Positions 1 to 64,000 of a stretch of 64,000 bases of DNA are shown here, piece after piece; position 1 is the stretch's first letter; every line of letters begins with the position of its first letter. The DNA is taken from the IMG/VR virus record IMGVR_UViG_3300027804_000039, positions 32,001 through 96,000 of that record, one strand, 5' to 3'. Source of the stretch: a virus. A program made the translations under genes and the position numbers. Below the pieces are notes generated by a model. The model made no database searches. It saw only the letters and a program-made list of their open reading frames with translations, and was not told where the DNA came from.

Positions 1-274
1 CAGCGTCAACAGCCAACTCTGATGTAAAGTATTTGTTATTGATACCCTGTACTACATCGTCGGTGTTTAATCCTGAAACTTCAAGTTCCTTACTTACAGC
101 GTTATAAGTCAATCCGTAGCCGGCTACCTTGTCGCTTACAGCAGGCTTGCCACCAGCAGTTAATCCGTCGCCGATCCAAAGTTGTTCTCCATCGGTAGTC
201 CATACTAGTTCGCCGCTTTCAAAAACTACTCCTGAACGCTGAGCATCTGTGCCTCTTCTAATTCTTAGCGCCAT
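1..274 (-). CDS. Partial virion structural protein with tail-fibre/Mtd-like N-terminus (runs off window)
   Basis: Manual translation MALRIRRGTDAQRSGVVFESGELVWTTDGEQLWIGDG..., an RRG...GEL...IGDG motif typical of phage tail-fibre N-termini. Confidence 0.65.
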   Translation of the reverse strand, partial: MALRIRRGTDAQRSGVVFESGELVWTTDGEQLWIGDGLTAGGKPAVSDKVAGYGLTYNAVSKELEVSGLNTDDVVQGINNKYFTSELAVDA

Positions 275-363
275 TGTGCTATCTCCGTTATTTTTAAGTC
301 TTTTAGACCATTACAACGTATTTATTCAAACGAAGAAAACCGCACTCGCAAAAAGTCGTAAAA

Positions 364-384
364 ATAGGGCCCGTAGGCCCTATT
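364..384 (-). terminator. Intrinsic terminator after rIIB
   Basis: aatagggcc-cgta-ggccctatt hairpin followed by a U-tract on the minus strand. Confidence 0.75.
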
Positions 385-398
385 ATATGCTATGTTAA

Positions 399-1361
399 TT
401 ATTGCTTAGGAAACGGCCAAGACTTGCTGGCTGTTGGAGCAACGTAGCGATAACGCTCTTGGTTGCCCCACATACGGTCCTGACTGCCTTTAGCATAGCC
501 TTCACTATAGTCGGTATACTCTTTGCCGTACAATTCACCGCTGACATTGTACTCGTTGCGCCAACCAGCAGTATAGCCTCGGTAGAACTGGCTAGAACCA
601 GTCTTCATTGGCTTGTCGTAGTTGGTACTGTTAGATTGGACAGAACGGGTAAATGCTTGGTCTGCTTTGTCCTGATCAATTTCACCAACCACTTCGTAGC
701 GGCAAGCACGGCCTTTGGTAGCGTTATAATCGCTAGGAATACTAACCACATCACGTGGGTTAATCTTAACGATAACGGTACGCTCGCCGCCAAACGAGTT
801 CAAGTAATCCTTGCTACAGAAGTGAAGTCCTGTAGAACAAGTATTGTCCTTGTTGTCGTCAACGTTGTAGCGTTCCATTTCAACAACCTTACCAACACTA
901 TTGTCCATAGTGCCGCTGTGAACGTCCATATAGTTAGCACGAACTTTCTTGTAAGCAAGGAAGTGGCCATCCGGAGTGATAGGCAAGTTGCCCTTTTCCA
1001 AGAAACCGTACAGTTCGTCGACTGCCCGCTTGCTTGGGTTTTGGTACAGGTTGTCCATAAACATAACCATAGGCTCAATTGGGAAACCTTCCTTGAGCAT
1101 ATCAATCATCTTTACAGCCAAAGTAGTGTGCAGTTCCACACCCTTCCAAAACAAGGTTTCGCCTTGGATGGAAACATTGCCCTTACCATAGTTAAGAACA
1201 ATTTTCTTAGGCTCGATTGCGTCCTTTACAGCATCCCAATCTCCTGCCTTAATAGCATCAACTACCTTAGAGTAGGTAATGTGTGTTTTGTTGATAGTGT
1301 GTGGTTTGTTATCAATAACAACTACAACATTATCGCCTTGAATCAAAAACGGATAGCTCAT
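399..1361 (-). CDS. rIIB: rIIB-like protector from prophage-induced early lysis
   Basis: FLAYKKVR..., CSTGLHFCS and SIPSDYN..KGRACRYEV motifs; directly downstream of rIIA; start set at MSYPF. Confidence 0.9.
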   Translation of the reverse strand: MSYPFLIQGDNVVVVIDNKPHTINKTHITYSKVVDAIKAGDWDAVKDAIEPKKIVLNYGKGNVSIQGETLFWKGVELHTTLAVKMIDMLKEGFPIEPMVMFMDNLYQNPSKRAVDELYGFLEKGNLPITPDGHFLAYKKVRANYMDVHSGTMDNSVGKVVEMERYNVDDNKDNTCSTGLHFCSKDYLNSFGGERTVIVKINPRDVVSIPSDYNATKGRACRYEVVGEIDQDKADQAFTRSVQSNSTNYDKPMKTGSSQFYRGYTAGWRNEYNVSGELYGKEYTDYSEGYAKGSQDRMWGNQERYRYVAPTASKSWPFPKQ

Positions 1362-1362
1362 T

Positions 1363-3528
1363 TTAAATACCTTTCTGTGTGTCAATCACATTAATATAAT
1401 CTGCCAATTCACCTGCCGGAACACTACGCAGATATGCCAACAATGGGTAGCGATTATTCAACGCATGACATTCTTTGACATACTGGTTAACTTGTGCTTC
1501 TGGGCTAAACGACACGCCAGCGGCATAACGATTGCACAAACGCTTCAAGCTCTGTTCGTTGTAACGAATTTTATCAAAACCTTTCAGTTTCTCCACAAAC
1601 ACTTTGTAAGGACTATTGCTGTTGGCAATAACACTTACTACTGTGCTATTATAGTGAATGTTGGTGTTATTGTCAATAGCCTGGAGCACCAAACTCATAA
1701 CAAGTTTGTTATCAATTGGTTTGCTCAAAACTTTGGCAATATGCTCTTCGATGTTAACCCAGTTCTTTTGAGTTTTGATAAACTCAATGTCACCTTTACG
1801 AACACCATAAATGGTAGTCTTCAAACCATCAATACCACAGTCCTTCAAGTCATTGTAGAACTCTTTAGCATTACCCAAACCAAATTTGGACTCGATGTTA
1901 AAGCCACTCAAAGGCAAGTAATAGTGAATAGTGTTAGCATCAAAGCTATCAGCCTTACCAGCATCACGCCACACCATTTCCTTCTCACGATAGTAACCAC
2001 CATTGCCACGTTCTTGTAGCGACAAGATAGTGACATTTTTAGCAACACCTGCTTGACGTTCTTTCTTCAAAAGCGCACTCGCCTTAGAAACATAAGCAGA
2101 AGGAGGATTGCTAATTGCCTTCAAGAATGCCTTGAGCTTCATGTTTTTAGTCTTGTCTGCACGATCCAACACATAGACATAAACACTATTGTCCGGTTTG
2201 TTTGTACGATAGTCGAACTTAGCACGTTCAACAGCACCAATGTTAGTATCGTTCTCAATAAAGCGAACACGGTCACTGACAGTAAAGCCCCAGTAATGAA
2301 ACATGTCGTAACTATTAGTTTGCGGATTACGCTGGTCACTATAACTGGTACTATTCTTCAAGTTAGAGTACGCTTTGCTATTTTTAGAATAGTCAAAGCC
2401 TCGAACGACAATGTTATACTTCTTAGCAAGCTCGTCAATACCCAACTTGAATTCTTTGGTGCCGCCGTAACGGTTAGCATCGTAAGTTACCAAGTTAGTG
2501 TCAATGGCATACTTCTTAACGGCCGTAGACCACAGACTATGATTAGAACGCTTGGCAAGGAATACGGCACGATTCCACAGGTTAGGAATTGCATTTGCTT
2601 CTTTAGCCAGCACAGATGCTAGTGCAGTATTCAACGATTCTAGCTTAGTCTTAATAGCCGCAATAGTTTGCGGAATATAAGACAAGCCTTCACGTGACGC
2701 TTGGAAGTCCAGTTCGCCGATACCAAAGTGCATTTCCAAACCACAGTTCAGTAGGTGACGCAAATCACCCAATGAATTGTCTGCTTGCGGAATCTCAATA
2801 GGGTAAGCAATATTACCCATGATAGCAATGCTACGACGGCTGTCTTTGTACGAGTGGACACCTGGAATAATATCTTTGTCCAAGTATTCAACATCGCGGA
2901 ATTCAAAATTAGTCTTGCCGCTTACAACAGGACGCAGAGCAAAGTAAGTATATACTTGGCGAGCTTCGTCGACAAACTTGCTGAAGTCCCATTGGTCGTT
3001 GACGCTGAATTTAACTTCAACACCAGCAGGTTCGTCAGACTGTTCGTTAGTCATCAATGCAATACTAGGAACGCCTTGCTCATTGATAAAGGCAGTATAG
3101 ATACCTTTTACACCATCCTTGACAGCAGTTACAGTAAAGTTATCAGTGTAAGAAAAAGGAGACTTACTACCGAGGCCAAGAGCACCAATAAACTCGTTTG
3201 AATTAGTTTTAGTAGACTCGAAATAAGTTGTATAGATGTTAGTAACTTGTTCATGATTAAGACCAGTACCGTAGTCACGAATACTAAACCAAGGCTCCAA
3301 TTGGTTAGGCAAATGCACATCAAACGGAACATCACTCTTGCCAGCGGCAATATGACTGTCCACAGCATTACAACTCAGTTCGCGGACGATAGCACGGATC
3401 TTGTTAGCATACAAGCCCGAGCTCAAAATGTTAAATGCCTTAGCAGAGTTGCGAATACGGAACTCGCCAATTTCGCCCACGTTGGACATAATTGCTTCGT
3501 TTTGGGGAGTAGTATTAATGATTGCCAT
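1363..3528 (-). CDS. rIIA: rIIA-like protein (N-terminal GHKL/HATPase domain)
   Basis: RELSCNAVDSH, IRDYGTGL, GALGLGSKSPFSY GHKL motifs; adjacent to rIIB. Confidence 0.9.
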   Translation of the reverse strand: MAIINTTPQNEAIMSNVGEIGEFRIRNSAKAFNILSSGLYANKIRAIVRELSCNAVDSHIAAGKSDVPFDVHLPNQLEPWFSIRDYGTGLNHEQVTNIYTTYFESTKTNSNEFIGALGLGSKSPFSYTDNFTVTAVKDGVKGIYTAFINEQGVPSIALMTNEQSDEPAGVEVKFSVNDQWDFSKFVDEARQVYTYFALRPVVSGKTNFEFRDVEYLDKDIIPGVHSYKDSRRSIAIMGNIAYPIEIPQADNSLGDLRHLLNCGLEMHFGIGELDFQASREGLSYIPQTIAAIKTKLESLNTALASVLAKEANAIPNLWNRAVFLAKRSNHSLWSTAVKKYAIDTNLVTYDANRYGGTKEFKLGIDELAKKYNIVVRGFDYSKNSKAYSNLKNSTSYSDQRNPQTNSYDMFHYWGFTVSDRVRFIENDTNIGAVERAKFDYRTNKPDNSVYVYVLDRADKTKNMKLKAFLKAISNPPSAYVSKASALLKKERQAGVAKNVTILSLQERGNGGYYREKEMVWRDAGKADSFDANTIHYYLPLSGFNIESKFGLGNAKEFYNDLKDCGIDGLKTTIYGVRKGDIEFIKTQKNWVNIEEHIAKVLSKPIDNKLVMSLVLQAIDNNTNIHYNSTVVSVIANSNSPYKVFVEKLKGFDKIRYNEQSLKRLCNRYAAGVSFSPEAQVNQYVKECHALNNRYPLLAYLRSVPAGELADYINVIDTQKGI

Positions 3529-3566
3529 TGTAAGCCTTTCGGTGCTTGTTTGTTTAGTATGTGTAT

Positions 3567-3595
3567 ATTATAACGCAGATATCCTGATATGTCAA
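3567..3595 (-). promoter_or_regulatory. sigma70-type early promoter for rIIA
   Basis: TTGACA-17-TATAAT on minus strand. Confidence 0.85.
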
Positions 3596-3670
3596 CTGTT
3601 GATGGTTTCAAAATTTGGAGTCATTGACAGGTTTCTGTCCAAAATAAATGGGCCCAAAGGCCCATTTTGG

Positions 3671-3865
3671 TTAATCAATCTTTTCTATGCGAGCTCTCCA
3701 ATAGTAGTCTGGGCTACCGCCTTCTTCCCAATGTGCCGCATACTTTTTGGCTTCTTCTAGTGTAGTAAAGAACTTAGTATCGTTTGGGTCAACTCTTTGT
3801 CCCCAACCACGCTCATATTCGGTTACTGTGACTTTATAGAGTCCGGAAAGTTTAACTTCTGCCAT
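3671..3865 (-). CDS. Small hypothetical phage protein
   Basis: 64-aa ORF with SD (AAGGAG) and own promoter TTGACT-16-TATACT at 3893-3920. Confidence 0.7.
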   Translation of the reverse strand: MAEVKLSGLYKVTVTEYERGWGQRVDPNDTKFFTTLEEAKKYAAHWEEGGSPDYYWRARIEKID

Positions 3866-3930
3866 TTTGGGCTCCTTTCTTACTAGGCTTTTAGTATAGC
3901 ATCTTAGCCAGAAAAGTCAACCAAAAAAAA

Positions 3931-3950
3931 GTGTTGTATTTCTACAACAC
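3931..3950. promoter_or_regulatory. Palindrome TGTTGTA-N4-TACAACA, copy 1
   Basis: gtgttgtatttctacaacac; near-identical copies at 7618-7636 and 18060-18077. Confidence 0.55.
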
Positions 3951-3993
3951 CTTTTCCACATAGTTGCCAGTGACTAGTTGAACGGCTATGTGT

Positions 3994-5070
3994 TTAAAAA
4001 GCGTCCCAGTAACGGTAGCTTTGTTCTTTGACTCTAGTTAGTACAAGTTGAGCGCCATCTGCGTTGGCAAACACATACTTGTTACCATTGTCGTCAATCT
4101 TCTTAAGATTGGCTGGCTCAAAGATTATTCCGTCCCAATCCCAGTCGCCGTCGGCCTCTGGGTCTTGGTTATAGTTCTTGTAGTTAACATGAACACGTTT
4201 AGTCAACGGATTGCCATGCCACTCCTTGTCTTCAAAGCTGGTCTCGCCAATTTCTTCACCGTTAAGTAGAAGTTTGATTTTGTAACGACCTTCATCTGAA
4301 TACTCTGGCTTGGCATTAAGCATAGCCATTGCTTCTTGAGGAGTTTCGCCAAAGCGGTTCATTTCTTCAACAAGAGCTTTGAGCATGTCAAAGTTAAACT
4401 GACCAAACGTACCAGCGATGCCGATAATCTTATCAATGTGTTCTTTTGCTTTCAAATTGTCTTCGCAGTATTCACGAATGAAGTCTGCTTCGAGCCCTTT
4501 GTATTCTAGTGCATAGAACACACGACCAGGACGGTTACGCATGTGTTGATTAACACGCCACTTGTCGTTACAGGTAAGAACAAACAACTTCTTAGTTGGA
4601 TACACACCGTCAAGCAAGGTAAGCATAGCTTCTTGCTCTTGCTCGTCGTAGACCTTTTCGAATTCGTCGAACACAACAATAACGGGCTGTTCAATGCTTT
4701 GAATAAATGCATTGAAAGAATCTCCACACCACGGTGCATTAATCACAATAGTTGGAATATCCTTTTCGTATCCTTTGATAGAAAGCATTTTAGCCAGCAG
4801 AGTCTTGCCTGAACCTTTTTCACCGGTAAGCATTACCCCAGTAGCTGCAGGCCGATCGTTAAATGCATAAAGAATACGGTCGGCACGTTTGGTAGTATCG
4901 CCGTAGACTTTGCCTTTGAATTCAAATTTGTCAATTGCCTCAAGGAACAACTGCCCAGTCATTTCATCTTTCTTGATGACATAGTTACCAGCGGGAAGTT
5001 TCTCTTGGATGTCAAGAGCTTCCTTTTTAGAAACTTTGTAAGTGTTACCTTGTTTTAGAAAATAAGTCAT
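3994..5070 (-). CDS. AAA+ ATPase
   Basis: Walker A GEKGSGKT, Walker B VVFDEFEK, RPGR arginine finger; start MTYF; promoter TTGACT-17-TATAAT at 5114-5142. Confidence 0.9.
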   Translation of the reverse strand: MTYFLKQGNTYKVSKKEALDIQEKLPAGNYVIKKDEMTGQLFLEAIDKFEFKGKVYGDTTKRADRILYAFNDRPAATGVMLTGEKGSGKTLLAKMLSIKGYEKDIPTIVINAPWCGDSFNAFIQSIEQPVIVVFDEFEKVYDEQEQEAMLTLLDGVYPTKKLFVLTCNDKWRVNQHMRNRPGRVFYALEYKGLEADFIREYCEDNLKAKEHIDKIIGIAGTFGQFNFDMLKALVEEMNRFGETPQEAMAMLNAKPEYSDEGRYKIKLLLNGEEIGETSFEDKEWHGNPLTKRVHVNYKNYNQDPEADGDWDWDGIIFEPANLKKIDDNGNKYVFANADGAQLVLTRVKEQSYRYWDAF

Positions 5071-5152
5071 TGTGTTAAATCTTTCAATGAGGGGATAAAA
5101 ACTGTATGTATCTATTATATGCATTTAGACACATACAGTCAACAACGTTTGG

Positions 5153-5620
5153 TTATACGTACCAAATTTCTTTGAAGCCTTCATCTTCGGTTGGTTCTTG
5201 CCAACCGTCGATCATTTGATCCACAACGTATTGTGGAATCACCTTACCAGGACGATTAGCCAATCTGCGATCCAATTCTGCTCTGTTAGGAGTGCGGAAT
5301 ACAATAGCAATATGTTCGTATCTTGGCAAAGTATTAAACTTGCGAGCTCGACTTGCAACGGTTGTGCTAGTCTGATCCCAAATCAAATCTAAGTTATTTG
5401 CTTCACAAATCTTTGCTTGGTTAACCATTAACTTAACAGCGATTGGCATATAGTCGTCAAATACTTCAGAATAGGTCTTACCTTGTTCTTTAGCATAAGC
5501 TTCTACAAACGAATCTGTACAAACTACAGGCATGTCCTTTGCCCAATCCTGGTTAGAAACCCAAGTGCTCTTGCCTGCGGCAGGAACTCCAATTAATTGA
5601 TAACATTTTGGCATTACCAA
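5153..5620 (-). CDS. P-loop kinase, AAA_33/polynucleotide-kinase-like
   Basis: GVPAAGKST P-loop, WDQT motif, R..R lid. Confidence 0.75.
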   Translation of the reverse strand: MVMPKCYQLIGVPAAGKSTWVSNQDWAKDMPVVCTDSFVEAYAKEQGKTYSEVFDDYMPIAVKLMVNQAKICEANNLDLIWDQTSTTVASRARKFNTLPRYEHIAIVFRTPNRAELDRRLANRPGKVIPQYVVDQMIDGWQEPTEDEGFKEIWYV

Positions 5621-5805
5621 GTCTCCACACCTGAAATATCTACTCTAACTTTAGCAGGACGATCGTTGATATCCATGTCCATAGTAAGTGTCAGGATACT
5701 ACCAATGCCGCTAGAATTATCTGATTTTAGTTCGTAAGATCTAGCATCGTCGAACTCGTTCATGACTGCTAGAATCTTCTCAACTTCTTGTTTAGTAATA
5801 TACAT
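5614..5805 (-). CDS. Small hypothetical protein
   Basis: 63-aa ORF containing SSGIG motif, seen in short phage proteins. Confidence 0.65.
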   Translation of the reverse strand: MYITKQEVEKILAVMNEFDDARSYELKSDNSSGIGSILTLTMDMDINDRPAKVRVDISGVETW

Positions 5806-5909
5806 TATGCTTTCCTATTCAAAATAAAACCCTTAGAATAGATTAAGAATGCCTTACCGCTTCTAATCATTTGTTTGAAATAATATTCACGATAAGACAT
5901 TCTTGTTCC

Positions 5910-6518
5910 TTACATTGTAGGACCGTTGCCGTTCCTAAAACCCACATTACCACCTTCTGCTTCAATTCGCTTTAACACATCTTCAAATAAGATAGGTGCA
6001 AAGTCTGGTGTTTGTTCTACGCAAACGCAATGGTAGCGTGGATCAATTTCGTCACCGTATAACACTTCGCCGGTCTTAGCATCAACTCCGCGGGCCTTAC
6101 GCACTCGATTTGCGTGTAAGTGTCCGTGAATGTTAACACCAAAACGTCCTAAGCTATCTGCGTGTACAGGAATATGACTTAAGATCATTCCGTTCATAAC
6201 ATGGTATGCCCGTAATTCTCTAAAGTATTGTCTGTACTCGTCATCTCTAAAGATGTCGTGGTTACCGCGAATTAAGACCTTGTCGCCGTTTAAGCGTCTT
6301 AAAGTTCCTAACGCCTTACGGTTAATAACAACGTCACCTAAGTGGTAGACTTTATCTGTGGGCTTGACTCTTTCGTTCCAAGCCTTAACCATGGCTTCGT
6401 CCATTTCGTCCGGGTCATCCCACGGACGTAACTTTGTAAAGCCATCGCTACGTGTGAAGCGGCAAACACCTGTGTGACCAAAGTGCGTGTCGCTGACTAA
6501 AAATACACTAGGCATCAT
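5910..6518 (-). CDS. Calcineurin-like metallophosphoesterase
   Basis: SDTHFGH, HLGD, RGNHD, HGHLH motifs. Confidence 0.9.
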   Translation of the reverse strand: MMPSVFLVSDTHFGHTGVCRFTRSDGFTKLRPWDDPDEMDEAMVKAWNERVKPTDKVYHLGDVVINRKALGTLRRLNGDKVLIRGNHDIFRDDEYRQYFRELRAYHVMNGMILSHIPVHADSLGRFGVNIHGHLHANRVRKARGVDAKTGEVLYGDEIDPRYHCVCVEQTPDFAPILFEDVLKRIEAEGGNVGFRNGNGPTM

Positions 6519-6529
6519 GCCCTCCTTTC

Positions 6530-6997
6530 TTAAAAATCATTTCTAAAAGCTCGCCAATCATCTATGTTTGGCGTTTCATCTGCATCATAAGTCCAACCCA
6601 ATGCTTTCATCATACGGTGCTTGACTAGTAAGTTAGGGCTACGAAATCTTTCTGTATCTTGAAATCCCATCATAACTCCTACTTCGCAGACAGCACCGCT
6701 ACGACAAATGCCAGCAAAGCAATGAACAATAACGTCCATGTGATTGTCTAGTGCATGTTGGAGCAAACGAACAAGCTCGTTGGCTTGCTCTTGGCTGCAC
6801 TTCATTGCTTCTTCTAACACTTCGTCTTTTTCTTCTACGTCAAGAAATTCAAAACGATGTACTTCTTTGAATTGATGCTTTGGTGTTGGGAACCAACTTG
6901 CTGGGTCAGCAATTTGGATCAACATTGAATTTTCTTTTACAGCAACATGGAATCCTTTTGGAATATCATCTGCTGCACAATTTTGAATCCACGGCAT
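6530..6997 (-). CDS. Cys-based (PTP/dual-specificity-like) phosphatase
   Basis: HCFAGICRS = CX5R active-site loop. Confidence 0.8.
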   Translation of the reverse strand: MPWIQNCAADDIPKGFHVAVKENSMLIQIADPASWFPTPKHQFKEVHRFEFLDVEEKDEVLEEAMKCSQEQANELVRLLQHALDNHMDVIVHCFAGICRSGAVCEVGVMMGFQDTERFRSPNLLVKHRMMKALGWTYDADETPNIDDWRAFRNDF

Positions 6998-7547
6998 TTT
7001 CTTTTTTCCTTTTTCTATATGTTTCGTTGTTACAATAAGGCCAAATTGCAGGAATTACCGCTTCTTCAATTTCACTTATCTGTTTGGCAGTTAAGTGGTC
7101 CAAACTCCAAACTAGAACTTCCAATGTATCTACATCAACTTTATGCTTTACAGGAAAGTCTAGCACTCCGGGTGCAACAAGTTTCTTACCAATCTTAACA
7201 TAGTGACTGGGAATTTCTGTTACACCTTCAATTATATACTTACAAACACCTTCTTTCCAACCTTCTGGGAACATCCATTTTGGTTCTACTTTTTCAACGG
7301 GTGTACTGTACAATGTGGCCAAATCAACATCCAATTTAGGACGATGTGTTTGGTGACGATTAATTACAGTATTTGTTGCCGCTTTACCAAAATAGAAATT
7401 CACGTCAGGATAGATGTAGTATAAACCACGATGGTTTCCTACTTCTGCTCTGTTAATTGCGCCTTCGGTAGTGCTATAGGGTTCAACCCATGCATGACCT
7501 AACTGCTCAAATACTTCACGAATTTTGGCTAAGTGTTTACTTTTCAT
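6966..7547 (-). CDS. Hypothetical protein, possibly GIY-YIG-like
   Basis: GLYYIY...FYFGKA...RH..H and a downstream Glu loosely fit GIY-YIG; own promoter TTGACA-17-TATAAT at 7554-7582. Confidence 0.4.
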   Translation of the reverse strand: MKSKHLAKIREVFEQLGHAWVEPYSTTEGAINRAEVGNHRGLYYIYPDVNFYFGKAATNTVINRHQTHRPKLDVDLATLYSTPVEKVEPKWMFPEGWKEGVCKYIIEGVTEIPSHYVKIGKKLVAPGVLDFPVKHKVDVDTLEVLVWSLDHLTAKQISEIEEAVIPAIWPYCNNETYRKRKKENAVDSKLCSR

Positions 7548-7590
7548 ACTATAATTATAGCACCAAATTTTGGTATTGTCAATCTAAAAA

Positions 7591-7612
7591 AATAGGGCCC
7601 AAAGGCCCTATT
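7591..7612 (-). terminator. Intrinsic terminator after the DUF2828 gene
   Basis: aatagggcc-caaa-ggccctatt hairpin with A-run on plus (U-tract on minus). Confidence 0.75.
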
Positions 7613-7642
7613 CAAAAGTGTTGTATTTCTACAACATAACTT

Positions 7643-9049
7643 TTAGATATCGTAGCGTGGGACCATTACAGTCTTAAGCATGATACCTTCTGGAGTGAAT
7701 TGATCCAAATCAGCTGAAAGCAAGGCCTTCATGATGCTTGGGCTAAATCCACTTACCAGTGCCGCACCACTCTTGTCTGCCTTTACAGGCACGTTACCAG
7801 AACTGTTTAGGTTCCAGAACACAATTTGTGGAACAGTATAACCTGCATCTGCGAACTTGCGTTCAATCATTTGCATTGCTGTGTCGTCGAAACGAGCACA
7901 TTGGTTAAACTGCATGTCGCTCAAGATAAGCAACATCTTTGGCATATCGCTTTCTGGGACGTTACCCTTGACAGCAACACTAAGGATCTTGTCCATAGCC
8001 TTGTGCAAGTCGGTACTCATTTCCCAGTTACTACGTGACATTTGGTCAACCTTTTGAACGATGTTACCCTTTAGAGTAACAAGTTCTGGCTTGCTTGAGA
8101 AGGTCAAGAATGTGTCCTTGAACGCACCCTTGTTCTTGTCTGCTAGGTACAAACCTAAACCAACTGCAACGTCCAAGCAACGAACAGACGAACCTGGAAC
8201 AGGTGTGGTCATAGAACCACTTACGTCGACTAGAGGTAGGATACTTGCGTCACCTACATAGTTAGGCAGAGCGTCCCATTGTGCGATGACATGGTCGGTT
8301 TCTGTCTTGTCCAGCTTGGTGTAGCTGTGTGCGATGCCCTTAAGGACATCGTGTGGGAAGATTGCATCGGCGTTAACCTTTACAGTCTTATCCCCTGCCA
8401 CCAACTTGGCCACATACTCTGCAAATGCAGGTGTGTGACGGTTGAATGCCTTCTTGTAGTTGCGAGCAGCTACAGAAGGAACATGTGAGAAGTTAATGTT
8501 GTCCCAGTCGTTGGCACACATTTGTGTTTCAACAACTGTAGTGAGAGCAACAAGACTCTTACGATATTGCTTAGGAGTCATTCCGAAGAATGCTCGTACT
8601 TCAGCCGCAATCTTACCCTTACGTGGAGTCCACTTAGCGGCAAGACCGTTCTTCGCACGAAGGGCATCGCCCAACATGGTATAAGCGGCTGACTTTAGGA
8701 CCGGACTTTGGAAGACAAAGATATCATCCCAGCGGCCTACTTCAGGCACCTTCTTTAGCAAAGCCAAAGCGGCGTCTGGATCGCGTTGTTCTAGATGAAC
8801 TAGAATATCGCGGAACAGTTGACGTTCACCTGCACCGCCACGGACATCACGTGCCCATTGTGCAATGCGAAGTGCTACATCAGAATTCTCGACATACGCG
8901 GCAGTAAATGCCTTAGTGATGTCCTTACCACGGCTTGCGCCGATGTTGTAAAACAGGTCAACTGTAGCCTTAGCTGTTGACTTACGTGCCTTCATACCGT
9001 TTGCGGTACGGGCTTCTTGGTTTGCTACTGCTGTTACAAATGCGTTCAT
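7643..9049 (-). CDS. DUF2828-family helical-repeat + vWA protein (Ro60/TROVE-like architecture)
   Basis: RDVRGGAGER, GRWDD, AKWTPR, C-terminal vWA with MIDAS DVSGSM and ILSDMQF, IVFWNL; Ro60 relationship is inferred. Confidence 0.8.
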   Translation of the reverse strand: MNAFVTAVANQEARTANGMKARKSTAKATVDLFYNIGASRGKDITKAFTAAYVENSDVALRIAQWARDVRGGAGERQLFRDILVHLEQRDPDAALALLKKVPEVGRWDDIFVFQSPVLKSAAYTMLGDALRAKNGLAAKWTPRKGKIAAEVRAFFGMTPKQYRKSLVALTTVVETQMCANDWDNINFSHVPSVAARNYKKAFNRHTPAFAEYVAKLVAGDKTVKVNADAIFPHDVLKGIAHSYTKLDKTETDHVIAQWDALPNYVGDASILPLVDVSGSMTTPVPGSSVRCLDVAVGLGLYLADKNKGAFKDTFLTFSSKPELVTLKGNIVQKVDQMSRSNWEMSTDLHKAMDKILSVAVKGNVPESDMPKMLLILSDMQFNQCARFDDTAMQMIERKFADAGYTVPQIVFWNLNSSGNVPVKADKSGAALVSGFSPSIMKALLSADLDQFTPEGIMLKTVMVPRYDI

Positions 9050-9062
9050 GTGTGTTTCCTTT

Positions 9063-9118
9063 CAGAATGTATTTTGTTTTCGATATGCTTGAAAATTTAA
9101 GGTTGCTGTTAACATTCT
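9063..9118 (-). ncRNA. CAGCAA-stem RNA copy A (56 nt, abuts SD of DUF2828 gene)
   Basis: 5' AGAAUGU-UAA-CAGCAA...ACAUUCU-G 3'. Confidence 0.75.
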
Positions 9119-9128
9119 ATGTCTCTAG

Positions 9129-9380
9129 CAGGATGAGCGGAACGGTTTTTATTTTCTGCTTGACCCCATCCCCTGTATATCGGTTCAGTTCCTCAAGCCT
9201 ATTATGTAAGTTCTGTACATAAACATATAGGTCTTTCCCTAGTCGTTAGTTCCGTAAGCGTCTGTATTGCTACAGATAGGGCACCTTCAATGGATTTCTC
9301 CTCCAGTGTTCCAAGCCTTGCGAGCCACCGTCTACTACATTAAGTGCAGTCAGTATAGTTTAAATTGCTGAAATCATCCT
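9129..9380 (-). ncRNA. CAGCAA-stem RNA copy B (252 nt)
   Basis: 5' AGGAUGA-UUU-CAGCAA...UCAUCCU-G 3'; internal GCAA tetraloop hairpins. Confidence 0.75.
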
Positions 9381-9389
9381 AGAAATCAA

Positions 9390-9510
9390 CAGATTAGTTT
9401 TGTGCCCACTCTTTTACATGTTTGAGCTACATGTTTGATAGGCTGTGAAGTTATCTCTGCCCATCGTTTGATACGGGTATTAGCCGTGAATGATTTGCTG
9501 TAACTAATCT
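9390..9510 (-). ncRNA. CAGCAA-stem RNA copy C (121 nt)
   Basis: 5' AGAUUAG-UUA-CAGCAA...CUAAUCU-G 3'. Confidence 0.75.
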
Positions 9511-9529
9511 AAAATCTTACAATAGTTCT

Positions 9530-9558
9530 ATTGTATGTTCTTTCCCAGTGTGTGTCAA
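9530..9558 (-). promoter_or_regulatory. sigma70-type promoter driving RNA copies C-B-A and the DUF2828 gene
   Basis: TTGACA-17-TACAAT. Confidence 0.8.
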
Positions 9559-10493
9559 ATGCTTTTGGGCATCTCAGTCCAAAAATATTTAGATACTAAT
9601 TGTGCCATTTCGTTATCACCAAAAACGGACGGTGCTGTTAGTACTGTCTCTTTTGTTGCCAAATCCACAAGTTTAATATCCCCATGAATACGATTATCAA
9701 CAAACTCTATTTGATGTGTTTTGTTAATCAATCTATTATTCGTTTGTCCTTGTTTTAGATGAAATATCATAGATGCAAATTTATCTGAATTCCAACTAAA
9801 AAGTTCTTCGTCATCTCTAACAATGTATACCGTTTCACTTCTGTGAACAAAATCACAATGAAAATTGCCTAACGTTGTACTAGGGCTTGGTAGTTTCCAG
9901 TCAATAAGAAAACAAGGCAGTCTTAATAAATGCGATAAGTGTGCCATACCGCCTTCATAACTTATGATTGCCTTACAATGTTTGGCCAAAATCTCAATTT
10001 TAGTTTCAAGATCAAATCCTGAACGGTCTACAGTGATTACTTCATAGTCCATGGACTTTAGCCAACCAAAGATTCGTTGCCAGTATTCTAAATCTCTACG
10101 CTTACACCAAGGCCATTGTGTTATATCTGCGCCTTCGGGTGGAGTTTCATAAAACCCTGCAACGGCTATACACTTTTTCTCTGTTGTGTGATCAATTTTA
10201 ATGACCTGTCCGTTTACATAAACAAACATTGGCCTGTAGTAATTTGTAAATAATTTAAAAGGCCATCCAGTGTTAGGAAATTTTCCGTTGCCGGACGTTT
10301 GTTTTACTTCTAAATTACCTTTTGGAATTCTAAATATCTGAGAATATTTTTTTAGTTTATCAAAAGTCTCGTGGTCATTAGAAGTATACAAATTTACCTT
10401 GTCAGGAATATTTGCAAGAGCAGATAACAGGCAAAGATTGTCCCCTAGACCAACACTATGCTTGTTGTCTATGTGAACATTAATTTCTGGCAT
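9555..10493 (-). CDS. Putative glycosyltransferase (GT9/heptosyltransferase-like)
   Basis: GLGDNL start motif and ISYEGGMAHLSHLL resembling the GT9 DSG..HLA motif. Confidence 0.5.
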   Translation of the reverse strand: MPEINVHIDNKHSVGLGDNLCLLSALANIPDKVNLYTSNDHETFDKLKKYSQIFRIPKGNLEVKQTSGNGKFPNTGWPFKLFTNYYRPMFVYVNGQVIKIDHTTEKKCIAVAGFYETPPEGADITQWPWCKRRDLEYWQRIFGWLKSMDYEVITVDRSGFDLETKIEILAKHCKAIISYEGGMAHLSHLLRLPCFLIDWKLPSPSTTLGNFHCDFVHRSETVYIVRDDEELFSWNSDKFASMIFHLKQGQTNNRLINKTHQIEFVDNRIHGDIKLVDLATKETVLTAPSVFGDNEMAQLVSKYFWTEMPKSI

Positions 10494-10725
10494 TCTTTTT
10501 TTCTAAATATGTTTGACAGTCAATACACATTCTACAACCACTAATAGCCTGTTGTCTAGCCTTGGGAATCTCTTCCCCGCACTCTTCACAATGGCTTAGA
10601 CTAGGCCCTTTACCAATCTTTGCTCTAATGGCATCGACTGCGGCCGTGTTTCGCTGTAGTGCAAGAATCTGTGCAATTTCTGCTTCTTCTTCGTTATTAC
10701 TTTCAAAAGTCTCTAAATCAGACAT
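10480..10725 (-). CDS. TraR/DksA C4 zinc-finger protein
   Basis: CEECGEEIPKARQQAISGCRMCIDCQ. Confidence 0.9.
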   Translation of the reverse strand: MSDLETFESNNEEEAEIAQILALQRNTAAVDAIRAKIGKGPSLSHCEECGEEIPKARQQAISGCRMCIDCQTYLEKKNARN

Positions 10726-10740
10726 CTATGCTTCCTTGTT

Positions 10741-10815
10741 TGGTACCTGGACACGGTTTCGAACCGCGGACCTTCGCCGTGTAAAGGCGTTGCTCTACCC
10801 CTGAGCTATCCAGGC
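10741..10815 (-). tRNA. tRNA-Val(UAC)
   Basis: Cloverleaf, loop UU-UAC-AC, encoded CCA. Confidence 0.92.
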
Positions 10816-10816
10816 A

Positions 10817-11035
10817 TTATTTAATTTTTCGAATATACTCTTTTCCAATTTTGCCTTCTTCAAATTCTAGAAGTGCTGTAACTGGAGTATGTCTGTGTTC
10901 AAAACGTTCGCTTGAACTTTGTTGTCTTTTAATTTCTCTTGCACGGGCTGCGGCCATTAGTACTAGTTCAAAGCGATTGCCGCCTGCATTTTCTACGCAC
11001 AAGTCCATGTCAATATTTGCGCTACGTTCACTCAT
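10817..11035 (-). CDS. rpoZ: RNA polymerase omega subunit-like protein
   Basis: NRFELVLMAAARAREI...PVTALLEFEEGKI matches the omega core; promoter TTGACA-17-TACAAT at 11054-11082. Confidence 0.85.
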   Translation of the reverse strand: MSERSANIDMDLCVENAGGNRFELVLMAAARAREIKRQQSSSERFEHRHTPVTALLEFEEGKIGKEYIRKIK

Positions 11036-11086
11036 AGATAACTCCAAAAATAAATTGTAACATACTTATCTATAAATGTCAACATC

Positions 11087-11161
11087 TGGCCTCGCCAACA
11101 GGAATCGAACCTGTATTTAATTCTTAGGAGGAACTCGTTCTATCCATTGAACTATAGCGAG
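11087..11161 (-). tRNA. tRNA-Arg(CCU)
   Basis: Cloverleaf, loop CU-CCU-AA, CCA. Confidence 0.92.
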
Positions 11162-11166
11162 CTGTT

Positions 11167-11265
11167 TGGTGCCTCTGGCAGGACTCGAACCTGCACACTC
11201 AGGCTTATCTGGCCTGTGCTTTGGCGAGGTATAAGCTCGCTTCTTTACCATTAAGCTACAGAGGC
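11167..11265 (-). tRNA. tRNA-Ile(UAU) with 29-nt variable region
   Basis: GCGAG-CU-UAU-AC-CUCGC anticodon arm; long variable hairpin; 99 nt; CCA. Confidence 0.8.
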
Positions 11266-11270
11266 ATGAT

Positions 11271-11344
11271 TGGTTGCGGGTCCCGGAATCGAACCAGGAT
11301 CTAGAGCTTATGAGACTCTTGAGTTACCGTTTCTCTAACCCGCG
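11271..11344 (-). tRNA. tRNA-Met(CAU), initiator-like
   Basis: C1:A72 mismatch, CGCGGG start, loop CU-CAU-AA; lacks the three GC anticodon-stem pairs. Confidence 0.85.
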
Positions 11345-11352
11345 ATTGAAAT

Positions 11353-11429
<77 letters not shown>

Positions 11430-11436
11430 ATTAAAC

Positions 11437-11509
11437 TGGAGCGGGTAGTCGGATTCGAACCGGCTTCATTAGCTTGGAAGGCTAAGTCCTCTCCCAGGAG
11501 AATACCCGC
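11437..11509 (-). tRNA. tRNA-Gly(UCC)
   Basis: Loop CU-UCC-AA, U73, CCA. Confidence 0.9.
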
Positions 11510-11513
11510 ATAA

Positions 11514-11603
11514 TTTATGTAAACACACTCCGCACTTTTCGCAACGGTGGTGTGCAGTCCTTCCAACTTAGAACTATGTCTAAGCAAAGTGTGTTTACAT
11601 AAA
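11514..11603 (-). ncRNA. Unidentified structured RNA closed by a 16-bp perfect stem
   Basis: tttatgtaaacacact (11514-11529) / agtgtgtttacataaa (11588-11603). Confidence 0.45.
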
Positions 11604-11812
11604 GTGTCTAGCTACTCTCACCACAAGAGCCCTAAACTGGGTGGCCTACCCCGTCGACGTACTTTTCCATTTAGACAGGTTAGCGTCCCTGCCTTTGTGA
11701 TTTCTTAAGTCGCCCATGTAAGCGGGCCTTACGGTAGATCCAATGCACCGTGTCTTTTATGGTACAGACAATTGACCCCCGTTTACTAACGGCTACGGGA
11801 TGCCGGGTTATT

Positions 11813-11887
11813 TGGTGCTGGTTGTCGGATTTGAACTGACGACCTACTGCTTACAAGGCAGTTGCTCTACCCCTGAGCTAAACCAGC
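11813..11887 (-). tRNA. tRNA-Thr(UGU)
   Basis: Loop CU-UGU-AA, CCA. Confidence 0.92.
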
Positions 11888-11893
11888 GTAAAA

Positions 11894-12052
11894 TTATTTA
11901 ACTCTAGACTCAAGTGTTCTAATACGATTTAGAATTTTACCCTTGTCTTTAGCACGACTAGTTTTTTCTAACATATCTTTCAACTGCGTAATGCTCAATG
12001 GTCCTAAACGTGTTTTACCTGTTTTAGTTTTCATTGGATCTGCGTGTGACAT
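11894..12052 (-). CDS. Small basic hypothetical protein (52 aa, not in ORF track)
   Basis: MSHADPMKTKTGKTRLGPL...; SD GAGGA. Confidence 0.65.
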   Translation of the reverse strand: MSHADPMKTKTGKTRLGPLSITQLKDMLEKTSRAKDKGKILNRIRTLESRVK

Positions 12053-12069
12053 AATTTCCTCTTTTTGTT

Positions 12070-12145
12070 TGGTGGAGGTAAACGGGATCGAACCGATGAC
12101 CTTTAGCTTGCAAAGCTACTGCTCTCCCAGCTGAGCTATACCCCC
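12070..12145 (-). tRNA. tRNA-Ala(UGC)
   Basis: G3:U70, loop UU-UGC-AA. Confidence 0.93.
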
Positions 12146-12147
12146 AA

Positions 12148-12333
12148 TTAATCTGTTGTATCACCTTCTCCGTCCAAATCATAATATTCGTTTTTCATTA
12201 TAACTTGTTCGTCGAATTTCTCTGCGTCTGTCTTTTTATCTTTTTTAAAGATGTTATCGTAGTTATCACGATATGCATTAGTAACGCCTTTCGTTTGAAT
12301 TGCATCTCCTGTGATATCATTTTTTGCTACCAT
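12148..12333 (-). CDS. Small hypothetical protein (61 aa)
   Basis: MVAKNDITGD...YRDNYDNIF; SD GGAG. Confidence 0.7.
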   Translation of the reverse strand: MVAKNDITGDAIQTKGVTNAYRDNYDNIFKKDKKTDAEKFDEQVIMKNEYYDLDGEGDTTD

Positions 12334-12351
12334 CTTACTTCTCCGAATAAT

Positions 12352-12428
12352 TGGCTCCCCGAGCTGGGCTCGAACCAGCGACACCTTGATTAACAGTCAA
12401 GTGCTTCTACCAACTGAGCTATCAGGGA
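12352..12428 (-). tRNA. tRNA-Asn(GUU)
   Basis: Loop CU-GUU-AA, G73. Confidence 0.9.
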
Positions 12429-12439
12429 ACAGAAATTAT

Positions 12440-12628
12440 TTATTCACTGGTAGGAGTACCAGTTGTAAATCGTTCTTTCTTACTTGTCTTGGGAACAATG
12501 CTTGCAGAATGTTCTGCTTCGATGAACATTCTCTTCCAACCATTTCTATATTCATTAGTTCCACCCATTAGAGCAATCATGCGTTTTGCAGTCTTACTCA
12601 GTCTAAATGATGCAGTAGTCTTTGCCAT
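12440..12628 (-). CDS. Small basic hypothetical protein
   Basis: MAKTTASFRLSKTAKR..., SD AAGGA. Confidence 0.7.
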   Translation of the reverse strand: MAKTTASFRLSKTAKRMIALMGGTNEYRNGWKRMFIEAEHSASIVPKTSKKERFTTGTPTSE

Positions 12629-12645
12629 ACTTTTTCCTTTTAAAT

Positions 12646-12740
12646 TGGCAGTGAGTAAGGGATTCGAACCCTTGATCCCCGTTTTTGCAGGAATGCCTTC
12701 TTAGCAGGAAGGTGCCTTCGACCAGCTCGGCCAACTCACT
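12646..12740 (-). tRNA. tRNA-Ser(GCU)
   Basis: Long variable arm, loop CU-GCU-AA. Confidence 0.92.
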
Positions 12741-12747
12741 ATTATTC

Positions 12748-12832
12748 TGGTACGACTGGCCGGAATCGAACCGGCACGCCTTTCGGCGAGAGATTTTAAG
12801 TCTCTTGTGTCTACCTATTTCACCACAGTCGC
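12748..12832 (-). tRNA. tRNA-Leu(UAA)
   Basis: Long variable arm with GAAA loop, loop CU-UAA-AA. Confidence 0.93.
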
Positions 12833-12840
12833 ATTACAAA

Positions 12841-13041
12841 TTAAATTCTACGCTTCTTCCAGTCGTATGTAAAGCCGTTTGGCAATACACCTTCTACAAT
12901 TTCGTCAGCACCAAAGATGCCAACTAGCTCAAACTCTTTGCTCTTAATAGTTACATACTCATTCATTACTTTGGCTGTTTTCATAGCCTCGTCTAGAGTC
13001 ATAACATTAAAAGTTATATCTTTTCCTTTTACTTCATACAT
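12841..13041 (-). CDS. Small hypothetical protein
   Basis: MYEVKGKD...GVLPNGFTYDWKKRRI. Confidence 0.65.
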   Translation of the reverse strand: MYEVKGKDITFNVMTLDEAMKTAKVMNEYVTIKSKEFELVGIFGADEIVEGVLPNGFTYDWKKRRI

Positions 13042-13092
13042 ATTGTCGATTTCCTTTTCTTTTCCACACATCGCGACAACGACATTATTGAT

Positions 13093-13166
13093 TGGCATCC
13101 CGCCAGGGACTCGAACCCCGACCAACAGTTTTGGAGACTGGTATGCTGCCATTACACTAGCGAGAT
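13093..13166 (-). tRNA. tRNA-Trp(CCA)
   Basis: Loop CU-CCA-AA. Confidence 0.9.
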
Positions 13167-13173
13167 ATAAACT

Positions 13174-13250
13174 TGGCGACCTGTACCGGGCTCGAACCGG
13201 TGACCCCCGCCGTGACAGGGCGGTGCGCTGACCAACTGCGCTAACAGGCC
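13174..13250 (-). tRNA. tRNA-Asp(GUC)
   Basis: Loop CU-GUC-AC, G73. Confidence 0.93.
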
Positions 13251-13255
13251 AATAT

Positions 13256-13347
13256 TGGTGGAAGCGGTGAGATTCGAACTCACGGACCCTGTTAAGGATC
13301 GTCGGTTTTCAAGACCGGTGCAATAAACCAGACTCTGCCACACTTCC
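13256..13347 (-). tRNA. tRNA-Ser(UGA)
   Basis: Long variable arm, loop CU-UGA-AA. Confidence 0.92.
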
Positions 13348-13352
13348 ATTAT

Positions 13353-13435
13353 TGGTGCCCCAGGACGGACTCGAACCGTCACGCTCGCGCACTGGCTTCT
13401 AAGACCAGCGTGTCTACCAATTTCACCACCGGGGC
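13353..13435 (-). tRNA. tRNA-Leu(UAG)
   Basis: Loop CU-UAG-AA, variable arm. Confidence 0.92.
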
Positions 13436-13442
13436 ATAATTT

Positions 13443-13585
13443 CCATTTAGTAATAGCACAGTTTACTATTCTCACTCTACCCAATGTTGCTCTGCTACGC
13501 AGAAACAATTACTAGTATCATGGGCCCCGATTTGAACAAGGTTAGCCGTGTACATTGGCCTACGAGCTGTGCTATTACTAAATGG
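13443..13585 (-). ncRNA. Unidentified 143-nt RNA closed by a 19-bp perfect stem
   Basis: ccatttagtaatagcacag (13443-13461) / ctgtgctattactaaatgg (13567-13585); 5' end overlaps the CCA of tRNA-Glu. Confidence 0.5.
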
Positions 13586-13658
13586 TACTCGATAGGGGAA
13601 TCGAACCCCTCTTCCCACCGTGAAAGGGTGGTGTCCTAGACCGATAGACGAATCGAGC
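13583..13658 (-). tRNA. tRNA-Glu(UUC)
   Basis: Loop CU-UUC-AC. Confidence 0.92.
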
Positions 13659-13719
13659 AAATTAACTTTTGAATTTTTAACGAACGATTTTAGTCAGTTG
13701 TTTATCTAACTAAGTCTCT

Positions 13720-13748
13720 ATTATATAGCCTCTGCACACTCTTGTCAA
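13720..13748 (-). promoter_or_regulatory. Internal sigma70 promoter in tRNA array
   Basis: TTGACA-17-TATAAT. Confidence 0.85.
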
Positions 13749-13768
13749 TAATAAAGTGGCATTTTGGT

Positions 13769-13843
13769 TGGCCGGGCTTGCAGGAATCGAACCCACACCG
13801 CTTGTTTCGAAGACAAGCATGATATCCATTTCACCAAAGCCCG
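13769..13843 (-). tRNA. tRNA-Arg(UCG)
   Basis: Loop CU-UCG-AA. Confidence 0.88.
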
Positions 13844-13855
13844 AACGTATATTTA

Positions 13856-13930
13856 TGGCACCGCGAGTTGGACTCGAACCAACATCTTACGCTTTAGAAG
13901 AGCGTTGCCTATCCTTTAGACTATCGCGGT
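13856..13930 (-). tRNA. tRNA-Arg(UCU)
   Basis: Loop CU-UCU-AA. Confidence 0.92.
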
Positions 13931-13931
13931 A

Positions 13932-14008
13932 TGGTGCTCTTGAAGAGATTCGAACTCTTACTGTCAGCGACCTCAACGCTGTGCGTCTACCAATTGCGCC
14001 ACAAGAGC
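13932..14008 (-). tRNA. tRNA-Leu(GAG) with short variable loop
   Basis: CAGCG-UU-GAG-GU-CGCUG; Leu-type D arm; only ~5 nt variable region. Confidence 0.8.
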
Positions 14009-14009
14009 A

Positions 14010-14083
14010 TGGTGCTCTAGCCAAGAATCGAACTTGAAATACATTCTTACCAAGAATGCGTTATGCCATTTAACTACAAGAGC
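14010..14083 (-). tRNA. tRNA-Thr(GGU)
   Basis: Loop UU-GGU-AA. Confidence 0.9.
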
Positions 14084-14091
14084 AAATAAAT

Positions 14092-14193
14092 CGGGATGAG
14101 GTGCCTAAGACCGGGACTCGAACCCACGGCACACCCCCAAGCGGGCCGGCCTCGCGAGAATGGAGCGAGTAAGTTGTTTGCTGTAATCATCCC
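14092..14193 (-). ncRNA. CAGCAA-stem RNA copy D with T-loop-like hairpin
   Basis: GGGAUGA-UUA-CAGCAA...GGG-UUCGAGU-CCC...UCAUCCC-G. Confidence 0.75.
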
Positions 14194-14198
14194 TAAAC

Positions 14199-14318
14199 TG
14201 GTGGAGCCCCGTGGATTCGAACCACGATCACGTCCTTATGCATGGAATTTGTAAATTGCTGACTGTATCCTTGTCAGGATAACCTTTTTTACGTATGCTA
14301 CCATTACACCAGAGCTCC
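14199..14318 (-). ncRNA. tRNA-shaped RNA with the CAGCAA module in place of the anticodon loop (copy E)
   Basis: Acceptor GGAGCUC/GGGCUCC-ACCA, normal D and T arms; anticodon region holds UUAUCCU-GACA-AGGAUAC-AGU-CAGCAA. Confidence 0.8.
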
Positions 14319-14327
14319 AAAATAAAA

Positions 14328-14443
14328 CAGGATAGAATTTAACATAGTGCTACCGTTACACCAAACCTTTCGGCTGCGGAGTCGAACCGCTCCCTTACTT
14401 TTCAAGAGTAGTAGTTGTTATTAAATTTTGCTGTTACTATCCT
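14328..14443 (-). ncRNA. CAGCAA-stem RNA copy F, circularly permuted tRNA mimic
   Basis: AGGAUAG-UAA-CAGCAA; T arm GCGG-UUCGACU-CCGC; acceptor AGCC-GAAA-GGUU; D arm GUGUAACGGUAGCAC; CUAUCCU-G. Confidence 0.8.
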
Positions 14444-14448
14444 TAAAC

Positions 14449-14530
14449 TGGTACCCCTCCCCGGACTCGAACCGGGAGAAACTAACACTCCTTTTGAGAG
14501 AGCTGCCTTTACCAATTTGGCCAGAGGGGC
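14449..14530 (-). tRNA. tRNA-Leu(CAA)
   Basis: Loop CU-CAA-AA. Confidence 0.88.
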
Positions 14531-14540
14531 ATAAACTTGT

Positions 14541-14615
14541 TGGTAGTTCCTACTGGGATCGAACCAGTGACCCACACCATGTCAAGGTGTTGCGCTACCG
14601 CTACGCTAAGGAACT
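14541..14615 (-). tRNA. tRNA-Val(GAC)
   Basis: Loop UU-GAC-AU. Confidence 0.9.
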
Positions 14616-14793
14616 ATTGTTTGAACTTTTCTTTGACACGTTCTAATGCCTCTTTACGCATTAAATAAGAACGCTGTTCATTTATTTTATGAACATAGAT
14701 GTATTCGACACCGTCGATTATCTCAACTCTACGAGTGTCTTCACATATAAATTTATCGTTGTTCATGCGATTTTTAAATGTTACAGGTTTCAT
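14614..14793 (-). CDS. Small hypothetical protein (59 aa, not in ORF track)
   Basis: MKPVTFKNRMNNDKFICED...; SD AAGGAGAG. Confidence 0.65.
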   Translation of the reverse strand: MKPVTFKNRMNNDKFICEDTRRVEIIDGVEYIYVHKINEQRSYLMRKEALERVKEKFKQ

Positions 14794-14813
14794 AACACTC
14801 TCCTTGAATAAAA

Positions 14814-14927
14814 CGGGATACTATCGTTTTGACGAATGCTCTACCTAATGAGCTAAACTGGCATGAAGCCAACTGTTGGACTCGAACCAACTACCTATCG
14901 TTTGGATAGATTTGCTGTGAGTATCCC
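14814..14927 (-). ncRNA. CAGCAA-stem RNA copy G, circularly permuted tRNA mimic
   Basis: GGGAUAC-UCA-CAGCAA; T arm GUUGG-UUCGAGU-CCAAC; acceptor AGUUGGC-UUCAU-GCCAGUU; D arm GCUCAUUAGGUAGAGC; GUAUCCC-G. Confidence 0.82.
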
Positions 14928-14933
14928 TAAACT

Positions 14934-15008
14934 TGGAGCAGGATATCGGGTTCGAACCGATGACATTCTCGTTGGCAACGAGACATTCTACCACTGAATT
15001 AATCCTGC
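14934..15008 (-). tRNA. tRNA-Gly(GCC)
   Basis: Loop UU-GCC-AA, U73. Confidence 0.92.
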
Positions 15009-15009
15009 A

Positions 15010-15259
15010 TTGTCTAAAGAAAAAGAGCTCACAAAGTTTTGGTTTGCCGAAGCTGAGGCGACCTGATGTTACCGCACCACTTTATTTGTCTCGCCTAACA
15101 TGGAGCGATTCAATCTGTCAACGGACTCGCGCAGTACCACTATCCGCACATGTTCAGATCAGTTGTGATTTTTATAAAACCTTTAAGCCAGCCCTTCCGG
15201 AGCCATCTATCGTCCTTGCGGAACAACTATATCGCCTTGAGCACTTTTACTTTAGACAA
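15010..15259 (-). ncRNA. Unidentified ~250-nt structured RNA
   Basis: 10-bp closing stem ttgtctaaag/ctttagacaa; GCAA, GGAA and UUCG tetraloop hairpins on minus strand. Confidence 0.55.
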
Positions 15260-15319
15260 TTTATTTATAAATGCCAGGTTGTTCACCGCACAACCATGGC
15301 AAAGCGGGGGTCTGTTCTT

Positions 15320-15395
15320 TGGGGTGCTCTATGAGGATCGAACTCATACTCTCAAGGTCACAACATGATGTGCAGTCCACTACACTAAGAGCACC
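15320..15395 (-). tRNA. tRNA-His(GUG)
   Basis: G-1:C73, loop UU-GUG-AC, U-U mismatch in anticodon stem. Confidence 0.88.
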
Positions 15396-15402
15396 ATAGA
15401 AT

Positions 15403-15478
15403 TGGTAGTAACGGTCGGACTCGAACCGACGATAAACACCGTATGAAGGTGGTGCATTAGCCACTATGCTACGTTACC
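15403..15478 (-). tRNA. tRNA(CAU), elongator Met or Ile2
   Basis: Loop UU-CAU-AC; identity not resolvable by eye. Confidence 0.85.
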
Positions 15479-15483
15479 ATAAA

Positions 15484-15700
15484 GGATGACAACTAGATTC
15501 TTCCACCACATACATTGGAAGCATTATCCGCAAATTATGCCGGCTGCGGTTATGATAGTCAAGCTCTTTTACAGATAACTTGTTTTCTCTTAGGGTACAT
15601 AAGTAATAGTGCTACTTGTTTGCTACTAGGATAATTAGTCCCAACTCACAAGAATTTCGAGGCTCTTGCTTTCACACATCTCACACCTAATTGTCATTCG
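15484..15700 (-). ncRNA. Unidentified ~215-nt structured RNA
   Basis: Closing stem GAAUGACAA/UUGUCAUCC, several internal hairpins, no ORF. Confidence 0.4.
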
Positions 15701-15703
15701 TTA

Positions 15704-15778
15704 TGGTAGGGGCACAGAGAATCGAACTCTGATTAATAGGTTAAAAGCCTACTACTTTAGCCGTTAAGTTATACCCCC
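15704..15778 (-). tRNA. tRNA-Lys(UUU)
   Basis: Loop CU-UUU-AA. Confidence 0.92.
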
Positions 15779-15781
15779 ATA

Positions 15782-15857
15782 TGGTCCCTCCAGACGGATT
15801 CGAACCGTCACCTCATCGGGTAAGAGCCGAGTATGCTACCAGTAACACCTCGAAGGG
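15782..15857 (-). tRNA. tRNA-Lys(CUU)
   Basis: Loop CU-CUU-AC. Confidence 0.88.
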
Positions 15858-15917
15858 ATGATCCGTAATCATTTGATTTTACGTGCCATCCGGACCATAC
15901 GGGGATCGCGGATGACA

Positions 15918-15941
15918 CTAACGTTTACCTGAACGTTTCAT
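15918..15941 (-). other. Minigene MKRSGKR-UAG followed by a 10-bp hairpin
   Basis: AAGGAG-6nt-AUG; hairpin GUGUCAUCCG/CGGAUGGCAC; promoter TTGACA-17-TATAAT at 15963-15991. Confidence 0.45.
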
Positions 15942-16059
15942 GTCATTCTCCTTAAAAAACAAATTATATATTCATTTCAAATTCTTGTCAATGAACATAA
16001 TCAGTACTACGAGTAAAAGTAAAACAGCCACCGCCCCATGATTGTTCTCCTTAAAAAAA

Positions 16060-16122
16060 CAGGATGTATTTTTACGGTTTAGATTAAAAGTCTAATGTAT
16101 AAATTTTTGCTGTTAACATCCT
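16060..16122 (-). ncRNA. CAGCAA-stem RNA copy H carrying a Lys(UUU)-like anticodon stem-loop
   Basis: AGGAUGU-UAA-CAGCAA...UUAGA-CUUUUAA-UCUAA...ACAUCCU-G. Confidence 0.78.
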
Positions 16123-16128
16123 TAAACT

Positions 16129-16204
16129 TGGTGCCGCCTCGTGGGATCGAACCACGTTCCGACGCTCTTCAGGCGCCTGCTATGACCACATCAGCTAAAG
16201 CGGC
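16129..16204 (-). tRNA. tRNA-Phe(GAA)
   Basis: Loop CU-GAA-GA. Confidence 0.9.
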
Positions 16205-16365
16205 AAATAGATTGGGTGCCTAACTATCCTCCTGGGAAGACTCGCTAGATTGTCTCGAATAGTCAAGTTTAACATACCGGCTTCAGTCATACTGTAGTGT
16301 CACCACAGTTAACCCCACTGTGGCTAGACTGGCAGGGACTCTAAACTATCGTCTATCCCAAAACT

Positions 16366-16440
16366 TGGTGCTCCGTGACGGACTCGAACCGCCATCGCCG
16401 GACTACAAAACCGGAATTCTAGCCTTTGAAATAACAGAGC
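16366..16440 (-). tRNA. Atypical tRNA, probably Thr(UGU) second copy
   Basis: CCGGU-UU-UGU-AG-UCCGG with U31:U39 mismatch. Confidence 0.65.
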
Positions 16441-16445
16441 AAAAT

Positions 16446-16523
16446 TGGTCTCCATGGTAGGATTCGAACCTACAGCCTCCTGACTCCAGATCAGGCCGTC
16501 TACCAGATTGACATTACACAGAG
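16446..16523 (-). tRNA. tRNA-Pro(UGG) second copy, non-canonical loop
   Basis: CCUGA-UC-UGG-AG-UCAGG (C33, A37). Confidence 0.8.
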
Positions 16524-16529
16524 ATAACT

Positions 16530-16604
16530 TGGTGGAGACCGAGGGAATCGAACCCTTCTAGACATCTTCCTTGCAAGGGAAGACCGTAGCCCACTACTGC
16601 CCCC
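16530..16604 (-). tRNA. Atypical tRNA-Ala(UGC) with miniature D arm
   Basis: G3:U70, D arm GUAG-UGGG-CUAC, loop CU-UGC-AA. Confidence 0.7.
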
Positions 16605-16614
16605 AAATTCTTTT

Positions 16615-16692
16615 TGGCACCCCAGGAAGGACTCGAACCTCCGACTCCCACGTTCGTAGCGTAGTACTCTTATTCCTCTGAGTTACTGGGGT
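16615..16692 (-). tRNA. tRNA-Arg(ACG)
   Basis: Loop CU-ACG-AA. Confidence 0.92.
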
Positions 16693-16698
16693 ATAAAT

Positions 16699-16776
16699 TG
16701 GAGTAGGGAGTCGGATTCGAACCGACGGCTTTAGAGTTTTGCAGACTCTTGCATTGGGCCTCTCTGCCATCCCTAC
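16699..16776 (-). tRNA. tRNA-Cys(GCA)
   Basis: Loop CU-GCA-AA, U73. Confidence 0.92.
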
Positions 16777-16783
16777 ATAATAT

Positions 16784-16858
16784 TGGCGCCGTAGACGAGA
16801 ATCGAACTCGCCTTAGTCGGATAGACAATCCGTTGCCCTCCCAGAGAACTACTACGGC
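16784..16858 (-). tRNA. tRNA-Asp(GUC) second copy, U37
   Basis: Loop UU-GUC-UA, G73. Confidence 0.78.
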
Positions 16859-16862
16859 ATGT

Positions 16863-16936
16863 TGGTATCGCGTACGGGGATCGAACCCGCCTGATCAGGT
16901 TGAAAGCCTGAGGACCTCCCAGAAGTCTAACGCGAT
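16863..16936 (-). tRNA. tRNA-Glu(UUC) second copy
   Basis: Loop CU-UUC-AA. Confidence 0.88.
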
Positions 16937-16945
16937 ATAAAAAAA

Positions 16946-17005
16946 CAGGATACATTTTCTTTTTTCACCAATTGAAAGTTGAATAAAGTTTGCTGTGAGT
17001 ATCCT
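16946..17005 (-). ncRNA. CAGCAA-stem RNA copy I carrying a Glu(UUC)-like anticodon stem-loop
   Basis: AGGAUAC-UCA-CAGCAA...UCAA-CUUUCAA-UUGG...GUAUCCU-G. Confidence 0.78.
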
Positions 17006-17011
17006 TAAACT

Positions 17012-17085
17012 TGGCAGGGGCATTAGGGATCGAACCTAAACTAACAGAGTCAAAGTCTGTTGTGCTACCATTACACAATGCCCCA
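17012..17085 (-). tRNA. tRNA-Gln(UUG)
   Basis: Loop CU-UUG-AC, U1-A72. Confidence 0.92.
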
Positions 17086-17091
17086 ACAAAT

Positions 17092-17169
17092 TGGCTGTGC
17101 GTCTAGGAATCGAACCCAGCTCATTCTTCGTTAACAGCGAAGCGCCTACACCTTGCTTGCTCACGCACA
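17092..17169 (-). tRNA. tRNA-Asn(GUU) second copy
   Basis: Loop CU-GUU-AA. Confidence 0.88.
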
Positions 17170-17176
17170 ATAAATT

Positions 17177-17250
17177 TGGTTCCCAGAACAAGAATCGAAC
17201 TTGTAATGACCGGTTATCAGCCGATTGTTATACCATTTAACTATCCGGGA
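17177..17250 (-). tRNA. tRNA-Ile(GAU)
   Basis: Loop CU-GAU-AA. Confidence 0.92.
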
Positions 17251-17255
17251 ATAAT

Positions 17256-17344
17256 TGGTGGAGCCTGAAGGAATCGAACCTAATTGCCAACCACCCTACA
17301 TATTAAGGCAACGGATTTACAGTCCGCCGTAGGGATCAAGCTCC
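17256..17344 (-). tRNA. Rearranged tRNA-Tyr(GUA) lacking a local D hairpin
   Basis: Acceptor GGAGCUU/AGGCUCC-ACCA, GCGGA-CUGUAAA-UCCGU, D region CCCUAC complementary to GUAGGG in the variable loop. Confidence 0.7.
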
Positions 17345-17557
17345 AAAATTTTCACACACTCTTTAGAATGTGTCGTATAAAATAAGCTAGTTCATCCCGT
17401 CAAGGGGGAAACGTTATACGATTCCTAACTTGCTTTATACGCTACCTTTTTACACATTCTAGTTATCGCCTAGAACTTACCATCCGGTAGGCCGCCCACA
17501 TTAAGCCGATGTTTTAAGTGCCAGCAGGGTCGCGTTCCCTATACACACTTTTTGCGA

Positions 17558-17722
17558 TTATTCGTGCTCTACGAGCTCGTCTTTTCGCTTGTGAAATGCT
17601 TCATAATAAGCCTTTGCACGTATAAACTTATTTTCAATAAGCCTTTCGAGCTCATCTTCACTAAGTTCATGCCTGGCTAAAAATTCAGCATCTCTTTGTT
17701 TTCTAAAATCTAAAGTTTCCAT
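17558..17722 (-). CDS. Small hypothetical protein (54 aa, not in ORF track)
   Basis: METLDFRKQRDAEFLARHE... Confidence 0.55.
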   Translation of the reverse strand: METLDFRKQRDAEFLARHELSEDELERLIENKFIRAKAYYEAFHKRKDELVEHE

Positions 17723-17738
17723 TTCAAATCCTACAAAA

Positions 17739-17767
17739 CAAAAAACCCTGGGTGTTTAGTCCAGGGT
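17739..17767 (-). terminator. Conditional intrinsic terminator (attenuator) upstream of tRNA array
   Basis: ACCCUGG-ACUAAACAC-CCAGGGU-UUUUUG; 5' arm also complementary to AGGGUCCUU in the leader ORF. Confidence 0.85.
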
Positions 17768-17795
17768 CCTTTTAAAGTTTGAGTGTTAGTTTATG

Positions 17796-17954
17796 TTAAC
17801 TTACACTATCCTCCAAGGACCCTACGGTAATCTCAGGTGTACGATCATTACCTAGACTGCCGGTACTAAACTGTGACCAATAGGCAGACATACATGCCGG
17901 CACTTTGGCTACTTGTTTAGATATCAGTTGTCTATGTAAACTGTTCGTTTTCAT
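17796..17954 (-). CDS. Putative attenuator leader peptide (52 aa, all 20 amino acids)
   Basis: MKTNSLHRQLISKQVAKVPACMSAYWSQFSTGSLGNDRTPEITVGSLEDSVS; lies between promoter and terminator. Confidence 0.7.
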   Translation of the reverse strand: MKTNSLHRQLISKQVAKVPACMSAYWSQFSTGSLGNDRTPEITVGSLEDSVS

Positions 17955-18010
17955 TTTTTGTTTCTCTTCATTACCTTAAAAAATTGTAGCGGAATTGCTA
18001 CTGTTTCGTT

Positions 18011-18039
18011 ATTGTAACGTCTTTCAACGCTACTGTCAA
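18011..18039 (-). promoter_or_regulatory. sigma70 promoter for leader and tRNA array (second tandem promoter at 18111-18139)
   Basis: TTGACA-17-TACAAT, present twice. Confidence 0.85.
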
Positions 18040-18246
18040 CAACTTTTTGAAATATTTTTTGTTGTATTTTTACAACAGTTGCTACTTCACTAACTTGCTG
18101 ACTGAACCTTATTGTATAGTTATTTAGTCTCTGTGTCAACCTCTATTTGCATTTTTGAGCAAAAAAGATTCACCAACTATCTAACTAGTCTCGATTGTAT
18201 AGTATATATGCCTATGTGTCAAGACCGGTACGGAAATGTTGTTTTT

Positions 18247-18603
18247 TTACGACATTTGACTGTCTCCGGGCAGAACACGATAGTTGTCCTCTGCAGAGTC
18301 TGCTGTACTTACTTCTATTATAGTACCTTCTTCAAAACAAATCAACTGGTGCGGACTCATTGGAGGGTTGTGCCACACATCACCTGCTTTGAGTTCTTGT
18401 ATAGACTGCTGTGCGTTTTTGGTATTGATGAATCTCAATTCAAATCGTCCGCTTAACACGTACCAAGTTTCATCCTTGTCCTTGTGAAAGTGCATACTAA
18501 ATCTTGCACCAGCTTTGAAGTTTAAGAATTTACCACAGTACTTGTCTGTGTTTGCCCATATAACTTCTTCGCCCCATCCTTTTGGTACATGTCCTGTTTT
18601 CAT
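18247..18603 (-). CDS. Cupin-domain protein (sugar isomerase-like)
   Basis: KGWGEE, HFH..K.ETWYVLSG, H..P..PHQL cupin motifs. Confidence 0.8.
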   Translation of the reverse strand: MKTGHVPKGWGEEVIWANTDKYCGKFLNFKAGARFSMHFHKDKDETWYVLSGRFELRFINTKNAQQSIQELKAGDVWHNPPMSPHQLICFEEGTIIEVSTADSAEDNYRVLPGDSQMS

Positions 18604-19358
18604 CGTATTTCCTCTAGTCTAGGAGCATAGCATCCTAGGTGTTGTACTGTTACTGCGGCAGCTCGGTTGGCAAATTCTATGGCTACTTTTATGTCCTTTG
18701 TTTCCAAGTACATGTAGGTCAGTGCTGATAAAAATGTGTCGCCTGCTCCTGTCACATCAATAACTTCTACTCTTGGAGCAGACGACTTAAACTCGTGATG
18801 CTTTGCTTCAGCACCATTTGCTCCTAGTGTAACAATAAGTCCCGAGCATTCTGAAGTAATTTTACTGTATTCTACTTCGTTTATCTTAACCCAAGCGCCT
18901 TGAAATCTTTCCAAGTTAGTTTTTTTAGTGTCTACAAATACAGGAACACGACTTTCGATAGCCTGTTCTATTAGTTCATAGGTAACAGTTCCTTTACCGT
19001 AGTCAGCAACAACAATAGCATCATAGTCCTTGAACATATCAGCTGTCATTAATAGTGGAACGCTGTGTGCATCTTCGTCTACCCTAAGGACTTGTTGTTT
19101 GCTACGACTGTCAATAAATCTAGTTTTTCTACTTATTTCGCCTGTTTTTAGTGTTACACTACAGCCCAGTGCTATCAAGTTGTTAAACACATTACCAACC
19201 ATGCCTGGCTTTCCAATGGACTGTGTTGGGCTAAAAACTGGTACAGGTGCTTCTGGGCTAATCCTGTCTACCGTTCCAAATTGATAAACATCAAGTCCGT
19301 TGTCGCCTATCAATAATATGTTGTATTGTTTTGGTTGTTGAATGTTCTGTTCTGTCAT
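18600..19358 (-). CDS. HldE/RfaE kinase domain (PfkB family heptose-7-P kinase)
   Basis: RISPEAPVP, DYGKG, DVTGAGDTF. Confidence 0.88.
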   Translation of the reverse strand: MTEQNIQQPKQYNILLIGDNGLDVYQFGTVDRISPEAPVPVFSPTQSIGKPGMVGNVFNNLIALGCSVTLKTGEISRKTRFIDSRSKQQVLRVDEDAHSVPLLMTADMFKDYDAIVVADYGKGTVTYELIEQAIESRVPVFVDTKKTNLERFQGAWVKINEVEYSKITSECSGLIVTLGANGAEAKHHEFKSSAPRVEVIDVTGAGDTFLSALTYMYLETKDIKVAIEFANRAAAVTVQHLGCYAPRLEEIR

Positions 19359-19692
19359 AATAAATTACTTTCTGGCAATAAGTTTCTCCGATGACACTTT
19401 TGCCTCGATAATCACTACCTTTTACCATTGTACAGCCTTTAACGATTTCAATCAATTCTTCCGGTGAATTGAAAAGTTCTACTCGATCAACCGCCTTGAG
19501 ATTTTCCAAAAATAATTTTCTATCATTTTGGTTATTGATTGGGCGATCAGGGCCCTTGAGCTGTTGGACACGTTCGTCCGTGTCTATTGCTACAATAAGA
19601 AAATCCCCGAGCGATCTAGCATAGTTTAACAACGCCAAATGCCCAGGGTGTAATATATCAAAAGTTCCGTTGACTACTATTTTCTTCATCAA
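19291..19692 (-). CDS. HldE/RfaE adenylyltransferase domain
   Basis: NGTFDILHPGH, KGPDRPIN, VKGSDY. Confidence 0.9.
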   Translation of the reverse strand: MMKKIVVNGTFDILHPGHLALLNYARSLGDFLIVAIDTDERVQQLKGPDRPINNQNDRKLFLENLKAVDRVELFNSPEELIEIVKGCTMVKGSDYRGKSVIGETYCQKVIYYDRTEHSTTKTIQHIIDRRQRT

Positions 19693-19705
19693 CTATTTAC
19701 GGCTA

Positions 19706-19777
19706 TTATCGATTCATCACGTACATTGTGATTTCGAATCCATAGCGCATTTCAACTGCTTCTGGTTTGGTCCACAT
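19706..19777 (-). CDS. pqqA: Pyrroloquinoline quinone precursor peptide (23 aa, not in ORF track)
   Basis: MWTKPEAVEMRYGFEITMYVMNR with W..P and the E-x-x-x-Y motif; SD AAGGAG. Confidence 0.9.
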   Translation of the reverse strand: MWTKPEAVEMRYGFEITMYVMNR

Positions 19778-19895
19778 AGTATTTCTCCTTTGATTAACAA
19801 ATTAACATACTGTCTGTGTAACTGTATGTATCTGTATTGTACAGGAGAAATACCCTGTTTCACATACTGAAAATCATTAATCTTGTATCACAAAA

Positions 19896-20402
19896 TTAAC
19901 TATTCAAAACCTTAGCCACTGCATTCATTACTGAGGCAATACGACCAATGTCACGAAGTTGTTCTACTGTGTAGCCTTCCTTCTTGAGTGTGTCGTAGTG
20001 TGCCTTAACACAGAAATGGCACTTGCCAACAATACTTGCGGCAAGACTGAACGCTTCAAAGTTTGCCTTTGTAGTTCCACCATGACTAGCAATAGCGTTC
20101 ATGCGTAACTGTGCTGGCAATCCTTTTAGTTGTTCATCATCAGCCATTTCAATATACGGATACCATACATTGTTCTGTGCCATGATGCTTGCGGCACACA
20201 TAGCTGACTCTGCGTGTACTGGAGCATCGGCTAACATAACAGCCAATACCTTACCGTTACCAGTTGCGGCCAGTGCGGCTACAGCACAACCCATAGCCAC
20301 ATCTGCATCCAATGTGCTACGCAAAAGGACAGCGTCCAAGTTTAACTTAGTGTCCTTTGCGTATTCTGGCAACGCTTCTTTAATCGATTCAATAAAACTC
20401 AT
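19896..20402 (-). CDS. ahpD: Alkyl hydroperoxide reductase AhpD
   Basis: PEYAKDTKLNL, NNVWY, CHFCVKAH. Confidence 0.9.
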   Translation of the reverse strand: MSFIESIKEALPEYAKDTKLNLDAVLLRSTLDADVAMGCAVAALAATGNGKVLAVMLADAPVHAESAMCAASIMAQNNVWYPYIEMADDEQLKGLPAQLRMNAIASHGGTTKANFEAFSLAASIVGKCHFCVKAHYDTLKKEGYTVEQLRDIGRIASVMNAVAKVLNS

Positions 20403-20599
20403 TTTCGTCCCCATTTAATATTTGCCCAAAGTCTATCATACAAATAGTATGACGTCATCCAGACACAATTTATAACGATAGTAGGAACAAGGGCCTGTGT
20501 TAGACTTTGTCCTGTTATTAACAACATCACATAGGTTGAGCATATGACCCAAATTCTATAGATGATAGTCTTGACTAAGGTCCTTGTCCTAGTTTCCAT
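20399..20599 (-). CDS. DUF2061-like small membrane protein
   Basis: E..RTLVKT..YR...YY.YDRLW..I.WG. Confidence 0.7.
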   Translation of the reverse strand: METRTRTLVKTIIYRIWVICSTYVMLLITGQSLTQALVPTIVINCVWMTSYYLYDRLWANIKWGRK

Positions 20600-21132
20600 T
20601 AAAGTGTTTCGCCGCCTACTGAACGATTACAAGCACATAGCTCGCCAGTTTGTAGAGCATCTAAAACACGAAGTGTTTCTTCTGGACTACGACCGACGTT
20701 CAAGTTATTGACAGTAACGTGTTGAATAACGCCTTCTGGATCAACAATAAATGTTGCGCGAAGTGCTGCACCTGCTGGAGCATAGAATACACCAAGCTGA
20801 TTAATCAGGCTGAGATCACCACGTTGTGTGTCTGCAAATTGTGTATGTGTAATCTTAGCAAGATCAGGATGAGCTTTTTGCCATGCAAGTTTACAGAACT
20901 CGTTGTCTGTAGAGCCTGTTAGCAAAACAGCATCACGGTCTTTGAAATCATTTGCCAACTTGTCATAGGCAACGATTTCAGTTGGACATACGAATGTGAA
21001 GTCCTTTGGGTAATATACAATCACTTTCCACTTGCCTGCGAAAGATTCGTCAGTAATGTCAAAGAATTGATCACTACCTGGGTTAACGCCTGTTACGGCA
21101 AACTTTTCAATTTTATCACCAACTGTTTTCAT
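20599..21132 (-). CDS. ahpC: Peroxiredoxin AhpC
   Basis: YPKDFTFVCPTE, GELCACN. Confidence 0.95.
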   Translation of the reverse strand: MKTVGDKIEKFAVTGVNPGSDQFFDITDESFAGKWKVIVYYPKDFTFVCPTEIVAYDKLANDFKDRDAVLLTGSTDNEFCKLAWQKAHPDLAKITHTQFADTQRGDLSLINQLGVFYAPAGAALRATFIVDPEGVIQHVTVNNLNVGRSPEETLRVLDALQTGELCACNRSVGGETL

Positions 21133-21187
21133 AATATCTCCTTTTGTGTGTGTTTGAAAACTTTTAGAACACGTTGTTCATGTTCTT

Positions 21188-21273
21188 ATTATAATAGTAT
21201 TTAACTATAAAATCAAGCATTTTATTGATTTTTTCTATGGTATTTTTCAATGAGTATAATTGAAAAAATCAAT
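21188..21273 (-). promoter_or_regulatory. ahpC promoter with OxyR-like operator
   Basis: TTGATT-17-TATAAT (21188-21216); ATTG-N7-CAAT-N7-ATTG-N7-CCAT (21237-21273) plus overlapping ATAG-N7-CAAT (21224-21238). Confidence 0.65.
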
Positions 21274-21278
21274 AACCT

Positions 21279-21815
21279 TTAGCTATATTCATATGGTGTA
21301 CTAGGGTGTCCATAGTCCACTGGTATATCTCCTTTGAAATTATCGTAGTCTTGATAATATCCTTCATTTGGTTTGAGCTCTCTCCAATCATCGTATTTGA
21401 TTCGGGCAAGTAATACTTCATTCTTGCTTAGTAAATCGCAAACAATAAATGAACTAGCACATGCACCTCTAATAGTTTTAATTGGGGCATGTTTATATTC
21501 GTTGGCCAATAAAGCCTTGTGCATTTGACTACCATGTCTAGCCATAATGCGAGTAATACCTAATTTTTGATTACGTAAACGGAACTTATCGTAAATTGTA
21601 AGTTCTGCTAATGTAGCTTCGTTGTTGTCGTTGACACGCAACAATGCGTTCTTAACTTTGATGCTACCTTTGGTATGACTGTTATCGGGTGTTTCCTTAG
21701 TACTCCAAGGCAACTGACAGTCTACGTGATTGACATACAATGTTTCCCCATGAAATTTTAAGACCCACATGGGAATGGTTTGGTCTTCTAAGTGTTTTTT
21801 GTTAAAATGGAACAC
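21279..21815 (-). CDS. Hypothetical protein
   Basis: 178-aa ORF in operon orientation. Confidence 0.7.
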   Translation of the reverse strand: MFHFNKKHLEDQTIPMWVLKFHGETLYVNHVDCQLPWSTKETPDNSHTKGSIKVKNALLRVNDNNEATLAELTIYDKFRLRNQKLGITRIMARHGSQMHKALLANEYKHAPIKTIRGACASSFIVCDLLSKNEVLLARIKYDDWRELKPNEGYYQDYDNFKGDIPVDYGHPSTPYEYS

Positions 21816-21852
21816 TACATCCTTACAAGCATATTCAATCTATTTTGACATT

Positions 21853-22086
21853 TTACATCTCCTTTAAAATTTTAATGTCTTTGTGTTTGACGATTATAAT
21901 AGTATTTACTTTGTTGTTAAACTTGATAGGTAAATCTGAATGTACTAAGATATGATCTTTTTCTCTGTCGGCAACAATGCTACCGATAAACGGAATTTTA
22001 TTCCAATATCCAAAGACACGAGTATTACGTTCCCACTTTGGTTTATAGTGGTCTAGTTTGGCAAAGTATTCTGCTAAGTTTGTCAT
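21853..22086 (-). CDS. Hypothetical protein
   Basis: 77-aa ORF coupled to upstream gene. Confidence 0.65.
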   Translation of the reverse strand: MTNLAEYFAKLDHYKPKWERNTRVFGYWNKIPFIGSIVADREKDHILVHSDLPIKFNNKVNTIIIVKHKDIKILKEM

Positions 22087-22724
22087 TTTCTTATTATACT
22101 ATCAACAAAATCTAATAGCAACTGATGTTGGCGGCCTTGGTGATATTTTCCCCGCATCCAACTATAATTTTCGTACCAATGGTTTTCACTTTCGGGATGA
22201 CAACCAATAAGTCCAGTTCGATTTTGTATGATGGCCATAGCATCACCGTTTGCGTATGTAGCTACAGTTTCAAAATTTCCGTTGCCTACTAACGCACAAC
22301 CGTCATAGAAGTACATCTTTGTAGGTTGTCCTCTCCATGTTATATCTATGTTTTTAGCATGTGGCCTGCGTGTATCAGTTTTTGGTCGTGTAATATATTG
22401 TTCTGCATCAACACCTTCTAGTATGTCCAGATAGTATTGCCCTGCCCAGTATGCGCCCATGCATATACCCAAGTAGGCTCCGCCTTGCTGGACAAATTCT
22501 TTGATCCGTGTTCCGTTTTCACTTAGTAGATAGTCAAAACTTTCTGCATCTCCAAAGCCGCCCGGTATGCAGACCATATCTACATCGTCAAAAAAATCCG
22601 CCTCTAGTTCATGGCGGGTAAAAATCTTAAAAGAATAGAAAGGGCTAAGTGCTCGCATAATACCGTTTCCACTCTGTACTGAGCACTTGGGCTGGTGTAA
22701 AAATAATGCAATTTTACCCTTCAT
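22083..22724 (-). CDS. Class I glutamine-amidotransferase-like (BPL_N) protein
   Basis: CIPGG, YLGICMGAY nucleophile elbow, CHPE. Confidence 0.8.
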   Translation of the reverse strand: MKGKIALFLHQPKCSVQSGNGIMRALSPFYSFKIFTRHELEADFFDDVDMVCIPGGFGDAESFDYLLSENGTRIKEFVQQGGAYLGICMGAYWAGQYYLDILEGVDAEQYITRPKTDTRRPHAKNIDITWRGQPTKMYFYDGCALVGNGNFETVATYANGDAMAIIQNRTGLIGCHPESENHWYENYSWMRGKYHQGRQHQLLLDFVDSIIRK

Positions 22725-22728
22725 GACG

Positions 22729-22746
22729 TATTTATCGATATAAATA
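22729..22746. promoter_or_regulatory. Divergent T4-like late promoter motifs (ATAAATA)
   Basis: TATTTAT at 22729-22735 and TATAAATA at 22739-22746; ATAAATA recurs before many late-type genes in the window. Confidence 0.6.
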
Positions 22747-22835
22747 GTTGCGGGGAGTAGTTAACCTGAAAAGGTTCTAAATATCGTCAACACGGCATCA
22801 GCCCGGTATTTGGACAAAGAGACGAGACCATAACT
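22746..22835 (+). promoter_or_regulatory. yybP-ykoY (Mn2+) riboswitch
   Basis: GGGGAGUAG, AACCU-GAAA-AGGUU, UCGUCAACAC, GGC-AUCA-GCC, CGG, CGAGACC; directly upstream of TerC. Confidence 0.85.
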
Positions 22836-22850
22836 TTTAAAGGAAAAATT

Positions 22851-23540
22851 ATGGAACTCTTTACGCTCCAAGCCCTTTGGGCATTTCTCGCTATCATTTT
22901 GATAGACATTGTATTAGCCGGTGATAACGCTCTTGTTATTGGAATGGCGGCTAATAAATTACCAGATCACTTACGCAAGAAGGCAATCTTTTGGGGTACC
23001 TTTGGTGCTATTGCTATACGATTTGTATCAGTGGCGGCACTAACATATCTATTAATGATTCCAGGCCTACGTGCTATTGGTGCCGCGGCATTGATATGGA
23101 TTGGTTGGAAACTAGTATTCAATAATGAAGAACATAACATTGAAGCCAAGGATACCTTCTGGGGAGCAATTGGTACCATTGTAGTTGCTGATGCTGTTAT
23201 GGGTATAGACAACGCACTAGGTATTGCCGCAGCCGCTAACGGAAGTTTTGTTCTAGTCATTGCTGGATTACTAATCAGTGTGCCAATTATTTTGTTTGGT
23301 GCTACTATGGTCAGCAAGATTCTACAACGTTGGCCTGACACTGTATTTGTAGGATCATTTGTACTATTTGCTGTTGCCATGTTAATGTTAATGAAAGAAC
23401 CATTAATGGCTGGATGGTGGGCAGGACTTGTTCCTTGGGCCGCGGCTATCGTGCCTTGGGCAGTTGCTCTTGTTATAACATTTGTTCAGTATAACAAAGC
23501 AAGACTACATCTACATAAAAGATATTTGTTTAAGTCATAA
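22851..23540 (+). CDS. TerC/YjbE family membrane protein (putative Mn2+ exporter)
   Basis: IDIVLAGDNALVI, VADAVMGIDN, LLISVPII. Confidence 0.92.
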   Translation: MELFTLQALWAFLAIILIDIVLAGDNALVIGMAANKLPDHLRKKAIFWGTFGAIAIRFVSVAALTYLLMIPGLRAIGAAALIWIGWKLVFNNEEHNIEAKDTFWGAIGTIVVADAVMGIDNALGIAAAANGSFVLVIAGLLISVPIILFGATMVSKILQRWPDTVFVGSFVLFAVAMLMLMKEPLMAGWWAGLVPWAAAIVPWAVALVITFVQYNKARLHLHKRYLFKS

Positions 23541-23560
23541 AAAAGCCCCTTCGGGGGCTA
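23540..23560. terminator. Hairpin between convergent genes
   Basis: agcccc-ttcg-ggggct. Confidence 0.65.
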
Positions 23561-23591
23561 GCCAATAATTTATCCTATTTTACGCCATTGG

Positions 23592-24596
23592 CTAGGGCGA
23601 ATTCTTTTCTATTAAATTATCTCTAAAGATTTCCCAGGCACGTTCCCAAGTCCAACGATTGCTGCCTTCCCAAACTCTTTGTCTGTTCAACATCAGTGCA
23701 TCTTTGACTGCTTGTTTTAACTCGTCATTCATACAACCTGTAATGCCTTCGTCAACTACGTCTAATGGACCTTGACACGGATAAGCCGCAACTGGTGTGC
23801 CACAAGCCATAGCTTCTATCATAACAAGACCAAATGTTTCCCATCGGCTAGGAAATACAAATGCATCCGCTAGATTATAATAGTAGGCCAATTCAGCACC
23901 AGTTTTAAAACCTACAAATTCTACCTTAGGGTATTGTGCTTTGTATTCTTCTAGCATGGGCCCTCCGCCGACCATAATCTTTTTTGCTCCCGGATAATCT
24001 AATTCAAAAAAATCTTCTAAATTCTTTTCTTTACTAACACGACTAACACATACTAATGTGAGTTGTGTATTTCTACGATGCTGTCTTGGATAAAATACAT
24101 CACGGTCAACACCGCGAGTCCATGGAATAACATCACCATCAAATCCATGATCTCTTAACTCCTTAACCATCGTATCTGTAGTGGTCAATACTTTACCACT
24201 ATGCTTGTGGAACCATCTAACTAGAGGCCAAGTGAGACTCTCAGGTATTCCAAATAGGGCTCTAAGTCCTTCAGGGAACTTAGTATGATAAGCAGTATTG
24301 TACCTAAGATTATGTTTTGAAAGATATTTTCTAGCAGACAGACCAATAGGACCCTCTGTGGCGATGTGGATATAATCCGGACTGATCTCCTCAATCTTCT
24401 GGCCCATCTTCCTTGGATAGGCAATCTTGACTTCGTTGTAGCCAGGACAATCAAAGTAGCGGAAGTCCCCGGGAGTAATGTAAACAACGCGATAACCATC
24501 CAGAAGCGCCATAGCCTCAATGTTTTTATAGGTCGTAACCACGCCATTAATTTGCTCCGGTAAGTTGTCTGTAACTATTAAGATTGTTTTTTGCAT
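23592..24596 (-). CDS. GT4 family glycosyltransferase
   Basis: HIATEGP, YHTKFPE, ETFGLVMIEAMACGTPV. Confidence 0.92.
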   Translation of the reverse strand: MQKTILIVTDNLPEQINGVVTTYKNIEAMALLDGYRVVYITPGDFRYFDCPGYNEVKIAYPRKMGQKIEEISPDYIHIATEGPIGLSARKYLSKHNLRYNTAYHTKFPEGLRALFGIPESLTWPLVRWFHKHSGKVLTTTDTMVKELRDHGFDGDVIPWTRGVDRDVFYPRQHRRNTQLTLVCVSRVSKEKNLEDFFELDYPGAKKIMVGGGPMLEEYKAQYPKVEFVGFKTGAELAYYYNLADAFVFPSRWETFGLVMIEAMACGTPVAAYPCQGPLDVVDEGITGCMNDELKQAVKDALMLNRQRVWEGSNRWTWERAWEIFRDNLIEKNSP

Positions 24597-24617
24597 TCTG
24601 CTATTACCTTGAATGAA

Positions 24618-25502
24618 TCAAATTTTAACCAGCTCTTTATCGTTGTCCGTGCTCGTTCGCACTCCATCTGTGTTGGAAATTCCAAGGTCACTCTGCCTGG
24701 TATGTCCTTTGGATCGTTTACGTGTATTGCCAGTATTATCAGTATCCACATTATCGCTCTCCTTGGTCCAAGTTACAATTTCCCAGCGACCATCGTGATG
24801 TTCTACAAGTGCTGTACAACTTTCGACCCAGTCGCCGTCATTCATGTAGACAACGCCGTCTATTTCTTTTATTTCTGCATGATGTATGTGTCCACATATA
24901 ACACCATCAAAGCCGCGCTTTTTACAGTATGCGGCAAGATTTTTTTCAAATTGGAACATGAAGTCTACAGCTTTCTTAACTCTATGTTTAAGATACTTAC
25001 TGAGACTCCAGTAACCAAAACCTAACTTGTGTCTAATCCAATTAAACTTGCCGTTGAGCATGAGCACAAAGTCATAGGCTTTGTCACCTAAAAAAGTTAA
25101 CCAAGGTGCCAGTCTAGTAATGCCGTCAAACAAGTCGCCATGCACTACAAGATAGTGTTTGCCATCTGCACCTATGTGTTCTATTTGATTGTGTATTTCT
25201 ACTAGACCAAAACTGAAACCATACGGTATCATTGGTCTTAGGAATTCATCGTGATTGCCTGCTATGAATACAACACGGGTGCCGCGTTTGGCATGCCCTA
25301 GTACACGACGCACAACGTTAGTATGACTTTGTTTCCAGCGCCATTTGTTTTGTTGTATTTTCCAAGCGTCAATGATATCACCTACGAGATAAAGAGTGTC
25401 GCAAGTGTTGTGTTTGAGAAAATTATTGAGCTGTTCCGCCTTACAGTCTTTTGTACCTAAGTGGACGTCACTCACAAAAATACTGCGATAAGTTTTTTGC
25501 AT
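24618..25502 (-). CDS. LpxH-like UDP-2,3-diacylglucosamine hydrolase / metallophosphoesterase
   Basis: SDVHLG, GDIID, GNHD, HGD, CGHIH, NDGDWVESCTALVE. Confidence 0.88.
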   Translation of the reverse strand: MQKTYRSIFVSDVHLGTKDCKAEQLNNFLKHNTCDTLYLVGDIIDAWKIQQNKWRWKQSHTNVVRRVLGHAKRGTRVVFIAGNHDEFLRPMIPYGFSFGLVEIHNQIEHIGADGKHYLVVHGDLFDGITRLAPWLTFLGDKAYDFVLMLNGKFNWIRHKLGFGYWSLSKYLKHRVKKAVDFMFQFEKNLAAYCKKRGFDGVICGHIHHAEIKEIDGVVYMNDGDWVESCTALVEHHDGRWEIVTWTKESDNVDTDNTGNTRKRSKGHTRQSDLGISNTDGVRTSTDNDKELVKI

Positions 25503-25546
25503 AGCAATATTTATCGCAGTATAGTGTGTGTAATATTACAGTTCGA

Positions 25547-25705
25547 TTAAATCTGAACTACGGTCCAACGGTGTGTAAAATGCTTACCTTCGGCCTTGCG
25601 TTTCAAGATTTTTTGGAACTCAATTTGTTTAAGTTCTGCCATCTTCTTGGCGTCGTGGTCGACGCAAGCACGATACAGTTGAACTAGAAGTTTCTTCTGT
25701 TTCAT
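25547..25705 (-). CDS. Small hypothetical protein
   Basis: [14 protein letters not shown]..., SD CAGGAGG. Confidence 0.65.
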
Positions 25706-25728
25706 GATTGTGTCCTCCTGAAAAATAT

Positions 25729-26517
25729 TTATGCAAAGATTTCTAAAGCTGTCCCACACTCGACACAAAACTTAGAATGAGCTTTATTTTGCTTGCCACA
25801 AGTTACACACTTTGGTTTATGTTGTACTGTGACTGGTTTAGTAACAGGTTTATTGTTGCCTAAGTCTCCAACAAGTTTCAACACAATGTTGTGTACTGTA
25901 GATTCTAGTGCGCCAACAGTTGTAGTTTGAAAACTTTGTGTTGACTTACTACCAGGAACAGTAATGCCAACTTCGTTTTGAAAACTAGCACCACTTGCTG
26001 TTACTTTAAAATTATCTGTGGATACAGAGTTAAGTGAAGCAGAGCAAGTAACTGATCCCTGTGGCCAGGCGACGTCAGATGCGCTACCACTAACACCTCG
26101 CATTACGTTACTTCCGTAAATTGGTTGATTCCAAAGTGTTTGTGAAATGTTAATGATAGGACTTGGAATTTCAAATTGGTATTCAATGCGAACAAGTCCG
26201 TCTTCTAATTTGATGCCGCGTGGGCCGTCTTCAATAGCACCGGTACGTTCAATAAATTTGAACTTGTTGCCTTCAGATAAGTTGCCGTTCTTAATCCAAC
26301 GCTCTAAGTCGATAGTCCGACCCGGGTCAATGACCAATCCGCCAGGAACGGCATTCTCGCCATCAATGTAAACATTTACGACAGCTCGAACTGTATTTAG
26401 GTTCTTGAGTAAAATGCTATATTCGCTTGCAAATGGAATATAGACTGTGTCTTTGAATTCACGAAGAATTTTGCCTTTTGATTTGATAGAGGCTACTAAC
26501 TTTTGATTAAACATCAT
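25729..26517 (-). CDS. Hypothetical protein with C-terminal zinc ribbon
   Basis: CVTCG...FCVECG. Confidence 0.75.
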
Positions 26518-26593
26518 GGTTCTTCCTTTTTACGGTACACACTCTAAGTACCTAGTAATTTAAAGAGTGTTAGTGTAGGACCATCCTACAAAA

Positions 26594-26818
26594 TTATTTA
26601 GTTTCTTTGTCTAGCGTTGGAGCAACTTTAGACATTTCTTCGGGTGTTGCAAATCGCTGCGGCTCTTGTGCCCAGTGTGGCATCCATGACCAGCCCCAAG
26701 ATTTCCAATACTTGGCAACAAGATTATTAGCAATAAGAACTCCTCCGAGAATTACTAAGAACCCTATAACTGTTAAAATACTACCTGCTAGAAATACTGC
26801 TGCTTGATCCATGTCCAT
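26594..26818 (-). CDS. Small membrane protein
   Basis: N-terminal hydrophobic helix. Confidence 0.65.
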   Translation of the reverse strand: MDMDQAAVFLAGSILTVIGFLVILGGVLIANNLVAKYWKSWGWSWMPHWAQEPQRFATPEEMSKVAPTLDKETK

Positions 26819-26840
26819 GTGTGTAACGCTTTCTTAAAAG

Positions 26841-26916
26841 TGGTGCGCTGAGTGGGAATCGAACCCACGCATCTGGAGTTTTAGAGGCTCCCGCTGTTCC
26901 ATTTAGCTATCAGCGC
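26841..26916 (-). tRNA. Amber-suppressor-type tRNA (CUA anticodon)
   Basis: GCGCUGA/UCAGCGC-ACCA; GGAGC-CU-CUA-AA-ACUCC; own promoter TTGACG-17-TATAAT at 26925-26953. Confidence 0.82.
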
Positions 26917-26978
26917 ATTCGTGAATTATACTTAATAAAAAAGGGCCCGTCAAGGCCCTTTGAATGAATCTAAATATA

Positions 26979-27428
26979 TTAGAATCGATATTTTGCGCCA
27001 ACAGTAACGCGATTACCGTCAAATTGATCTACTCGATCTTGACCATATTGACGATCAACTGCTAGTCCAATACTTACTTGTTTAGTGACTGGAACAGATG
27101 CACCAACACCAACAGTTGCGGCATAGCCGTTGCTGCCGGTTTGGTTATCTAGGTATGCAACACCTAAACGTGGAGCAACAGTAACAGAACCTAGTTTGGC
27201 TACATCATAGCCTGCAACTAGACTGTAACGATCTTGATCATTACTACCAACAGTAGAACGCTCAAAGCCTGCGGTAGCATTTAGCTTACCAAAAGACTGT
27301 CCAAGGGTAATACCACCGAAGTTACGATTGTCGCCACTGTAATCACGAGTTGCAGTAACTCCGACTTCGACGGCAGAAGCTGCGGTTGCAGCCAAAGCGA
27401 TTGCTGTTGCTAAAACGATTTTTTTCAT
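26979..27428 (-). CDS. Small outer-membrane beta-barrel protein (OmpA/Ail-like)
   Basis: Signal peptide, alternating beta strands, C-terminal KYRF. Confidence 0.8.
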   Translation of the reverse strand: MKKIVLATAIALAATAASAVEVGVTATRDYSGDNRNFGGITLGQSFGKLNATAGFERSTVGSNDQDRYSLVAGYDVAKLGSVTVAPRLGVAYLDNQTGSNGYAATVGVGASVPVTKQVSIGLAVDRQYGQDRVDQFDGNRVTVGAKYRF

Positions 27429-27546
27429 ACTAAATTTTTCCTTATGTGTTTCACTGTGTGTGATGTCTTTCTATATATCTACGAAAAACACACAGCTTAG
27501 AGTATTATATATTCACGTAAACCATGAGAGCAAATTTTTTTACTCC

Positions 27547-27574
27547 AAAAAAATAGCACCCGAAGGTGCTATTT
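27547..27574 (-). terminator. Terminator after tmRNA
   Basis: aaatagcacc-cgaa-ggtgctattt plus U-tract. Confidence 0.8.
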
Positions 27575-27925
27575 GTTATTTTGGGTGACAAGGTATAACT
27601 ACCCCGGTTCCGCTGTTTCTTAGGCAGCTAAAGCAAACTTGCTGTCGTTGACAGCTACGTCTACTTCGTAGAACTTAAATGCTGATTTTGCATTTATAAG
27701 TTTTGCTTGATTTACGGTCATCGCCTACCGTGTTGCCGTCTCTACTATCTACCCCTGTCGAAACCATGGCAGGCCCATCATAAAATGACTAGGAAAACTA
27801 TAGCAACTGCGATAAATCCAACTAGTGTACTATATCCAGTGTCCATACTAATCTCCTTATGGTGGACCTGGCGGGAGTCGAACCCGCGTCCAGAAGTCCT
27901 TCGCTTTGAAGGGATTACAACAATT
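27575..27925 (-). ncRNA. ssrA: Two-piece (circularly permuted) tmRNA
   Basis: Acceptor piece ends GCGGGUUCGACUCCCGC-CAGGUCC-ACCA (27860); coding piece starts GGGCCUG (27776), giving G3:U70; tag ORF 27620-27691 AKSAFKFYEVDVAVNDSKFALAA. Confidence 0.92.
27778..27846 (-). CDS. 22-aa hydrophobic peptide inside the tmRNA intervening segment
   Basis: UAAGGAG SD; MDTGYSTLVGFIAVAIVFLVIL. Confidence 0.6.
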   Translation of the reverse strand: MDTGYSTLVGFIAVAIVFLVIL

Positions 27926-27927
27926 CT

Positions 27928-28011
27928 TTACTTACTATTGCGTCTTCTAGTAGCTTTAGCTCTAGAAGCTGCTTTCGTACGTGCCGCACGGGCTCTTACT
28001 AATCTTCCCAT
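27928..28011 (-). CDS. 27-aa Arg/Ala-rich basic peptide
   Basis: MGRLVRARAARTKAASRAKATRRRNSK. Confidence 0.5.
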   Translation of the reverse strand: MGRLVRARAARTKAASRAKATRRRNSK

Positions 28012-28012
28012 A

Positions 28013-28108
28013 TTAATCTCCGTCTGGAAACTTATCGTGCCAGTCCATGATCCACCAAACGGCGTATCCTACAACTGCTACAACGATTAGCCAAAATAAT
28101 ATTGCCAT
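28013..28108 (-). CDS. 31-aa membrane peptide
   Basis: MAILFWLIVVAVVGYAVWWIMDWHDKFPDGD. Confidence 0.5.
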   Translation of the reverse strand: MAILFWLIVVAVVGYAVWWIMDWHDKFPDGD

Positions 28109-28192
28109 ACTGTATTTAAACATTTCTAGCCCATATAGTCAAATATTTAGGCTAGATATAAATACTTTTGTCAATAAACGGGGGCGAATCGT

Positions 28193-28474
28193 ATGAGTGA
28201 CATATTTAAACTTATTGGGGATCTTGGGTTTCCCATAGCTGTAGCACTTTCGGGCGGATATTTCGTCTATCTAACAATCAAACTACTATTACAGGGCGTA
28301 CTGGGCTCAATTAACGGTATGAAGGGTATTATTATTGCCCTTGATAATCGTGTTAAAACCATGAACCACGATGTTGTACGTATTGACACAATCGTAAGTA
28401 ATGCATTGGGTTTAAAGCCCGATGTAGACCGGATTGCTAGAGCGGATGGAAAAACTGATGCAAGAAGAGACTAA
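28193..28474 (+). CDS. Membrane protein, paralog of 29101-29478
   Basis: LI..(L/Y)GFPI..A...GY...L.(N/D).(V/I)..(M/L).(H/N)D..R pattern shared. Confidence 0.75.
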   Translation: MSDIFKLIGDLGFPIAVALSGGYFVYLTIKLLLQGVLGSINGMKGIIIALDNRVKTMNHDVVRIDTIVSNALGLKPDVDRIARADGKTDARRD

Positions 28475-28628
28475 AATTTCAGAAATTGAATTGGCGATGT
28501 TAGATCAAGATGTGATTGATCTACACAATATTGCTAGAAGAATTGAACTATACGTTGGGCACGGGCAACTAAGCTCTGATCTTAGAAATGTTGCCGACCG
28601 CCTGCACAGTATATTAAAAAGGTATTGA
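28434..28628 (+). CDS. Hypothetical protein
   Basis: 64-aa ORF in + strand operon. Confidence 0.6.
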   Translation: MLERMEKLMQEETKISEIELAMLDQDVIDLHNIARRIELYVGHGQLSSDLRNVADRLHSILKRY

Positions 28629-28828
28629 TAATGTTGTACATAGACTACAACTGGGATTGCAGCCCTCGCGGGATTATCCTAGACGAAGAATTTAATAGTG
28701 ATAAGTTAGGCTGGAAAGGTGGAGATCTTTTTAAATTTATAAATGTCAACGGTAGACAAATGTTAGTTAAAGTAGATCCAGTTGAGGCATTTGCCAAAGG
28801 ACACAAAGTAAATGTTCAAGAAGAATAA
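28625..28828 (+). CDS. Hypothetical protein
   Basis: 67-aa ORF, DYNWD..P motif. Confidence 0.6.
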   Translation: MIMLYIDYNWDCSPRGIILDEEFNSDKLGWKGGDLFKFINVNGRQMLVKVDPVEAFAKGHKVNVQEE

Positions 28829-29100
28829 ATGGGACGTATGGTATGATGCTCAACCAGAGCACATTAAACGATGGATGGATCAGGATAATCCAATATGGTA
28901 TGATCGTGACATGTGGAAAGCATTTGCAGTTGGCTTATTCTTTGGAGTATTAATTGGACTTGCTATTTGAGTCTTTCATGGTGTTTTATCTTTTAGAATG
29001 TTTGGTATTGATATCAGCATTTGTTTATTACTACCATGAGCCTAAGAAAGAAGAGAAAAAAGTATGGGACCCGTGGGGTATTTGGAAGGAGACAAAATAA

Positions 29101-29478
29101 ATGGATGTAGTAGACTTAATTAACAAGTATGGTTTTCCTATAGTAATGGCTGTTGGATTAGGCTATATTATTAAGTATGTATGGGAATGGGCTACTAAAG
29201 AAGTAAAACCTGTTATCAGTGAGGCCAACACAGTTTTAGTTGCACTGATAGATCGTATTCGTATGCTAGACAATGATTTGATTCGTTTGAATCAAAAAGT
29301 CAACACAGTATTACACTTACGTGGTAAAATGATTGAAAGTGATCGTGTTATGGAAACAGTTAAAGTTGAACGCGAAGCTGCAAAACAATTTGATAAAGCT
29401 GTTCGCATGGACGATCCTAAACCTGCAAAGAAAGAAAAATCAAGCGACGATAAAGAAGCTGCCGGCGGCAGTAGTTAA
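29101..29478 (+). CDS. Membrane protein, paralog of 28193-28474
   Basis: MDVVDLINKYGFPIV..., SD GAAGGAG. Confidence 0.75.
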   Translation: MDVVDLINKYGFPIVMAVGLGYIIKYVWEWATKEVKPVISEANTVLVALIDRIRMLDNDLIRLNQKVNTVLHLRGKMIESDRVMETVKVEREAAKQFDKAVRMDDPKPAKKEKSSDDKEAAGGSS

Positions 29479-29615
29479 GAATTCACCTTAGGACCTTTGT
29501 AGTTAGGTGATGGGCGGCCACTGCCCGGGAGCTCCACGATTCGCTACCGTATCTCCCAAAAGTGGCATTTTTACGGATAAATATATGTTCACAGACACAG
29601 TTTATCGGAGAATAT

Positions 29616-30320
29616 ATGTTTACAATCTTAATCACCTTGGTAATGGTGCAAATTACCATAGCGTGTGTTACTCTATACTTACATAGAAGTCAAGCACACA
29701 GAGCAGTAACATTTCATCCTGTAGTTGCTCACTTTATGAGACTATGGTTGTGGTTAACAACTGGCATGAACACCAAGGAGTGGGTCGCTGTTCATCGCAA
29801 ACACCATCAAGCAAGCGACACTTTACACGATCCCCATAGTCCGCAAATATATGGAATTTGGACTGTATTGTTTAGTGGAGCATTTCTATATGTACAGGCA
29901 AAGAAAGATCCAGAAGTAATGAAGTTAGGAATAGGCACCCCTGACGACTGGATTGAAAATAAAGTTTATACACCCCACCCCTTTGCAGGAATTCTTTTAA
30001 TGCTGGTTATTGACCTATTGTTCTTTGGTCCTGTTGGGTTTATAGTGTGGGGTGTTCAGATGTTGTGGATTCCGTTTTGGGCGGCAGGTGTGGTTAATGG
30101 ACTAGCTCATTGGTGGGGATATCGAAACTATGATGTTGCAGATACAAGTCGTAATTTAACACCAATTGCTATTTGGATTGGCGGCGAGGAACTGCATAAT
30201 AATCATCACGGAGAAGGAGCCAGTGCCAAGTTTAGTAAAAAGTCCTGGGAGTTTGATATAGGTTGGTTTTATATTAAGATACTAGAAAAATTTAATCTAG
30301 CAACTGTTAGGAGTTCGTAG
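29616..30320 (+). CDS. Acyl-CoA/fatty acid desaturase (delta-9-like)
   Basis: His boxes HRSQAH, HRKHH, HNNHH. Confidence 0.92.
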   Translation: MFTILITLVMVQITIACVTLYLHRSQAHRAVTFHPVVAHFMRLWLWLTTGMNTKEWVAVHRKHHQASDTLHDPHSPQIYGIWTVLFSGAFLYVQAKKDPEVMKLGIGTPDDWIENKVYTPHPFAGILLMLVIDLLFFGPVGFIVWGVQMLWIPFWAAGVVNGLAHWWGYRNYDVADTSRNLTPIAIWIGGEELHNNHHGEGASAKFSKKSWEFDIGWFYIKILEKFNLATVRSS

Positions 30321-31026
30321 CAAGATAAAATGCTTCTGGAATACGTGTTTTAGTATTCTTACTATTCAATAGGACAACAATACGTTGTCCTATTTTTGTA
30401 TTCACTAGCATAACAATGCAACCACCGCTGGCCCTAATCCATCCTGTTTTGCTTACTACAAAATCATGTGTTGCAACCAGCGGATTAGTATTCTTAAACA
30501 CAAGAGTCTTTTTCTTCTGGTGTATCTTAACTTCGCTCATATTACTAGCTTGAACAATTTCTGGATAATGTTCTGCAGCACGTACTAATTTTATCAAATC
30601 ATAAGCAGTACTAGAGTTCATTACGCCCAATCCTGTTGGATCAGTAAAGTAACTGCTGATCATTCCTAATGATTTTGCCTTGGCATTCATTGCTGAAACA
30701 CAACCGTTTCTACCAGTCGGAAAGTTTCTACACAACAACTCAGATGCATGGTTATCAGAATGAACTATAGCTAATTGTATTAGTTCTCTTCTAGAATAAG
30801 GTTTAATAAATTCGTCTAAGTCTTGTCTAGCATCTAAGACAACCATAACTGTCATTAGTTTGGTTATACTGGCAATGCTACGTTGTTGATACATGTTCTC
30901 ACTTTGAATAACATGTCCGTCGGCATCTGCTACCAACCAACTAGTAGCAGTTATTTTTTCTGCCATTGCCAAAGAAGACAAAGACACCAACAGCATAGAA
31001 ATTATACATTTAATCATTATTGACAA
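30307..31026 (-). CDS. D-alanyl-D-alanine peptidase (PBP7/S11 family)
   Basis: SITK (SxxK), SDN, KTG motifs. Confidence 0.9.
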   Translation of the reverse strand: MSIMIKCIISMLLVSLSSLAMAEKITATSWLVADADGHVIQSENMYQQRSIASITKLMTVMVVLDARQDLDEFIKPYSRRELIQLAIVHSDNHASELLCRNFPTGRNGCVSAMNAKAKSLGMISSYFTDPTGLGVMNSSTAYDLIKLVRAAEHYPEIVQASNMSEVKIHQKKKTLVFKNTNPLVATHDFVVSKTGWIRASGGCIVMLVNTKIGQRIVVLLNSKNTKTRIPEAFYLATNS

Positions 31027-31211
31027 ATACTAAAAGATTTAATACCGTTAAGGCTAAACTTTTTCAAATAATCTTGCATCTCGTCGTTGTAACCAATTAG
31101 TTTAGCCGGATACATAAATTTGTATTGTAGCATAAGCCATACAGAATAGTCAATCCACCAATCAACCGGAGTATAAATCATTTTTCGTGTGCGACAAATT
31201 CGCCGTTCCAA
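31017..31211 (-). CDS. Small hypothetical protein
   Basis: ORF between cyclase and peptidase. Confidence 0.45.
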   Translation of the reverse strand: MERRICRTRKMIYTPVDWWIDYSVWLMLQYKFMYPAKLIGYNDEMQDYLKKFSLNGIKSFSICQ

Positions 31212-33220
31212 TTATCTGGTAAGTCTTGTTGCTTCATGAACTCACAACGTTCAATCCAGATTTTGTAGTACTTGTCCATTTGTCCACCAAAAGTTCCTTT
31301 TAGCTCTCCACATAGAATTGCGGCTGCATCAAATTGTTTGGCTCGATACAATTCTTGCATTGTATTGTAACGCTTTAAGTCTCCTGACCAATCGGCACCG
31401 TTAGGACGCAATGCTGTATAGATTAAGTCTGCTACAGACTTTCCTTTTGGTTGTAAGTTGTCAATGCACAAGTAGAAGAAATCGTCTTTAGTTCTGTTGT
31501 ATGTTTCAGCACCAATGATACATAATACACCGTATGCTTTACAACGTGCTTCTAGTCGCGCGGCTGTTGAAACCATATCACCTAATATGTCATAACTATG
31601 TCTATCAGTGCTTCCCATTTCGCCAATAAAGCCAATACCTGTATTACAACCCCAACCCATTGCAGCCGGTGGTAAACCCTGTGCTTCCATTTCTTTTGTG
31701 TAAGCATCAACAGCATCTAACATCTGTAAACCAACAGCAACAATAGTACGAGCATGATTAGGATCTTCAATAGGAGCACCATGTATGTGCATACTTGCAT
31801 CGCCTACGTACTTAATAACCATACCCTTGTTGTCCATGATAGGACGACTAATAGCATCCATATAGCCGTTCATATACTTGCCTAATCCGGCAACGTCATC
31901 TCCGTAGTGTTCACCGATTGGTGTAAATCCACGTAAGTCACTAAACATAACTGACACATCTTTTCTTACACCACGCTTAATTAAATCTGGGTCTTTCTGT
32001 AACATCTCTACTACTTCTTTAGAGCAGTATCCAGCAAACTGTTTCTTGATTGCTTGTTTCTGTAAGAACTCACTTACAAACTTAACACCGTAAGTATGCA
32101 AAGCGACAAGAACAAGACCAGCCGTGCTTGCCGTCGCGTCTCCCAAGATTCTGAATTCACTGAAACCATAGCGACTAGCAACAACACAGGCAATGACCCC
32201 AGTAATAGTTGTAATAATACCGACATAGGTCCACCTCGACATTCCAATAATAATCAAACCTAATACTAATAATGTTAGTATTTCCGCTCCATCGGCCCAA
32301 TCAGGACGTTGAATTACTACTCCGTTAACCATAGTACCAATGACTGCTGCTTGTACTTCGTGTGGCCATACTGCACCTTTGGCAGTTGGCAGTGGATTGC
32401 TAATACCCGCAGCACTTGGTCCTACGATGACAATAGCACCTTCTAAATCTTTTGGTAATTGTGTTAAACTGAAACTGCGTGACTGCTGACTCCAGTCAAT
32501 CCAAATACGTCCTAAGTTGTCTGTTGTAACTGGACCAAATTTAGGTATACGCATCTTTTCTACACCACCTTCAAACAGTTTAACTTGGAAGGTAGAATCG
32601 CCTGCTGCAACTCTGAGTGTCTCCATAGCTATGCTAGGATAAAGTTTACCGTCAACTCCTACAATCAACGGTAAACGGCGATTCACACCGTCCACCTCTG
32701 GGAGTGTGTTTGTTATTCCAATGCCTGCAGCATTGTTTTCTAATATTGGAACGTTTGCTATAAGTCCAGGATACTGTACAATTTGATCCATGAACTCTGG
32801 ATTAAGAACTGCCGATCCTGGAACACGTGGATCATTCTTTGTCTTTTGTGCAGGTGTGCTTGATAAAACTACAGGAAACTCTTTTAGAGCTTGACCCAGC
32901 GCACGGTCTCCACCTGTACGGTCTGGTTCTGGCATGAGTACATTAAGTACAACAAGTCCTGCTCCCCTCTGATATAAATCTCGTACAATTTTGGCATATT
33001 CTGCTCTTGGTAGCGGCCACTGTCCATGTTTGTTTAAACTATCTTCATCAATATTTACAGTTACAATGTTATTAAATGTAGGTTCTTTGGCAGTAATTAA
33101 TGTGTCAAAATAACGTAGCCTAACACTTTCAACGAATGTAGGATCTGCAACACGTATGCCCACTACTAATGCTAAAGTCAGTAGAGCAGTCCAAGGGCTG
33201 AGTAATATTTTTTTCATCAT
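31178..33220 (-). CDS. CHASE2-domain class III adenylate/guanylate cyclase
   Basis: CHASE2 (VNIDEDSL..HGQWPLPR, DGVNRR), TM helices, FSDLRGFT, KYVGDA, YDILGDMVSTAARLE. Confidence 0.93.
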   Translation of the reverse strand: MMKKILLSPWTALLTLALVVGIRVADPTFVESVRLRYFDTLITAKEPTFNNIVTVNIDEDSLNKHGQWPLPRAEYAKIVRDLYQRGAGLVVLNVLMPEPDRTGGDRALGQALKEFPVVLSSTPAQKTKNDPRVPGSAVLNPEFMDQIVQYPGLIANVPILENNAAGIGITNTLPEVDGVNRRLPLIVGVDGKLYPSIAMETLRVAAGDSTFQVKLFEGGVEKMRIPKFGPVTTDNLGRIWIDWSQQSRSFSLTQLPKDLEGAIVIVGPSAAGISNPLPTAKGAVWPHEVQAAVIGTMVNGVVIQRPDWADGAEILTLLVLGLIIIGMSRWTYVGIITTITGVIACVVASRYGFSEFRILGDATASTAGLVLVALHTYGVKFVSEFLQKQAIKKQFAGYCSKEVVEMLQKDPDLIKRGVRKDVSVMFSDLRGFTPIGEHYGDDVAGLGKYMNGYMDAISRPIMDNKGMVIKYVGDASMHIHGAPIEDPNHARTIVAVGLQMLDAVDAYTKEMEAQGLPPAAMGWGCNTGIGFIGEMGSTDRHSYDILGDMVSTAARLEARCKAYGVLCIIGAETYNRTKDDFFYLCIDNLQPKGKSVADLIYTALRPNGADWSGDLKRYNTMQELYRAKQFDAAAILCGELKGTFGGQMDKYYKIWIERCEFMKQQDLPDNWNGEFVAHEK

Positions 33221-33273
33221 ATATTTATCGTAAAAATAGCCCGCCAAAGCGGGCTATTATATACGTAGTTTAC

Positions 33274-36200
33274 TTAGAAGCCTTTTGTTAAGGTAATTCC
33301 AACTGAACTGATGTTAGCATTATCACCTTTTTGTTGTAATCCAACATTGACACCAAGTTTAGTTGTCTTATCAACACTATAACTTAGTCCAGCACCAAAA
33401 CTTGGATTTGTTTTTCCGTTGCTTGGTAATGAACTATTAAATGATGTTAAGCCGCCAATTTCACTGGTTCCTGTAAATGTTGCACTTTGACCAGTTAAGT
33501 TTTGTGTAACGCCCACACTAACATTACCTGATAGTTTTTCTGTTAGTTGTTTTGCTACACTCACACCTGCAATAGCACTTGTATTATTACGCTTAGTGCT
33601 ATTAACTGTTAGCGGAAACTCTGGACCTGTTTCTGTATAACCACTGTAGTTAGATTCAACGTAACGAACACCAACATAAGGGGTTACTGTTACAGTTTCA
33701 CTAACTGGCATAGCGTAGTTGGCACGTAGTTGATATGCTTTGTTATCTACTGACATCTTGCCTACGCCTGTTTCTGGACCTTGACGTGTCATAGTCATAG
33801 TACCTTGATTAAATGCCGCACTACCTTGTATACTTAAACGTTCTTTAGTCCAAGTAGCAAACACGCCATATGCTGGATCGCTGGTTTGACTTACATTGCC
33901 AATAGTTGGGTTGTTTGTTGGAGCATTAGTTGTTACACCTACTCTCCAGCTGTCGTTTATTTTCTTAGCAACAGTTATGCCACCATTTAATAAATCGCCG
34001 CCAGCAGCCTTACTTTGTCCAACGTTAACGCTAACACATGCACCTGCTGAACCAAACACTGAGCAGTCATTGCCTAATGCACCAGTTACAGCATTGGACT
34101 GTAGGTTAATAGCGTTTGCTAAGTTTGCCTTGGTAACATTGATACTAGATTGTGTAGCAGTAGCATCTGGAGTTACATATAACTTAACATCTGTTAAAGA
34201 ATATTTTAAGTAGTTGCTACCAGATAATGGATCATATGTACCATTAACTGAGCCTGCTGACAATACAGTATATCTACCGTAAGTTGTTGGAGCATTGTTT
34301 ATAGTCAATCCACCACCTAAGTTAGCAACGCCTGTGACTAAAATTGGTTGATTCATTGACATTACAGTTGTTCCAGCAGTTTGTGTATAACCACCCAGTG
34401 TACCACCATTATAGTTAAATGTACCAGTGTTGTTAACTGTACCAGTATTTCCTGTGTTAGTGAATGTACCTGTATTTGTAACATCTCCTACTGTTCCGTT
34501 ATTAACTGCTGTACCGCTGTTAGTAAAGAAACTAACCACAGCATTTACAGCATTAGTAAACCAACCACTGTTATTACCAGTAGTAACAGAACCACTGTTG
34601 GTCATTGTGCCTGTGTTAACAACATCAGTAATAGTTCCTGTAACATTGCCAATTGTACCGTTGTTGGTTAATGAAGCCACTGTACCAGTGTTTGATAGTG
34701 TGCCGGTAATAACGCCATCGTTGGTCAATGATAAACCTGCTGTGTTATCAACACTTGCGGCTGTTCCTGTGTTAGAGAAACTTCCACCTGTTAATGTAAC
34801 AGCACCAGCTGTACCACTGTTGTTAAATGTAGCATTGTTAATAACTGTGCCAACTGTTCCAGCATTGTTTAACACACCATCATTAGTGTATGTTCCTTGA
34901 ACCACACCTGTAGCGTTATTGTTAAATGTGCTGTTGGTTGTAACTGCGCCTGTTACAGTTCCGTTGTTATGGAACGTACCATGTGCTTCAGTGTTATTGA
35001 TGCTGCCAATAGTACCGTTGTTAGTTACACTACCACCGTTGTAGGTGACAGTAGTAATTGTGCCGCTGTTATTAACAATATGATTATTGTATGCTAGGTC
35101 AGAAATAGTACCACCAACGTTGTTGTTTAAAACGCCTGTGTTACTAACAGAGCCAGTAGTTCCAGTGTTGTTAAATGTGCCGCCAGCATTAGAAACTGTA
35201 CCCATTGTACCGCTGTTATTAAATGTACTATAGTTTGTACCGTTAGTTAAAGTTCCAGTATTGGTCATTGTAGCAGTATTACCATCGCCATTGAAACCGT
35301 TAGTCCAAGTAGTACCTGTACCGTTATTGATAAATGTTCCTAAGTTAGCAATAGTTCCAACTGTTCCGTCATTGGTAAATGTGCCACCTAAGTTGTTAGT
35401 AACATTACCTGTTGTACCTGTAGAATTGTTAGTAAATGTTCCAGAGTTTGTTACATCACCAGTTGTACCGTTGTTAGTAAATGTACCACTGTTAGTGACT
35501 GCACCAGTTGTACCGTCATTGGTGAATGTTCCGGTGTTGGTAACTGCTCCTGTTGTGCCGCTATTAGTGTAAGTGCCACCGTTGGTCACAGTTGTTACTG
35601 TTGTACCGCTAGGATTTGAAGCAGTTGAACCGCTGTTGTTTGTTACTGGTTGTGGTCCAGGAGGCGCAAGGCTGCTGACTGATCCGGCAGTACCTGGGTT
35701 GGCAATAGTTCCAGTGCCGCTGTCTGTTGGCACAGTATATGCTGTGTAGACTGTGTCATAGTAGTAAGTAACATCACCAATTTGTACGCTGTCACAGGCT
35801 AATGAACCTAGTGCCGCTTGACATCCTGCTACACTACCATATTGATCTATGGCTTTAATACTTGGGAAAGTAATAAAGTAGTAGAAGTAAGCATTGTTGT
35901 TGGTAATGTCATAACGGCTAGTAGTTGTATAACGACTACTGCTTAGTGTAATTGCTTCTGCGTCAACAATGGTAGTCCAGTTGATACCGTCATTACTACC
36001 AAACAAACTATACTTGGATGGGTCACGTGCCACAAAGTCATTAGCCGTTGTAAATGTTACACCTCTAATCACACGTGGTGTATCTAACTTAATTGTAAAA
36101 CCTGCGTTGGCACGGTCAAAGTTTAGATACTTGGTTGATGGATTGCCGTCAAGTGCTTGAGAAGCACCTTCGCCTGATGGGCTGTTGTTACTTGTTGGAG

Positions 36201-36768
36201 TAACTGATGTAATGTTTGTATTTGATAAAACTGTTACGTAATTTGTACTTGGTGTACTAGGTGTGCTAGGAGTTGAACTCGCTGTTTGGCCTGCTGTCAA
36301 CGGTGTTGTACTAGCCCAAGCATAACTGGTTAAATCAGATGATGACACTGATTGATCCATATTAGTAAACTGAGCACTTTGGCCGTAACTATATCCTTGA
36401 GATGTTGAAATAACGTTGCCAAAGAATCCACTACCTATATAGAAAATAGCACCACTGCCTAGTGCAGTAATAGTACCTGTAGAATGAATAGTTCTTGCTA
36501 GTGTGTTGTCACTATTATAAAGCCCTAGCCCATAGTCTCCGTTGCCATTGTCTATGAATTTAAAATATTGACCAGTAGTAACTGTAACTGTGTTAAAGTT
36601 TTCGTCATATGGTGCAATAAAGTTTGAAGCGTTTAATGTATTTCCGCTCCAATAATATTGTACGTCAAATATTTGATTTACACTGAATGCGCCGTCTGTT
36701 ACAGCTGCGTGTGCCGTAGTCGCGCCTAATGTCATAGCCACAAGAGTGGCGATAAGTGTTTTTTTCAT
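33274..36768 (-). CDS. Autotransporter-like adhesin (discoidin-like domain, Asn/Gly/Thr repeats, C-terminal beta barrel)
   Basis: Signal peptide; ALDGNPSTKYLNF...; TNSGTFTN repeats; amphipathic C-terminal strands ending in F. Confidence 0.8.
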   Translation of the reverse strand: MKKTLIATLVAMTLGATTAHAAVTDGAFSVNQIFDVQYYWSGNTLNASNFIAPYDENFNTVTVTTGQYFKFIDNGNGDYGLGLYNSDNTLARTIHSTGTITALGSGAIFYIGSGFFGNVISTSQGYSYGQSAQFTNMDQSVSSSDLTSYAWASTTPLTAGQTASSTPSTPSTPSTNYVTVLSNTNITSVTPTSNNSPSGEGASQALDGNPSTKYLNFDRANAGFTIKLDTPRVIRGVTFTTANDFVARDPSKYSLFGSNDGINWTTIVDAEAITLSSSRYTTTSRYDITNNNAYFYYFITFPSIKAIDQYGSVAGCQAALGSLACDSVQIGDVTYYYDTVYTAYTVPTDSGTGTIANPGTAGSVSSLAPPGPQPVTNNSGSTASNPSGTTVTTVTNGGTYTNSGTTGAVTNTGTFTNDGTTGAVTNSGTFTNNGTTGDVTNSGTFTNNSTGTTGNVTNNLGGTFTNDGTVGTIANLGTFINNGTGTTWTNGFNGDGNTATMTNTGTLTNGTNYSTFNNSGTMGTVSNAGGTFNNTGTTGSVSNTGVLNNNVGGTISDLAYNNHIVNNSGTITTVTYNGGSVTNNGTIGSINNTEAHGTFHNNGTVTGAVTTNSTFNNNATGVVQGTYTNDGVLNNAGTVGTVINNATFNNSGTAGAVTLTGGSFSNTGTAASVDNTAGLSLTNDGVITGTLSNTGTVASLTNNGTIGNVTGTITDVVNTGTMTNSGSVTTGNNSGWFTNAVNAVVSFFTNSGTAVNNGTVGDVTNTGTFTNTGNTGTVNNTGTFNYNGGTLGGYTQTAGTTVMSMNQPILVTGVANLGGGLTINNAPTTYGRYTVLSAGSVNGTYDPLSGSNYLKYSLTDVKLYVTPDATATQSSINVTKANLANAINLQSNAVTGALGNDCSVFGSAGACVSVNVGQSKAAGGDLLNGGITVAKKINDSWRVGVTTNAPTNNPTIGNVSQTSDPAYGVFATWTKERLSIQGSAAFNQGTMTMTRQGPETGVGKMSVDNKAYQLRANYAMPVSETVTVTPYVGVRYVESNYSGYTETGPEFPLTVNSTKRNNTSAIAGVSVAKQLTEKLSGNVSVGVTQNLTGQSATFTGTSEIGGLTSFNSSLPSNGKTNPSFGAGLSYSVDKTTKLGVNVGLQQKGDNANISSVGITLTKGF
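35381..35600 (-). repeat. Imperfect 15-aa (45-nt) tandem repeats in adhesin
   Basis: TGAVTNTGTFTNDGT / TGAVTNSGTFTNNGT / TGDVTNSGTFTNNST. Confidence 0.75.
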
Positions 36769-36834
36769 TTCCGATTTCGCTCCCGGTTAATGTATTTTTA
36801 TTTAAATCTATATTGTTTTGTATTAACTGTTCAG

Positions 36835-37938
36835 TTAATTTTGCACAATAGTTAATGTGCTAGTTGAGCCTTTATTCACATTTTGAATAATAGTCTGCCC
36901 ATCTTGTATTAAAGTGAATGTTACATTTTTTGTTGTATCAAATGTTGCAGTAGCGTTGTGTGTACCTGCTTTGTACAAAGTAACTTTGGTTTGATCATCG
37001 TTAAAGTAATAGTTTAATCCCATTGCCTTATTAGAATTATATCCAGGTAGGATTGGATTATCTAACTCATCACTAAGCAATGAAGAATTTTGCCTATCCA
37101 ACTCGTTTTGTGCATAAAAATCCAACAAGTCTGCATTAAGGTCATTTCTATCTAATGCTTTATTATCATCTAACTTATTAGTGTCTAATGCTGTATATTT
37201 TAATAAGTCAACATCTAGAGCATTAAAGTCTAATAAACTTTTTTCTTTCTTACTAACACCTGCTTTGGTATCATCTTGCACTTCAGGTGGCTTGCTAATA
37301 ATCAACATATTATTAATGTTGGCCTGATCAATTTTTATTACAGTTGGAGTACTAGGAGGAGAAGACATTGAATTTACAAGTGTTGCTTGGTAAGGAACAT
37401 CTAACAAAACTACTCCAGCTAAGTTGCTGACTTCGATTGCTCCCGTAACACACCCCCCTTTTGGATCACAACTAGGAAGCAGCATAATTAAACTGCGTCC
37501 TAGTTCGTCTACGGTCATTGAAAAGTCTGTGCCTCGAACAGCAATATTAGCAGTTGGAGTTTTTATCGCTACCTGCTGGGGATTGTTTTTAGCAATCTGC
37601 CCACTAGCATAACGAGCTGTTCCCAGCGCCATGTTTAAGGCTAATTTACCTGATCCTTTTTTTGGGTCATAGACAAAATCATCTATGACCATTTTACTAT
37701 GCTCTGTGAGTTTTACTGTGGTTTTATCTTCAAATGTTAACTCTGCCTTGGCTTTGGCAGTACTAACGGTATCGTTCATTTCTACAGAAGAATTGACATT
37801 AGCCGAAATTGATTTTTTATCTCGGATAATTTCTGTAGGACCAGTCTGCTCAGTAACCTTGCCAATACCGGCAAAACTATTAATCGGACTGAGTAACAAT
37901 AACGTTGTTATTAGAACCGTTGCTGGTAATAACTGCAT
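36835..37938 (-). CDS. FecR-domain protein
   Basis: LTFEDKTTVKLTEHS, GTARYASG, KTPTANIAVRGTDF. Confidence 0.88.
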   Translation of the reverse strand: MQLLPATVLITTLLLLSPINSFAGIGKVTEQTGPTEIIRDKKSISANVNSSVEMNDTVSTAKAKAELTFEDKTTVKLTEHSKMVIDDFVYDPKKGSGKLALNMALGTARYASGQIAKNNPQQVAIKTPTANIAVRGTDFSMTVDELGRSLIMLLPSCDPKGGCVTGAIEVSNLAGVVLLDVPYQATLVNSMSSPPSTPTVIKIDQANINNMLIISKPPEVQDDTKAGVSKKEKSLLDFNALDVDLLKYTALDTNKLDDNKALDRNDLNADLLDFYAQNELDRQNSSLLSDELDNPILPGYNSNKAMGLNYYFNDDQTKVTLYKAGTHNATATFDTTKNVTFTLIQDGQTIIQNVNKGSTSTLTIVQN

Positions 37939-38551
37939 TTTTAGCAAACGCTCCACTCTGTGTTAATGTTACCGCGTTGGCAACTGTGCTAGTTCCACTT
38001 CCTGAAACTGTTATATCTCCTGAATGTAAACCTACTCCTGATGCTGTGTGCGTTACGTTATTATAGTTGCCGTTAATAGCGATCTTACTTTGTATAACAC
38101 CGCCGCTCAATGTTTGTACAGTATTGTTGTTGTTGCCAGTGATTTCAGATCTGATTATACTAGCATTACAAGTCGAAGCCAACGCTGTTCCGCAACCAAT
38201 AGTTTGATTGTTGTTACTGCCGTCTGCTGAAACAACAACAGTTGATCCAGTTCCGTTAGTTTCATTGTTAATAATCATACTTAGGGTATTACTAGCACCA
38301 ATTTGGCTTATAGTTACATTATTAAGATCACCCCTAACTATTGCCGCATCATCTGCATTGCCGTTGCCGCCTACGTTGCCGTTGACCAAATTACCTGCGC
38401 CCGTCTGTGTAATAGAGACTGACGAGTTGTCACCAATTTGATCTATATAAACGTCGTTAGCAAATGCGCCCGATGACAGCATTCCAGCCGCCATAAGAAT
38501 TGTAAGTAATTTTCTCGACAACTTACCACCGCCTGTGATTCTTTTTTTCAT
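37880..38551 (-). CDS. Curlin-like repeat protein (CsgA/B-like)
   Basis: Signal peptide and repeated Q.G..N / .GN.N motifs. Confidence 0.7.
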   Translation of the reverse strand: MKKRITGGGKLSRKLLTILMAAGMLSSGAFANDVYIDQIGDNSSVSITQTGAGNLVNGNVGGNGNADDAAIVRGDLNNVTISQIGASNTLSMIINNETNGTGSTVVVSADGSNNNQTIGCGTALASTCNASIIRSEITGNNNNTVQTLSGGVIQSKIAINGNYNNVTHTASGVGLHSGDITVSGSGTSTVANAVTLTQSGAFAKNAVITSNGSNNNVIVTQSD

Positions 38552-38635
38552 TTTATTCGCTCCGGATGCAAGTTTAAGTTTGTTAATGCATCCAATTTTT
38601 AAGTTTAATAAAAGACTTCTCCTATGCTTAACTCA

Positions 38636-39877
38636 TTAAGGTTTGTGTTCTGAAAGCATGTCAGACTTCACATACCCTTTACGCTTCTCTGCGTCTACTA
38701 CATAATGCCATCCCTCTGGTCCTGGGGAAATGATATTAAGTTCAGTTCCTTTTTTCAACAACCATGTACGTTGACTTTTTTCATTTGATTCTTTATAAAC
38801 ATATGAATCTTGTTTAAGGTATCTTGGTACCCATAACTTTACAGGCTCGCTAACAGTAGTATCAGAAATTTTAGATTCAACTGAGTGTTCTGCTACAACC
38901 GCAATATGTTCTGGTTGTATAGGAACTATCCTTGATTGAGGTTGCGTTTTTTCGGACTGCTCTTTTTTGCTTGTTCCATTGCCTTCTCTGTTGCTGGGCT
39001 GGACCGTGACGGACTGCTCGGGCTCAGGGGCTCTTTGGGGTGTTTGTGAGGTTTGTGATTGAACCAACTCATCTTTCTTCTCCTCTTTAATAGCAGGTTT
39101 AGGAGTCTTATATCTCCATAGACCTTTTTTCTCACCTTCGACTATCATATCGTGTACTGCTTGTTCTATGGCTACACGTACTGCGTAAGTTGTAGGCTCG
39201 TTTAAAGCCATACCGTTTTCTAATTCTAAACTCTTTGTGCCAGCGTCCACAAAACGAAGTACACCCACGTTATGTTGTGTGCTATAGATTGTTTTAGATA
39301 CAGCATTAGTGATCAATACTTCGCCACTGTTGACACTAACCAGTCGCATAGATATAACTATCTCATCCACTCTGTATTGTTGACTTCCGCCAATACCTAA
39401 AAATCTAGCTCCATTGCCTCCGCTACGTATATTACTATCGTATCCAATAATACCACCTTCTATCATTATGCCTGCTACTGTCATAGGCTTAAGAGGTTTA
39501 GCATCTTTACCTTCGTATACTTCGCGTTGATTTCGAATTAACTGTCTTTCTTTTACGAGGTTATCTAATCCTACACGTTCCACTACTTTAAACCAATTTT
39601 TACTATCTTGTAAACTTTTAATTAAAAATACTTCAGCACCTTGGGTAACTGCTTTTGAAAATACTGCTAATTTGTCGTTAGGTTTCATTTGTCCGGTTTT
39701 GTCCATAAAACCGTAAACTGCAATGGTCATAGGTGGGCCATCTAACTCTGGAAGTTTTTCAATAAGACTTTCTCTTGTCTTTAAAGATACAGGCTCTTCT
39801 TTGGCGGCGTCCATGTGTATAGTAGCACAACCCGACAATGACCCTGCAACTAATATTGATAATAATAGTTTTTTCAT
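38636..39877 (-). CDS. csgG: CsgG/HfaB-family secretion pore lipoprotein with C-terminal SH3-like domain
   Basis: Lipobox LSGC, AVYGFMDKTGQ.K, AVTQGA, WFKVVERVGLDNLVKERQLIR. Confidence 0.9.
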   Translation of the reverse strand: MKKLLLSILVAGSLSGCATIHMDAAKEEPVSLKTRESLIEKLPELDGPPMTIAVYGFMDKTGQMKPNDKLAVFSKAVTQGAEVFLIKSLQDSKNWFKVVERVGLDNLVKERQLIRNQREVYEGKDAKPLKPMTVAGIMIEGGIIGYDSNIRSGGNGARFLGIGGSQQYRVDEIVISMRLVSVNSGEVLITNAVSKTIYSTQHNVGVLRFVDAGTKSLELENGMALNEPTTYAVRVAIEQAVHDMIVEGEKKGLWRYKTPKPAIKEEKKDELVQSQTSQTPQRAPEPEQSVTVQPSNREGNGTSKKEQSEKTQPQSRIVPIQPEHIAVVAEHSVESKISDTTVSEPVKLWVPRYLKQDSYVYKESNEKSQRTWLLKKGTELNIISPGPEGWHYVVDAEKRKGYVKSDMLSEHKP

Positions 39878-40323
39878 TAGAATGCAAAGCTCGCTATCGG
39901 TACAACAATCTCTGTTCTACTACCATTTGCTTCAATGATAGTTAGGGTAACGTCTGTACCTGTTTTTACCCAACTAATATTAGTGCCTTGAAAATTCATA
40001 GTTCCACTATCTCCGCCGCCTTCAGAAAACATCTGGTCAGCTAACTGTTTAGATAATTGTGCGTAGATACGTGCCTCTACGTTAACTAAGAATTTGCTTA
40101 GATTTGTGCTTTTTGCAGCTGCTTCTGCTTTAGCTATAGCCGCGGCTTCTTCCGCCTTAATTTCTTTCTTTTTATTTTCTTCTAGTTGATAGATACTAAG
40201 AACATGCTGGCTGAATCCATTGCCTGGTATGAAGGCTGGACTTTGAAAATTGTGTACTAGTTCTGTTTTACCTGTGTTGGCAACAAAAACTAGTGGAATA
40301 AGCACTAATAATTTTTTTACCAT
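39877..40323 (-). CDS. csgF: Curli assembly protein CsgF-like
   Basis: LVHNFQSPAF.GN N-terminal motif; adjacent to csgG. Confidence 0.75.
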   Translation of the reverse strand: MVKKLLVLIPLVFVANTGKTELVHNFQSPAFIPGNGFSQHVLSIYQLEENKKKEIKAEEAAAIAKAEAAAKSTNLSKFLVNVEARIYAQLSKQLADQMFSEGGGDSGTMNFQGTNISWVKTGTDVTLTIIEANGSRTEIVVPIASFAF

Positions 40324-40392
40324 GATTCGCTCCCGGTATCCGGTATTACTATTTACAGCGTAAAAGCAGCGAATTATAGTGTCTTTTAATTA

Positions 40393-41907
40393 TTAAGCTT
40401 CAGGTTCGTCTGTAGTAGGAGGCACGTAAGGTGTGTATAACCGTTGTGCTTGAGGTACTTGTCTTGCGTATTGTACCTGTAGTTGAGGTATTTGTTGTTC
40501 TAACTCGGCAATAATAGTGTTAGTGTCTACGCCTTGTAACCTCATTTCTGTGGCAATGATTGCCATTTTTTGAATAACACGTTTGTCTCTTACACCACGT
40601 AAATTAGCAAAACGTTCTGCCCAACCTAGCATTTGCTGTTTAAACTCAGCAACCTTTTCTGGTTTCTTAGGGGCTGTTTTACCAAGTTTAGAAAGTTCAG
40701 GTTTGGCTGTTGCTAAACCGTAATCTTTTGGAACGACTTGAATTTGTGGGTAAACTGTTCGTTTAGCATCTTTACCACTCAAGTAAGTAGTGTCAGAATT
40801 AAGTCGCAGACCCTTGTCTCCTAAATCTTCTGCACTATCGTAGTAAATTGTAGTTTTGTTAGGAATACTAATAAACAATACACCGTCGTCATGCTTTGCA
40901 GCCATGTAATAATTAAAATTAGCTCTTGCCCAAAATTGCATAGCTGAACTTGCATCAAGTTTTTCAATTGACGATATAATCCCGTTAACATTTTTCATTA
41001 ACTTAGTTTTATAATCAGGACGAGGATTTTTAAATTTTTTACCAAAGATAATTTTAACGCTATTCCTAATCAATCCCATAAACATGGTAGCATCTTTAGG
41101 ATTGAGATTTGAAAGCAATTTGATTGCTTCGTTAATGTTAACGCCGCTATCTCCTACTTTGGTACCCTTAGATCTAGCAAAATCGTTTAGTGCTTTTGAT
41201 GCCGCCTCATATCCTTCACCTGGAATAACTTCTTGATCCCCAAAACGAGCAGAACTTACTTTACCCTTAACAACTGTTTTCTTTCCAGTTTCTGGGTTTA
41301 TTTTAATCTTATCTTTACCTACGTCAGATGTTTTTACTTCTACAGCTAAAACTTTTCCATTGTAGTTTACTACTAAGTCGCCTTTACCACTTTCTGGTTT
41401 GCCAATTCTTTTACTAAGGACGCTAAGTCCAAATTCACCTTTGCCGTGCCCTAGTGCAGAAATAATCATTAATTCGTCTACTAGTTCTTGAATAATAGGG
41501 TTACTGTTGTATCCGTTAAAAACTTCTGTCCAGCCTGCTAAATCGTTTCCAAGTAATGCGTCTAAATTAACTAGTTTGTCTGTTCTCCACAAATCAAATA
41601 GTTCTTTACGATCCTCTGGAGTAGCGTTGCCAAATGATAAAATTTGGTTGATATAACGAGCTAAGAGCATGTGAGCTTCTCTAACTATAGGATCCTGCAC
41701 ACTTTGTATATCTTTGTTAAGTAAGCCTGTGCGTCCACCTGCATTTACATCTCTAAGTAAATCTTCAATTTCACGTAGAGTTTTAACGGTGGCTTCATCT
41801 GCTGGTAATTCTTTAATTTTACCGGCAAGTTGCTTTTTTAAGTCAGTAATGGCTGCGGAAGCCATTTCAAAAATAGGGGAAAGGAATTTAATGTCATCAA
41901 ATCGCAT
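40393..41907 (-). CDS. Large hypothetical protein, possible PD-(D/E)xK fold
   Basis: GKGE...GDL...VEVK motif; late promoter ATAAATA upstream. Confidence 0.5.
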   Translation of the reverse strand: MRFDDIKFLSPIFEMASAAITDLKKQLAGKIKELPADEATVKTLREIEDLLRDVNAGGRTGLLNKDIQSVQDPIVREAHMLLARYINQILSFGNATPEDRKELFDLWRTDKLVNLDALLGNDLAGWTEVFNGYNSNPIIQELVDELMIISALGHGKGEFGLSVLSKRIGKPESGKGDLVVNYNGKVLAVEVKTSDVGKDKIKINPETGKKTVVKGKVSSARFGDQEVIPGEGYEAASKALNDFARSKGTKVGDSGVNINEAIKLLSNLNPKDATMFMGLIRNSVKIIFGKKFKNPRPDYKTKLMKNVNGIISSIEKLDASSAMQFWARANFNYYMAAKHDDGVLFISIPNKTTIYYDSAEDLGDKGLRLNSDTTYLSGKDAKRTVYPQIQVVPKDYGLATAKPELSKLGKTAPKKPEKVAEFKQQMLGWAERFANLRGVRDKRVIQKMAIIATEMRLQGVDTNTIIAELEQQIPQLQVQYARQVPQAQRLYTPYVPPTTDEPEA

Positions 41908-41917
41908 AGTAAAATAT

Positions 41918-42604
41918 TTATGCGATTTCTGGAAACAAACATTCCTGTATGAAAACCCGTACATCTTCCTCATCTAGCCCTAAACTAGCCATTACACGCG
42001 GTGTATGCGGGTTTTGTTTTTGATTGATTGCGTAGTAATTTTGATGTTCTGTAGTATCGTTTGCTGTATTGTTTGTTTCTGCTACAGTACTAAGATAATG
42101 GGCTAGTGTATCTTTAGCCATTTGTATAATTTGTCCTAGTTCTTCGTCGCTTTGTACGTTACCAGCAGCTACCATGCTTGGGCTAAAAATGTTTGTTGCC
42201 CATTCAGGAAGCTGACGCTCTCTGCGCCATTCTAATCGTTTAACGTAGTCTGCAAACCAATCCATCATAGGATGATTTGGGTCTCCTGCTCGACTGTAAT
42301 CATGAAAACAGCCAGTCATTTTGTTTTTGCCTGCTACGACATCAAATCCATATATTGGTGCTGGGTTATGAGTGTGTGGGAAGATGCAACAATGCATCAT
42401 CCACAGGCCTTTTGTTTCTCTAGCATCTACGACGTCAACATGAGCACGACGATAAGAATCGGACCGCCAAACGCGATTAACCCACCCAGGCTGATTAAAA
42501 CGATCCATTCCAGGCTCAAATATTTCTGCGCCAGTTCTATTAAACGAGTCTTCCAAAAGGTGTTGAATATCAATTAACGTATCCCAAACTTTACTTTGTG
42601 ACAT
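41918..42604 (-). CDS. Ferredoxin-dependent bilin reductase (PcyA/PcyX-like)
   Basis: RRAHVDVVD, HCCIFP...PIYGFDV, RQLPEWA..IFS, QKQNPHT. Confidence 0.88.
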   Translation of the reverse strand: MSQSKVWDTLIDIQHLLEDSFNRTGAEIFEPGMDRFNQPGWVNRVWRSDSYRRAHVDVVDARETKGLWMMHCCIFPHTHNPAPIYGFDVVAGKNKMTGCFHDYSRAGDPNHPMMDWFADYVKRLEWRRERQLPEWATNIFSPSMVAAGNVQSDEELGQIIQMAKDTLAHYLSTVAETNNTANDTTEHQNYYAINQKQNPHTPRVMASLGLDEEDVRVFIQECLFPEIA

Positions 42605-43142
42605 CTACTGTACCCATCATATCTTGAAAAAATTCTGTTGCAAAACCAAAACATACTTTTGCTTCGTCTGCTAAATTGTCATCTAACTTTGAACGTAGGA
42701 TATTTTTAATTTGATCAGGATCGCCGTCGAACTTATAGTATTTTCCGTTACCTGGGATACGCTTGGCAATCATTTGCCCGCCTGACAAATCTCCAAAGTG
42801 TCTAACATACAAGTGTGCCAACAGTTTTTTAGGGTCGTCCTTGATTGTCATGATATGATCAATATAACGCTCTGTTGACGGCATTGTTGCAGGAAGGTTA
42901 TCTTGATTTACCCATAGCTCTTTAAAATCTTCTAGGATGCTAGGAGCTCGACGTATTGTAGGATAATCATTTAGTAGTCCGTGCATCATGGCACAGGCTT
43001 CTAACACATCATACATTTTGTGTTGGTTGAATAGGTAAGTAGCATAAATGAGTGGATCAATCTTACCTGAAAATAGAATCTTTACAAACGGCTGTGTTTC
43101 AGCTGTTCTGTGTTGCTCGTGTGTTAAGTCTTTTAGACTCAT
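42591..43142 (-). CDS. Heme oxygenase (HemO/Ho1-like)
   Basis: LKDLTHEQH, YVRHFGDLSGGQMI, EAKVCF. Confidence 0.92.
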   Translation of the reverse strand: MSLKDLTHEQHRTAETQPFVKILFSGKIDPLIYATYLFNQHKMYDVLEACAMMHGLLNDYPTIRRAPSILEDFKELWVNQDNLPATMPSTERYIDHIMTIKDDPKKLLAHLYVRHFGDLSGGQMIAKRIPGNGKYYKFDGDPDQIKNILRSKLDDNLADEAKVCFGFATEFFQDMMGTVDVTK

Positions 43143-43441
43143 TCTTCCTCCAGTTTTATTTGTAGAGGAAAGCCGTTAGTACGTGCTTGGTGTGTTGCTT
43201 CTACAGCTTTTGCTTCTGCAATTTCAAAACTATAGATACCAGCAATCCCACTGCCTGTTTCATGAACTTGAAACATTATATCTTTGGCTGTATCGTGTGA
43301 ATGTTTAAAAATGTCTACTAGAATAGAAATAACAAATTCCATTGGTGTAGAATCGTCGTTTAAAAGAATAACCTTCCAATTCTTTGGTTCGGAAATCTTT
43401 ACTTTGATCTTTTCATCTAGTTGAATATCAGTACCTGGCAT
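43139..43441 (-). CDS. clpS: Clp protease adaptor ClpS
   Basis: VILLNDDSTPMEFV, VHETGSG, FPLQ. Confidence 0.92.
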   Translation of the reverse strand: MPGTDIQLDEKIKVKISEPKNWKVILLNDDSTPMEFVISILVDIFKHSHDTAKDIMFQVHETGSGIAGIYSFEIAEAKAVEATHQARTNGFPLQIKLEEE

Positions 43442-43491
43442 TTCGTTCTCTTTTAAGTGTGGGGGAGTTTCCTCCCCCCGGGTTTCAAAAC

Positions 43492-43917
43492 TTATTTAAT
43501 CTCGATTGAACGAGGTTTTAGAGCTTCTGGAACAATACGCTCGATATCAATCTTAAGCATACCGTCCTTAACTTCTGCGCCCCTAACTTCCATATACTCA
43601 GCAAGAGTAAATGTTTGTTCAAAGTCACGTGCGGCTAACCCTCTGTGCAAGTATTCAATTTCAGATTCAGCCTTGACCTTTTCACCTTTAACAGTTAATT
43701 GGTCTTGGTCAACTTCAACAGTAATTTCTGATTTATCAAAACCTGCTACTGCAACTTCGATACCATACTGGTTTTCACTGTACTTAACGATGTTGTATGG
43801 AGGATAGTTGTTTGTTCGTGTTTCAAAGAAACGATCATTGAAAATACGATCAAATCCTACAAGTGCTCTGTTTAGTTGCGCTAATGCGTTTGTGTCAATA
43901 GTTCTTAATTGTGTCAT
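43492..43917 (-). CDS. Small heat-shock protein Hsp20 (IbpA-like)
   Basis: YPPYNI, AVAGF, YLHRGLAARDF, DGMLKI. Confidence 0.95.
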   Translation of the reverse strand: MTQLRTIDTNALAQLNRALVGFDRIFNDRFFETRTNNYPPYNIVKYSENQYGIEVAVAGFDKSEITVEVDQDQLTVKGEKVKAESEIEYLHRGLAARDFEQTFTLAEYMEVRGAEVKDGMLKIDIERIVPEALKPRSIEIK

Positions 43918-43973
43918 TTTTATCTCCTTTAATTAAGCAAGATTATTGTAGGGCCCGACCATCGGCACCCTAC
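43915..43973 (-). promoter_or_regulatory. ROSE-like RNA thermometer of hsp20
   Basis: UCUUGCU pairs with SD AGGAGA with a bulged G; preceded by a GC-rich hairpin. Confidence 0.65.
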
Positions 43974-43985
43974 GTTTATATTATA

Positions 43986-45887
43986 TTACTTCTTGTCTTC
44001 TGGATCAACTTCTTTGAACTCCGCATTTACGGTTTGTTCGCCCTCAGTTGGTTGGGCAGTTTCAGCAGACGCTTTGGCTTGCTTTTTAGCAAACACTGGG
44101 CTGGCTGCTTCAAACATATTTTGAACTGCTTTGTTGATTGATTCTACATCATCACCATTTCGTGCTTCTTCTACACCCTTAACAGAATCTTCAAACTTAG
44201 TTCTTTCTTCTTCTGTTAATTGATCTTTGAATTCTTCAAAGTCTTTCTTAAGGCTGTGTGTAGCACTCTCTGATTGGTTTTTAGCGTCGATAAGGTCACG
44301 TGCTTTCTTATCAGCTTCTGCATTTGCTTCAGCTTCTTTAATCATACGCTCGATGTCGTCTTTGCTTAAACCACTGTCTGATTTAATAGTGATTTTGTTT
44401 TCTTTACCTGTACCTTTGTCTTTGGCACTGATGTTCATAATACCGTTTGCATCAATATCAAACGTAACTTCAATTTGTGGCATACCGCGTGGAGCAGGAT
44501 TGATGCCATCTAGTTTAAACTCGCCAAGCATTTTATTATACTTGAATAGTTCACGCTCTCCTTGAGCTACTTTAATATCCACGGCAGGTTGATTGTCTTC
44601 TGCTGTTGAGAATGTCTGTGACTTCTTGGTTGGGATAGTTGTGTTCTTCTCAATTAACTTGGTGAAGATTCCACCCATTGTTTCAATTCCCAAGCTCAAC
44701 GGAGTAACGTCTAATAATAGAACGTCTGTCTTGTCGCCTGCTAGAACAGCACCTTGAATTGCGGCACCGGCGGCAACAGCTTCGTCTGGGTTGACGTCTT
44801 TACGTGGTGCTTTGCCAAACAATTTTTCAACTGCTTCTTGCACCTTAGGCATACGTGTTTGTCCACCAACAAGAATTACTTCTGTGATGTCTTTAGCATT
44901 TACGCCGGCGTCTTTGAGCGCAACCTTACATGGCTCAATTGAACGTTGAATTAAATCATCTACCAGTGCTTCAAACTTTGCACGGCTAATTGTAACGTTC
45001 AAGTGCTTAGGACCGCTAGCATCTGCTGTAATGTATGGTAGACTTACTGTTGTTGACTGTGTGCTAGATAATTCAATCTTTGCCTTTTCAGCTGCATCTT
45101 TAAGTCTTTGCAATGCCAACACATCAGTTTTGAGATCAGCACCTGACTCTTTCTTAAATTCATCAACAATGTAGTCCATGAGACGTTGGTCAAAGTCTTC
45201 ACCGCCCAAGAATGTGTCACCGTTTGTGCTCAAAACTTCAATTTGTTTATCGCCATCGATATTTGCGATTTCAATGATGCTGATATCGAATGTACCACCA
45301 CCAAGGTCGTAAACAGCAACTTTGCGATCTTTACTGTCAGCTTTATCAACACCATACGCAAGAGCTGCAGCAGTAGGCTCATTAATAATACGGAGTACTT
45401 CCAAGCCGGCGATTTTTCCAGCATCCTTAGTTGCCTGTCTTTGGCTGTCGTTAAAGTATGCAGGAACTGTGATAACAGCTTTTGTAACTTCTGTACCAAG
45501 ATAATCCTCCGCTGTCTTTTTCATTTTACGTAGAACTTCTGCACTAACTTGTGGTGGTGCTAGTTCTTTGTCTTGAGCACGAATCCATGCATCACCGTTC
45601 TTAGCTTCCATGATTTCGTAAGGCATCAAATCAATGTCTTTCTGAACTTCTTTTTCAGAAAACTTACGACCAATCAAACGCTTGGCTGCATAAATTGTAC
45701 TTTTAGGGTTTGTTACTGCCTGTCGTTTTGCAGTTGCTCCTACAAGAACTTCATCTTGTGTGTAAGCAACGATTGACGGAGTAGTACGGGCGCCTTCAGA
45801 GTTTTCAATAACTTTAGCTACACCGTTTTCTAGAATGGCTACGCAACTATTTGTCGTGCCAAGGTCAATACCAATAATTTTGCTCAT
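43986..45887 (-). CDS. dnaK: Chaperone DnaK (Hsp70)
   Basis: [29 protein letters not shown]; start MSKIIG. Confidence 0.98.
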
Positions 45888-45938
45888 TTTTATCTCCTTA
45901 TATCTAAGCAAGAATTTAATAGAACCCGAAGCGTTCTA
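45885..45938 (-). promoter_or_regulatory. ROSE-like RNA thermometer of dnaK
   Basis: UCUUGCUUA...UAAGGAGA pairing with a bulged G; upstream UUCG hairpin. Confidence 0.6.
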
Positions 45939-45947
45939 CACTTTTAT

Positions 45948-46529
45948 TTATACCAGATTATTCTGATTCTTTACTTTTTCAATTAAAATTTCAAAATAAC
46001 TCAAATATAAATCATATGCTTTAATGCTAGTAAGCGGCTGTTCAAATTCTTGTAATTTTTTAAATGTTACTTTAGGTAAGTTCCAGTCACTGCCTCTAGA
46101 ATACATAAAATTATAAGCTTCGACTGCCTGTTGATGTTTATCAGCAATTTTAACAATAGTGTGTTCTTCGTCAGTAGGAGGATCTATTCCTAATGCTTCA
46201 TATATAGTTAGCATCAGCTTGTCCTCTAGTTTGCTAATCACGGCATGTATTTCAGGAATGTGCTTTACTGGACTAGGCAAATCGTTTATGTATGCTTCTG
46301 CTGCATCGTGTAATAGGCCGTGTAGCTGTATCCTTTCGCCGTGAGGAGCAAGTTCCTTCATTACTTGAATACAATGCTGTGCCACAGAGTAAGGAATGTA
46401 CGGTATGCTGTGGCCGCTAAAGCGAGGCATCCTACTGAGGCTCCAAGCAATGTCGCTAATTTCAATAGTGCTTGGATCTGGATCTGTTACGTTAATTTTT
46501 CTACCTGAAACTGTTTCAAGGGTCTTCAT
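45948..46529 (-). CDS. HD-domain 5'-deoxynucleotidase-like (YfbR/YfdR)
   Basis: RFSGH, YSVAQH, LLHDAAEAY..D. Confidence 0.88.
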   Translation of the reverse strand: MKTLETVSGRKINVTDPDPSTIEISDIAWSLSRMPRFSGHSIPYIPYSVAQHCIQVMKELAPHGERIQLHGLLHDAAEAYINDLPSPVKHIPEIHAVISKLEDKLMLTIYEALGIDPPTDEEHTIVKIADKHQQAVEAYNFMYSRGSDWNLPKVTFKKLQEFEQPLTSIKAYDLYLSYFEILIEKVKNQNNLV

Positions 46530-46531
46530 TA

Positions 46532-47119
46532 TTATCTATCATTCCTAAATGGGGTGATGTAACTGCCGTCACTTGTTGTAGAGCTACGTAATGTATTGTA
46601 AACATTTTGAATCCCCACTGCTTGGTTCCAAGCATCTTCTAACGCATGATGTTTTGTAACGGGAGGGCGGTGAGGATTGATGCCTAAATCAAATGCTGTG
46701 CGTACATCACGAACTTGCCAGAAACTCCAAGGGATGGCTTTGCCTACTCTTTTGAATGCAGTTTCGCAAATTGGTACGTCAAATGCAGCACCGTTGCTCC
46801 ACACACGTTTGGCGCCCCAACAAAATTTATAAAGTTGGTCCATAGCATCTTTAATGTGAAGTCTGTCGGCGCCTTCACTAAATGCTTCGTCTTGGACTGC
46901 TTGGTCTTGTTGCCCCCACCACGCAATAGTGTCATCGTTAACAACTAATCCAATTTCATCGCAGCTATCTAAATTGACACGGACATAAAAACTGTCCATT
47001 GCGGGTTCTTCGACATCTTTACCAAAAGGATCAAATTTTACTGCTCCAATGGTAAGAATGGCGGCATCAGTTGATGTCGCCAATGTTTCTAAGTCAATCA
47101 TTACATCTGTATTAGCCAT
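46532..47119 (-). CDS. DEDDh 3'-5' exoribonuclease-like
   Basis: MIDLETL, WSNGAAFD, HHALEDA. Confidence 0.88.
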   Translation of the reverse strand: MANTDVMIDLETLATSTDAAILTIGAVKFDPFGKDVEEPAMDSFYVRVNLDSCDEIGLVVNDDTIAWWGQQDQAVQDEAFSEGADRLHIKDAMDQLYKFCWGAKRVWSNGAAFDVPICETAFKRVGKAIPWSFWQVRDVRTAFDLGINPHRPPVTKHHALEDAWNQAVGIQNVYNTLRSSTTSDGSYITPFRNDR

Positions 47120-47171
47120 ATACTCTTTCTTTATTTGAGAGTATACATTTTAACACAAGATGTTAATAATG

Positions 47172-47402
47172 TCAATACAATTTTGGTGGTAGACTTTCTT
47201 TTTCGAGTTTCTTTTTCCAACGAGCTTTGGCTGCTCCTTTGGCACGTTTACGAGCTGTTGTTGGCTTTTCATAAGACTCTTTTTTGCGGAGTGTGTCCAA
47301 CACACCCGAGTCTTCAACCTTACGCTTAAATCTGCGTAAGGCTTGGTTAATATTTTCATGATCCTTGACAGTTATGCCTGTTCCTTTAGATTTCTGATTC
47401 AT
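47172..47402 (-). CDS. rpsU: Ribosomal protein bS21
   Basis: ALRRFKRKVE..G.L..LR..E.YEKPT..RKR. Confidence 0.9.
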   Translation of the reverse strand: MNQKSKGTGITVKDHENINQALRRFKRKVEDSGVLDTLRKKESYEKPTTARKRAKGAAKARWKKKLEKESLPPKLY

Positions 47403-47802
47403 CATCGTCTTCGTTGTCCTCTTCTTCTGTAAATTGATTAACAATACCTTCTAAATCCCAAATCCTATTTTTACTAATAAGATTGTATGGAGTAGTTTCG
47501 TCTAATGTTATATAGTGTGCGTTTGGTTGTGCCAATAAAAAAGTTACAAAGTTTTTTGTAACAGGGTCACAGTTGTCCACGTCTATAACAACTACATCGA
47601 CTTGCTGGGCTACACTAAGCATCCATGCAATATCTGTTTCGTTTTCATCAAAAATAAAAACATTCAAATCGTCAATGCTTCTACTTAAAATAGTTTGAAA
47701 TTGTTGTTTAACACTATTAGAAGGCTTAACTAGCAGATAACTTAAATTCAAATTAAAAAGTTTATCTGGCGGAGTTATTAGAGTTATTTTTCCTAAGTTC
47801 AT
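47386..47802 (-). CDS. Hypothetical protein
   Basis: 138-aa ORF, ITPPD motif. Confidence 0.75.
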   Translation of the reverse strand: MNLGKITLITPPDKLFNLNLSYLLVKPSNSVKQQFQTILSRSIDDLNVFIFDENETDIAWMLSVAQQVDVVVIDVDNCDPVTKNFVTFLLAQPNAHYITLDETTPYNLISKNRIWDLEGIVNQFTEEEDNEDDDESEI

Positions 47803-48100
47803 ATATTCTACTTACAAATTCTCTTAGTCGTTCCTGACTATAATTGGCAAACTTTGGGCCTTTTGTTTTAGTTTCTTCTACGAAATCGTACAACGCCGGG
47901 TCTGTAAATTTGTCTATGATTAAATCTTTAAAATTATCCTGTCCGTAGATTCTGTACATTTCGTCTTTTGGTTTAATGCTAGAACGGTTTATTCTTGCCC
48001 AAAGTGTTTCTTCTGACTGTTCACCGTTCTGTACATACCCTTCTACGATCTGTTCTTTATTTCTATCTGTCCCTGCGTGTTCTTGGTCATGTATGTCTTT
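47762..48100 (-). CDS. -1 frame extension of the 378-aa membrane protein (candidate frameshift product)
   Basis: Open for 111 codons after the A9 run; the track ATG at 47959 lacks an evident SD. Confidence 0.5.
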   Translation of the reverse strand, partial: KDIHDQEHAGTDRNKEQIVEGYVQNGEQSEETLWARINRSSIKPKDEMYRIYGQDNFKDLIIDKFTDPALYDFVEETKTKGPKFANYSQERLREFVSRIYELRKNNSNNSAR

Positions 48101-49179
48101 TTTTTTGAATCTTCTTCTGGAGGTAAGTCGACGGGCAACTCTTTTACTTTAGATTCTTCTTCCACTGCCTTTTCTGCTTCGGCAATCATTTGATTCCATT
48201 GCTCAACAGATACACCTTCGATTGATGATTGTTCTTCTACTCTACTTTGAATCCTGGCTTCGGCTTCTTTTAAAAAGTCTTTTTCCAGTTCAACTGTGGG
48301 TTGAGCAATCACCGGTTCAATTCGTTTTTCTTCTTCTTTTACAATAAAGGGCCACGGTGTTTGAAGTGATGGCTTTTCAGAAACTTCTTGTTGTGTTTCC
48401 TCAACAGGCTCGAGACGATTTTGTCTATGCCATTGGAACGTCATTTGAGCGGCTAGGAGCATTATAACCGCTAATGGATCGAATACAATAACAATTAAGA
48501 TAATGACCCAAGTAACTGCCTTCTCGAGCATGTTTACATCTTCGCCTTGTTCTCCATAGATAAACTTGGCAATATACTTTAATGGACCGACCTCTGCTTC
48601 CACCTTACGTACTTCAGCGGCGATGGGTGCCCGTTCCTCACTAAGTTTGGCAATAGTTTTCTGTTCGGCTGTGATCTCAGAAAGTAATCTAGTGCGTTCT
48701 TTGGCCTGCCCTCTACGGAGCGCAACTGCCTTGTCCGCACCTTTTTCGTCTTGACTTCGACCCATAACTTGGTCCACAGCCTCATCCATTTGTTTGAGTG
48801 CTTTGCGATTAGCATCGATATTTTCCTTTGCTGTTTTAATCTTTTCATCATAGACAGCAATCTTACTTTGAACATCACCGCTAACTAAGTTTTGGTCGTT
48901 GTGTGCTTTTGATAGAAAGCCGAAGATACCCATCGACGTGATTATCATTAATACTACAACTGCTGAACTCATGTAGTATTTCATGAAACGTGGAGCACGT
49001 TCCCAGTTGGCTTTTAGCCACGATGCACATACTAGTTTAGCAACCTCTAGTGTTGTTCCCATTACAATAATAGGAATTACAGCCGCAGAGAAAATAGCGG
49101 CCAAACCTACTACGGAGTAGTAGATTGCGACCGCCGAAATTGTTAAACCAGTTAGTAGTAGTAACCAGGCTAGTATCAT
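48043..49179 (-). CDS. Membrane protein with periplasmic coiled coil
   Basis: Several TM helices, coiled coil, acidic tail; TCA AAA AAA AAG near the 3' end. Confidence 0.8.
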   Translation of the reverse strand: MILAWLLLLTGLTISAVAIYYSVVGLAAIFSAAVIPIIVMGTTLEVAKLVCASWLKANWERAPRFMKYYMSSAVVVLMIITSMGIFGFLSKAHNDQNLVSGDVQSKIAVYDEKIKTAKENIDANRKALKQMDEAVDQVMGRSQDEKGADKAVALRRGQAKERTRLLSEITAEQKTIAKLSEERAPIAAEVRKVEAEVGPLKYIAKFIYGEQGEDVNMLEKAVTWVIILIVIVFDPLAVIMLLAAQMTFQWHRQNRLEPVEETQQEVSEKPSLQTPWPFIVKEEEKRIEPVIAQPTVELEKDFLKEAEARIQSRVEEQSSIEGVSVEQWNQMIAEAEKAVEEESKVKELPVDLPPEEDSKKKTYMTKNTQGQIEIKNRS

Positions 49180-49189
49180 CGATTGCCTA

Positions 49190-49798
49190 TTATTCTGCGT
49201 CGCCCGAAGAGTCAGCTGTTGTTAATTCGGTTCCATCAATCTGGGTAACTGCTACAGTACCAAGTGTTTGGCTAGCTGTTGCACCAGTATGGGTCGCAGT
49301 AATTGACAACATGTTGTCTGTACCTGTTGCACCGTTATATACACGGGCGTTGGCTGTTGTCGATAAACGAATTGCTTTTGCAATTTCGTTTTTGATGTAA
49401 AGCGCCTTAGATGTAATGCTACCGCTGGCAATATCAGTTCCTGTTGCAGGAATAAATGCATCGCGGTCATACTTAACTGTAAACGCTAAAGTTGTTGCCT
49501 GTGCATCACCGTTAGATTCGTCACTGTCTACTTCGATGTCTAAGACTTGGCAGTCTGCTAGACCGGATAGTTGATTTACAATGTTACGGAAACGCATATT
49601 TCCTCTTGCACGAGCTTTACCTTTAGCAAGGGTAGTTGGCAGATTTGCAGTTGAAAAACTGTCAGAACTGTTTGGTGTTACTCCACCGTTGTCGTCGCTG
49701 TCAGTTGTTGGGTAATAGGTTGTGTTTGTCATTGTTAACACAACTCTGTAAAAACCAGGTGCTAATTGGTTTGAGTCTTGTTGAAATCCAGATGGCAT
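49190..49798 (-). CDS. Hypothetical (possibly virion) protein
   Basis: Thr/Ser-rich; late promoter upstream. Confidence 0.7.
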   Translation of the reverse strand: MPSGFQQDSNQLAPGFYRVVLTMTNTTYYPTTDSDDNGGVTPNSSDSFSTANLPTTLAKGKARARGNMRFRNIVNQLSGLADCQVLDIEVDSDESNGDAQATTLAFTVKYDRDAFIPATGTDIASGSITSKALYIKNEIAKAIRLSTTANARVYNGATGTDNMLSITATHTGATASQTLGTVAVTQIDGTELTTADSSGDAE

Positions 49799-49834
49799 GT
49801 TATGCTCCTAAGTTATCTAATATTTATCGTTATT

Positions 49835-50182
49835 TTACTTGAAAACTATCAATGCCAGCAAGGCTGCTTGGATAAAAAACCCAAGCCCAATAGTAACAAT
49901 ATTCAACAAGTCCTTTTGGATTGTTGCTTTGATAAAGAACAAAAACAAGCCCAACCAGCTAAAAAGCACCATATCTACGGGTGGCATCTTTTCAGTTAAG
50001 CCTGTTAGAATAGCAACCATAGTTGGAATGGTTGCCATATGTAGCAGAACCACAGCAATCCAACCTGCGGTTTCTGCTGAAATATGAGGTGCATGTTCTT
50101 TAATGTTTTTAACCCACAAGTCTAAATTAAATAGATCTTGAAAGAATTTTTTAACTGAAACTCTGATTGTTTCTGTATTCAT
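49835..50182 (-). CDS. Small multi-TM membrane protein
   Basis: Three hydrophobic helices. Confidence 0.75.
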   Translation of the reverse strand: MNTETIRVSVKKFFQDLFNLDLWVKNIKEHAPHISAETAGWIAVVLLHMATIPTMVAILTGLTEKMPPVDMVLFSWLGLFLFFIKATIQKDLLNIVTIGLGFFIQAALLALIVFK

Positions 50183-50192
50183 TTATGTCCTC

Positions 50193-50723
50193 TTATTTGT
50201 AAAAAATGTGACGGCCAATTTTGGCTACTTTTTCTCTTTTCCAACCCGGGTTTATGTAGTCTCCATGAAAGTACATAGCATCCTTAACAGACTGTAGTCT
50301 GAAGCCTTCTAACAATACTTTTTTGGCTACTTCCATAGATTCGTAATAAACGGGTCCATTCATAGGCTTCTTTAAAGAAGCACTATCGCAATACCAGCTA
50401 AACTGGCAAAGAACTTTTTCATATACAATGTTCTTTTGATATACAACCTTGCAGATGTCACTAGGGAATTGTCCGCTTTCTGCACGATTGATTGTAACTT
50501 GTGCAACTGCTACTTTGCCTTCAAAAGGCTCGTAGCCTGCTTCGTGATAAATGTTACGAGCAAGACAGTCTAATTGTTTCTGTCTCATATCTGCTGTAAC
50601 CGGGCTTATGGCCATTCTTGCGGTCTTTAGTGTTTCCAACTTATACGTTACCGCTTTATAACCACCTACTGCTACTAACATTAGTGCTAGAGCAAAAAAT
50701 ACAAATTTAATGATGCGTATCAT
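50193..50723 (-). CDS. SleB-like cell wall hydrolase (Hydrolase_2)
   Basis: CLARNIYHEAGYE, VAQVTINR, QFSW, IGRHIFY. Confidence 0.9.
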   Translation of the reverse strand: MIRIIKFVFFALALMLVAVGGYKAVTYKLETLKTARMAISPVTADMRQKQLDCLARNIYHEAGYEPFEGKVAVAQVTINRAESGQFPSDICKVVYQKNIVYEKVLCQFSWYCDSASLKKPMNGPVYYESMEVAKKVLLEGFRLQSVKDAMYFHGDYINPGWKREKVAKIGRHIFYK

Positions 50724-50889
50724 TGTTTTCTCCTTTACGCTGGATGAGTCCTCGCTAGGGACACTTTTAATAAATGGCTTCGATACATCTCCTCATGCGT
50801 TAAAAGCCTACTGCTCGTTGTACCCCAACCTTTGAGGTACAATATATAGTTATGCCTGATCATCTCCAATAAAAACATAAGTTTTTAGG

Positions 50890-51288
50890 TTATCTACGCA
50901 TTTTACTAATATCCACTGCTTCTTCGTCGCTAAAAACGGGCACAGCATTACTTTTATGCATGGTTGCAATGCCTTTTACCTTAGTTCCTGTATAGACTTT
51001 TGGTGCAGGAACAGTGCATGGACCACCAGTAAACGGTAAACTTGGATGTTTAACATCTGTGCCATATCGGGTATATGGCTTGTTATCTGGCTTCCAAACA
51101 TCGGCAGTTAGAGCACGTTTACGCTTTTTCTCTTCTGCTTCGATGCCCCATTTCTTTTGTAGCTCTTTCCAAGATTCGTCCAATTCTCTAGCCTTTCTAG
51201 CATGTTCTGCTGAAGCAAATTTCTTTTTACCTTTTTGCTTGCCTGTAGTACTAAGCCACGGGCCTTCTAAATGCATACTCAAAATCAT
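50890..51288 (-). CDS. Conserved T4-like hypothetical protein
   Basis: YTG..VKGIATMHKSNAVPVF motif. Confidence 0.7.
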   Translation of the reverse strand: MILSMHLEGPWLSTTGKQKGKKKFASAEHARKARELDESWKELQKKWGIEAEEKKRKRALTADVWKPDNKPYTRYGTDVKHPSLPFTGGPCTVPAPKVYTGTKVKGIATMHKSNAVPVFSDEEAVDISKMRR

Positions 51289-51347
51289 TCTCCAAAAATA
51301 ATACTATTCCGTTATTATATAGGAGATTTTGGTTTATGTCAAATGTT

Positions 51348-51674
51348 TTAGACTCGAAAACTTTCGCCGCAGCCACAGCGATCCTTTTCGTTTGGATTTT
51401 GGAATTCAAATCCTTCGTTGAGTCCGTTTCGAACCCAATCAATGCACAGGCCTTTAATGTAAACTAATGACTTTTGATCAACCAAAACAACAAAGTCGTC
51501 CTGTGCATAATTAGTAACACCCATTTCTGCCTCGTAGGTGTCTACATATTCAAGTGTATAGGCAAGGCCGCTACAGCCTGTAGTTTTGACACCAACTCGA
51601 ATGCCAACACCCTTACCTCTGTTTTTTAAAAGTTGTTTAATTTTCTGTCGAGCTGTGTCGGTTACGGTAATCAT
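51348..51674 (-). CDS. iscA: Fe-S assembly A-type carrier IscA
   Basis: GCSGLAY, CGCGESF. Confidence 0.95.
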   Translation of the reverse strand: MITVTDTARQKIKQLLKNRGKGVGIRVGVKTTGCSGLAYTLEYVDTYEAEMGVTNYAQDDFVVLVDQKSLVYIKGLCIDWVRNGLNEGFEFQNPNEKDRCGCGESFRV

Positions 51675-52032
51675 TGACTGCGGCCTTGATTGCATCTTCT
51701 GCTAGGATACTACAATGTATTTTAACTGGCGGTAATGCTAATTCTTCTGCGATGGCTGAGTTTTTGATTGTTCCGGCTTCGTCAAGTGTTTTGCCTTTAA
51801 GCCATTCTGTAACGAGGCTCGAGCTTGCAATAGCCGATCCGCAGCCATACGTTTTAAATTTCGCATCTGTAATAATACCTGTATCATCGTCCACCTTTAT
51901 TTGTAATTTCATCACATCACCACAAGCTGGTGCGCCTACCATACCAGTTCCAACAGTTGGATCATTTTTATCAAAACTTCCCACGTTGCGGGGATTTTCG
52001 TAATGATCTATAACTTGATTACTATATGCCAT
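51637..52032 (-). CDS. iscU: Fe-S scaffold IscU
   Basis: DHYENPRNVG, APACGD, GCGSAIASSS, LPPVKIHCS. Confidence 0.97.
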   Translation of the reverse strand: MAYSNQVIDHYENPRNVGSFDKNDPTVGTGMVGAPACGDVMKLQIKVDDDTGIITDAKFKTYGCGSAIASSSLVTEWLKGKTLDEAGTIKNSAIAEELALPPVKIHCSILAEDAIKAAVNDYRNRHSSTEN

Positions 52033-52033
52033 T

Positions 52034-52723
52034 TTATTCTCCCGTTTTGGTATTTATTTGTTGACAATAATTGGTTAAAAAATGCTCATTGTGCCAAGCA
52101 TCGGACATGGGACTATTTGCATAATCGCTAAAACACGGAGTCCCTAATGTATAATGTATTAAATTGGCATCTGCATTGTCGCCGTACTCGTCTGCTAACC
52201 AGTTCCATTCAATAGGCAGTTCTCCAATCTTATCATCTGTGAGCCAGCCAAATTGATGCAGTTGTTGCCCTGTTGATGCAGATACTGTTTTAGGTGTTAG
52301 TGCCGTGTTTGACGGATGACCGCAATTCCACAGTATAACACTAGACCAATTCTTACGTGGGTAATCTTCGTTTTTAGATCCTAGATATTTTGTGGATGCT
52401 TTAGTTTTGTAATCGTGTTTGACAACCATAACTGCTTTTGATTCGTCACAGAAACTTAACAAAGAACTTATATCGTTTCTTACAACCATATCACCGTCTA
52501 TATAAATTGCCCACCCTCGATAGTTCATTAAACTAGGAACTAGGAACCTTGTATAAACAAATTGATTGCTACCATCAGTGTGTATTTCGTTATACTGTTT
52601 GAGTGTGTTTAATGCAAGAGGGGTTATGCTTACTGGCAATAAGGAATGTCTAATAATACTATTAGAACATACGTGAAACGCAACAGGTTCCTTAGTATCG
52701 TATCCTATAAAAACTGGAATCAT
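52034..52723 (-). CDS. GT8-like glycosyltransferase
   Basis: FIGYD..E, TRFLVP, DGDM, KNWSS, HYTLGTP. Confidence 0.8.
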   Translation of the reverse strand: MIPVFIGYDTKEPVAFHVCSNSIIRHSLLPVSITPLALNTLKQYNEIHTDGSNQFVYTRFLVPSLMNYRGWAIYIDGDMVVRNDISSLLSFCDESKAVMVVKHDYKTKASTKYLGSKNEDYPRKNWSSVILWNCGHPSNTALTPKTVSASTGQQLHQFGWLTDDKIGELPIEWNWLADEYGDNADANLIHYTLGTPCFSDYANSPMSDAWHNEHFLTNYCQQINTKTGE

Positions 52724-53529
52724 TTGTGTCGGACCTTTAGAGTATTTGATTCAAATGAACGCCCAATGATTGATAAAATCAAACACCTACAAATATCATC
52801 TGTAAATTCTTTTTGATTATTGCATACTATCTCTATTTCAATATTGCCGTTAGTTGATGCCCATGGGCGCAACACTTCAATATCGGCGTTTGCCTTGATA
52901 GTAAAATTAGAGCTAGACAATCTTTGTCTAATAAAACTATTCCATTGAATAACATTTGATTTGACTGAGTGCTTGTCTAGATTAATATGAGGAATAATAG
53001 AACCGTGATCTGCTACTAATTCTATTTCCAAGTCATCAGACGGAGTTAGTTTAAAAACTTCCATTGATTCTAGAAAATCAAATTGGACTCCGCCTGTATT
53101 AAAATATAAGCATCTCACATCGTCATCTTTCTGAAAAAGTTTTATTATGTGATTGCGTATTGATCCAGGATGTATTACATTTGACTGTATTCTTGGATTA
53201 TAATGAACTGATAGCGGGTGACTAAATCCGCTGTTCAAGTATGTATCTGCTAACCAACATATTTTAGGGAATAACCTTTTGTTAAAGTTCTCAACGGTAT
53301 CTGGGTCTTGATAGTGCTTGTTCTTTATGTAATCTGTTATAGATTCAAGAAGTAATTCAGAACTTTTTAATAAAAGGTTTTCTTTTTTAATATTCCCAAT
53401 ATATAGATTTTCAGTTTTTCGTTTATAGTTATAAAAAAACTCTATCCTTTGTTCAGTGCCGTATACTGGTATAGTTTCAAGATGAAACGGTTCCGACGGG
53501 TTTAACTTGTAAGGATAGGAATTTTCCAT
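52720..53529 (-). CDS. Hypothetical protein
   Basis: 269-aa ORF. Confidence 0.65.
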   Translation of the reverse strand: MENSYPYKLNPSEPFHLETIPVYGTEQRIEFFYNYKRKTENLYIGNIKKENLLLKSSELLLESITDYIKNKHYQDPDTVENFNKRLFPKICWLADTYLNSGFSHPLSVHYNPRIQSNVIHPGSIRNHIIKLFQKDDDVRCLYFNTGGVQFDFLESMEVFKLTPSDDLEIELVADHGSIIPHINLDKHSVKSNVIQWNSFIRQRLSSSNFTIKANADIEVLRPWASTNGNIEIEIVCNNQKEFTDDICRCLILSIIGRSFESNTLKVRHK

Positions 53530-53532
53530 TCA

Positions 53533-53727
53533 TTATTTTGTTTCTTTACGAGCGTTTTTAACTGCCGTTACGTCGTTACGAACTTCTTTACAAAGTTTAG
53601 CTAGTTCTTGTAAATGCTTGCGAACACGGGTTCCAGCTGCACCAACTTCTTTGTCATAAAACTTTTCGAAATCGCCTTCCATTGCTTCTACGATTGCTGT
53701 GAATTCTGAATGTCTATTTTGTGCCAT
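53533..53727 (-). CDS. Hc1-like (histone H1-like) small protein
   Basis: EKFY...AAGTRVRK.LQEL. Confidence 0.75.
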   Translation of the reverse strand: MAQNRHSEFTAIVEAMEGDFEKFYDKEVGAAGTRVRKHLQELAKLCKEVRNDVTAVKNARKETK

Positions 53728-53811
53728 TTTGATCTCCTTTAAATGGTGAGTGTGTCACTCTGCTTGTAATTTAGCAGGCTGTAATACTTAGTGTCAATTT
53801 TTTTGGTGGGA

Positions 53812-54066
53812 TTATTTTCCGGCGAAAACGTTTGTACTGCCGTTGTCAATTACGCCGCCGTCACTCATACCGTCACTTTCTCTGCCAATTCCCTTGTCTT
53901 CAACAAATACAGTAGTGGAGGGAGCGACTACTGTTCGTCCTCGGGAATTAGCAGAAGTGGCAAATACAGTTTTAGAATCGTTTGTGATTACTGAGTTCGC
54001 ACCAGAGGAGAAAATGGATCTACTTCCGGTATCTTTTCCAACTCGGGCTACGCTGTCTTTACTCAT
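53812..54066 (-). CDS. PAAR-like protein
   Basis: VARVG.D...TVFVE.KGIGR..D...GS.NVF. Confidence 0.7.
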   Translation of the reverse strand: MSKDSVARVGKDTGSRSIFSSGANSVITNDSKTVFATSANSRGRTVVAPSTTVFVEDKGIGRESDGMSDGGVIDNGSTNVFAGK

Positions 54067-54785
54067 TATGGTTGTTTAGTATTTGGAAGTTGAGCTTCGG
54101 GCACACCAAGTAAACTGGTTCTTACCTGTGCTTTTTTCTCTGCTATAGCACCCTTAACTTCTTCTGCTACTCCAAATAACTTATTCCATCCCTTCTTAAC
54201 GGAATCCCATAATCCTGCTGCACCCGAACCAACCCATGCTTTTTGTATCAACCATTTAGATTGTTCTATGGCATACCCTTGGGCCGCCGCAATTCCATAA
54301 TTTGTAGCAGATACAACTTGGCTTTGTAAGTTTAAGTTAGCAACATCAGTAACTGTTGATGTTACCATGTTTTGTAAATCACCAGTCGTAACCACGGTAG
54401 GTGGTAAATTTGCTCTTTCTAATGCAGCATTTGTTGTTTTCTGATTGAAACTGTTATTTTTAACTTGATCAATGTAAGCAAGTTGAGCAGTAGTTGTCTG
54501 AAGTTGTATAGCGGAGCCCATTGAATTAACTGCCTGTATCAGTACTTGAAGATTGGCATTTATTTCCTTTGTCTGTGCGACTAAGTCTACCATTTGTGAA
54601 GACATATCATTTAGAGATGATGCACATACATATAGTGTTGAGACCGGTGTTCCTGGTGTTTTTAACCCCATCGGGGACAGGTTGTTTGTAAGTATCGTTG
54701 TTAATGCATTAATTGCCGCTACTTCAACAGCGTCAGTAATTGTAACATTTCCACCGGTACTAAACGTTGCAGTGACTAGTGCCAT
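54066..54785 (-). CDS. Hypothetical (possibly baseplate-associated) protein
   Basis: 239-aa ORF coupled to the PAAR gene, late promoter. Confidence 0.65.
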   Translation of the reverse strand: MALVTATFSTGGNVTITDAVEVAAINALTTILTNNLSPMGLKTPGTPVSTLYVCASSLNDMSSQMVDLVAQTKEINANLQVLIQAVNSMGSAIQLQTTTAQLAYIDQVKNNSFNQKTTNAALERANLPPTVVTTGDLQNMVTSTVTDVANLNLQSQVVSATNYGIAAAQGYAIEQSKWLIQKAWVGSGAAGLWDSVKKGWNKLFGVAEEVKGAIAEKKAQVRTSLLGVPEAQLPNTKQP

Positions 54786-54807
54786 AATTTTCTCCTATGT
54801 GGAGTAT

Positions 54808-55098
54808 TTATGCTAGTTTTATACCCGAGGTTGACTCAATGAATTGATCGGCAAACTGCTTGTCTGTTGCTTCTGCTACGGTTACTGTAGTTTTAAGAAG
54901 TTTAACTTCTTTATCTGGATGTACTGTAAACAAGTAAGGCATCAATCCCGGTCCCTTTGCACCCATACCAATAACCATTGGTTTGCTTAGTTTGTAGTAT
55001 GTTGCTGTTTCTTCTGTGAGTTTAGCAACGATTTCTTCTCCGCTTGTAAGTTTTAGTGTAATTACTTCACCTACTGTTACGCCTTTATCAATTAACAT
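54808..55098 (-). CDS. Conserved T4-like small protein (Sm-like fold?)
   Basis: TLKLTSGEEIVAK motif. Confidence 0.6.
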   Translation of the reverse strand: MLIDKGVTVGEVITLKLTSGEEIVAKLTEETATYYKLSKPMVIGMGAKGPGLMPYLFTVHPDKEVKLLKTTVTVAEATDKQFADQFIESTSGIKLA

Positions 55099-55107
55099 AT
55101 TAGTCCT

Positions 55108-55344
55108 TTATAATGTTGTCCAAAATTCTTCTGGTTGGCCTGCAAGTCCTTGAAACCCGCCTGGTAATAGTACGCCGTCTTTAAAAATCTGCGGGACTGA
55201 ACGTAATCCTTGATCTACTAAAAATTCTCGTTCTCCGGGATTTTCTTCAATATTTACGGCTATATAAACTTTGCCTTTGCTTTCTAACAGAGACTTAGCT
55301 CTATCGCAAAACGGGCAGTTATTTTTTGTATAAACTTTAATCAT
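55108..55344 (-). CDS. Glutaredoxin
   Basis: CPFC, RSVPQIF, GG. Confidence 0.93.
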   Translation of the reverse strand: MIKVYTKNNCPFCDRAKSLLESKGKVYIAVNIEENPGEREFLVDQGLRSVPQIFKDGVLLPGGFQGLAGQPEEFWTTL

Positions 55345-55364
55345 ATTTGTTTCCTAAAACTTAA

Positions 55365-56465
55365 TTATAATTCCGGTAATGCTTCGTAGTCAATAGCATC
55401 CGACATGACACCAATCACATAATTAGTGCTTTCGCTTTCTTGCAATGCTGTTTGCTTTTTGCTAGTATCTGAATGTTTGTTGAACCAAGGAATTGGAGTT
55501 GTTTTGGACGCTGGGTTCCAATACTTAATACCAATGTCCTTTAAAGCGCCAACTGCTGTATAATCAACAAAGTCCTTAAGAATGTTTGCGTTAAGACCAA
55601 TAACTGGTCCTTTCATAAACAAGTAGTCGGCCCAGGCCTTTTCTTCGGCAATGACATCTCTGTATATCTGCAGAACTTCTTCTTGGCATTCCTGTGCTGC
55701 TCGAGCAAAACGTGGATCTTCTTTAACTACTTGATTAATCAAGAAAGCTGTCCAACCTTTGTGTAGCAGTTCGTCTTGTAGAATTAAACTGATAATGTTG
55801 CCGTTACCAATAAAGATTTTGTTCTCAACCATTGCTAGACTTGTAGCAAAACTAACCATAAAGCGGAATGCTTCTAACGCATACGATGCGTGTAGTGCTA
55901 GATAGATTGCCTTGATATGATATTCTTCTTCAACATGTAATCCAGACTCTACATTACAGTTGGCGACGTGTAGCTTATCGTAATACTTGCCAACACTACT
56001 GGCCATATTAACAATCTCTTGTGTGTCGTGAATAGTGTTAAACACTTCCTTGGGTACGTTGTAGATGTTACGAATAATATGACTGTAACTGCGACTATGA
56101 ATGTTTGTTTCAAAGAATGTCCAGTTGTAGACTAGTGCCTCTAACTCTGGCAAACTTATGACCGGAGTAAAGATTTGACTTGGGCCGCGACCTTGCAAAC
56201 TGTCAAGAGCAGTTTGCCTAAGCAGGTTACTAGTGAAGATATGTTTAACTGCATCCGATGCATCCTTAAAGTCTTGTGCATCTTTTGTCAGACTAATCTC
56301 TTCTGGCACCCAAAAGAAACCACGTGCTGTTTTTTCAAAGTCTGCAATTTTATTATATTTGACTTCTTCAAATCGTTGTATAGTCACTGGTCCGGCAGGA
56401 TCCAAAAACATTTTACGATTTGTATAGTCCGTCTTTGTCTGTAGGTTATATTGTTGTTTGCTCAT
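55365..56465 (-). CDS. nrdB: Ribonucleotide reductase class Ia beta subunit
   Basis: FFWVPEE, QTALDS, ETNIHSRSY, ALEAFRF, DELLH. Confidence 0.96.
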   Translation of the reverse strand: MSKQQYNLQTKTDYTNRKMFLDPAGPVTIQRFEEVKYNKIADFEKTARGFFWVPEEISLTKDAQDFKDASDAVKHIFTSNLLRQTALDSLQGRGPSQIFTPVISLPELEALVYNWTFFETNIHSRSYSHIIRNIYNVPKEVFNTIHDTQEIVNMASSVGKYYDKLHVANCNVESGLHVEEEYHIKAIYLALHASYALEAFRFMVSFATSLAMVENKIFIGNGNIISLILQDELLHKGWTAFLINQVVKEDPRFARAAQECQEEVLQIYRDVIAEEKAWADYLFMKGPVIGLNANILKDFVDYTAVGALKDIGIKYWNPASKTTPIPWFNKHSDTSKKQTALQESESTNYVIGVMSDAIDYEALPEL

Positions 56466-56634
56466 TTCGTTTCTAGTTCAATTCTTCCGTCTATAATTTT
56501 AATGCCTGTTACTCTTTTACCATCAACATAAACAGGTGTGTCATTCCAATCTTTCTTAACAGATCCGGCATTTGGCTTATGGGCTATCTGTTGCCATGCT
56601 TTGAATAATTCTTGTTGTAAATCGTATGCATCCA

Positions 56635-58983
56635 TTATAACTTACATGCCTCGCAATCTTCTTCTAACATTTCAACTTCTACATGATGTCCGTTCATACC
56701 AGCAGTATGATGTCCATTGACTTCTGTTGCTACTTCGACTGCTTTACTACCTGCCTTGTTAATTAGGCTGTAGTAAAAAGTTTTTAATCCCCACATCTGC
56801 GCCTGCATTAAGTTCTTAGCGATTAACGTTGTTGGAACCTTACGCTCTGAAAAGTGTGCTGGGTTGTAGAATGTGTTTGTACTAATACTTTGATCTACAT
56901 AGGCCGCTAGTACCGCCGCAGTCTTTAAGTAACCGTCACAGTCTTTTTGTTCCCACATCAACTGATACTTGTTCTTTAGTTTATGATAGTCTGGAACAAC
57001 TTGTGTGAATGATCCTGCCTTGGACTCTTTGGTACTGATAAGACTCATAGGCATTTCTATTCCATTAGTACTATTAATAACAACACTACTAGACTCAACT
57101 GGAGCAATAGCCATAAGAGTAGCATTTCGTACACCATGTTCTTTCATCTCCTTACGTAGTGGTTCCCAATCTAGTTCTGGTGTAAAGTCTGCCAATTCAT
57201 TGACACCTTTGGCACGTAGTTCCCAAGGGAATATGCCTTTGCCATATCGGGTATGTGAGCTATGCTGACAAGCACCTCGTTCTTTGGCAAGCTCAACAGT
57301 TGCTTCTGTTAAGTAGTAGGCCTGATGTTCCATCCAGCTCTTAACTTCTGCTAATGCATCTTTCTCACCGTACTTGAGGCTACGTTTGGCGTGCCAGTAG
57401 GCTAAGTTAGTAACACCAATACCTAATGGTTGTATTTCATCGTTGCTTAACTTAGACTGAATGCTTAAGAAGTCTTGGTAGTCCAGTATGTTGCATAGAC
57501 TACGCTGAAGGATGCGGCAAGCTCTACGCATATCCTCAGGATTTCTAAATGCTCCCCAGTTAATGGAGCCCAAAGTACAAAGAGCAATGCGGCCAGCATC
57601 GTCATCGAGACGCTTAAATGGCTTAGTAGGTAATAGAATTTCACAGCAAAGGTTACTCTGATAAATTGTATGATACTCAGGATCAAATGGTCCTTGGTTC
57701 ATTACATTGTCGATGAACACAAGATAGATACGTCCTGTGTCTGTACGTTCTTTTAGTATTCCACTCTTGAATACTTCTTCTGCTGACATTGTTTTCTTAC
57801 GTAGGCCGGCTTGCTTCTCATACTTAACATAAAGCTGTTCAAAACGTTCTGTGTTGCTGTAGAAGGCTTCATATAAGTCAGGCACTTCATTAGGATCAAA
57901 AAACGTAATGTTTTCTTTATTTTTGAAACGACGCCAAAAGAACGCTGATAGTACAACTCCGTAGTCCATGTGTCTAACGCGAGTTTCTTCAGTTCCTTGA
58001 TTATTTTTGAGAACGATAAGATCATCAAACTGATGATGCCAAATAGGATAAAAGACTGTAGCACTTGCGTTACGTATTCCACCTTGACTGCAACTCCTTA
58101 AGTCACCAAACCATTTCTTTAAGAAAGGAATCATGCCAGTGTGCATGATTTCACCACCACGGATAGGACTACCCAACGGACGTAGACGACCAATTTCTAA
58201 ACCAATGCCTGCACGTTTGCTGGCATACTTGGCCATCATCTCTCCAGAAGCAAATATGCTATCCAGATCGTCGTCACTGCGGATAAGCACACAACTAGAA
58301 AACTGTTTAGTTGGAGTGCCAAGACCAGCCAACACAGGTGTAGCAAGAGTAAACAAACCATCGGATGCCGCATTATAATATTCTTTAATGTAACGCATCC
58401 TTGCAGTGTTTGGCTCTTCCTTATGGAACACAGTTGCTGCCGCCACCATGTATCTAATTTGTGGAGTTTCATAAATTTCCTTTGTCGCACGATTGCGTAC
58501 CAAATACTTCTCTATTAACTGCTCAATAGCGGCATAACTGTACATCTCGTCCTTAGAATGATCTAGCATATCATTCATGCGATTCCAATCGTCTTCACTG
58601 TACCAGTTTAACAGTTCTGGAGTATAAAGTCCAACTGCAATATTCTTTTTAACTATCTCATATAAATGCAAAGGAGTATAGTCGCCGTAGACATCCTTAC
58701 GCAACATACTCAAGCGTTGCTTGCCTGCTACATATTGATAATTGGTGTGTCCAACATCTGGATTATGTTCCACATCGATTAAGTCAACTATCGCTCTTAA
58801 TGTTATTTCGTCAATCTCTTGTGTTGTAATGCCGTCATAAAAGTGTGGCTGACTTTTGATTTCAATCATACTCTGACTTACATCAGCGATTCCACTACAA
58901 ACTTTTGCTACCTGAGCTTGCCACTTTTCTACCGCTAGTGACTCGCGTTTTCCTGATCTTTTTATTACTGTAATTGTGTTCAT
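56635..58983 (-). CDS. nrdA: Ribonucleotide reductase class Ia alpha subunit with ATP cone
   Basis: VIKRSG ATP cone, QFSSC, SNLCCEI, APVESSS, KTFYY. Confidence 0.97.
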   Translation of the reverse strand: MNTITVIKRSGKRESLAVEKWQAQVAKVCSGIADVSQSMIEIKSQPHFYDGITTQEIDEITLRAIVDLIDVEHNPDVGHTNYQYVAGKQRLSMLRKDVYGDYTPLHLYEIVKKNIAVGLYTPELLNWYSEDDWNRMNDMLDHSKDEMYSYAAIEQLIEKYLVRNRATKEIYETPQIRYMVAAATVFHKEEPNTARMRYIKEYYNAASDGLFTLATPVLAGLGTPTKQFSSCVLIRSDDDLDSIFASGEMMAKYASKRAGIGLEIGRLRPLGSPIRGGEIMHTGMIPFLKKWFGDLRSCSQGGIRNASATVFYPIWHHQFDDLIVLKNNQGTEETRVRHMDYGVVLSAFFWRRFKNKENITFFDPNEVPDLYEAFYSNTERFEQLYVKYEKQAGLRKKTMSAEEVFKSGILKERTDTGRIYLVFIDNVMNQGPFDPEYHTIYQSNLCCEILLPTKPFKRLDDDAGRIALCTLGSINWGAFRNPEDMRRACRILQRSLCNILDYQDFLSIQSKLSNDEIQPLGIGVTNLAYWHAKRSLKYGEKDALAEVKSWMEHQAYYLTEATVELAKERGACQHSSHTRYGKGIFPWELRAKGVNELADFTPELDWEPLRKEMKEHGVRNATLMAIAPVESSSVVINSTNGIEMPMSLISTKESKAGSFTQVVPDYHKLKNKYQLMWEQKDCDGYLKTAAVLAAYVDQSISTNTFYNPAHFSERKVPTTLIAKNLMQAQMWGLKTFYYSLINKAGSKAVEVATEVNGHHTAGMNGHHVEVEMLEEDCEACKL

Positions 58984-59207
58984 GTCCTATCGCTCGTATT
59001 GTTGAAATGGTATCATTCTTTTTATTTTAGAGAGTATTTAGTGATCAATTGAAAAACAAAAATGCCTTATGATAACCAACGTTTAACTGTTGATTTTCTA
59101 AGGCTTTTGGAAATTTTTTATTATTTACGTACCTTATCACAATAGCGTATTAAATAATATACGTATTTTTTATTTAGGTCAAGTGGCTTTGGCGCAACAT
59201 GACCCAA

Positions 59208-61412
59208 TTAGTGAATTGCGGTATAAGAATAAGAAATTGAACTTAGTGATTCGCCGTCTAGTGGATGCTTATATCTTAAGGCAATCGAAGAGGGTACATC
59301 GCTCAATCCATTAATTTCGTCGCCACTCTGATTTAGAATCACAGCAGAGAATTCCAATTTAAGTGCATCTGTTTCGGACAGTCCAGTAACACTATACTCA
59401 TCGGACAATTGGACTACACTAGTGTGAAGCGATGCGCTTTGATCGATGTCGGCAACTAATGAGATTGTTCCGTTTCTAGTGAAACTGTTTGAATCACTTT
59501 TGTATTGGTAATCAATCTTATAACTAACAGACTTACTTGGGCCACCGTTTGCATTCGAAGATACTGGTAAGACAGATAATAAAGTCCAACCAGATGCAAA
59601 ACCAATAGTTAACTGTTTACTAGCATATGATTTATAAGTTACCGATCCTGCCATTTCTGGAACATAGGGAATCATTGTGAGAGAACCAACTGTTGATGCT
59701 CTAATTTTTGGATCATATGTTCCTAACATTGTAATACCAGCAGATGTTGTTAACTGTCTGTATGTTGGAGTTGGATTTACTGAGTCCAAATATGTATTGG
59801 CAATTTTAAAATGCGTACTGTCTACTACTTCTTGAATGTAGTAAGTTGTTCCTGATACTACTCCGCCATACGTACCATTGAATGTAATTGGAGCTCCAAC
59901 TAGTAGTGCTCCAGTTAGTCCGTTAGTTTCAAATGCGTCTGATACTGAACTAGAACTGATCACTTCTATAGTAGTGCTTTCTCCAGGATTAAACACGCCA
60001 TCGATGGTCAAAGTGTTCATTGTATCAAATGGTGCAATGAATGGTGTAACTACGGTAATATTAGTTTCGCCATCGTAGTCTTCTTTTAATGTTCCTTGAA
60101 CGTGAGAAACGTTTTGTCTTATTAAGGAACCTTTAGAAGCAGTTATTGGATAATCAAGTTCTAAGTTTACAGTATATAACTGGCTTACTAAAAACTCTTC
60201 TCTGTCAGATTGGTTATTTTCACTAGAGTTGCCAACTGAGTTGTAAAATACTTGTGGGTATTCTGGAAAATATACACCAGCACCATCGTTACCAACATTC
60301 TCAAGAGTAGAATTAGACACGGCGTTACCTGAACCTCTAATAATTAATACTGCTTGTCTTTTAATATCTTGAAAGTCGCATGTATCGAATAGTGTTTGTC
60401 TTGGACCGTATTGCTCGCCCACTGTTGAACCATCGGCTCCTTCGCCTAGCACAACACCTTGTCGTAAATCTTGAAATTTACAATTTCTAAAAGAGTTTTT
60501 TTGTATGTCTTGTTTTGACCATACACCGTAACTAAAGCCAGAAACTAAAACTCTGTTAAAACGATTGTCGTTACAAGTCACTAAGGATGAAACAGCAGAG
60601 AGACTAATACCTTTGCTGTTTTCGCTATAAGTGCCATTCCAGCTACCTTTGATAATTAAATCTTCAAACAAACTATTTCTTACAGCATCAAGTTGTAGGC
60701 AAGTTTGATTTGATGTTGCTGTGTTAATTGTTAAGTTCTTTATTGTAATAAAACGAGGCTGTGTGTTGTACAATGTACTGGTCAATGTACTTGGATTTCC
60801 AATTACAGAATTGTCGTTTACAAATTGTATAGCTGTTCCTGAACCAGAGTATGAAATGATAGTCTTATTTGATCCCGCACCAATAATGGTTGCATAACTC
60901 GGAATATAAAGAGTTCCTGTAATCTTATAAATTCCTGGACCTAATTCTAAGACTACTCTAGTCTTGACACCGTCTGATGTGTCTGAGGATGACTTAGTAG
61001 CAGAGTTTAAAAATAACTGATCAATAGCTCTTTGTAGTGCTTGGGTATCGTCTGCTGTTCCGTTGGCAATAGTTCCAAAGTCAGTAGCAGTAACTCTGTC
61101 GTCTAGACGTTCTTGTGTACTGCGAGAAACTGGATCGTTAACAGTCGGGCCGGTTTGAATGTCAGGGTCGTTGGATTTGTAAATGTGTTGAATTAGGTTC
61201 AACAAATTTCCCTGAACAGTTAAGTCTCGTTCAGTAAGAATCTTTGTATTTCCAACAGCAGGACTTCCTTCAGATACAGAACCGTTACCTATGTATAGTT
61301 CTTGTGTATCTAAACTCCACGCTAATTCGCCACTGGCTAATTGCGGGAGCCCTGTTCCTGATAATGATCTACCTCTGCGTATTTGAATACGGCTGATTTG
61401 CACAACTGCCAT
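59208..61412 (-). CDS. Virion structural protein (tail/baseplate, beta-helix region)
   Basis: QISRIQIRRG...GEL...LYIGNG N-terminus; DDTQALQRAID pectate-lyase-like start. Confidence 0.75.
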   Translation of the reverse strand: MAVVQISRIQIRRGRSLSGTGLPQLASGELAWSLDTQELYIGNGSVSEGSPAVGNTKILTERDLTVQGNLLNLIQHIYKSNDPDIQTGPTVNDPVSRSTQERLDDRVTATDFGTIANGTADDTQALQRAIDQLFLNSATKSSSDTSDGVKTRVVLELGPGIYKITGTLYIPSYATIIGAGSNKTIISYSGSGTAIQFVNDNSVIGNPSTLTSTLYNTQPRFITIKNLTINTATSNQTCLQLDAVRNSLFEDLIIKGSWNGTYSENSKGISLSAVSSLVTCNDNRFNRVLVSGFSYGVWSKQDIQKNSFRNCKFQDLRQGVVLGEGADGSTVGEQYGPRQTLFDTCDFQDIKRQAVLIIRGSGNAVSNSTLENVGNDGAGVYFPEYPQVFYNSVGNSSENNQSDREEFLVSQLYTVNLELDYPITASKGSLIRQNVSHVQGTLKEDYDGETNITVVTPFIAPFDTMNTLTIDGVFNPGESTTIEVISSSSVSDAFETNGLTGALLVGAPITFNGTYGGVVSGTTYYIQEVVDSTHFKIANTYLDSVNPTPTYRQLTTSAGITMLGTYDPKIRASTVGSLTMIPYVPEMAGSVTYKSYASKQLTIGFASGWTLLSVLPVSSNANGGPSKSVSYKIDYQYKSDSNSFTRNGTISLVADIDQSASLHTSVVQLSDEYSVTGLSETDALKLEFSAVILNQSGDEINGLSDVPSSIALRYKHPLDGESLSSISYSYTAIH

Positions 61413-61439
61413 AATAATATCCTCTATATAGGATATTTA

Positions 61440-62159
61440 TCAGTTGTTGCGGTAGTATTGCTCCACCCTGTCCCACCAGCGTTTTTCCCAGTAATCAAAG
61501 TCCTTTGTTTCAAGTATGAACTCTTGATATTTGGGTTCTTCTGTCATTATTAACTGCTCGTTTAGCTTAGGACTGACGCACATTAACACAACACCTTTGC
61601 GTATGTTTGTACCGTGTACTTCATTGTGTGCTAGAGCATAGGCAGTTAGTTGTAAGTAATAATCCTCAATCCACTCTTGCTTTTTAGGTTTATTAGTTTG
61701 TTTATAGTCTAATATACTTTCATCGTTTAGATGTAAACCGCATCCATCAGTAGTTCCTGCATATAGACCTGGAAAATACAAAGGAACTTCTACTCCCCAA
61801 ACTTCGTTAACATTTTTAAGTCCTTCGCTAATGATATGTTTAGCCATAGCGTGACTTTGTTTACTGTAAGGATTAGTTCCAGGATCGTTTAGTACGCCAT
61901 TAGTTATATAATCTTCTAAGAACTTATGCATACGTGTACCACGACCAGCAGCTTCTGTTACAATTTCCTGTGCTTTAACTTCGCCCACACGTTTTTTCCA
62001 ATTCTGTAATGCTTGGATCTTTTCTATAGGTTTAGTTTTGTCTAGGATTGTTGTAACAGATGGAACTTTAGATCCGTCTGGAGTAGCATATAAACGTTTG
62101 CCTTCAACGCTTTCTCTGCTAATAGGGGTGTAATTGAATTTGTTAGTTAAGAGACTCAT
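61440..62159 (-). CDS. PD-(D/E)xK exonuclease (T4-like phage family)
   Basis: PSVTTIL, RGTRMH, EVPL...YAGTTD, DYKQ, QLTAYA; promoter TTGACA-17-TATACT at 62166-62194. Confidence 0.88.
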   Translation of the reverse strand: MSLLTNKFNYTPISRESVEGKRLYATPDGSKVPSVTTILDKTKPIEKIQALQNWKKRVGEVKAQEIVTEAAGRGTRMHKFLEDYITNGVLNDPGTNPYSKQSHAMAKHIISEGLKNVNEVWGVEVPLYFPGLYAGTTDGCGLHLNDESILDYKQTNKPKKQEWIEDYYLQLTAYALAHNEVHGTNIRKGVVLMCVSPKLNEQLIMTEEPKYQEFILETKDFDYWEKRWWDRVEQYYRNN

Positions 62160-62198
62160 GGTGCAAGTATATAGTCACTTGCACCATTTGTCAATACA

Positions 62199-62528
62199 TT
62201 ATTTGCCCAGTTTGGTTGCACGTTTAGCCATTTGGCTAACAACGCCAGAGTCTTCTTCTCCGCCTACTTCTGGTTTTTGTTTTGCGTCTTGAGTTTTTAC
62301 AGTTACACCTGCACCGTCAAACTTTACAACAAGATTGTGTAAAACTTGTTGTTCTGGAGGTAGACCTTCTTCCTCTTCCCAACGCTGTGCAAATGCTTCA
62401 TAAGAAATTGGGATGCCCATATTTTGTAGGGCACCCCAAGTCATTGGTGCTTTTGTTTGTTGATTGTTGCCTGCGCTTTGAGCCGTGAATAATGTTCTTA
62501 CTAACGGATCAATAGTTTCAATTACTTT
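62199..62528 (-). CDS. -1 frame extension of the 333-aa protein (candidate frameshift product)
   Basis: Open from the A9 run through the track ORF 62199-62444 (108 aa after the slip codon). Confidence 0.55.
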   Translation of the reverse strand, partial: KVIETIDPLVRTLFTAQSAGNNQQTKAPMTWGALQNMGIPISYEAFAQRWEEEEGLPPEQQVLHNLVVKFDGAGVTVKTQDAKQKPEVGGEEDSGVVSQMAKRATKLGK

Positions 62529-63523
62529 TTTTTTGATGCTAACAACATGCCTAGTCTACGACTATACTCAATGCTTTCTCTTTTTTCTCTGCCTACTTCT
62601 GGTGCTGGAGGTGTCATTTCTTCTCCGCCTGGCATGCCGCCTGGTGCTGGAGGAGCTTCTGCTCCAAGTTCATCACCTAATCCTGCTGCTGCTTGATCCA
62701 TTGGACCTGCTGGAGCTCCCATAGTTGATACTTCACCGCCTGATACAATTGAAAGTGCGTTTGATAGGCCTTGACGGCTAGTTTCTAGTGCTGTGTAAAT
62801 TGCTTCTAATGCTGGCTTTACTGCCTCTTGATATGATTGGGCTACATCACTGCCCTGTGTTTCTCTTATAGAGTCTAATAATTCTAATAGCTGTTCAGCT
62901 TTCATTGCCGCTACGTCTTCTAGCCAACCAGTAATACGGTCGACCATATCTTTAGTAGCCATGATAGTTTCGGCTTTGCTTTCTTCGCCTTCCAAAAGCA
63001 TCCAACTTGCTCGGCTTTCATTAATATCGTAACGAATCTTTAGTTCTGCCTTTAGTTCTTCTTTGTCAGCTTCGCCTAACTGAATTCTTTTTAGAGCACT
63101 CTCGATCCAGCTTTCAGGAACAGATTCGCTCATTGCACGTTTACGGATAGTTGCCCAGTATACGTTCTCGCCTTTTTCTTTGCCGTATTGTTTTTTCATA
63201 GACGCCTTCATATCTGACTTGTCTGTTTTCTTCTTAATATCTTTTTCTTTGCTTTTTTCAGCTGGTGTCATTTCGCGTTCTAGAATCTCTTGATTAATGC
63301 AATCTAGCATTAAACGTGTTTTTTGATACTGTGGGCTTTCAAGCACAGAATCAAATGCTTCTGAAAGCTCCATTTGACTTAGTCTAGTGCGAAGCTTGTT
63401 ACGTGCATCTTCAAGTTGCACGTCTGAAAACTGTTCGAAGTTAATGGTATAGCCAAACTTCTTAGCTAGGTTTTCATTTAGTACCTTTGAGGTAATTGGT
63501 TTTTGAAATTCTCTAATTTGCAT
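62522..63523 (-). CDS. Hypothetical acidic coiled-coil protein (possibly head assembly)
   Basis: 333 aa, Pro/Gly/Ala-rich linker, ends TCA AAA AAA AAG TAA. Confidence 0.8.
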   Translation of the reverse strand: MQIREFQKPITSKVLNENLAKKFGYTINFEQFSDVQLEDARNKLRTRLSQMELSEAFDSVLESPQYQKTRLMLDCINQEILEREMTPAEKSKEKDIKKKTDKSDMKASMKKQYGKEKGENVYWATIRKRAMSESVPESWIESALKRIQLGEADKEELKAELKIRYDINESRASWMLLEGEESKAETIMATKDMVDRITGWLEDVAAMKAEQLLELLDSIRETQGSDVAQSYQEAVKPALEAIYTALETSRQGLSNALSIVSGGEVSTMGAPAGPMDQAAAGLGDELGAEAPPAPGGMPGGEEMTPPAPEVGREKRESIEYSRRLGMLLASKKK

Positions 63524-63552
63524 GATTCTGTCCTAGAAATCTTATTACGTAT

Positions 63553-64000
63553 TTATACGAAACTCCATTTAAACATCCTGGAAATTTCATCCTGGTAGTA
63601 CTGTTTTCGTAAGTTACTCTCTTCTAATCTATTTAACAAAATTAGAAAACGCTCTAATTCTTTTGCAGTCTTGATGTTGTTCTGGAACACTATACTATCT
63701 GTGTAGTTAGCCCAGTAAAGTGTGTCTAAGCGTTTGATTTCTTGAAACTTTTCCAAGTTAACTTGATAGTACGCCTTGGCCGCTAGCAGAGCACATGTTT
63801 TTAAGTAGAATTCTTCTACATACATTTTGTTTCTACGATTGAGTATTGCCCAGTTGCCCTTAGTTGTCTTTTTTACAATGTAATCTTTGTAAGCTATACT
63901 ACCATCGGCCAACACAGTAAGCTGCAGGGTTTTGCCAAATTCTGAAGTAAGATCTTTGGCCAGCTCTTTTATTCTAATAGTGGGCGTTTTACGAGTTGAT
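63553..64000 (-). CDS. Hypothetical protein (5' end beyond window)
   Basis: Reading frame remains open upstream of the track start up to the window edge. Confidence 0.6.
   Translation of the reverse strand, partial: STRKTPTIRIKELAKDLTSEFGKTLQLTVLADGSIAYKDYIVKKTTKGNWAILNRRNKMYVEEFYLKTCALLAAKAYYQVNLEKFQEIKRLDTLYWANYTDSIVFQNNIKTAKELERFLILLNRLEESNLRKQYYQDEISRMFKWSFV

Follow-up and report, generated by a model that had tools for sequence, protein, structure and literature searches.

The leader-peptide attenuators of the amino-acid operons (trp, his, leu, thr, pheA and ilv; Rfam Trp_leader and His_leader), together with that of pheST, have a translated short ORF that follows a promoter and precedes an intrinsic terminator. 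One strand of their antiterminator also belongs to the terminator, ribosome position is expected to determine which of the two helices forms, and there is no promoter ahead of the first downstream gene. In the pyrBI and pyrE attenuators terminator formation depends on how far the leading ribosome trails RNA polymerase, and there is no run of regulatory codons. Leaders such as bmrCD and vmlR respond to antibiotics and are of the same general type as those responding to inhibition of translation. They are short, drug-bound ribosomes stall in them at particular motifs, and they induce resistance genes; we know of no antibiotic-responsive leader that is selected for a complete set of amino acids or that controls tRNA genes. 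T-box riboswitches also convert the charging status of tRNA into a choice between terminator and antiterminator, in their case by binding one specific uncharged tRNA directly and without translation. For the leaders that respond to translation inhibition more broadly, exemplified by yxjB of B. subtilis, the output is readthrough of a terminator when ribosomes in general are slowed (PMC6851288). Both the purpose of the large tRNA sets carried by phages and their control are debated; proposals are that these sets compensate for codon usage, that they replace host tRNAs as these decay, and that they allow escape from defences that cleave tRNA (PMC10264068, PMC11555353, PMC11464382).

The element described here belongs to an uncultured giant phage and lies in a 191-kb IMG/VR virus record, estimated by CheckV to be about 50% complete, of which we analysed a stretch of 64,000 nt (the window). 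It is situated on the minus strand and consists, in 5' to 3' order, of three promoters, a 5'-UTR hairpin, an ORF, a long hairpin and a terminator. These features and those that follow the terminator are:

18194 to 18222, minus strand: upstream tandem promoter 1, TTGACA-17-TACAAT (consensus scan, 11/12 matches)
18111 to 18139, minus strand: upstream tandem promoter 2, TTGACA-17-TACAAT (consensus scan)
18011 to 18039, minus strand: leader-proximal promoter, TTGACA-17-TACAAT, its -10 box ending 56 nt before the ATG
17978 to 18001, minus strand: 5'-UTR hairpin GUAGC/GCUAC with an AAUUCC loop (the hairpin itself 18001-17986), then AA and U6
17796 to 17954, minus strand: leader ORF, 52 codons and UAA, all 20 amino acids, 37 distinct codons
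17832 to 17858, minus strand: codons 33-41, S-L-G-N-D-R-T-P-E, a peptide-constrained block
17762 to 17824, minus strand: antiterminator hairpin with the stop codon at its apical loop (folding, -25.7 kcal/mol)
17740 to 17767, minus strand: intrinsic terminator, ACCCUGG, 9-nt loop, CCAGGGU and U6 (-11.3 kcal/mol)
17558 to 17722, minus strand: conserved gene for a 54-aa helical protein, first after the terminator, starting 17 nt past the U-tract
17345 to 17556, minus strand: conserved structured RNA of about 210 nt, reaching from the small gene to the first tRNA, with motifs in 14 relatives
16129 to 17344, minus strand: first tRNA block, with a Tyr-like gene (17344-17256) first, ending before the next perfect-consensus promoter, at 15991

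Much of this arrangement had been put forward in a first-pass annotation, and re-reading of the sequence, an ORF check and a promoter scan agree with all of its coordinates and pairings, on the minus strand. The promoter it named is present at 18039-18011, the 52-codon ORF at 17954-17796 with UAA as stop, and the terminator ACCCUGG/CCAGGGU with U6 at 17767-17740; the exact complementarity that it saw between AGGGUCCUU (17823-17815) and AAGGACCCU (17771-17763) is borne out, and folding reproduces GGAG/CUUU, AGUGU/ACACU and AGUU/AACU as the inner pairs flanking the stop codon. Our recount of the peptide likewise gives 37 distinct codons and all 20 residues, of which C, H, F, W and Y occur a single time. 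Two further promoters of the same type upstream, at 18222-18194 and 18139-18111, had gone unlisted, and the tRNA cluster does not directly follow the terminator as had been supposed, the 54-aa ORF, the RNA of about 210 nt and the odd tRNA-Tyr-like gene lying between. Of the leader codons that were held to be rare, ACG (6%) and CCG (12%) are so, but AGA, AUA and CUA make up 34%, 26% and 18% of the codons for their amino acids in this phage and are therefore common.

By its structure the element qualifies as a leader-peptide attenuator: an ORF precedes the terminator, an alternative helix covaries, and no consensus sigma-70 promoter lies before the next gene. It fails the features that are specific to the trp and his type. 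In contrast to those leaders there are no tandem regulatory codons, the peptide having roughly one codon for each amino acid and 37 distinct codons in 52; no 1:2 protector or pause hairpin was found, and the antiterminator carries the stop codon at its apex; and as cargo the phage element has a small protein gene along with a structured RNA and tRNA genes. A trp-like protector hairpin was considered and dropped, as RNAalifold finds no conserved helix of the trp 1:2 type in the 5' half. Rfam leader models give no match at the element at either gathering or permissive thresholds (E up to 10), and there is no T-box sequence or Rfam match. With pyrBI and pyrE the element would share the logic of ribosome-polymerase distance without a codon run, but the sign is opposite, as there a close ribosome blocks the terminator and it is polymerase speed (UTP), not decoding speed, that is sensed. 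By analogy, then, the closest systems in logic are the general translation-inhibition leaders, and in kinetics the coupling attenuators such as pyrBI with the sign reversed. Our search of the literature found no description of a pan-amino-acid leader or of a tRNA-array attenuator, and we know of no other leader peptide with "one of everything" as a conserved property.

To ask how far the arrangement extends beyond one genome we rely on several collections. A peptide-pattern scan of viral contigs gave 11 relatives; three DNA-pattern scans, two on viral and one on metagenome contigs, brought the total to at least 28 distinct versions, and 28 from the scans together with four distant members fetched by protein identity make up a set of 32 DNA versions. 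In the four distant members the helix sequences are quite different, with promoter, ORF, hairpin, terminator and tRNA surroundings all retained. Lakes are the source of these contigs. A profile search of 1.84 billion representatives returned 141 clusters, no more than 50% identical to one another and almost all of 41-55 aa; none is annotated, the leader has no Pfam or PHROG match, and Protein Atlas gives nothing. Among GenBank phages there are no DNA or protein matches for the region, for a neighbouring gene of 1164 aa or for the 54-aa gene. tRNA genes lie after or around the element in the 16 scanned loci, one short locus (L154) excepted, and in L008-L010 and L160 the element is inside the tRNA array. 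Going by this recurrence among related sequences, the element is a conserved module and not a chance arrangement.

Folding provides further insight into the two helices. The long hairpin is built in three tiers, P1 at the base (UAGGGUCCU / AGGACCCUG), P2 (UGGAG / CUUUA) and P3 at the apex (AGUGU-AGUU / AACU-ACACU). Its 5' strands are codons 44-52 of the ORF, its apex carries the UAA, and six of the seven bases of the terminator 5' arm double as the 3' strand of P1. Of shuffled sequences, 0.2% attain the 10-bp pairing that the window shows. The calculated energies of the two states are almost the same (-25.7 versus -24.8 kcal/mol for the window), as is expected of a switch.

The same three-tier architecture is common to all 28 scanned versions, with at least 19 distinct hairpin sequences; each version, folded alone, forms P1, P2 and P3, and in every version P1 pairs the tail of the ORF with the 5' arm of the terminator. 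Compensatory variants of P1 include AGGGUCC/GGACCCU, GGGGUCC/GGACCCC, AGGGUUC/GAACCCU and UUCGGG/CCCGGA, of which the third turns a Ser of the peptide into Phe, and there are also an inserted U-A pair and, in L160, a 12-bp form. As the 3' arm of the terminator tracks the changes in P1, three strands covary. P3 is represented by more than 10 unrelated sequences, all of which pair. When 34 matches are aligned to a covariance model, 89.5% of cells are paired and 10 of the 13 pairs show compensatory changes; none of 500 shuffles reaches these values, and slid controls reach 22-63%. This alignment was fitted to the structure, but the per-sequence folds and the MAFFT alignment on which the terminator was assessed were not, and in the latter RNAalifold finds six terminator pairs with compensatory changes. 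The MAFFT alignment placed P1 in two registers and was accordingly not used for the pair counts, which rest on the covariance-model alignment. At least six contiguous pairs to the terminator arm are available in 30 of the 32 versions (median 8), L010 and L156 having only five, and the distance from the stop codon to the U-tract is constant at 50-60 nt.

The reading frame is open in all 32 DNA versions and in the 141 protein clusters, many indels notwithstanding; the ORF has 46-54 codons and ends in UAA in the 28 scanned versions, and 41-55 codons overall. Changes between close pairs differ along its length. The N-terminal part has 19 synonymous and 35 non-synonymous changes, and the nine-codon S-L-G-N-D-R-T-P-E block has 12 and two respectively, the N-D-R-T-P-E codons varying at third positions only (CGU/CGC, all four CCN, GAG/GAA). 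The conservation of the block is partly built in, as the DNA search patterns admitted only synonymous variants there, although D-R-T-P-E is the invariant core in the independent protein profile search as well. The tail has 11 non-synonymous changes to one synonymous change, and the string GGGGUCC is retained even across a one-base shift of the overlying frame (L006 versus L008), from which it follows that the tail evolves as RNA. The pattern of substitution is thus that of three zones: a fast-evolving N-terminal part, a block constrained as peptide and a tail constrained as RNA. Coding-type selection and the conservation of the ORF imply that the leader is translated, without support as yet from Ribo-seq or proteomics. 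Taken together, conservation, covariation, the mutual exclusivity of the two helices and coding selection are demonstrated.

The composition of the leader is the second line of evidence. Considered singly the window's copy is weak, for random 52-aa segments of the phage's proteins hold all 20 residues 6% of the time (3-8% for segments of 46-54 aa), and among 128 small ORFs of the genome the leader itself is the only one to do so. It is conservation across relatives, rather than this copy, that excludes chance. All 20 residues are present in 25 of the 27 distinct peptides from the DNA scans and in 55 of 57 close homologs. When evolution is simulated along the tree (forward from an observed leaf under a reversible model, with global or site-specific frequencies, scaled to the observed identity), a mean of 3.5-8.4 of 26 leaves have all 20, with a maximum of 23, against 24 of 26 observed. 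In the diverged set (clusters no more than 50% identical) 86 of 120 usable peptides, or 72%, are complete and another 29 have 19 residues, whereas re-dealing of pooled residues gives 5.8 of 120 (maximum 15) and shuffling within columns, which keeps positional preferences, gives 24.7 +/- 4.1 (maximum 43 in 3000), such that the nulls amount to 5-21%. In 61 of the 120 the set is already complete within the approximately 38 residues up to D-R-T-P-E.

Individual residues and codons behave similarly. Cys occurs at 37 different positions relative to the invariant Trp, and there is exactly one in 84 of the 120 peptides (variance/mean of the count 0.34); His resembles it in having a mobile position and a steady count. 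An internal Met is present in 112 of 120, and in four cases (P0025, P0030, P0045 and P0052) loss of the usual one is accompanied by a new Met nearby. Leaders use 34-42 distinct codons, and their distinct-codon ratio of 0.75 (28 leaders) compares with 0.62 for other small ORFs of the genome, about 0.59 for long genes and 0.68-0.71 for uniform codon use, so that leader codon diversity exceeds even a uniform-codon draw. Both Arg and both Ser codon families are represented in 28 of 28 leaders and both Leu families in 26 of 28. Selection on composition is thereby shown; as judged from these counts, it keeps at least one codon for each amino acid, including internal Met, and both families for Arg and Ser. 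The first-pass annotation had set beforehand a test in which the codon diversity of the leader should exceed that of shuffled ORFs and be kept in relatives, and the element passes it. Its wider proposal of a sensor of tRNA depletion survives in the matter of composition, codon diversity and the conserved switch, but not in its expectations that the peptide is free to vary and that the first products are tRNAs.

We propose that the element is an attenuator coupled to translation, with readthrough occurring whenever any amino acid is decoded slowly. In the absence of expression data we assign this a probability of roughly 0.6, and translation control of the switch, the direction of the response and its trigger are all inferred. 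In this model two or three very strong promoters would drive a leader ORF of about 50 codons, the last 9-10 of which form the 5' strands of P1-P3, with the 3' strand at the base being the 5' arm of the terminator. P1-P3 would be complete before the 3' arm of the terminator is made, thereby preventing termination, and readthrough would be the default. A fast ribosome, located on the last codons or at the UAA as polymerase makes the terminator, would melt P1-P3 and allow the terminator to fold, and transcription would stop. A ribosome at the stop codon would be expected to cover P2, P3 and the edge of P1, so that P1 would need to close around it, while the terminator hairpin, 28-36 nt farther along, would be free to fold and end transcription. 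Delay at any earlier codon would leave the hairpin intact and give readthrough into the small gene, the structured RNA and the tRNA array, although the step from stall to readthrough is inferred from geometry only. Because the leader has at least one codon for each amino acid, shortage of any charged tRNA can cause the delay. It is a matter of speculation whether GGAGG in P2, 8-13 nt before the stop, could also pair with the anti-Shine-Dalgarno sequence and hold the terminating ribosome.

Whether the leader selected for completeness and the switch amount together to a single cis element, one that reports shortage of any charged tRNA and turns on the tRNA array, the small protein and the RNA, we regard as evenly balanced. 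If so, the element would be a feedback governor on the translation capacity of the virus, coming into play for instance when decay or cleavage depletes host tRNAs. That anticodon nucleases provide the trigger, as the first-pass annotation had supposed, is pure conjecture; recent literature makes the idea attractive but does not concern the element itself.

Some observations do not fit a sensor well. Roughly one family member in four falls short of the full set, with 18 leaders lacking Cys and eight lacking Val. For 25 of the 120 peptides the tail is the sole source of the twentieth residue (mostly Val), and by geometry a stall there should favour termination and not readthrough. With no conserved pause hairpin found in the 5' half, the model also lacks an evident means of synchronising ribosome and polymerase. 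In some versions, such as L008, Glu codons occur only where a stalled ribosome would already cover P1. Furthermore, a pure composition sensor does not predict a block that is conserved as peptide, and N-D-R-T-P-E suggests a peptide-specific role; the block might pause or arrest the ribosome at the P1 boundary, or be part of a peptide with a separate function.

This last point leads to the alternative that survives best, an attenuator tuned by a nascent-peptide signal, in which one particular factor or metabolite would cause an arrest peptide W...N-D-R-T-P-E to hold the ribosome on P1 or ahead of it and the full amino-acid set would be secondary. The restriction of N-D-R-T-P-E to synonymous variation, its place as the core of the family profile and its position, ending 0-2 codons before P1 such that a held ribosome would cover the 5' strand of the antiterminator, are all as that explanation would have it. 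However, it does not account for the strong selection that maintains all 20 residues, for the shifting positions of Cys, His and Met or for the excess codon diversity, and the distance from the block to the stop (6-11 residues) and that from W to D both vary, unlike the spacing of known arrest peptides. The leader resembles no arrest motif known to us, and overall we consider the explanation unlikely while not wishing to set it aside.

What lies beyond the terminator bears on a further alternative. A homologous ORF of 52-60 aa at the same spacing follows in 12 of 14 relatives examined and also in the distant members; the 54-aa protein has no Pfam, PHROG or Protein Atlas assignment. In the RNA of about 210 nt, 13 of 17 RNAalifold pairs have compensatory changes, and there is no Rfam match. 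After the Tyr-like gene the first tRNA block continues with Ile, Asn, Gln, Glu, Asp, Cys, Arg, Ala, Pro, Thr and Phe, the array called by ARAGORN beginning at 17250, and the window in total has 37 tRNAs, with a permuted tmRNA farther on. Among relatives the next start codon is 17-19 nt past the U-tract, and in 23 of 28 no consensus sigma-70 promoter, the only kind sought, lies within 700 nt past the terminator. Because of this short gap and the lack of a consensus promoter, the small protein, the RNA and the first tRNA block are inferred to depend on readthrough.

Were the leader instead an ordinary small phage protein gene with an ordinary terminator, its hairpin serving to stabilise the 3' end of the mRNA or to modulate translation termination, the genes beyond would have promoters that we fail to recognise. 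Consensus-type promoters are indeed found within 700 nt downstream in five of the 28 relatives, the peptide family has a wide distribution and some sequence conservation, and gene callers annotate the ORF as a hypothetical protein. The gap before the next gene nevertheless leaves no room for a promoter, and a simple terminator does not need the complementarity of P1 to its 5' arm that several compensatory changes have kept. The C-terminal codons, moreover, are under RNA and not protein constraint, and a folded microprotein gives no reason for a complete composition or for mobile Cys and His. We therefore find this, too, improbable, and about equally so.

A device acting mainly at the RNA level, either an RNase III-type site that parts the leader from the tRNA precursor or a terminated leader RNA or peptide acting in trans like rnTrpL/peTrpL, has in its favour an interrupted hairpin of about 25 bp at the head of a tRNA precursor, very strong tandem promoters that would make the terminated leader abundant and a precedent for dual-function attenuator RNAs (PMC7968998), but it stands only a slim chance, since processing needs neither the overlap with the terminator arm nor a balanced alternative fold, the ORF and its composition go unexplained, and such a device could coexist with attenuation instead of replacing it. 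A purely non-coding RNA is ruled out by the frame that stays open across 141 clusters and by the central block that varies only synonymously.

If the proposed attenuator is correct, it would be the first regulatory element through which the state of decoding governs how a tRNA array is expressed, and the ideas on the purpose of phage tRNA sets would become directly testable by asking which depletion switches the array on. It would also represent a new principle of attenuator design and possibly a compact natural reporter of global aminoacyl-tRNA supply, in a large family, with 141 clusters at 50% identity, that wholly lacks annotation.

Two minor sets of observations remain. In three loci with Cys-less leaders there is no tRNA-Cys among 36 tRNAs, and with Cys-containing leaders tRNA-Cys is present in six of 11 partial adjoining arrays as well as in the window's own full array; the contigs are truncated, which limits the weight of these counts. 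Two or three tandem near-consensus sigma-70 promoters precede the leader in 27 of 28 relatives, and one in L088. In several relatives (L007-L011, L033, L119 and L160) no more than 6-11 nt separate the end of the -10 box from the ATG, which would make their mRNA leaderless or nearly so, and the leaderless versions are without the 5'-UTR hairpin. Among relatives the stem of this hairpin covaries, as in GUUAGG/CCUAAC and UACGCU/AGCGUA.

Directly after the terminator of the proposed attenuator, and ahead of the tRNA array, lie a small protein gene and a conserved structured RNA, the latter also recovered in related loci carrying the leader element (L-numbers). The features of the window concerned, and these copies, are as follows.

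18247-21132, minus strand: host-like metabolic genes upstream of the promoters
18011-18222, minus strand: three tandem TTGACA-17-TACAAT promoters, spaced 83 and 100 nt
17978-18001, minus strand: 5'-UTR hairpin then a U-run; AAUUC-type loop conserved, stem covarying
17558-17722, minus strand: small helical protein gene, 52–60 aa, conserved in relatives
~17345-17556, minus strand: conserved structured RNA, ~210 nt, between the small gene and the tRNA-Tyr position
L002:3401-3615, L074:5361-5575, L156:595-830, L158:2690-2930: structured RNA copies in relatives
17256-17344, minus strand: tRNA-like gene, not called by ARAGORN
26841-26916, minus strand: tRNA whose CUA anticodon would decode the UAG amber codon
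27529-27952, minus strand: permuted two-piece tmRNA, scoring best with betaproteobacterial and permuted models

Invariant motifs of the structured RNA include GGAACG, GCACUUAAAACAU, GGGCGGCC...GGAUG and AGCGUAUUAAAG, and compensatory changes are found at 13 of its 17 predicted pairs, as where CUACC/GGUAG becomes CUAGG/CCUAG. Rfam gave no match to this RNA (~17345-17556), which appears to represent a so far undescribed family of RNAs associated with phage tRNA arrays. The tRNA-like gene that follows it at the head of the array drew only a weak tRNA-Sec-type match from Rfam (28.6 bits); the same place is held by a normal tRNA-Tyr in L158 and L160, where this tRNA follows the structured RNA, and in L164, where it follows the small gene.

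The small protein gene is the first downstream of the terminator and, among the relatives checked, is missing only in L012 (in L113 the flank is too short to decide). Its product carries the motif H-x-L-[ST]-x-[DE]...[KR]-L-I-x-x-K-[FL]-x-R-A and could be assigned to no family; this protein is perhaps what the switch mainly regulates, or a partner of the switch.

Upstream of the leader, the tandem promoter layout is kept in relatives and resembles the P1/P2 promoter stacking of rRNA; the stretches between the promoters (within 18011-18222) hold no convincing ORF. The 5'-UTR hairpin with its U-run resembles a terminator, but a weak one, and is absent from the leaderless versions, in which the -10 box lies 6–11 nt before the ATG. 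The metabolic genes farther upstream comprise cupin, PfkB-type sugar kinase, cytidylyltransferase-like and AhpD/AhpC-like ORFs, the last two labelled by eye from the sequence without a scan.

Where the leader contains Cys, 6 of 11 partial arrays beside it, and the window's full array, include tRNA-Cys, whereas none of the 36 tRNAs visible on the incomplete contigs of three phages with Cys-less leaders (L162, L163 and L164) is tRNA-Cys. This hints, from three incomplete contigs, that leader composition possibly mirrors the phage's own tRNA set. The leader stop codon is UAA in 31 of the 32 distinct DNA versions of the element.

Follow-up and report, generated by a model that had tools for sequence, protein, structure and literature searches.

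The run of A's that closes gene X, on the minus strand of the 64,000-nt stretch of viral DNA analysed here (the window), is, as far as comparative sequence evidence can establish it, a genuine and deeply conserved recoding site, and the X family is uncharacterised and very large. From this one gene two products would be made, namely X, of 333 aa, and a C-terminally extended form, X-Y, predicted to be of 441 aa, and the preferred explanation, to which a probability of roughly one half is given, is that the second arises by a programmed −1 ribosomal frameshift. The site itself, the coding −1 frame that follows it without a start codon and a hairpin 3' of the run co-occur across the relatives of the gene, and it is from them that we infer that X-Y is produced, which machine slips and in what ratio the two products occur. 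An earlier note on this DNA had proposed that a single gene yields short and C-terminally extended isoforms by recoding at the A-run, a proposal for which the relatives provide strong comparative support.

According to the ORF list, the zero frame of X occupies positions 62522-63523 (−) and encodes a helical protein that contains a disordered linker rich in Pro, Ala and Gly and has ...RESIEYSRRLGMLLASKKK as its C-terminal helix. The minus strand at the end of X reads ...GCA TCA AAA AAA AAG TAA TTG..., and the recoding site, TCA AAA AAA AAG TAA (62522-62536, −), delimited by the sequence and by its conservation in relatives, contains the A9 run (62526-62534, −) and, directly 3' of it, the zero-frame stop (62522-62524, −); the A9 run before the stop that the earlier note described can thus be read directly off this strand. 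Within TCA AAA AAA AAG, the heptamers A_AAA_AAA and A_AAA_AAG overlap, in phase with the zero frame. Across the junction the −1 frame reads KKVIETIDPLV... and remains open down to 62199; the translation of 62199-62531 (−) is KKVIETIDPLVRTLF...MTWGALQ...KRATKLGK, then the stop, and comprises 108 stop-free codons beyond the last Lys, which agrees with the extension of about 108 aa that the note had proposed for the 333-aa protein. This extension, Y (62199-62525, −), thus consists of 108 codons and a stop, without a start codon of its own, and in its translation a basic tail, ...QMAKRATKLGK, comes after a small alpha/beta domain. In the predicted fusion, ...ASKKK would be continued by VIETIDPLV..., and the junction peptide is predicted to be ...SKKKVIETIDPLVR. 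The ORF list gives just the last 81 codons of the −1 frame, from an ATG at 62444. Gene callers see two units here, a gene of 333 aa and a fragment of 81 aa that starts at a non-conserved Met, where the real products would be X and X-Y, and thousands of database entries for the X family share this mis-annotation.

The first piece of evidence for recoding is the conservation of the site. Eighty related loci were fetched as a close set (55-91% protein identity), and in all 79 of those from which the gene end was recovered the motif [T/C]CA AAA AAA AA[G/C/A] TAA was found, with 100-122 open codons in the −1 frame and a +1 frame shut within 1-5 codons. Loci at 41-49% identity conform to the same pattern, so that altogether about 130 non-identical related loci (41-91% protein identity) retain an A9 or A10 run and a start-less downstream frame. 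In a tally of 79 non-identical loci, 67 carried, in this order, A9, a G or C and the stop, eight carried A10 and then TAA (the variable base being A), one (L082) had one extra A, resulting in an in-frame fusion, and three (L143, L145 and L154) formed an odd lineage with A10 or A11. The run shows no variation in any of its nine A's, not even at the wobble base of the Ser/Pro codon and the first Lys codon, and the base right after the run is variable (G, C or A). The family comprises 4179 clusters at 90% identity, and an exhaustive profile-free search gave 1456 at 50%; nearly all of these 1456 representatives terminate where the shift site lies, and a KKK C-terminus was present in 46 of the best 150 cluster representatives.

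The window contains two A9 runs, versus 5.7 expected from shuffles; an A9 run by itself is compatible with chance, and its combination with an ORF end and an open −1 frame is beyond chance. Only two runs of at least nine A's exist in the whole 191-kb record, both of them TCAAAAAAAAAG and each at the close of a long ORF (with 332 and 371 codons before the run), with a −1 frame open for at least 111 codons. The second one (window 48098-48106, −) lies inside the ORF 48043-49179 (−), is preceded by 371 codons of that ORF, has a −1 frame that stays open for 114 codons, and has neither a hairpin (z −0.5) nor an adjacent stop. Variants of the element were also observed. A marine subgroup keeps TCA AAA AAA AAG, with the zero-frame stop 4-7 codons further on, and in one marine contig (L193) the TSKKK/A9G element is present as a tandem duplicate, of which the second copy alone can be productive, since the −1 frame closes at once after the first. 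In the odd lineage, represented by three contigs from three metagenomes, the run reads TCC-A10-G (L143 and L145) or TC-A11-G (L154), the frame of Y is +1 with respect to that of X, and X continues for five codons to a TGA; these loci need a +1 or −2 ribosomal shift, or an RNA with one A fewer or two more. Lastly, in L232 and L234 the run is just A6G (GGA AAA AAG TCG TAA), and a GTG or TTG start for Y is possible a few codons later.

A second key observation concerns the hairpin. When 42-nt segments were folded over a region of ±300 nt in 52 non-identical loci, the deepest MFE minimum fell between +6 and +12 nt past the stop. For the 66 nt past the run, the close frameshift-type loci gave a mean z of −3.3 versus synonymous recodings (79% below −2, n=52), whereas a control region 150 nt downstream in the same 52 loci gave −0.12 (0% below −2). 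Distant frameshift-type loci behaved alike (mean z −2.95 versus synonymous recodings, 83% below −2, n=18), and loci where Y has its own ATG yielded a mean z of −1.08 (29% below −2, n=14). Thus, z is strong where Y is start-less and weak where Y has an ATG, indicating that a strong hairpin accompanies the frameshift state. In the commonest helix 74% of the cells were paired, compared to 28-48% with the partner columns slid, and its covariation was reached by 0/500 shuffles. The stem sequences are unlike between lineages (for example CCCTTAGT/ACTAAGGG, GATGCGGAT/ATCCGCATC or a 13-bp AACCAATGATAT palindrome) and encode different peptides, yet they occupy the homologous place. RNAalifold found no consensus structure in the alignment of 52 sequences because lineages use hairpins in different registers, and per-sequence folding against synonymous recodings was used instead. 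On these figures, the hairpin is clearly under selection in about 80% of the frameshift-type lineages. The distance between run and hairpin is loose, with a median of 10-11 nt, an interquartile range of 5-16 and a full range of 0-37, whereas a −1 cassette would have its structure about 5-9 nt downstream; two other components of such a cassette, an in-phase heptamer and a start-less, conserved, coding −1 ORF, are both present at X. In the window itself the stem-loop (62478-62512, −), 12 nt past the G that comes after the A-run, is weak (−10.2 kcal/mol, z −1.5), as are the hairpins of its own subclade (z −0.4 to −1.7).

According to the preferred reading, most ribosomes on the late X mRNA would stop at the TAA and release X (333 aa), and some would enter the −1 frame within TCA AAA AAA AAG and read 108 further codons to give X-Y (441 aa). 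Briefly, tRNA-Lys would re-pair one base back on A_AAA_AAA or A_AAA_AAG, with the stop codon at or next to the A site, and the slip would be assisted, in the majority of lineages, by a stable stem-loop lying between a few and about 15 nt further on. The earlier note had called A-AAA-AAG a strong slippery heptamer and, indeed, it is the most shift-prone one in E. coli (PMC4066793, PMC5009743). What speaks for the ribosome is the hairpin, selected 3' of the run and tied to the frameshift state, the stop codon immediately after the run in most lineages, and the lineage that has only A6G (in which, as described above, Y may have a GTG or TTG start). Since the heptamer mechanism does not require nine A's, the conservation of the full A9 counts against the ribosome alone, and so do the variable base after the run, the loose spacer, the weak hairpins of the window's subclade, the hairpin-less second TCAAAAAAAAAG site and the +1 or −2 shift needed by the A10/A11 lineage. 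In addition, tRNA-Lys(CUU) and tRNA-Lys(UUU) are both phage-encoded, and the presence of the former should make AAG less slippery, by the argument developed for Thermus dnaX (PMC5009743). The ribosomal reading is placed slightly ahead, only because nothing else explains the hairpin.

The strongest competing explanation is that the host RNA polymerase slips on the A9 run and adds one A to a fraction of the transcripts, so that X-Y would be translated from these A10 transcripts, with polymerase slippage acting alone or with that of the ribosome; this is a serious contender, although it falls short of even odds. Nine is the run length for efficient slippage of the bacterial RNA polymerase in vivo and fits its 9-10 bp hybrid (PMC5009743); the earlier note, too, had stated that an A9 run permits such slippage. 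A run of about nine or more bases, conserved in length, is what this mechanism would predict, and A9 (A10 when the next base is A) is found in about 130 diverged loci, although seven bases suffice for a ribosomal site. It would also account for the second TCAAAAAAAAAG site, devoid of hairpin and adjacent stop, for the marine subgroup, where A9G is kept with the stop 4-7 codons away, and for the A10/A11 lineage, whose shift becomes a matter of degree (one A deleted or two added); the phage-borne tRNA-Lys(CUU) and the weakness of the window's own hairpin point in the same direction. However, slippage of the polymerase at the run cannot be influenced by a 3' hairpin, and yet one is selected in about 80% of the frameshift-type lineages and is weak where Y has its own start. 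Likewise, the stop codon is right behind the run in most lineages, and the A6G of L232 and L234 is too short for efficient slippage, unless the possible GTG or TTG start of Y is used there. Both types of slippage may operate. A broader proposal, which must be considered doubtful, would have the A9 run as a phage-wide device of a large clade of uncultured aquatic giant phages, with dual-level recoding at X. Slippage of polymerase and/or ribosome at TCAAAAAAAAAG in several unrelated late genes would then set fixed ratios of short and extended forms, with the hairpin as a second, tunable layer over polymerase slippage, and recoding would repeatedly have replaced coupling, so that Y would lose its N-terminal 'pack-me' tag and enter the particle by riding on X.

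The programmed frameshift and polymerase slippage both presuppose that Y is translated as a continuation of X. Y aligns as a conserved protein over its full length, including the 28 codons that precede the Met of the window (ATG 62444), in which the pattern ...E..DPLV..L..LQ....W..L is conserved, and this Met is replaced by Leu, Ser or other residues in the relatives. Between the site and the Met, column entropy at −1 frame codon positions 1, 2 and 3 was 1.04, 0.85 and 1.42 bits, respectively, a coding pattern in the −1 frame. The frames of X and Y are both under purifying selection. These data bear on the notion that Y is made separately, by re-initiation after the TAA or from the ATG at 62444, without any fusion protein, which is very unlikely. 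To its credit, Y exists as a coupled, free-standing gene in remoter relatives, and 19 of the 133 frameshift-type loci happen to have, close to the site, an ATG that is in frame with Y, in some cases as TAATG. Against this, among loci combining the −1 offset with the A-run, 110 of 119 lack any ATG before the conserved part of Y, and the codons just past the site vary (GTA/CTA/ATA, then AAT/ATT/ACT/AGT/ATG...) and do not constitute a conserved start. Apart from the replacement of the window's ATG and the protein-level conservation of the 28 codons before it, separate synthesis would leave unexplained a nine-A K-run exactly where the start of Y is missing.

In rare assemblies the run is one A longer, and what these encode is the X-Y fusion exactly as predicted. 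Such natural fusions, with precisely the predicted junction, are P0081 (from L082), P0144 and P0172; in P0081 the junction is ...NSKKKVSETIDPLV... and the underlying DNA has A10. Homopolymers are error-prone and rare A10-G contigs do read as one fused 445-aa ORF, but the recurrence of one and the same run length and frame offset in about 100 assemblies, independent of each other and derived from many metagenomes, at 41-91% identity, the end of most of the 1456 cluster representatives at exactly the shift position and the purifying selection on both frames exclude a homopolymer miscall or a gene freshly broken by a frameshift mutation, an explanation that hardly merits credence. In this way the points on which the earlier note had made its proposal depend turned out in its favour: the length of the homopolymer is constant, the A-run with its stop and the open −1 frame are kept in 79/79 loci, the downstream ORF has no conserved start of its own (Met being Leu, Ser or another residue elsewhere), and in all homologs the part of the −1 frame that precedes this Met is free of stops and coding.

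The remoter relatives allow the locus to be placed in an evolutionary series. In them, X ends in ...LLKVLAG, ...SKLAK or ...LLVGR, without a K-run, and the Y homolog is the next gene, whose own ATG overlaps the stop of X (ATGA, CGATGA or TAATG) and whose product starts with MKLYEV, MRLFEV or MKVFEL. Y lies directly downstream of X in 147 of 152 unique loci, 133 of the frameshift type and 14 with separate genes, and the K-run is present where Y is without a start and absent where Y has one. On a FastTree phylogeny of the X C-terminal domain, a rough, unrooted estimate from a biased sample, the separate-gene state involves 2-5 changes. Small ORFs that follow the X-like genes of Atu_ph07 and Phosso were considered as Y homologs and rejected, the likeness being faint (E 0.001-0.01 in a one- or two-sequence test). 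These observations could be integrated by assuming that Y is an ancient partner of X, which is encoded by a separate, translationally coupled gene in the remoter relatives and which, in the clade of the window, would have lost its start, to be delivered only as a minor fusion to X. The locus hence offers a natural series for how recoding sites arise, comprising coupled separate genes, A9 plus hairpin recoding, the opposite-shift A10/A11 variant and rare in-frame fusions.

As for the proteins themselves, neither X nor Y nor their fused form has a match in Pfam, the PDB, searched by sequence, returned nothing usable, and blastn/tblastn searches with the locus, X and a marine X detected no match in 50,697 GenBank phage records; a 710-aa relative matched there a short stretch in Sinorhizobium phage Phosso only. 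A lead to DUF3008 in a protein atlas (0.88) was dropped, as Pfam did not confirm it, and the other atlas matches were unnamed viral clusters. Residues 169-267 of X match positions 30-127 of the 771-position profile of phrog_14154 ('virion structural protein') with an E of 4e-9, and 44 of 50 family members give the same partial match; the match is not full-length and X was consequently rejected as a member of this PHROG, with which it shares a domain instead. The 771-aa member from Atu_ph07 is a 'hypothetical protein' in its own record. An AlphaFold model of a fused relative (pLDDT 75) is helical in its N-terminal and central parts and further comprises a disordered linker rich in Pro, Ala and Gly, the conserved helix RES..SRRL...L, a confidently folded small domain and a basic C-terminal helix, and its matches in BFVD were uncharacterised phage proteins with low TM-scores. 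Y modelled alone (pLDDT 78) shows the order helix-strand-helix-helix-strand-strand; the top rows from VIA-align were nearly all winged-helix domains, weakly matched (Z up to 4.2), and Foldseek gave E values of at least 1.2.

Gene order (X, Y, a PD-(D/E)XK exonuclease and an Mtd_N/pectate-lyase tail-fibre-like gene) is kept in the remoter relatives. A T4 late-promoter-like box, TATAAATA (63550-63557, −), is located 26 nt 5' of the X ATG, and a NATAAATA box is found 26-29 nt 5' of the X start across relatives; the exact TATAAATA precedes X in 56 of 143 loci, and in other loci CATAAATA, GATAAATA or AATAAATA takes its place. Within the window TATAAATA is not enriched (5 found, 5.5 expected), so that its support comes from the conserved position upstream of X. 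Between the stop of Y and the exonuclease gene there is a near-consensus sigma-70 promoter, TTGACA-17-TATACT (62166-62194, −), so placed that, in the space of 40 nt, a late transcription unit gives way to an early/middle one. As for X-Y, it probably represents a sub-stoichiometric form of a late protein that may be associated with the virion. The 'probable assembly protein' of the earlier note goes further than this, as the support for that label comes down to the late-type promoter box and the partial match to a 'virion structural protein' PHROG.

The start of X is MQIREF, and that of X relatives is MKTTDF. A start motif M[KRQNH]xx[DEQ][FILMV] occurs in 12 of the 291 ORFs of the record, versus 1.6% of internal Met residues, and 10 of these 12 ORFs cluster just upstream of X, beyond the end of the window at 64000. 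The cluster lies within about 17 kb on the 5' side of X, as transcription runs, and its members start M-[KR]-x-x-[DEQ]-[ILF]. This start motif, common to X, free-standing Y and the clustered ORFs, bears a resemblance, and no more, to the T4 capsid targeting sequence, an N-terminal peptide of head-internal proteins that the prohead protease removes. The concept of such a targeting sequence on head-internal T4 proteins has been described (PMC3012670). We can only infer that Y would reach the particle either by a tag of its own or by fusion to X.

The IMG/VR record that holds the window measures 191 kb, belongs to an uncultured freshwater giant phage and has a gene content typical of T4-like giant phages, with rIIA, NrdAB, a DnaK homolog, 41 tRNA-like genes and a tmRNA; related loci lie on contigs of 300-370 kb out of freshwater metagenomes. 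A 641-aa protein (window 43986-45911, −) is 50-66% identical to bacterial DnaK/Hsp70 and is thus a phage-encoded chaperone, of which uncultured phages as huge as 630-735 kb also carry homologs. Most amino acids are covered by 37 tRNA genes arranged in an array (window 10741-17250, −), and the presence in it of both tRNA-Lys species has a bearing on the slipperiness of AAG late in infection. ARAGORN additionally reports a tRNA with anticodon CUA, amber-suppressor-like and labelled 'Pyl' (window 26841-26916, −), and a tmRNA (window 27529-27952, −) with the tag AKSAFKFYEVDVAVNDSKFALAA; TAG is the stop of 14 of the 167 long ORFs in the record.

When compared with known recoding systems, the closest parallels in terms of the slippery sequence are E. 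coli dnaX (tau/gamma) and the IS3/IS911 elements, which share A_AAA_AAG, a stem-loop a few nt downstream and two products with a common N-terminus. In contrast to these, the shift at X would lengthen the product and not truncate it, the run is nine bases long and conserved as such, the zero-frame stop is directly behind it, no Shine-Dalgarno-like stimulator is seen upstream, and the spacing of the hairpin is loose. Thermus thermophilus dnaX, a case of transcriptional slippage, likewise has a conserved nine-base homopolymer, two tRNA-Lys species and two isoforms from one gene (PMC5009743). There, however, a 3' hairpin plays no role, whereas that of X is conserved in most lineages. Because it carries hallmarks of both, the locus provides a test case for ribosomal versus polymerase slippage. 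Gene 10A/10B of T7 and T3 and the major head protein of Lactobacillus phage A2 are also late genes of which a minority product is C-terminally extended by a −1 shift near the stop, but none of the tests made marks X as a capsid protein, its slippery sequence is different, and Y is not Ig-like, having weak winged-helix-like fold matches. Finally, in lambda gpG/gpGT and P2 E/E+E' a conserved −1 shift likewise fuses a second domain, which never has its own start, to a fraction of an abundant helical late protein. Unlike these, X does not lie between tail tube and tape-measure genes but precedes an early exonuclease gene and one that is tail-fibre-like, neither sizes nor sequences are related, and Y is free-standing in remoter relatives. 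A tail-chaperone (G/GT) identity for X and X-Y was dropped because gene context and sizes do not fit. The fusion of X to Y argues that the two work together; recoding of this kind is known already, and it is the gene family that is new.
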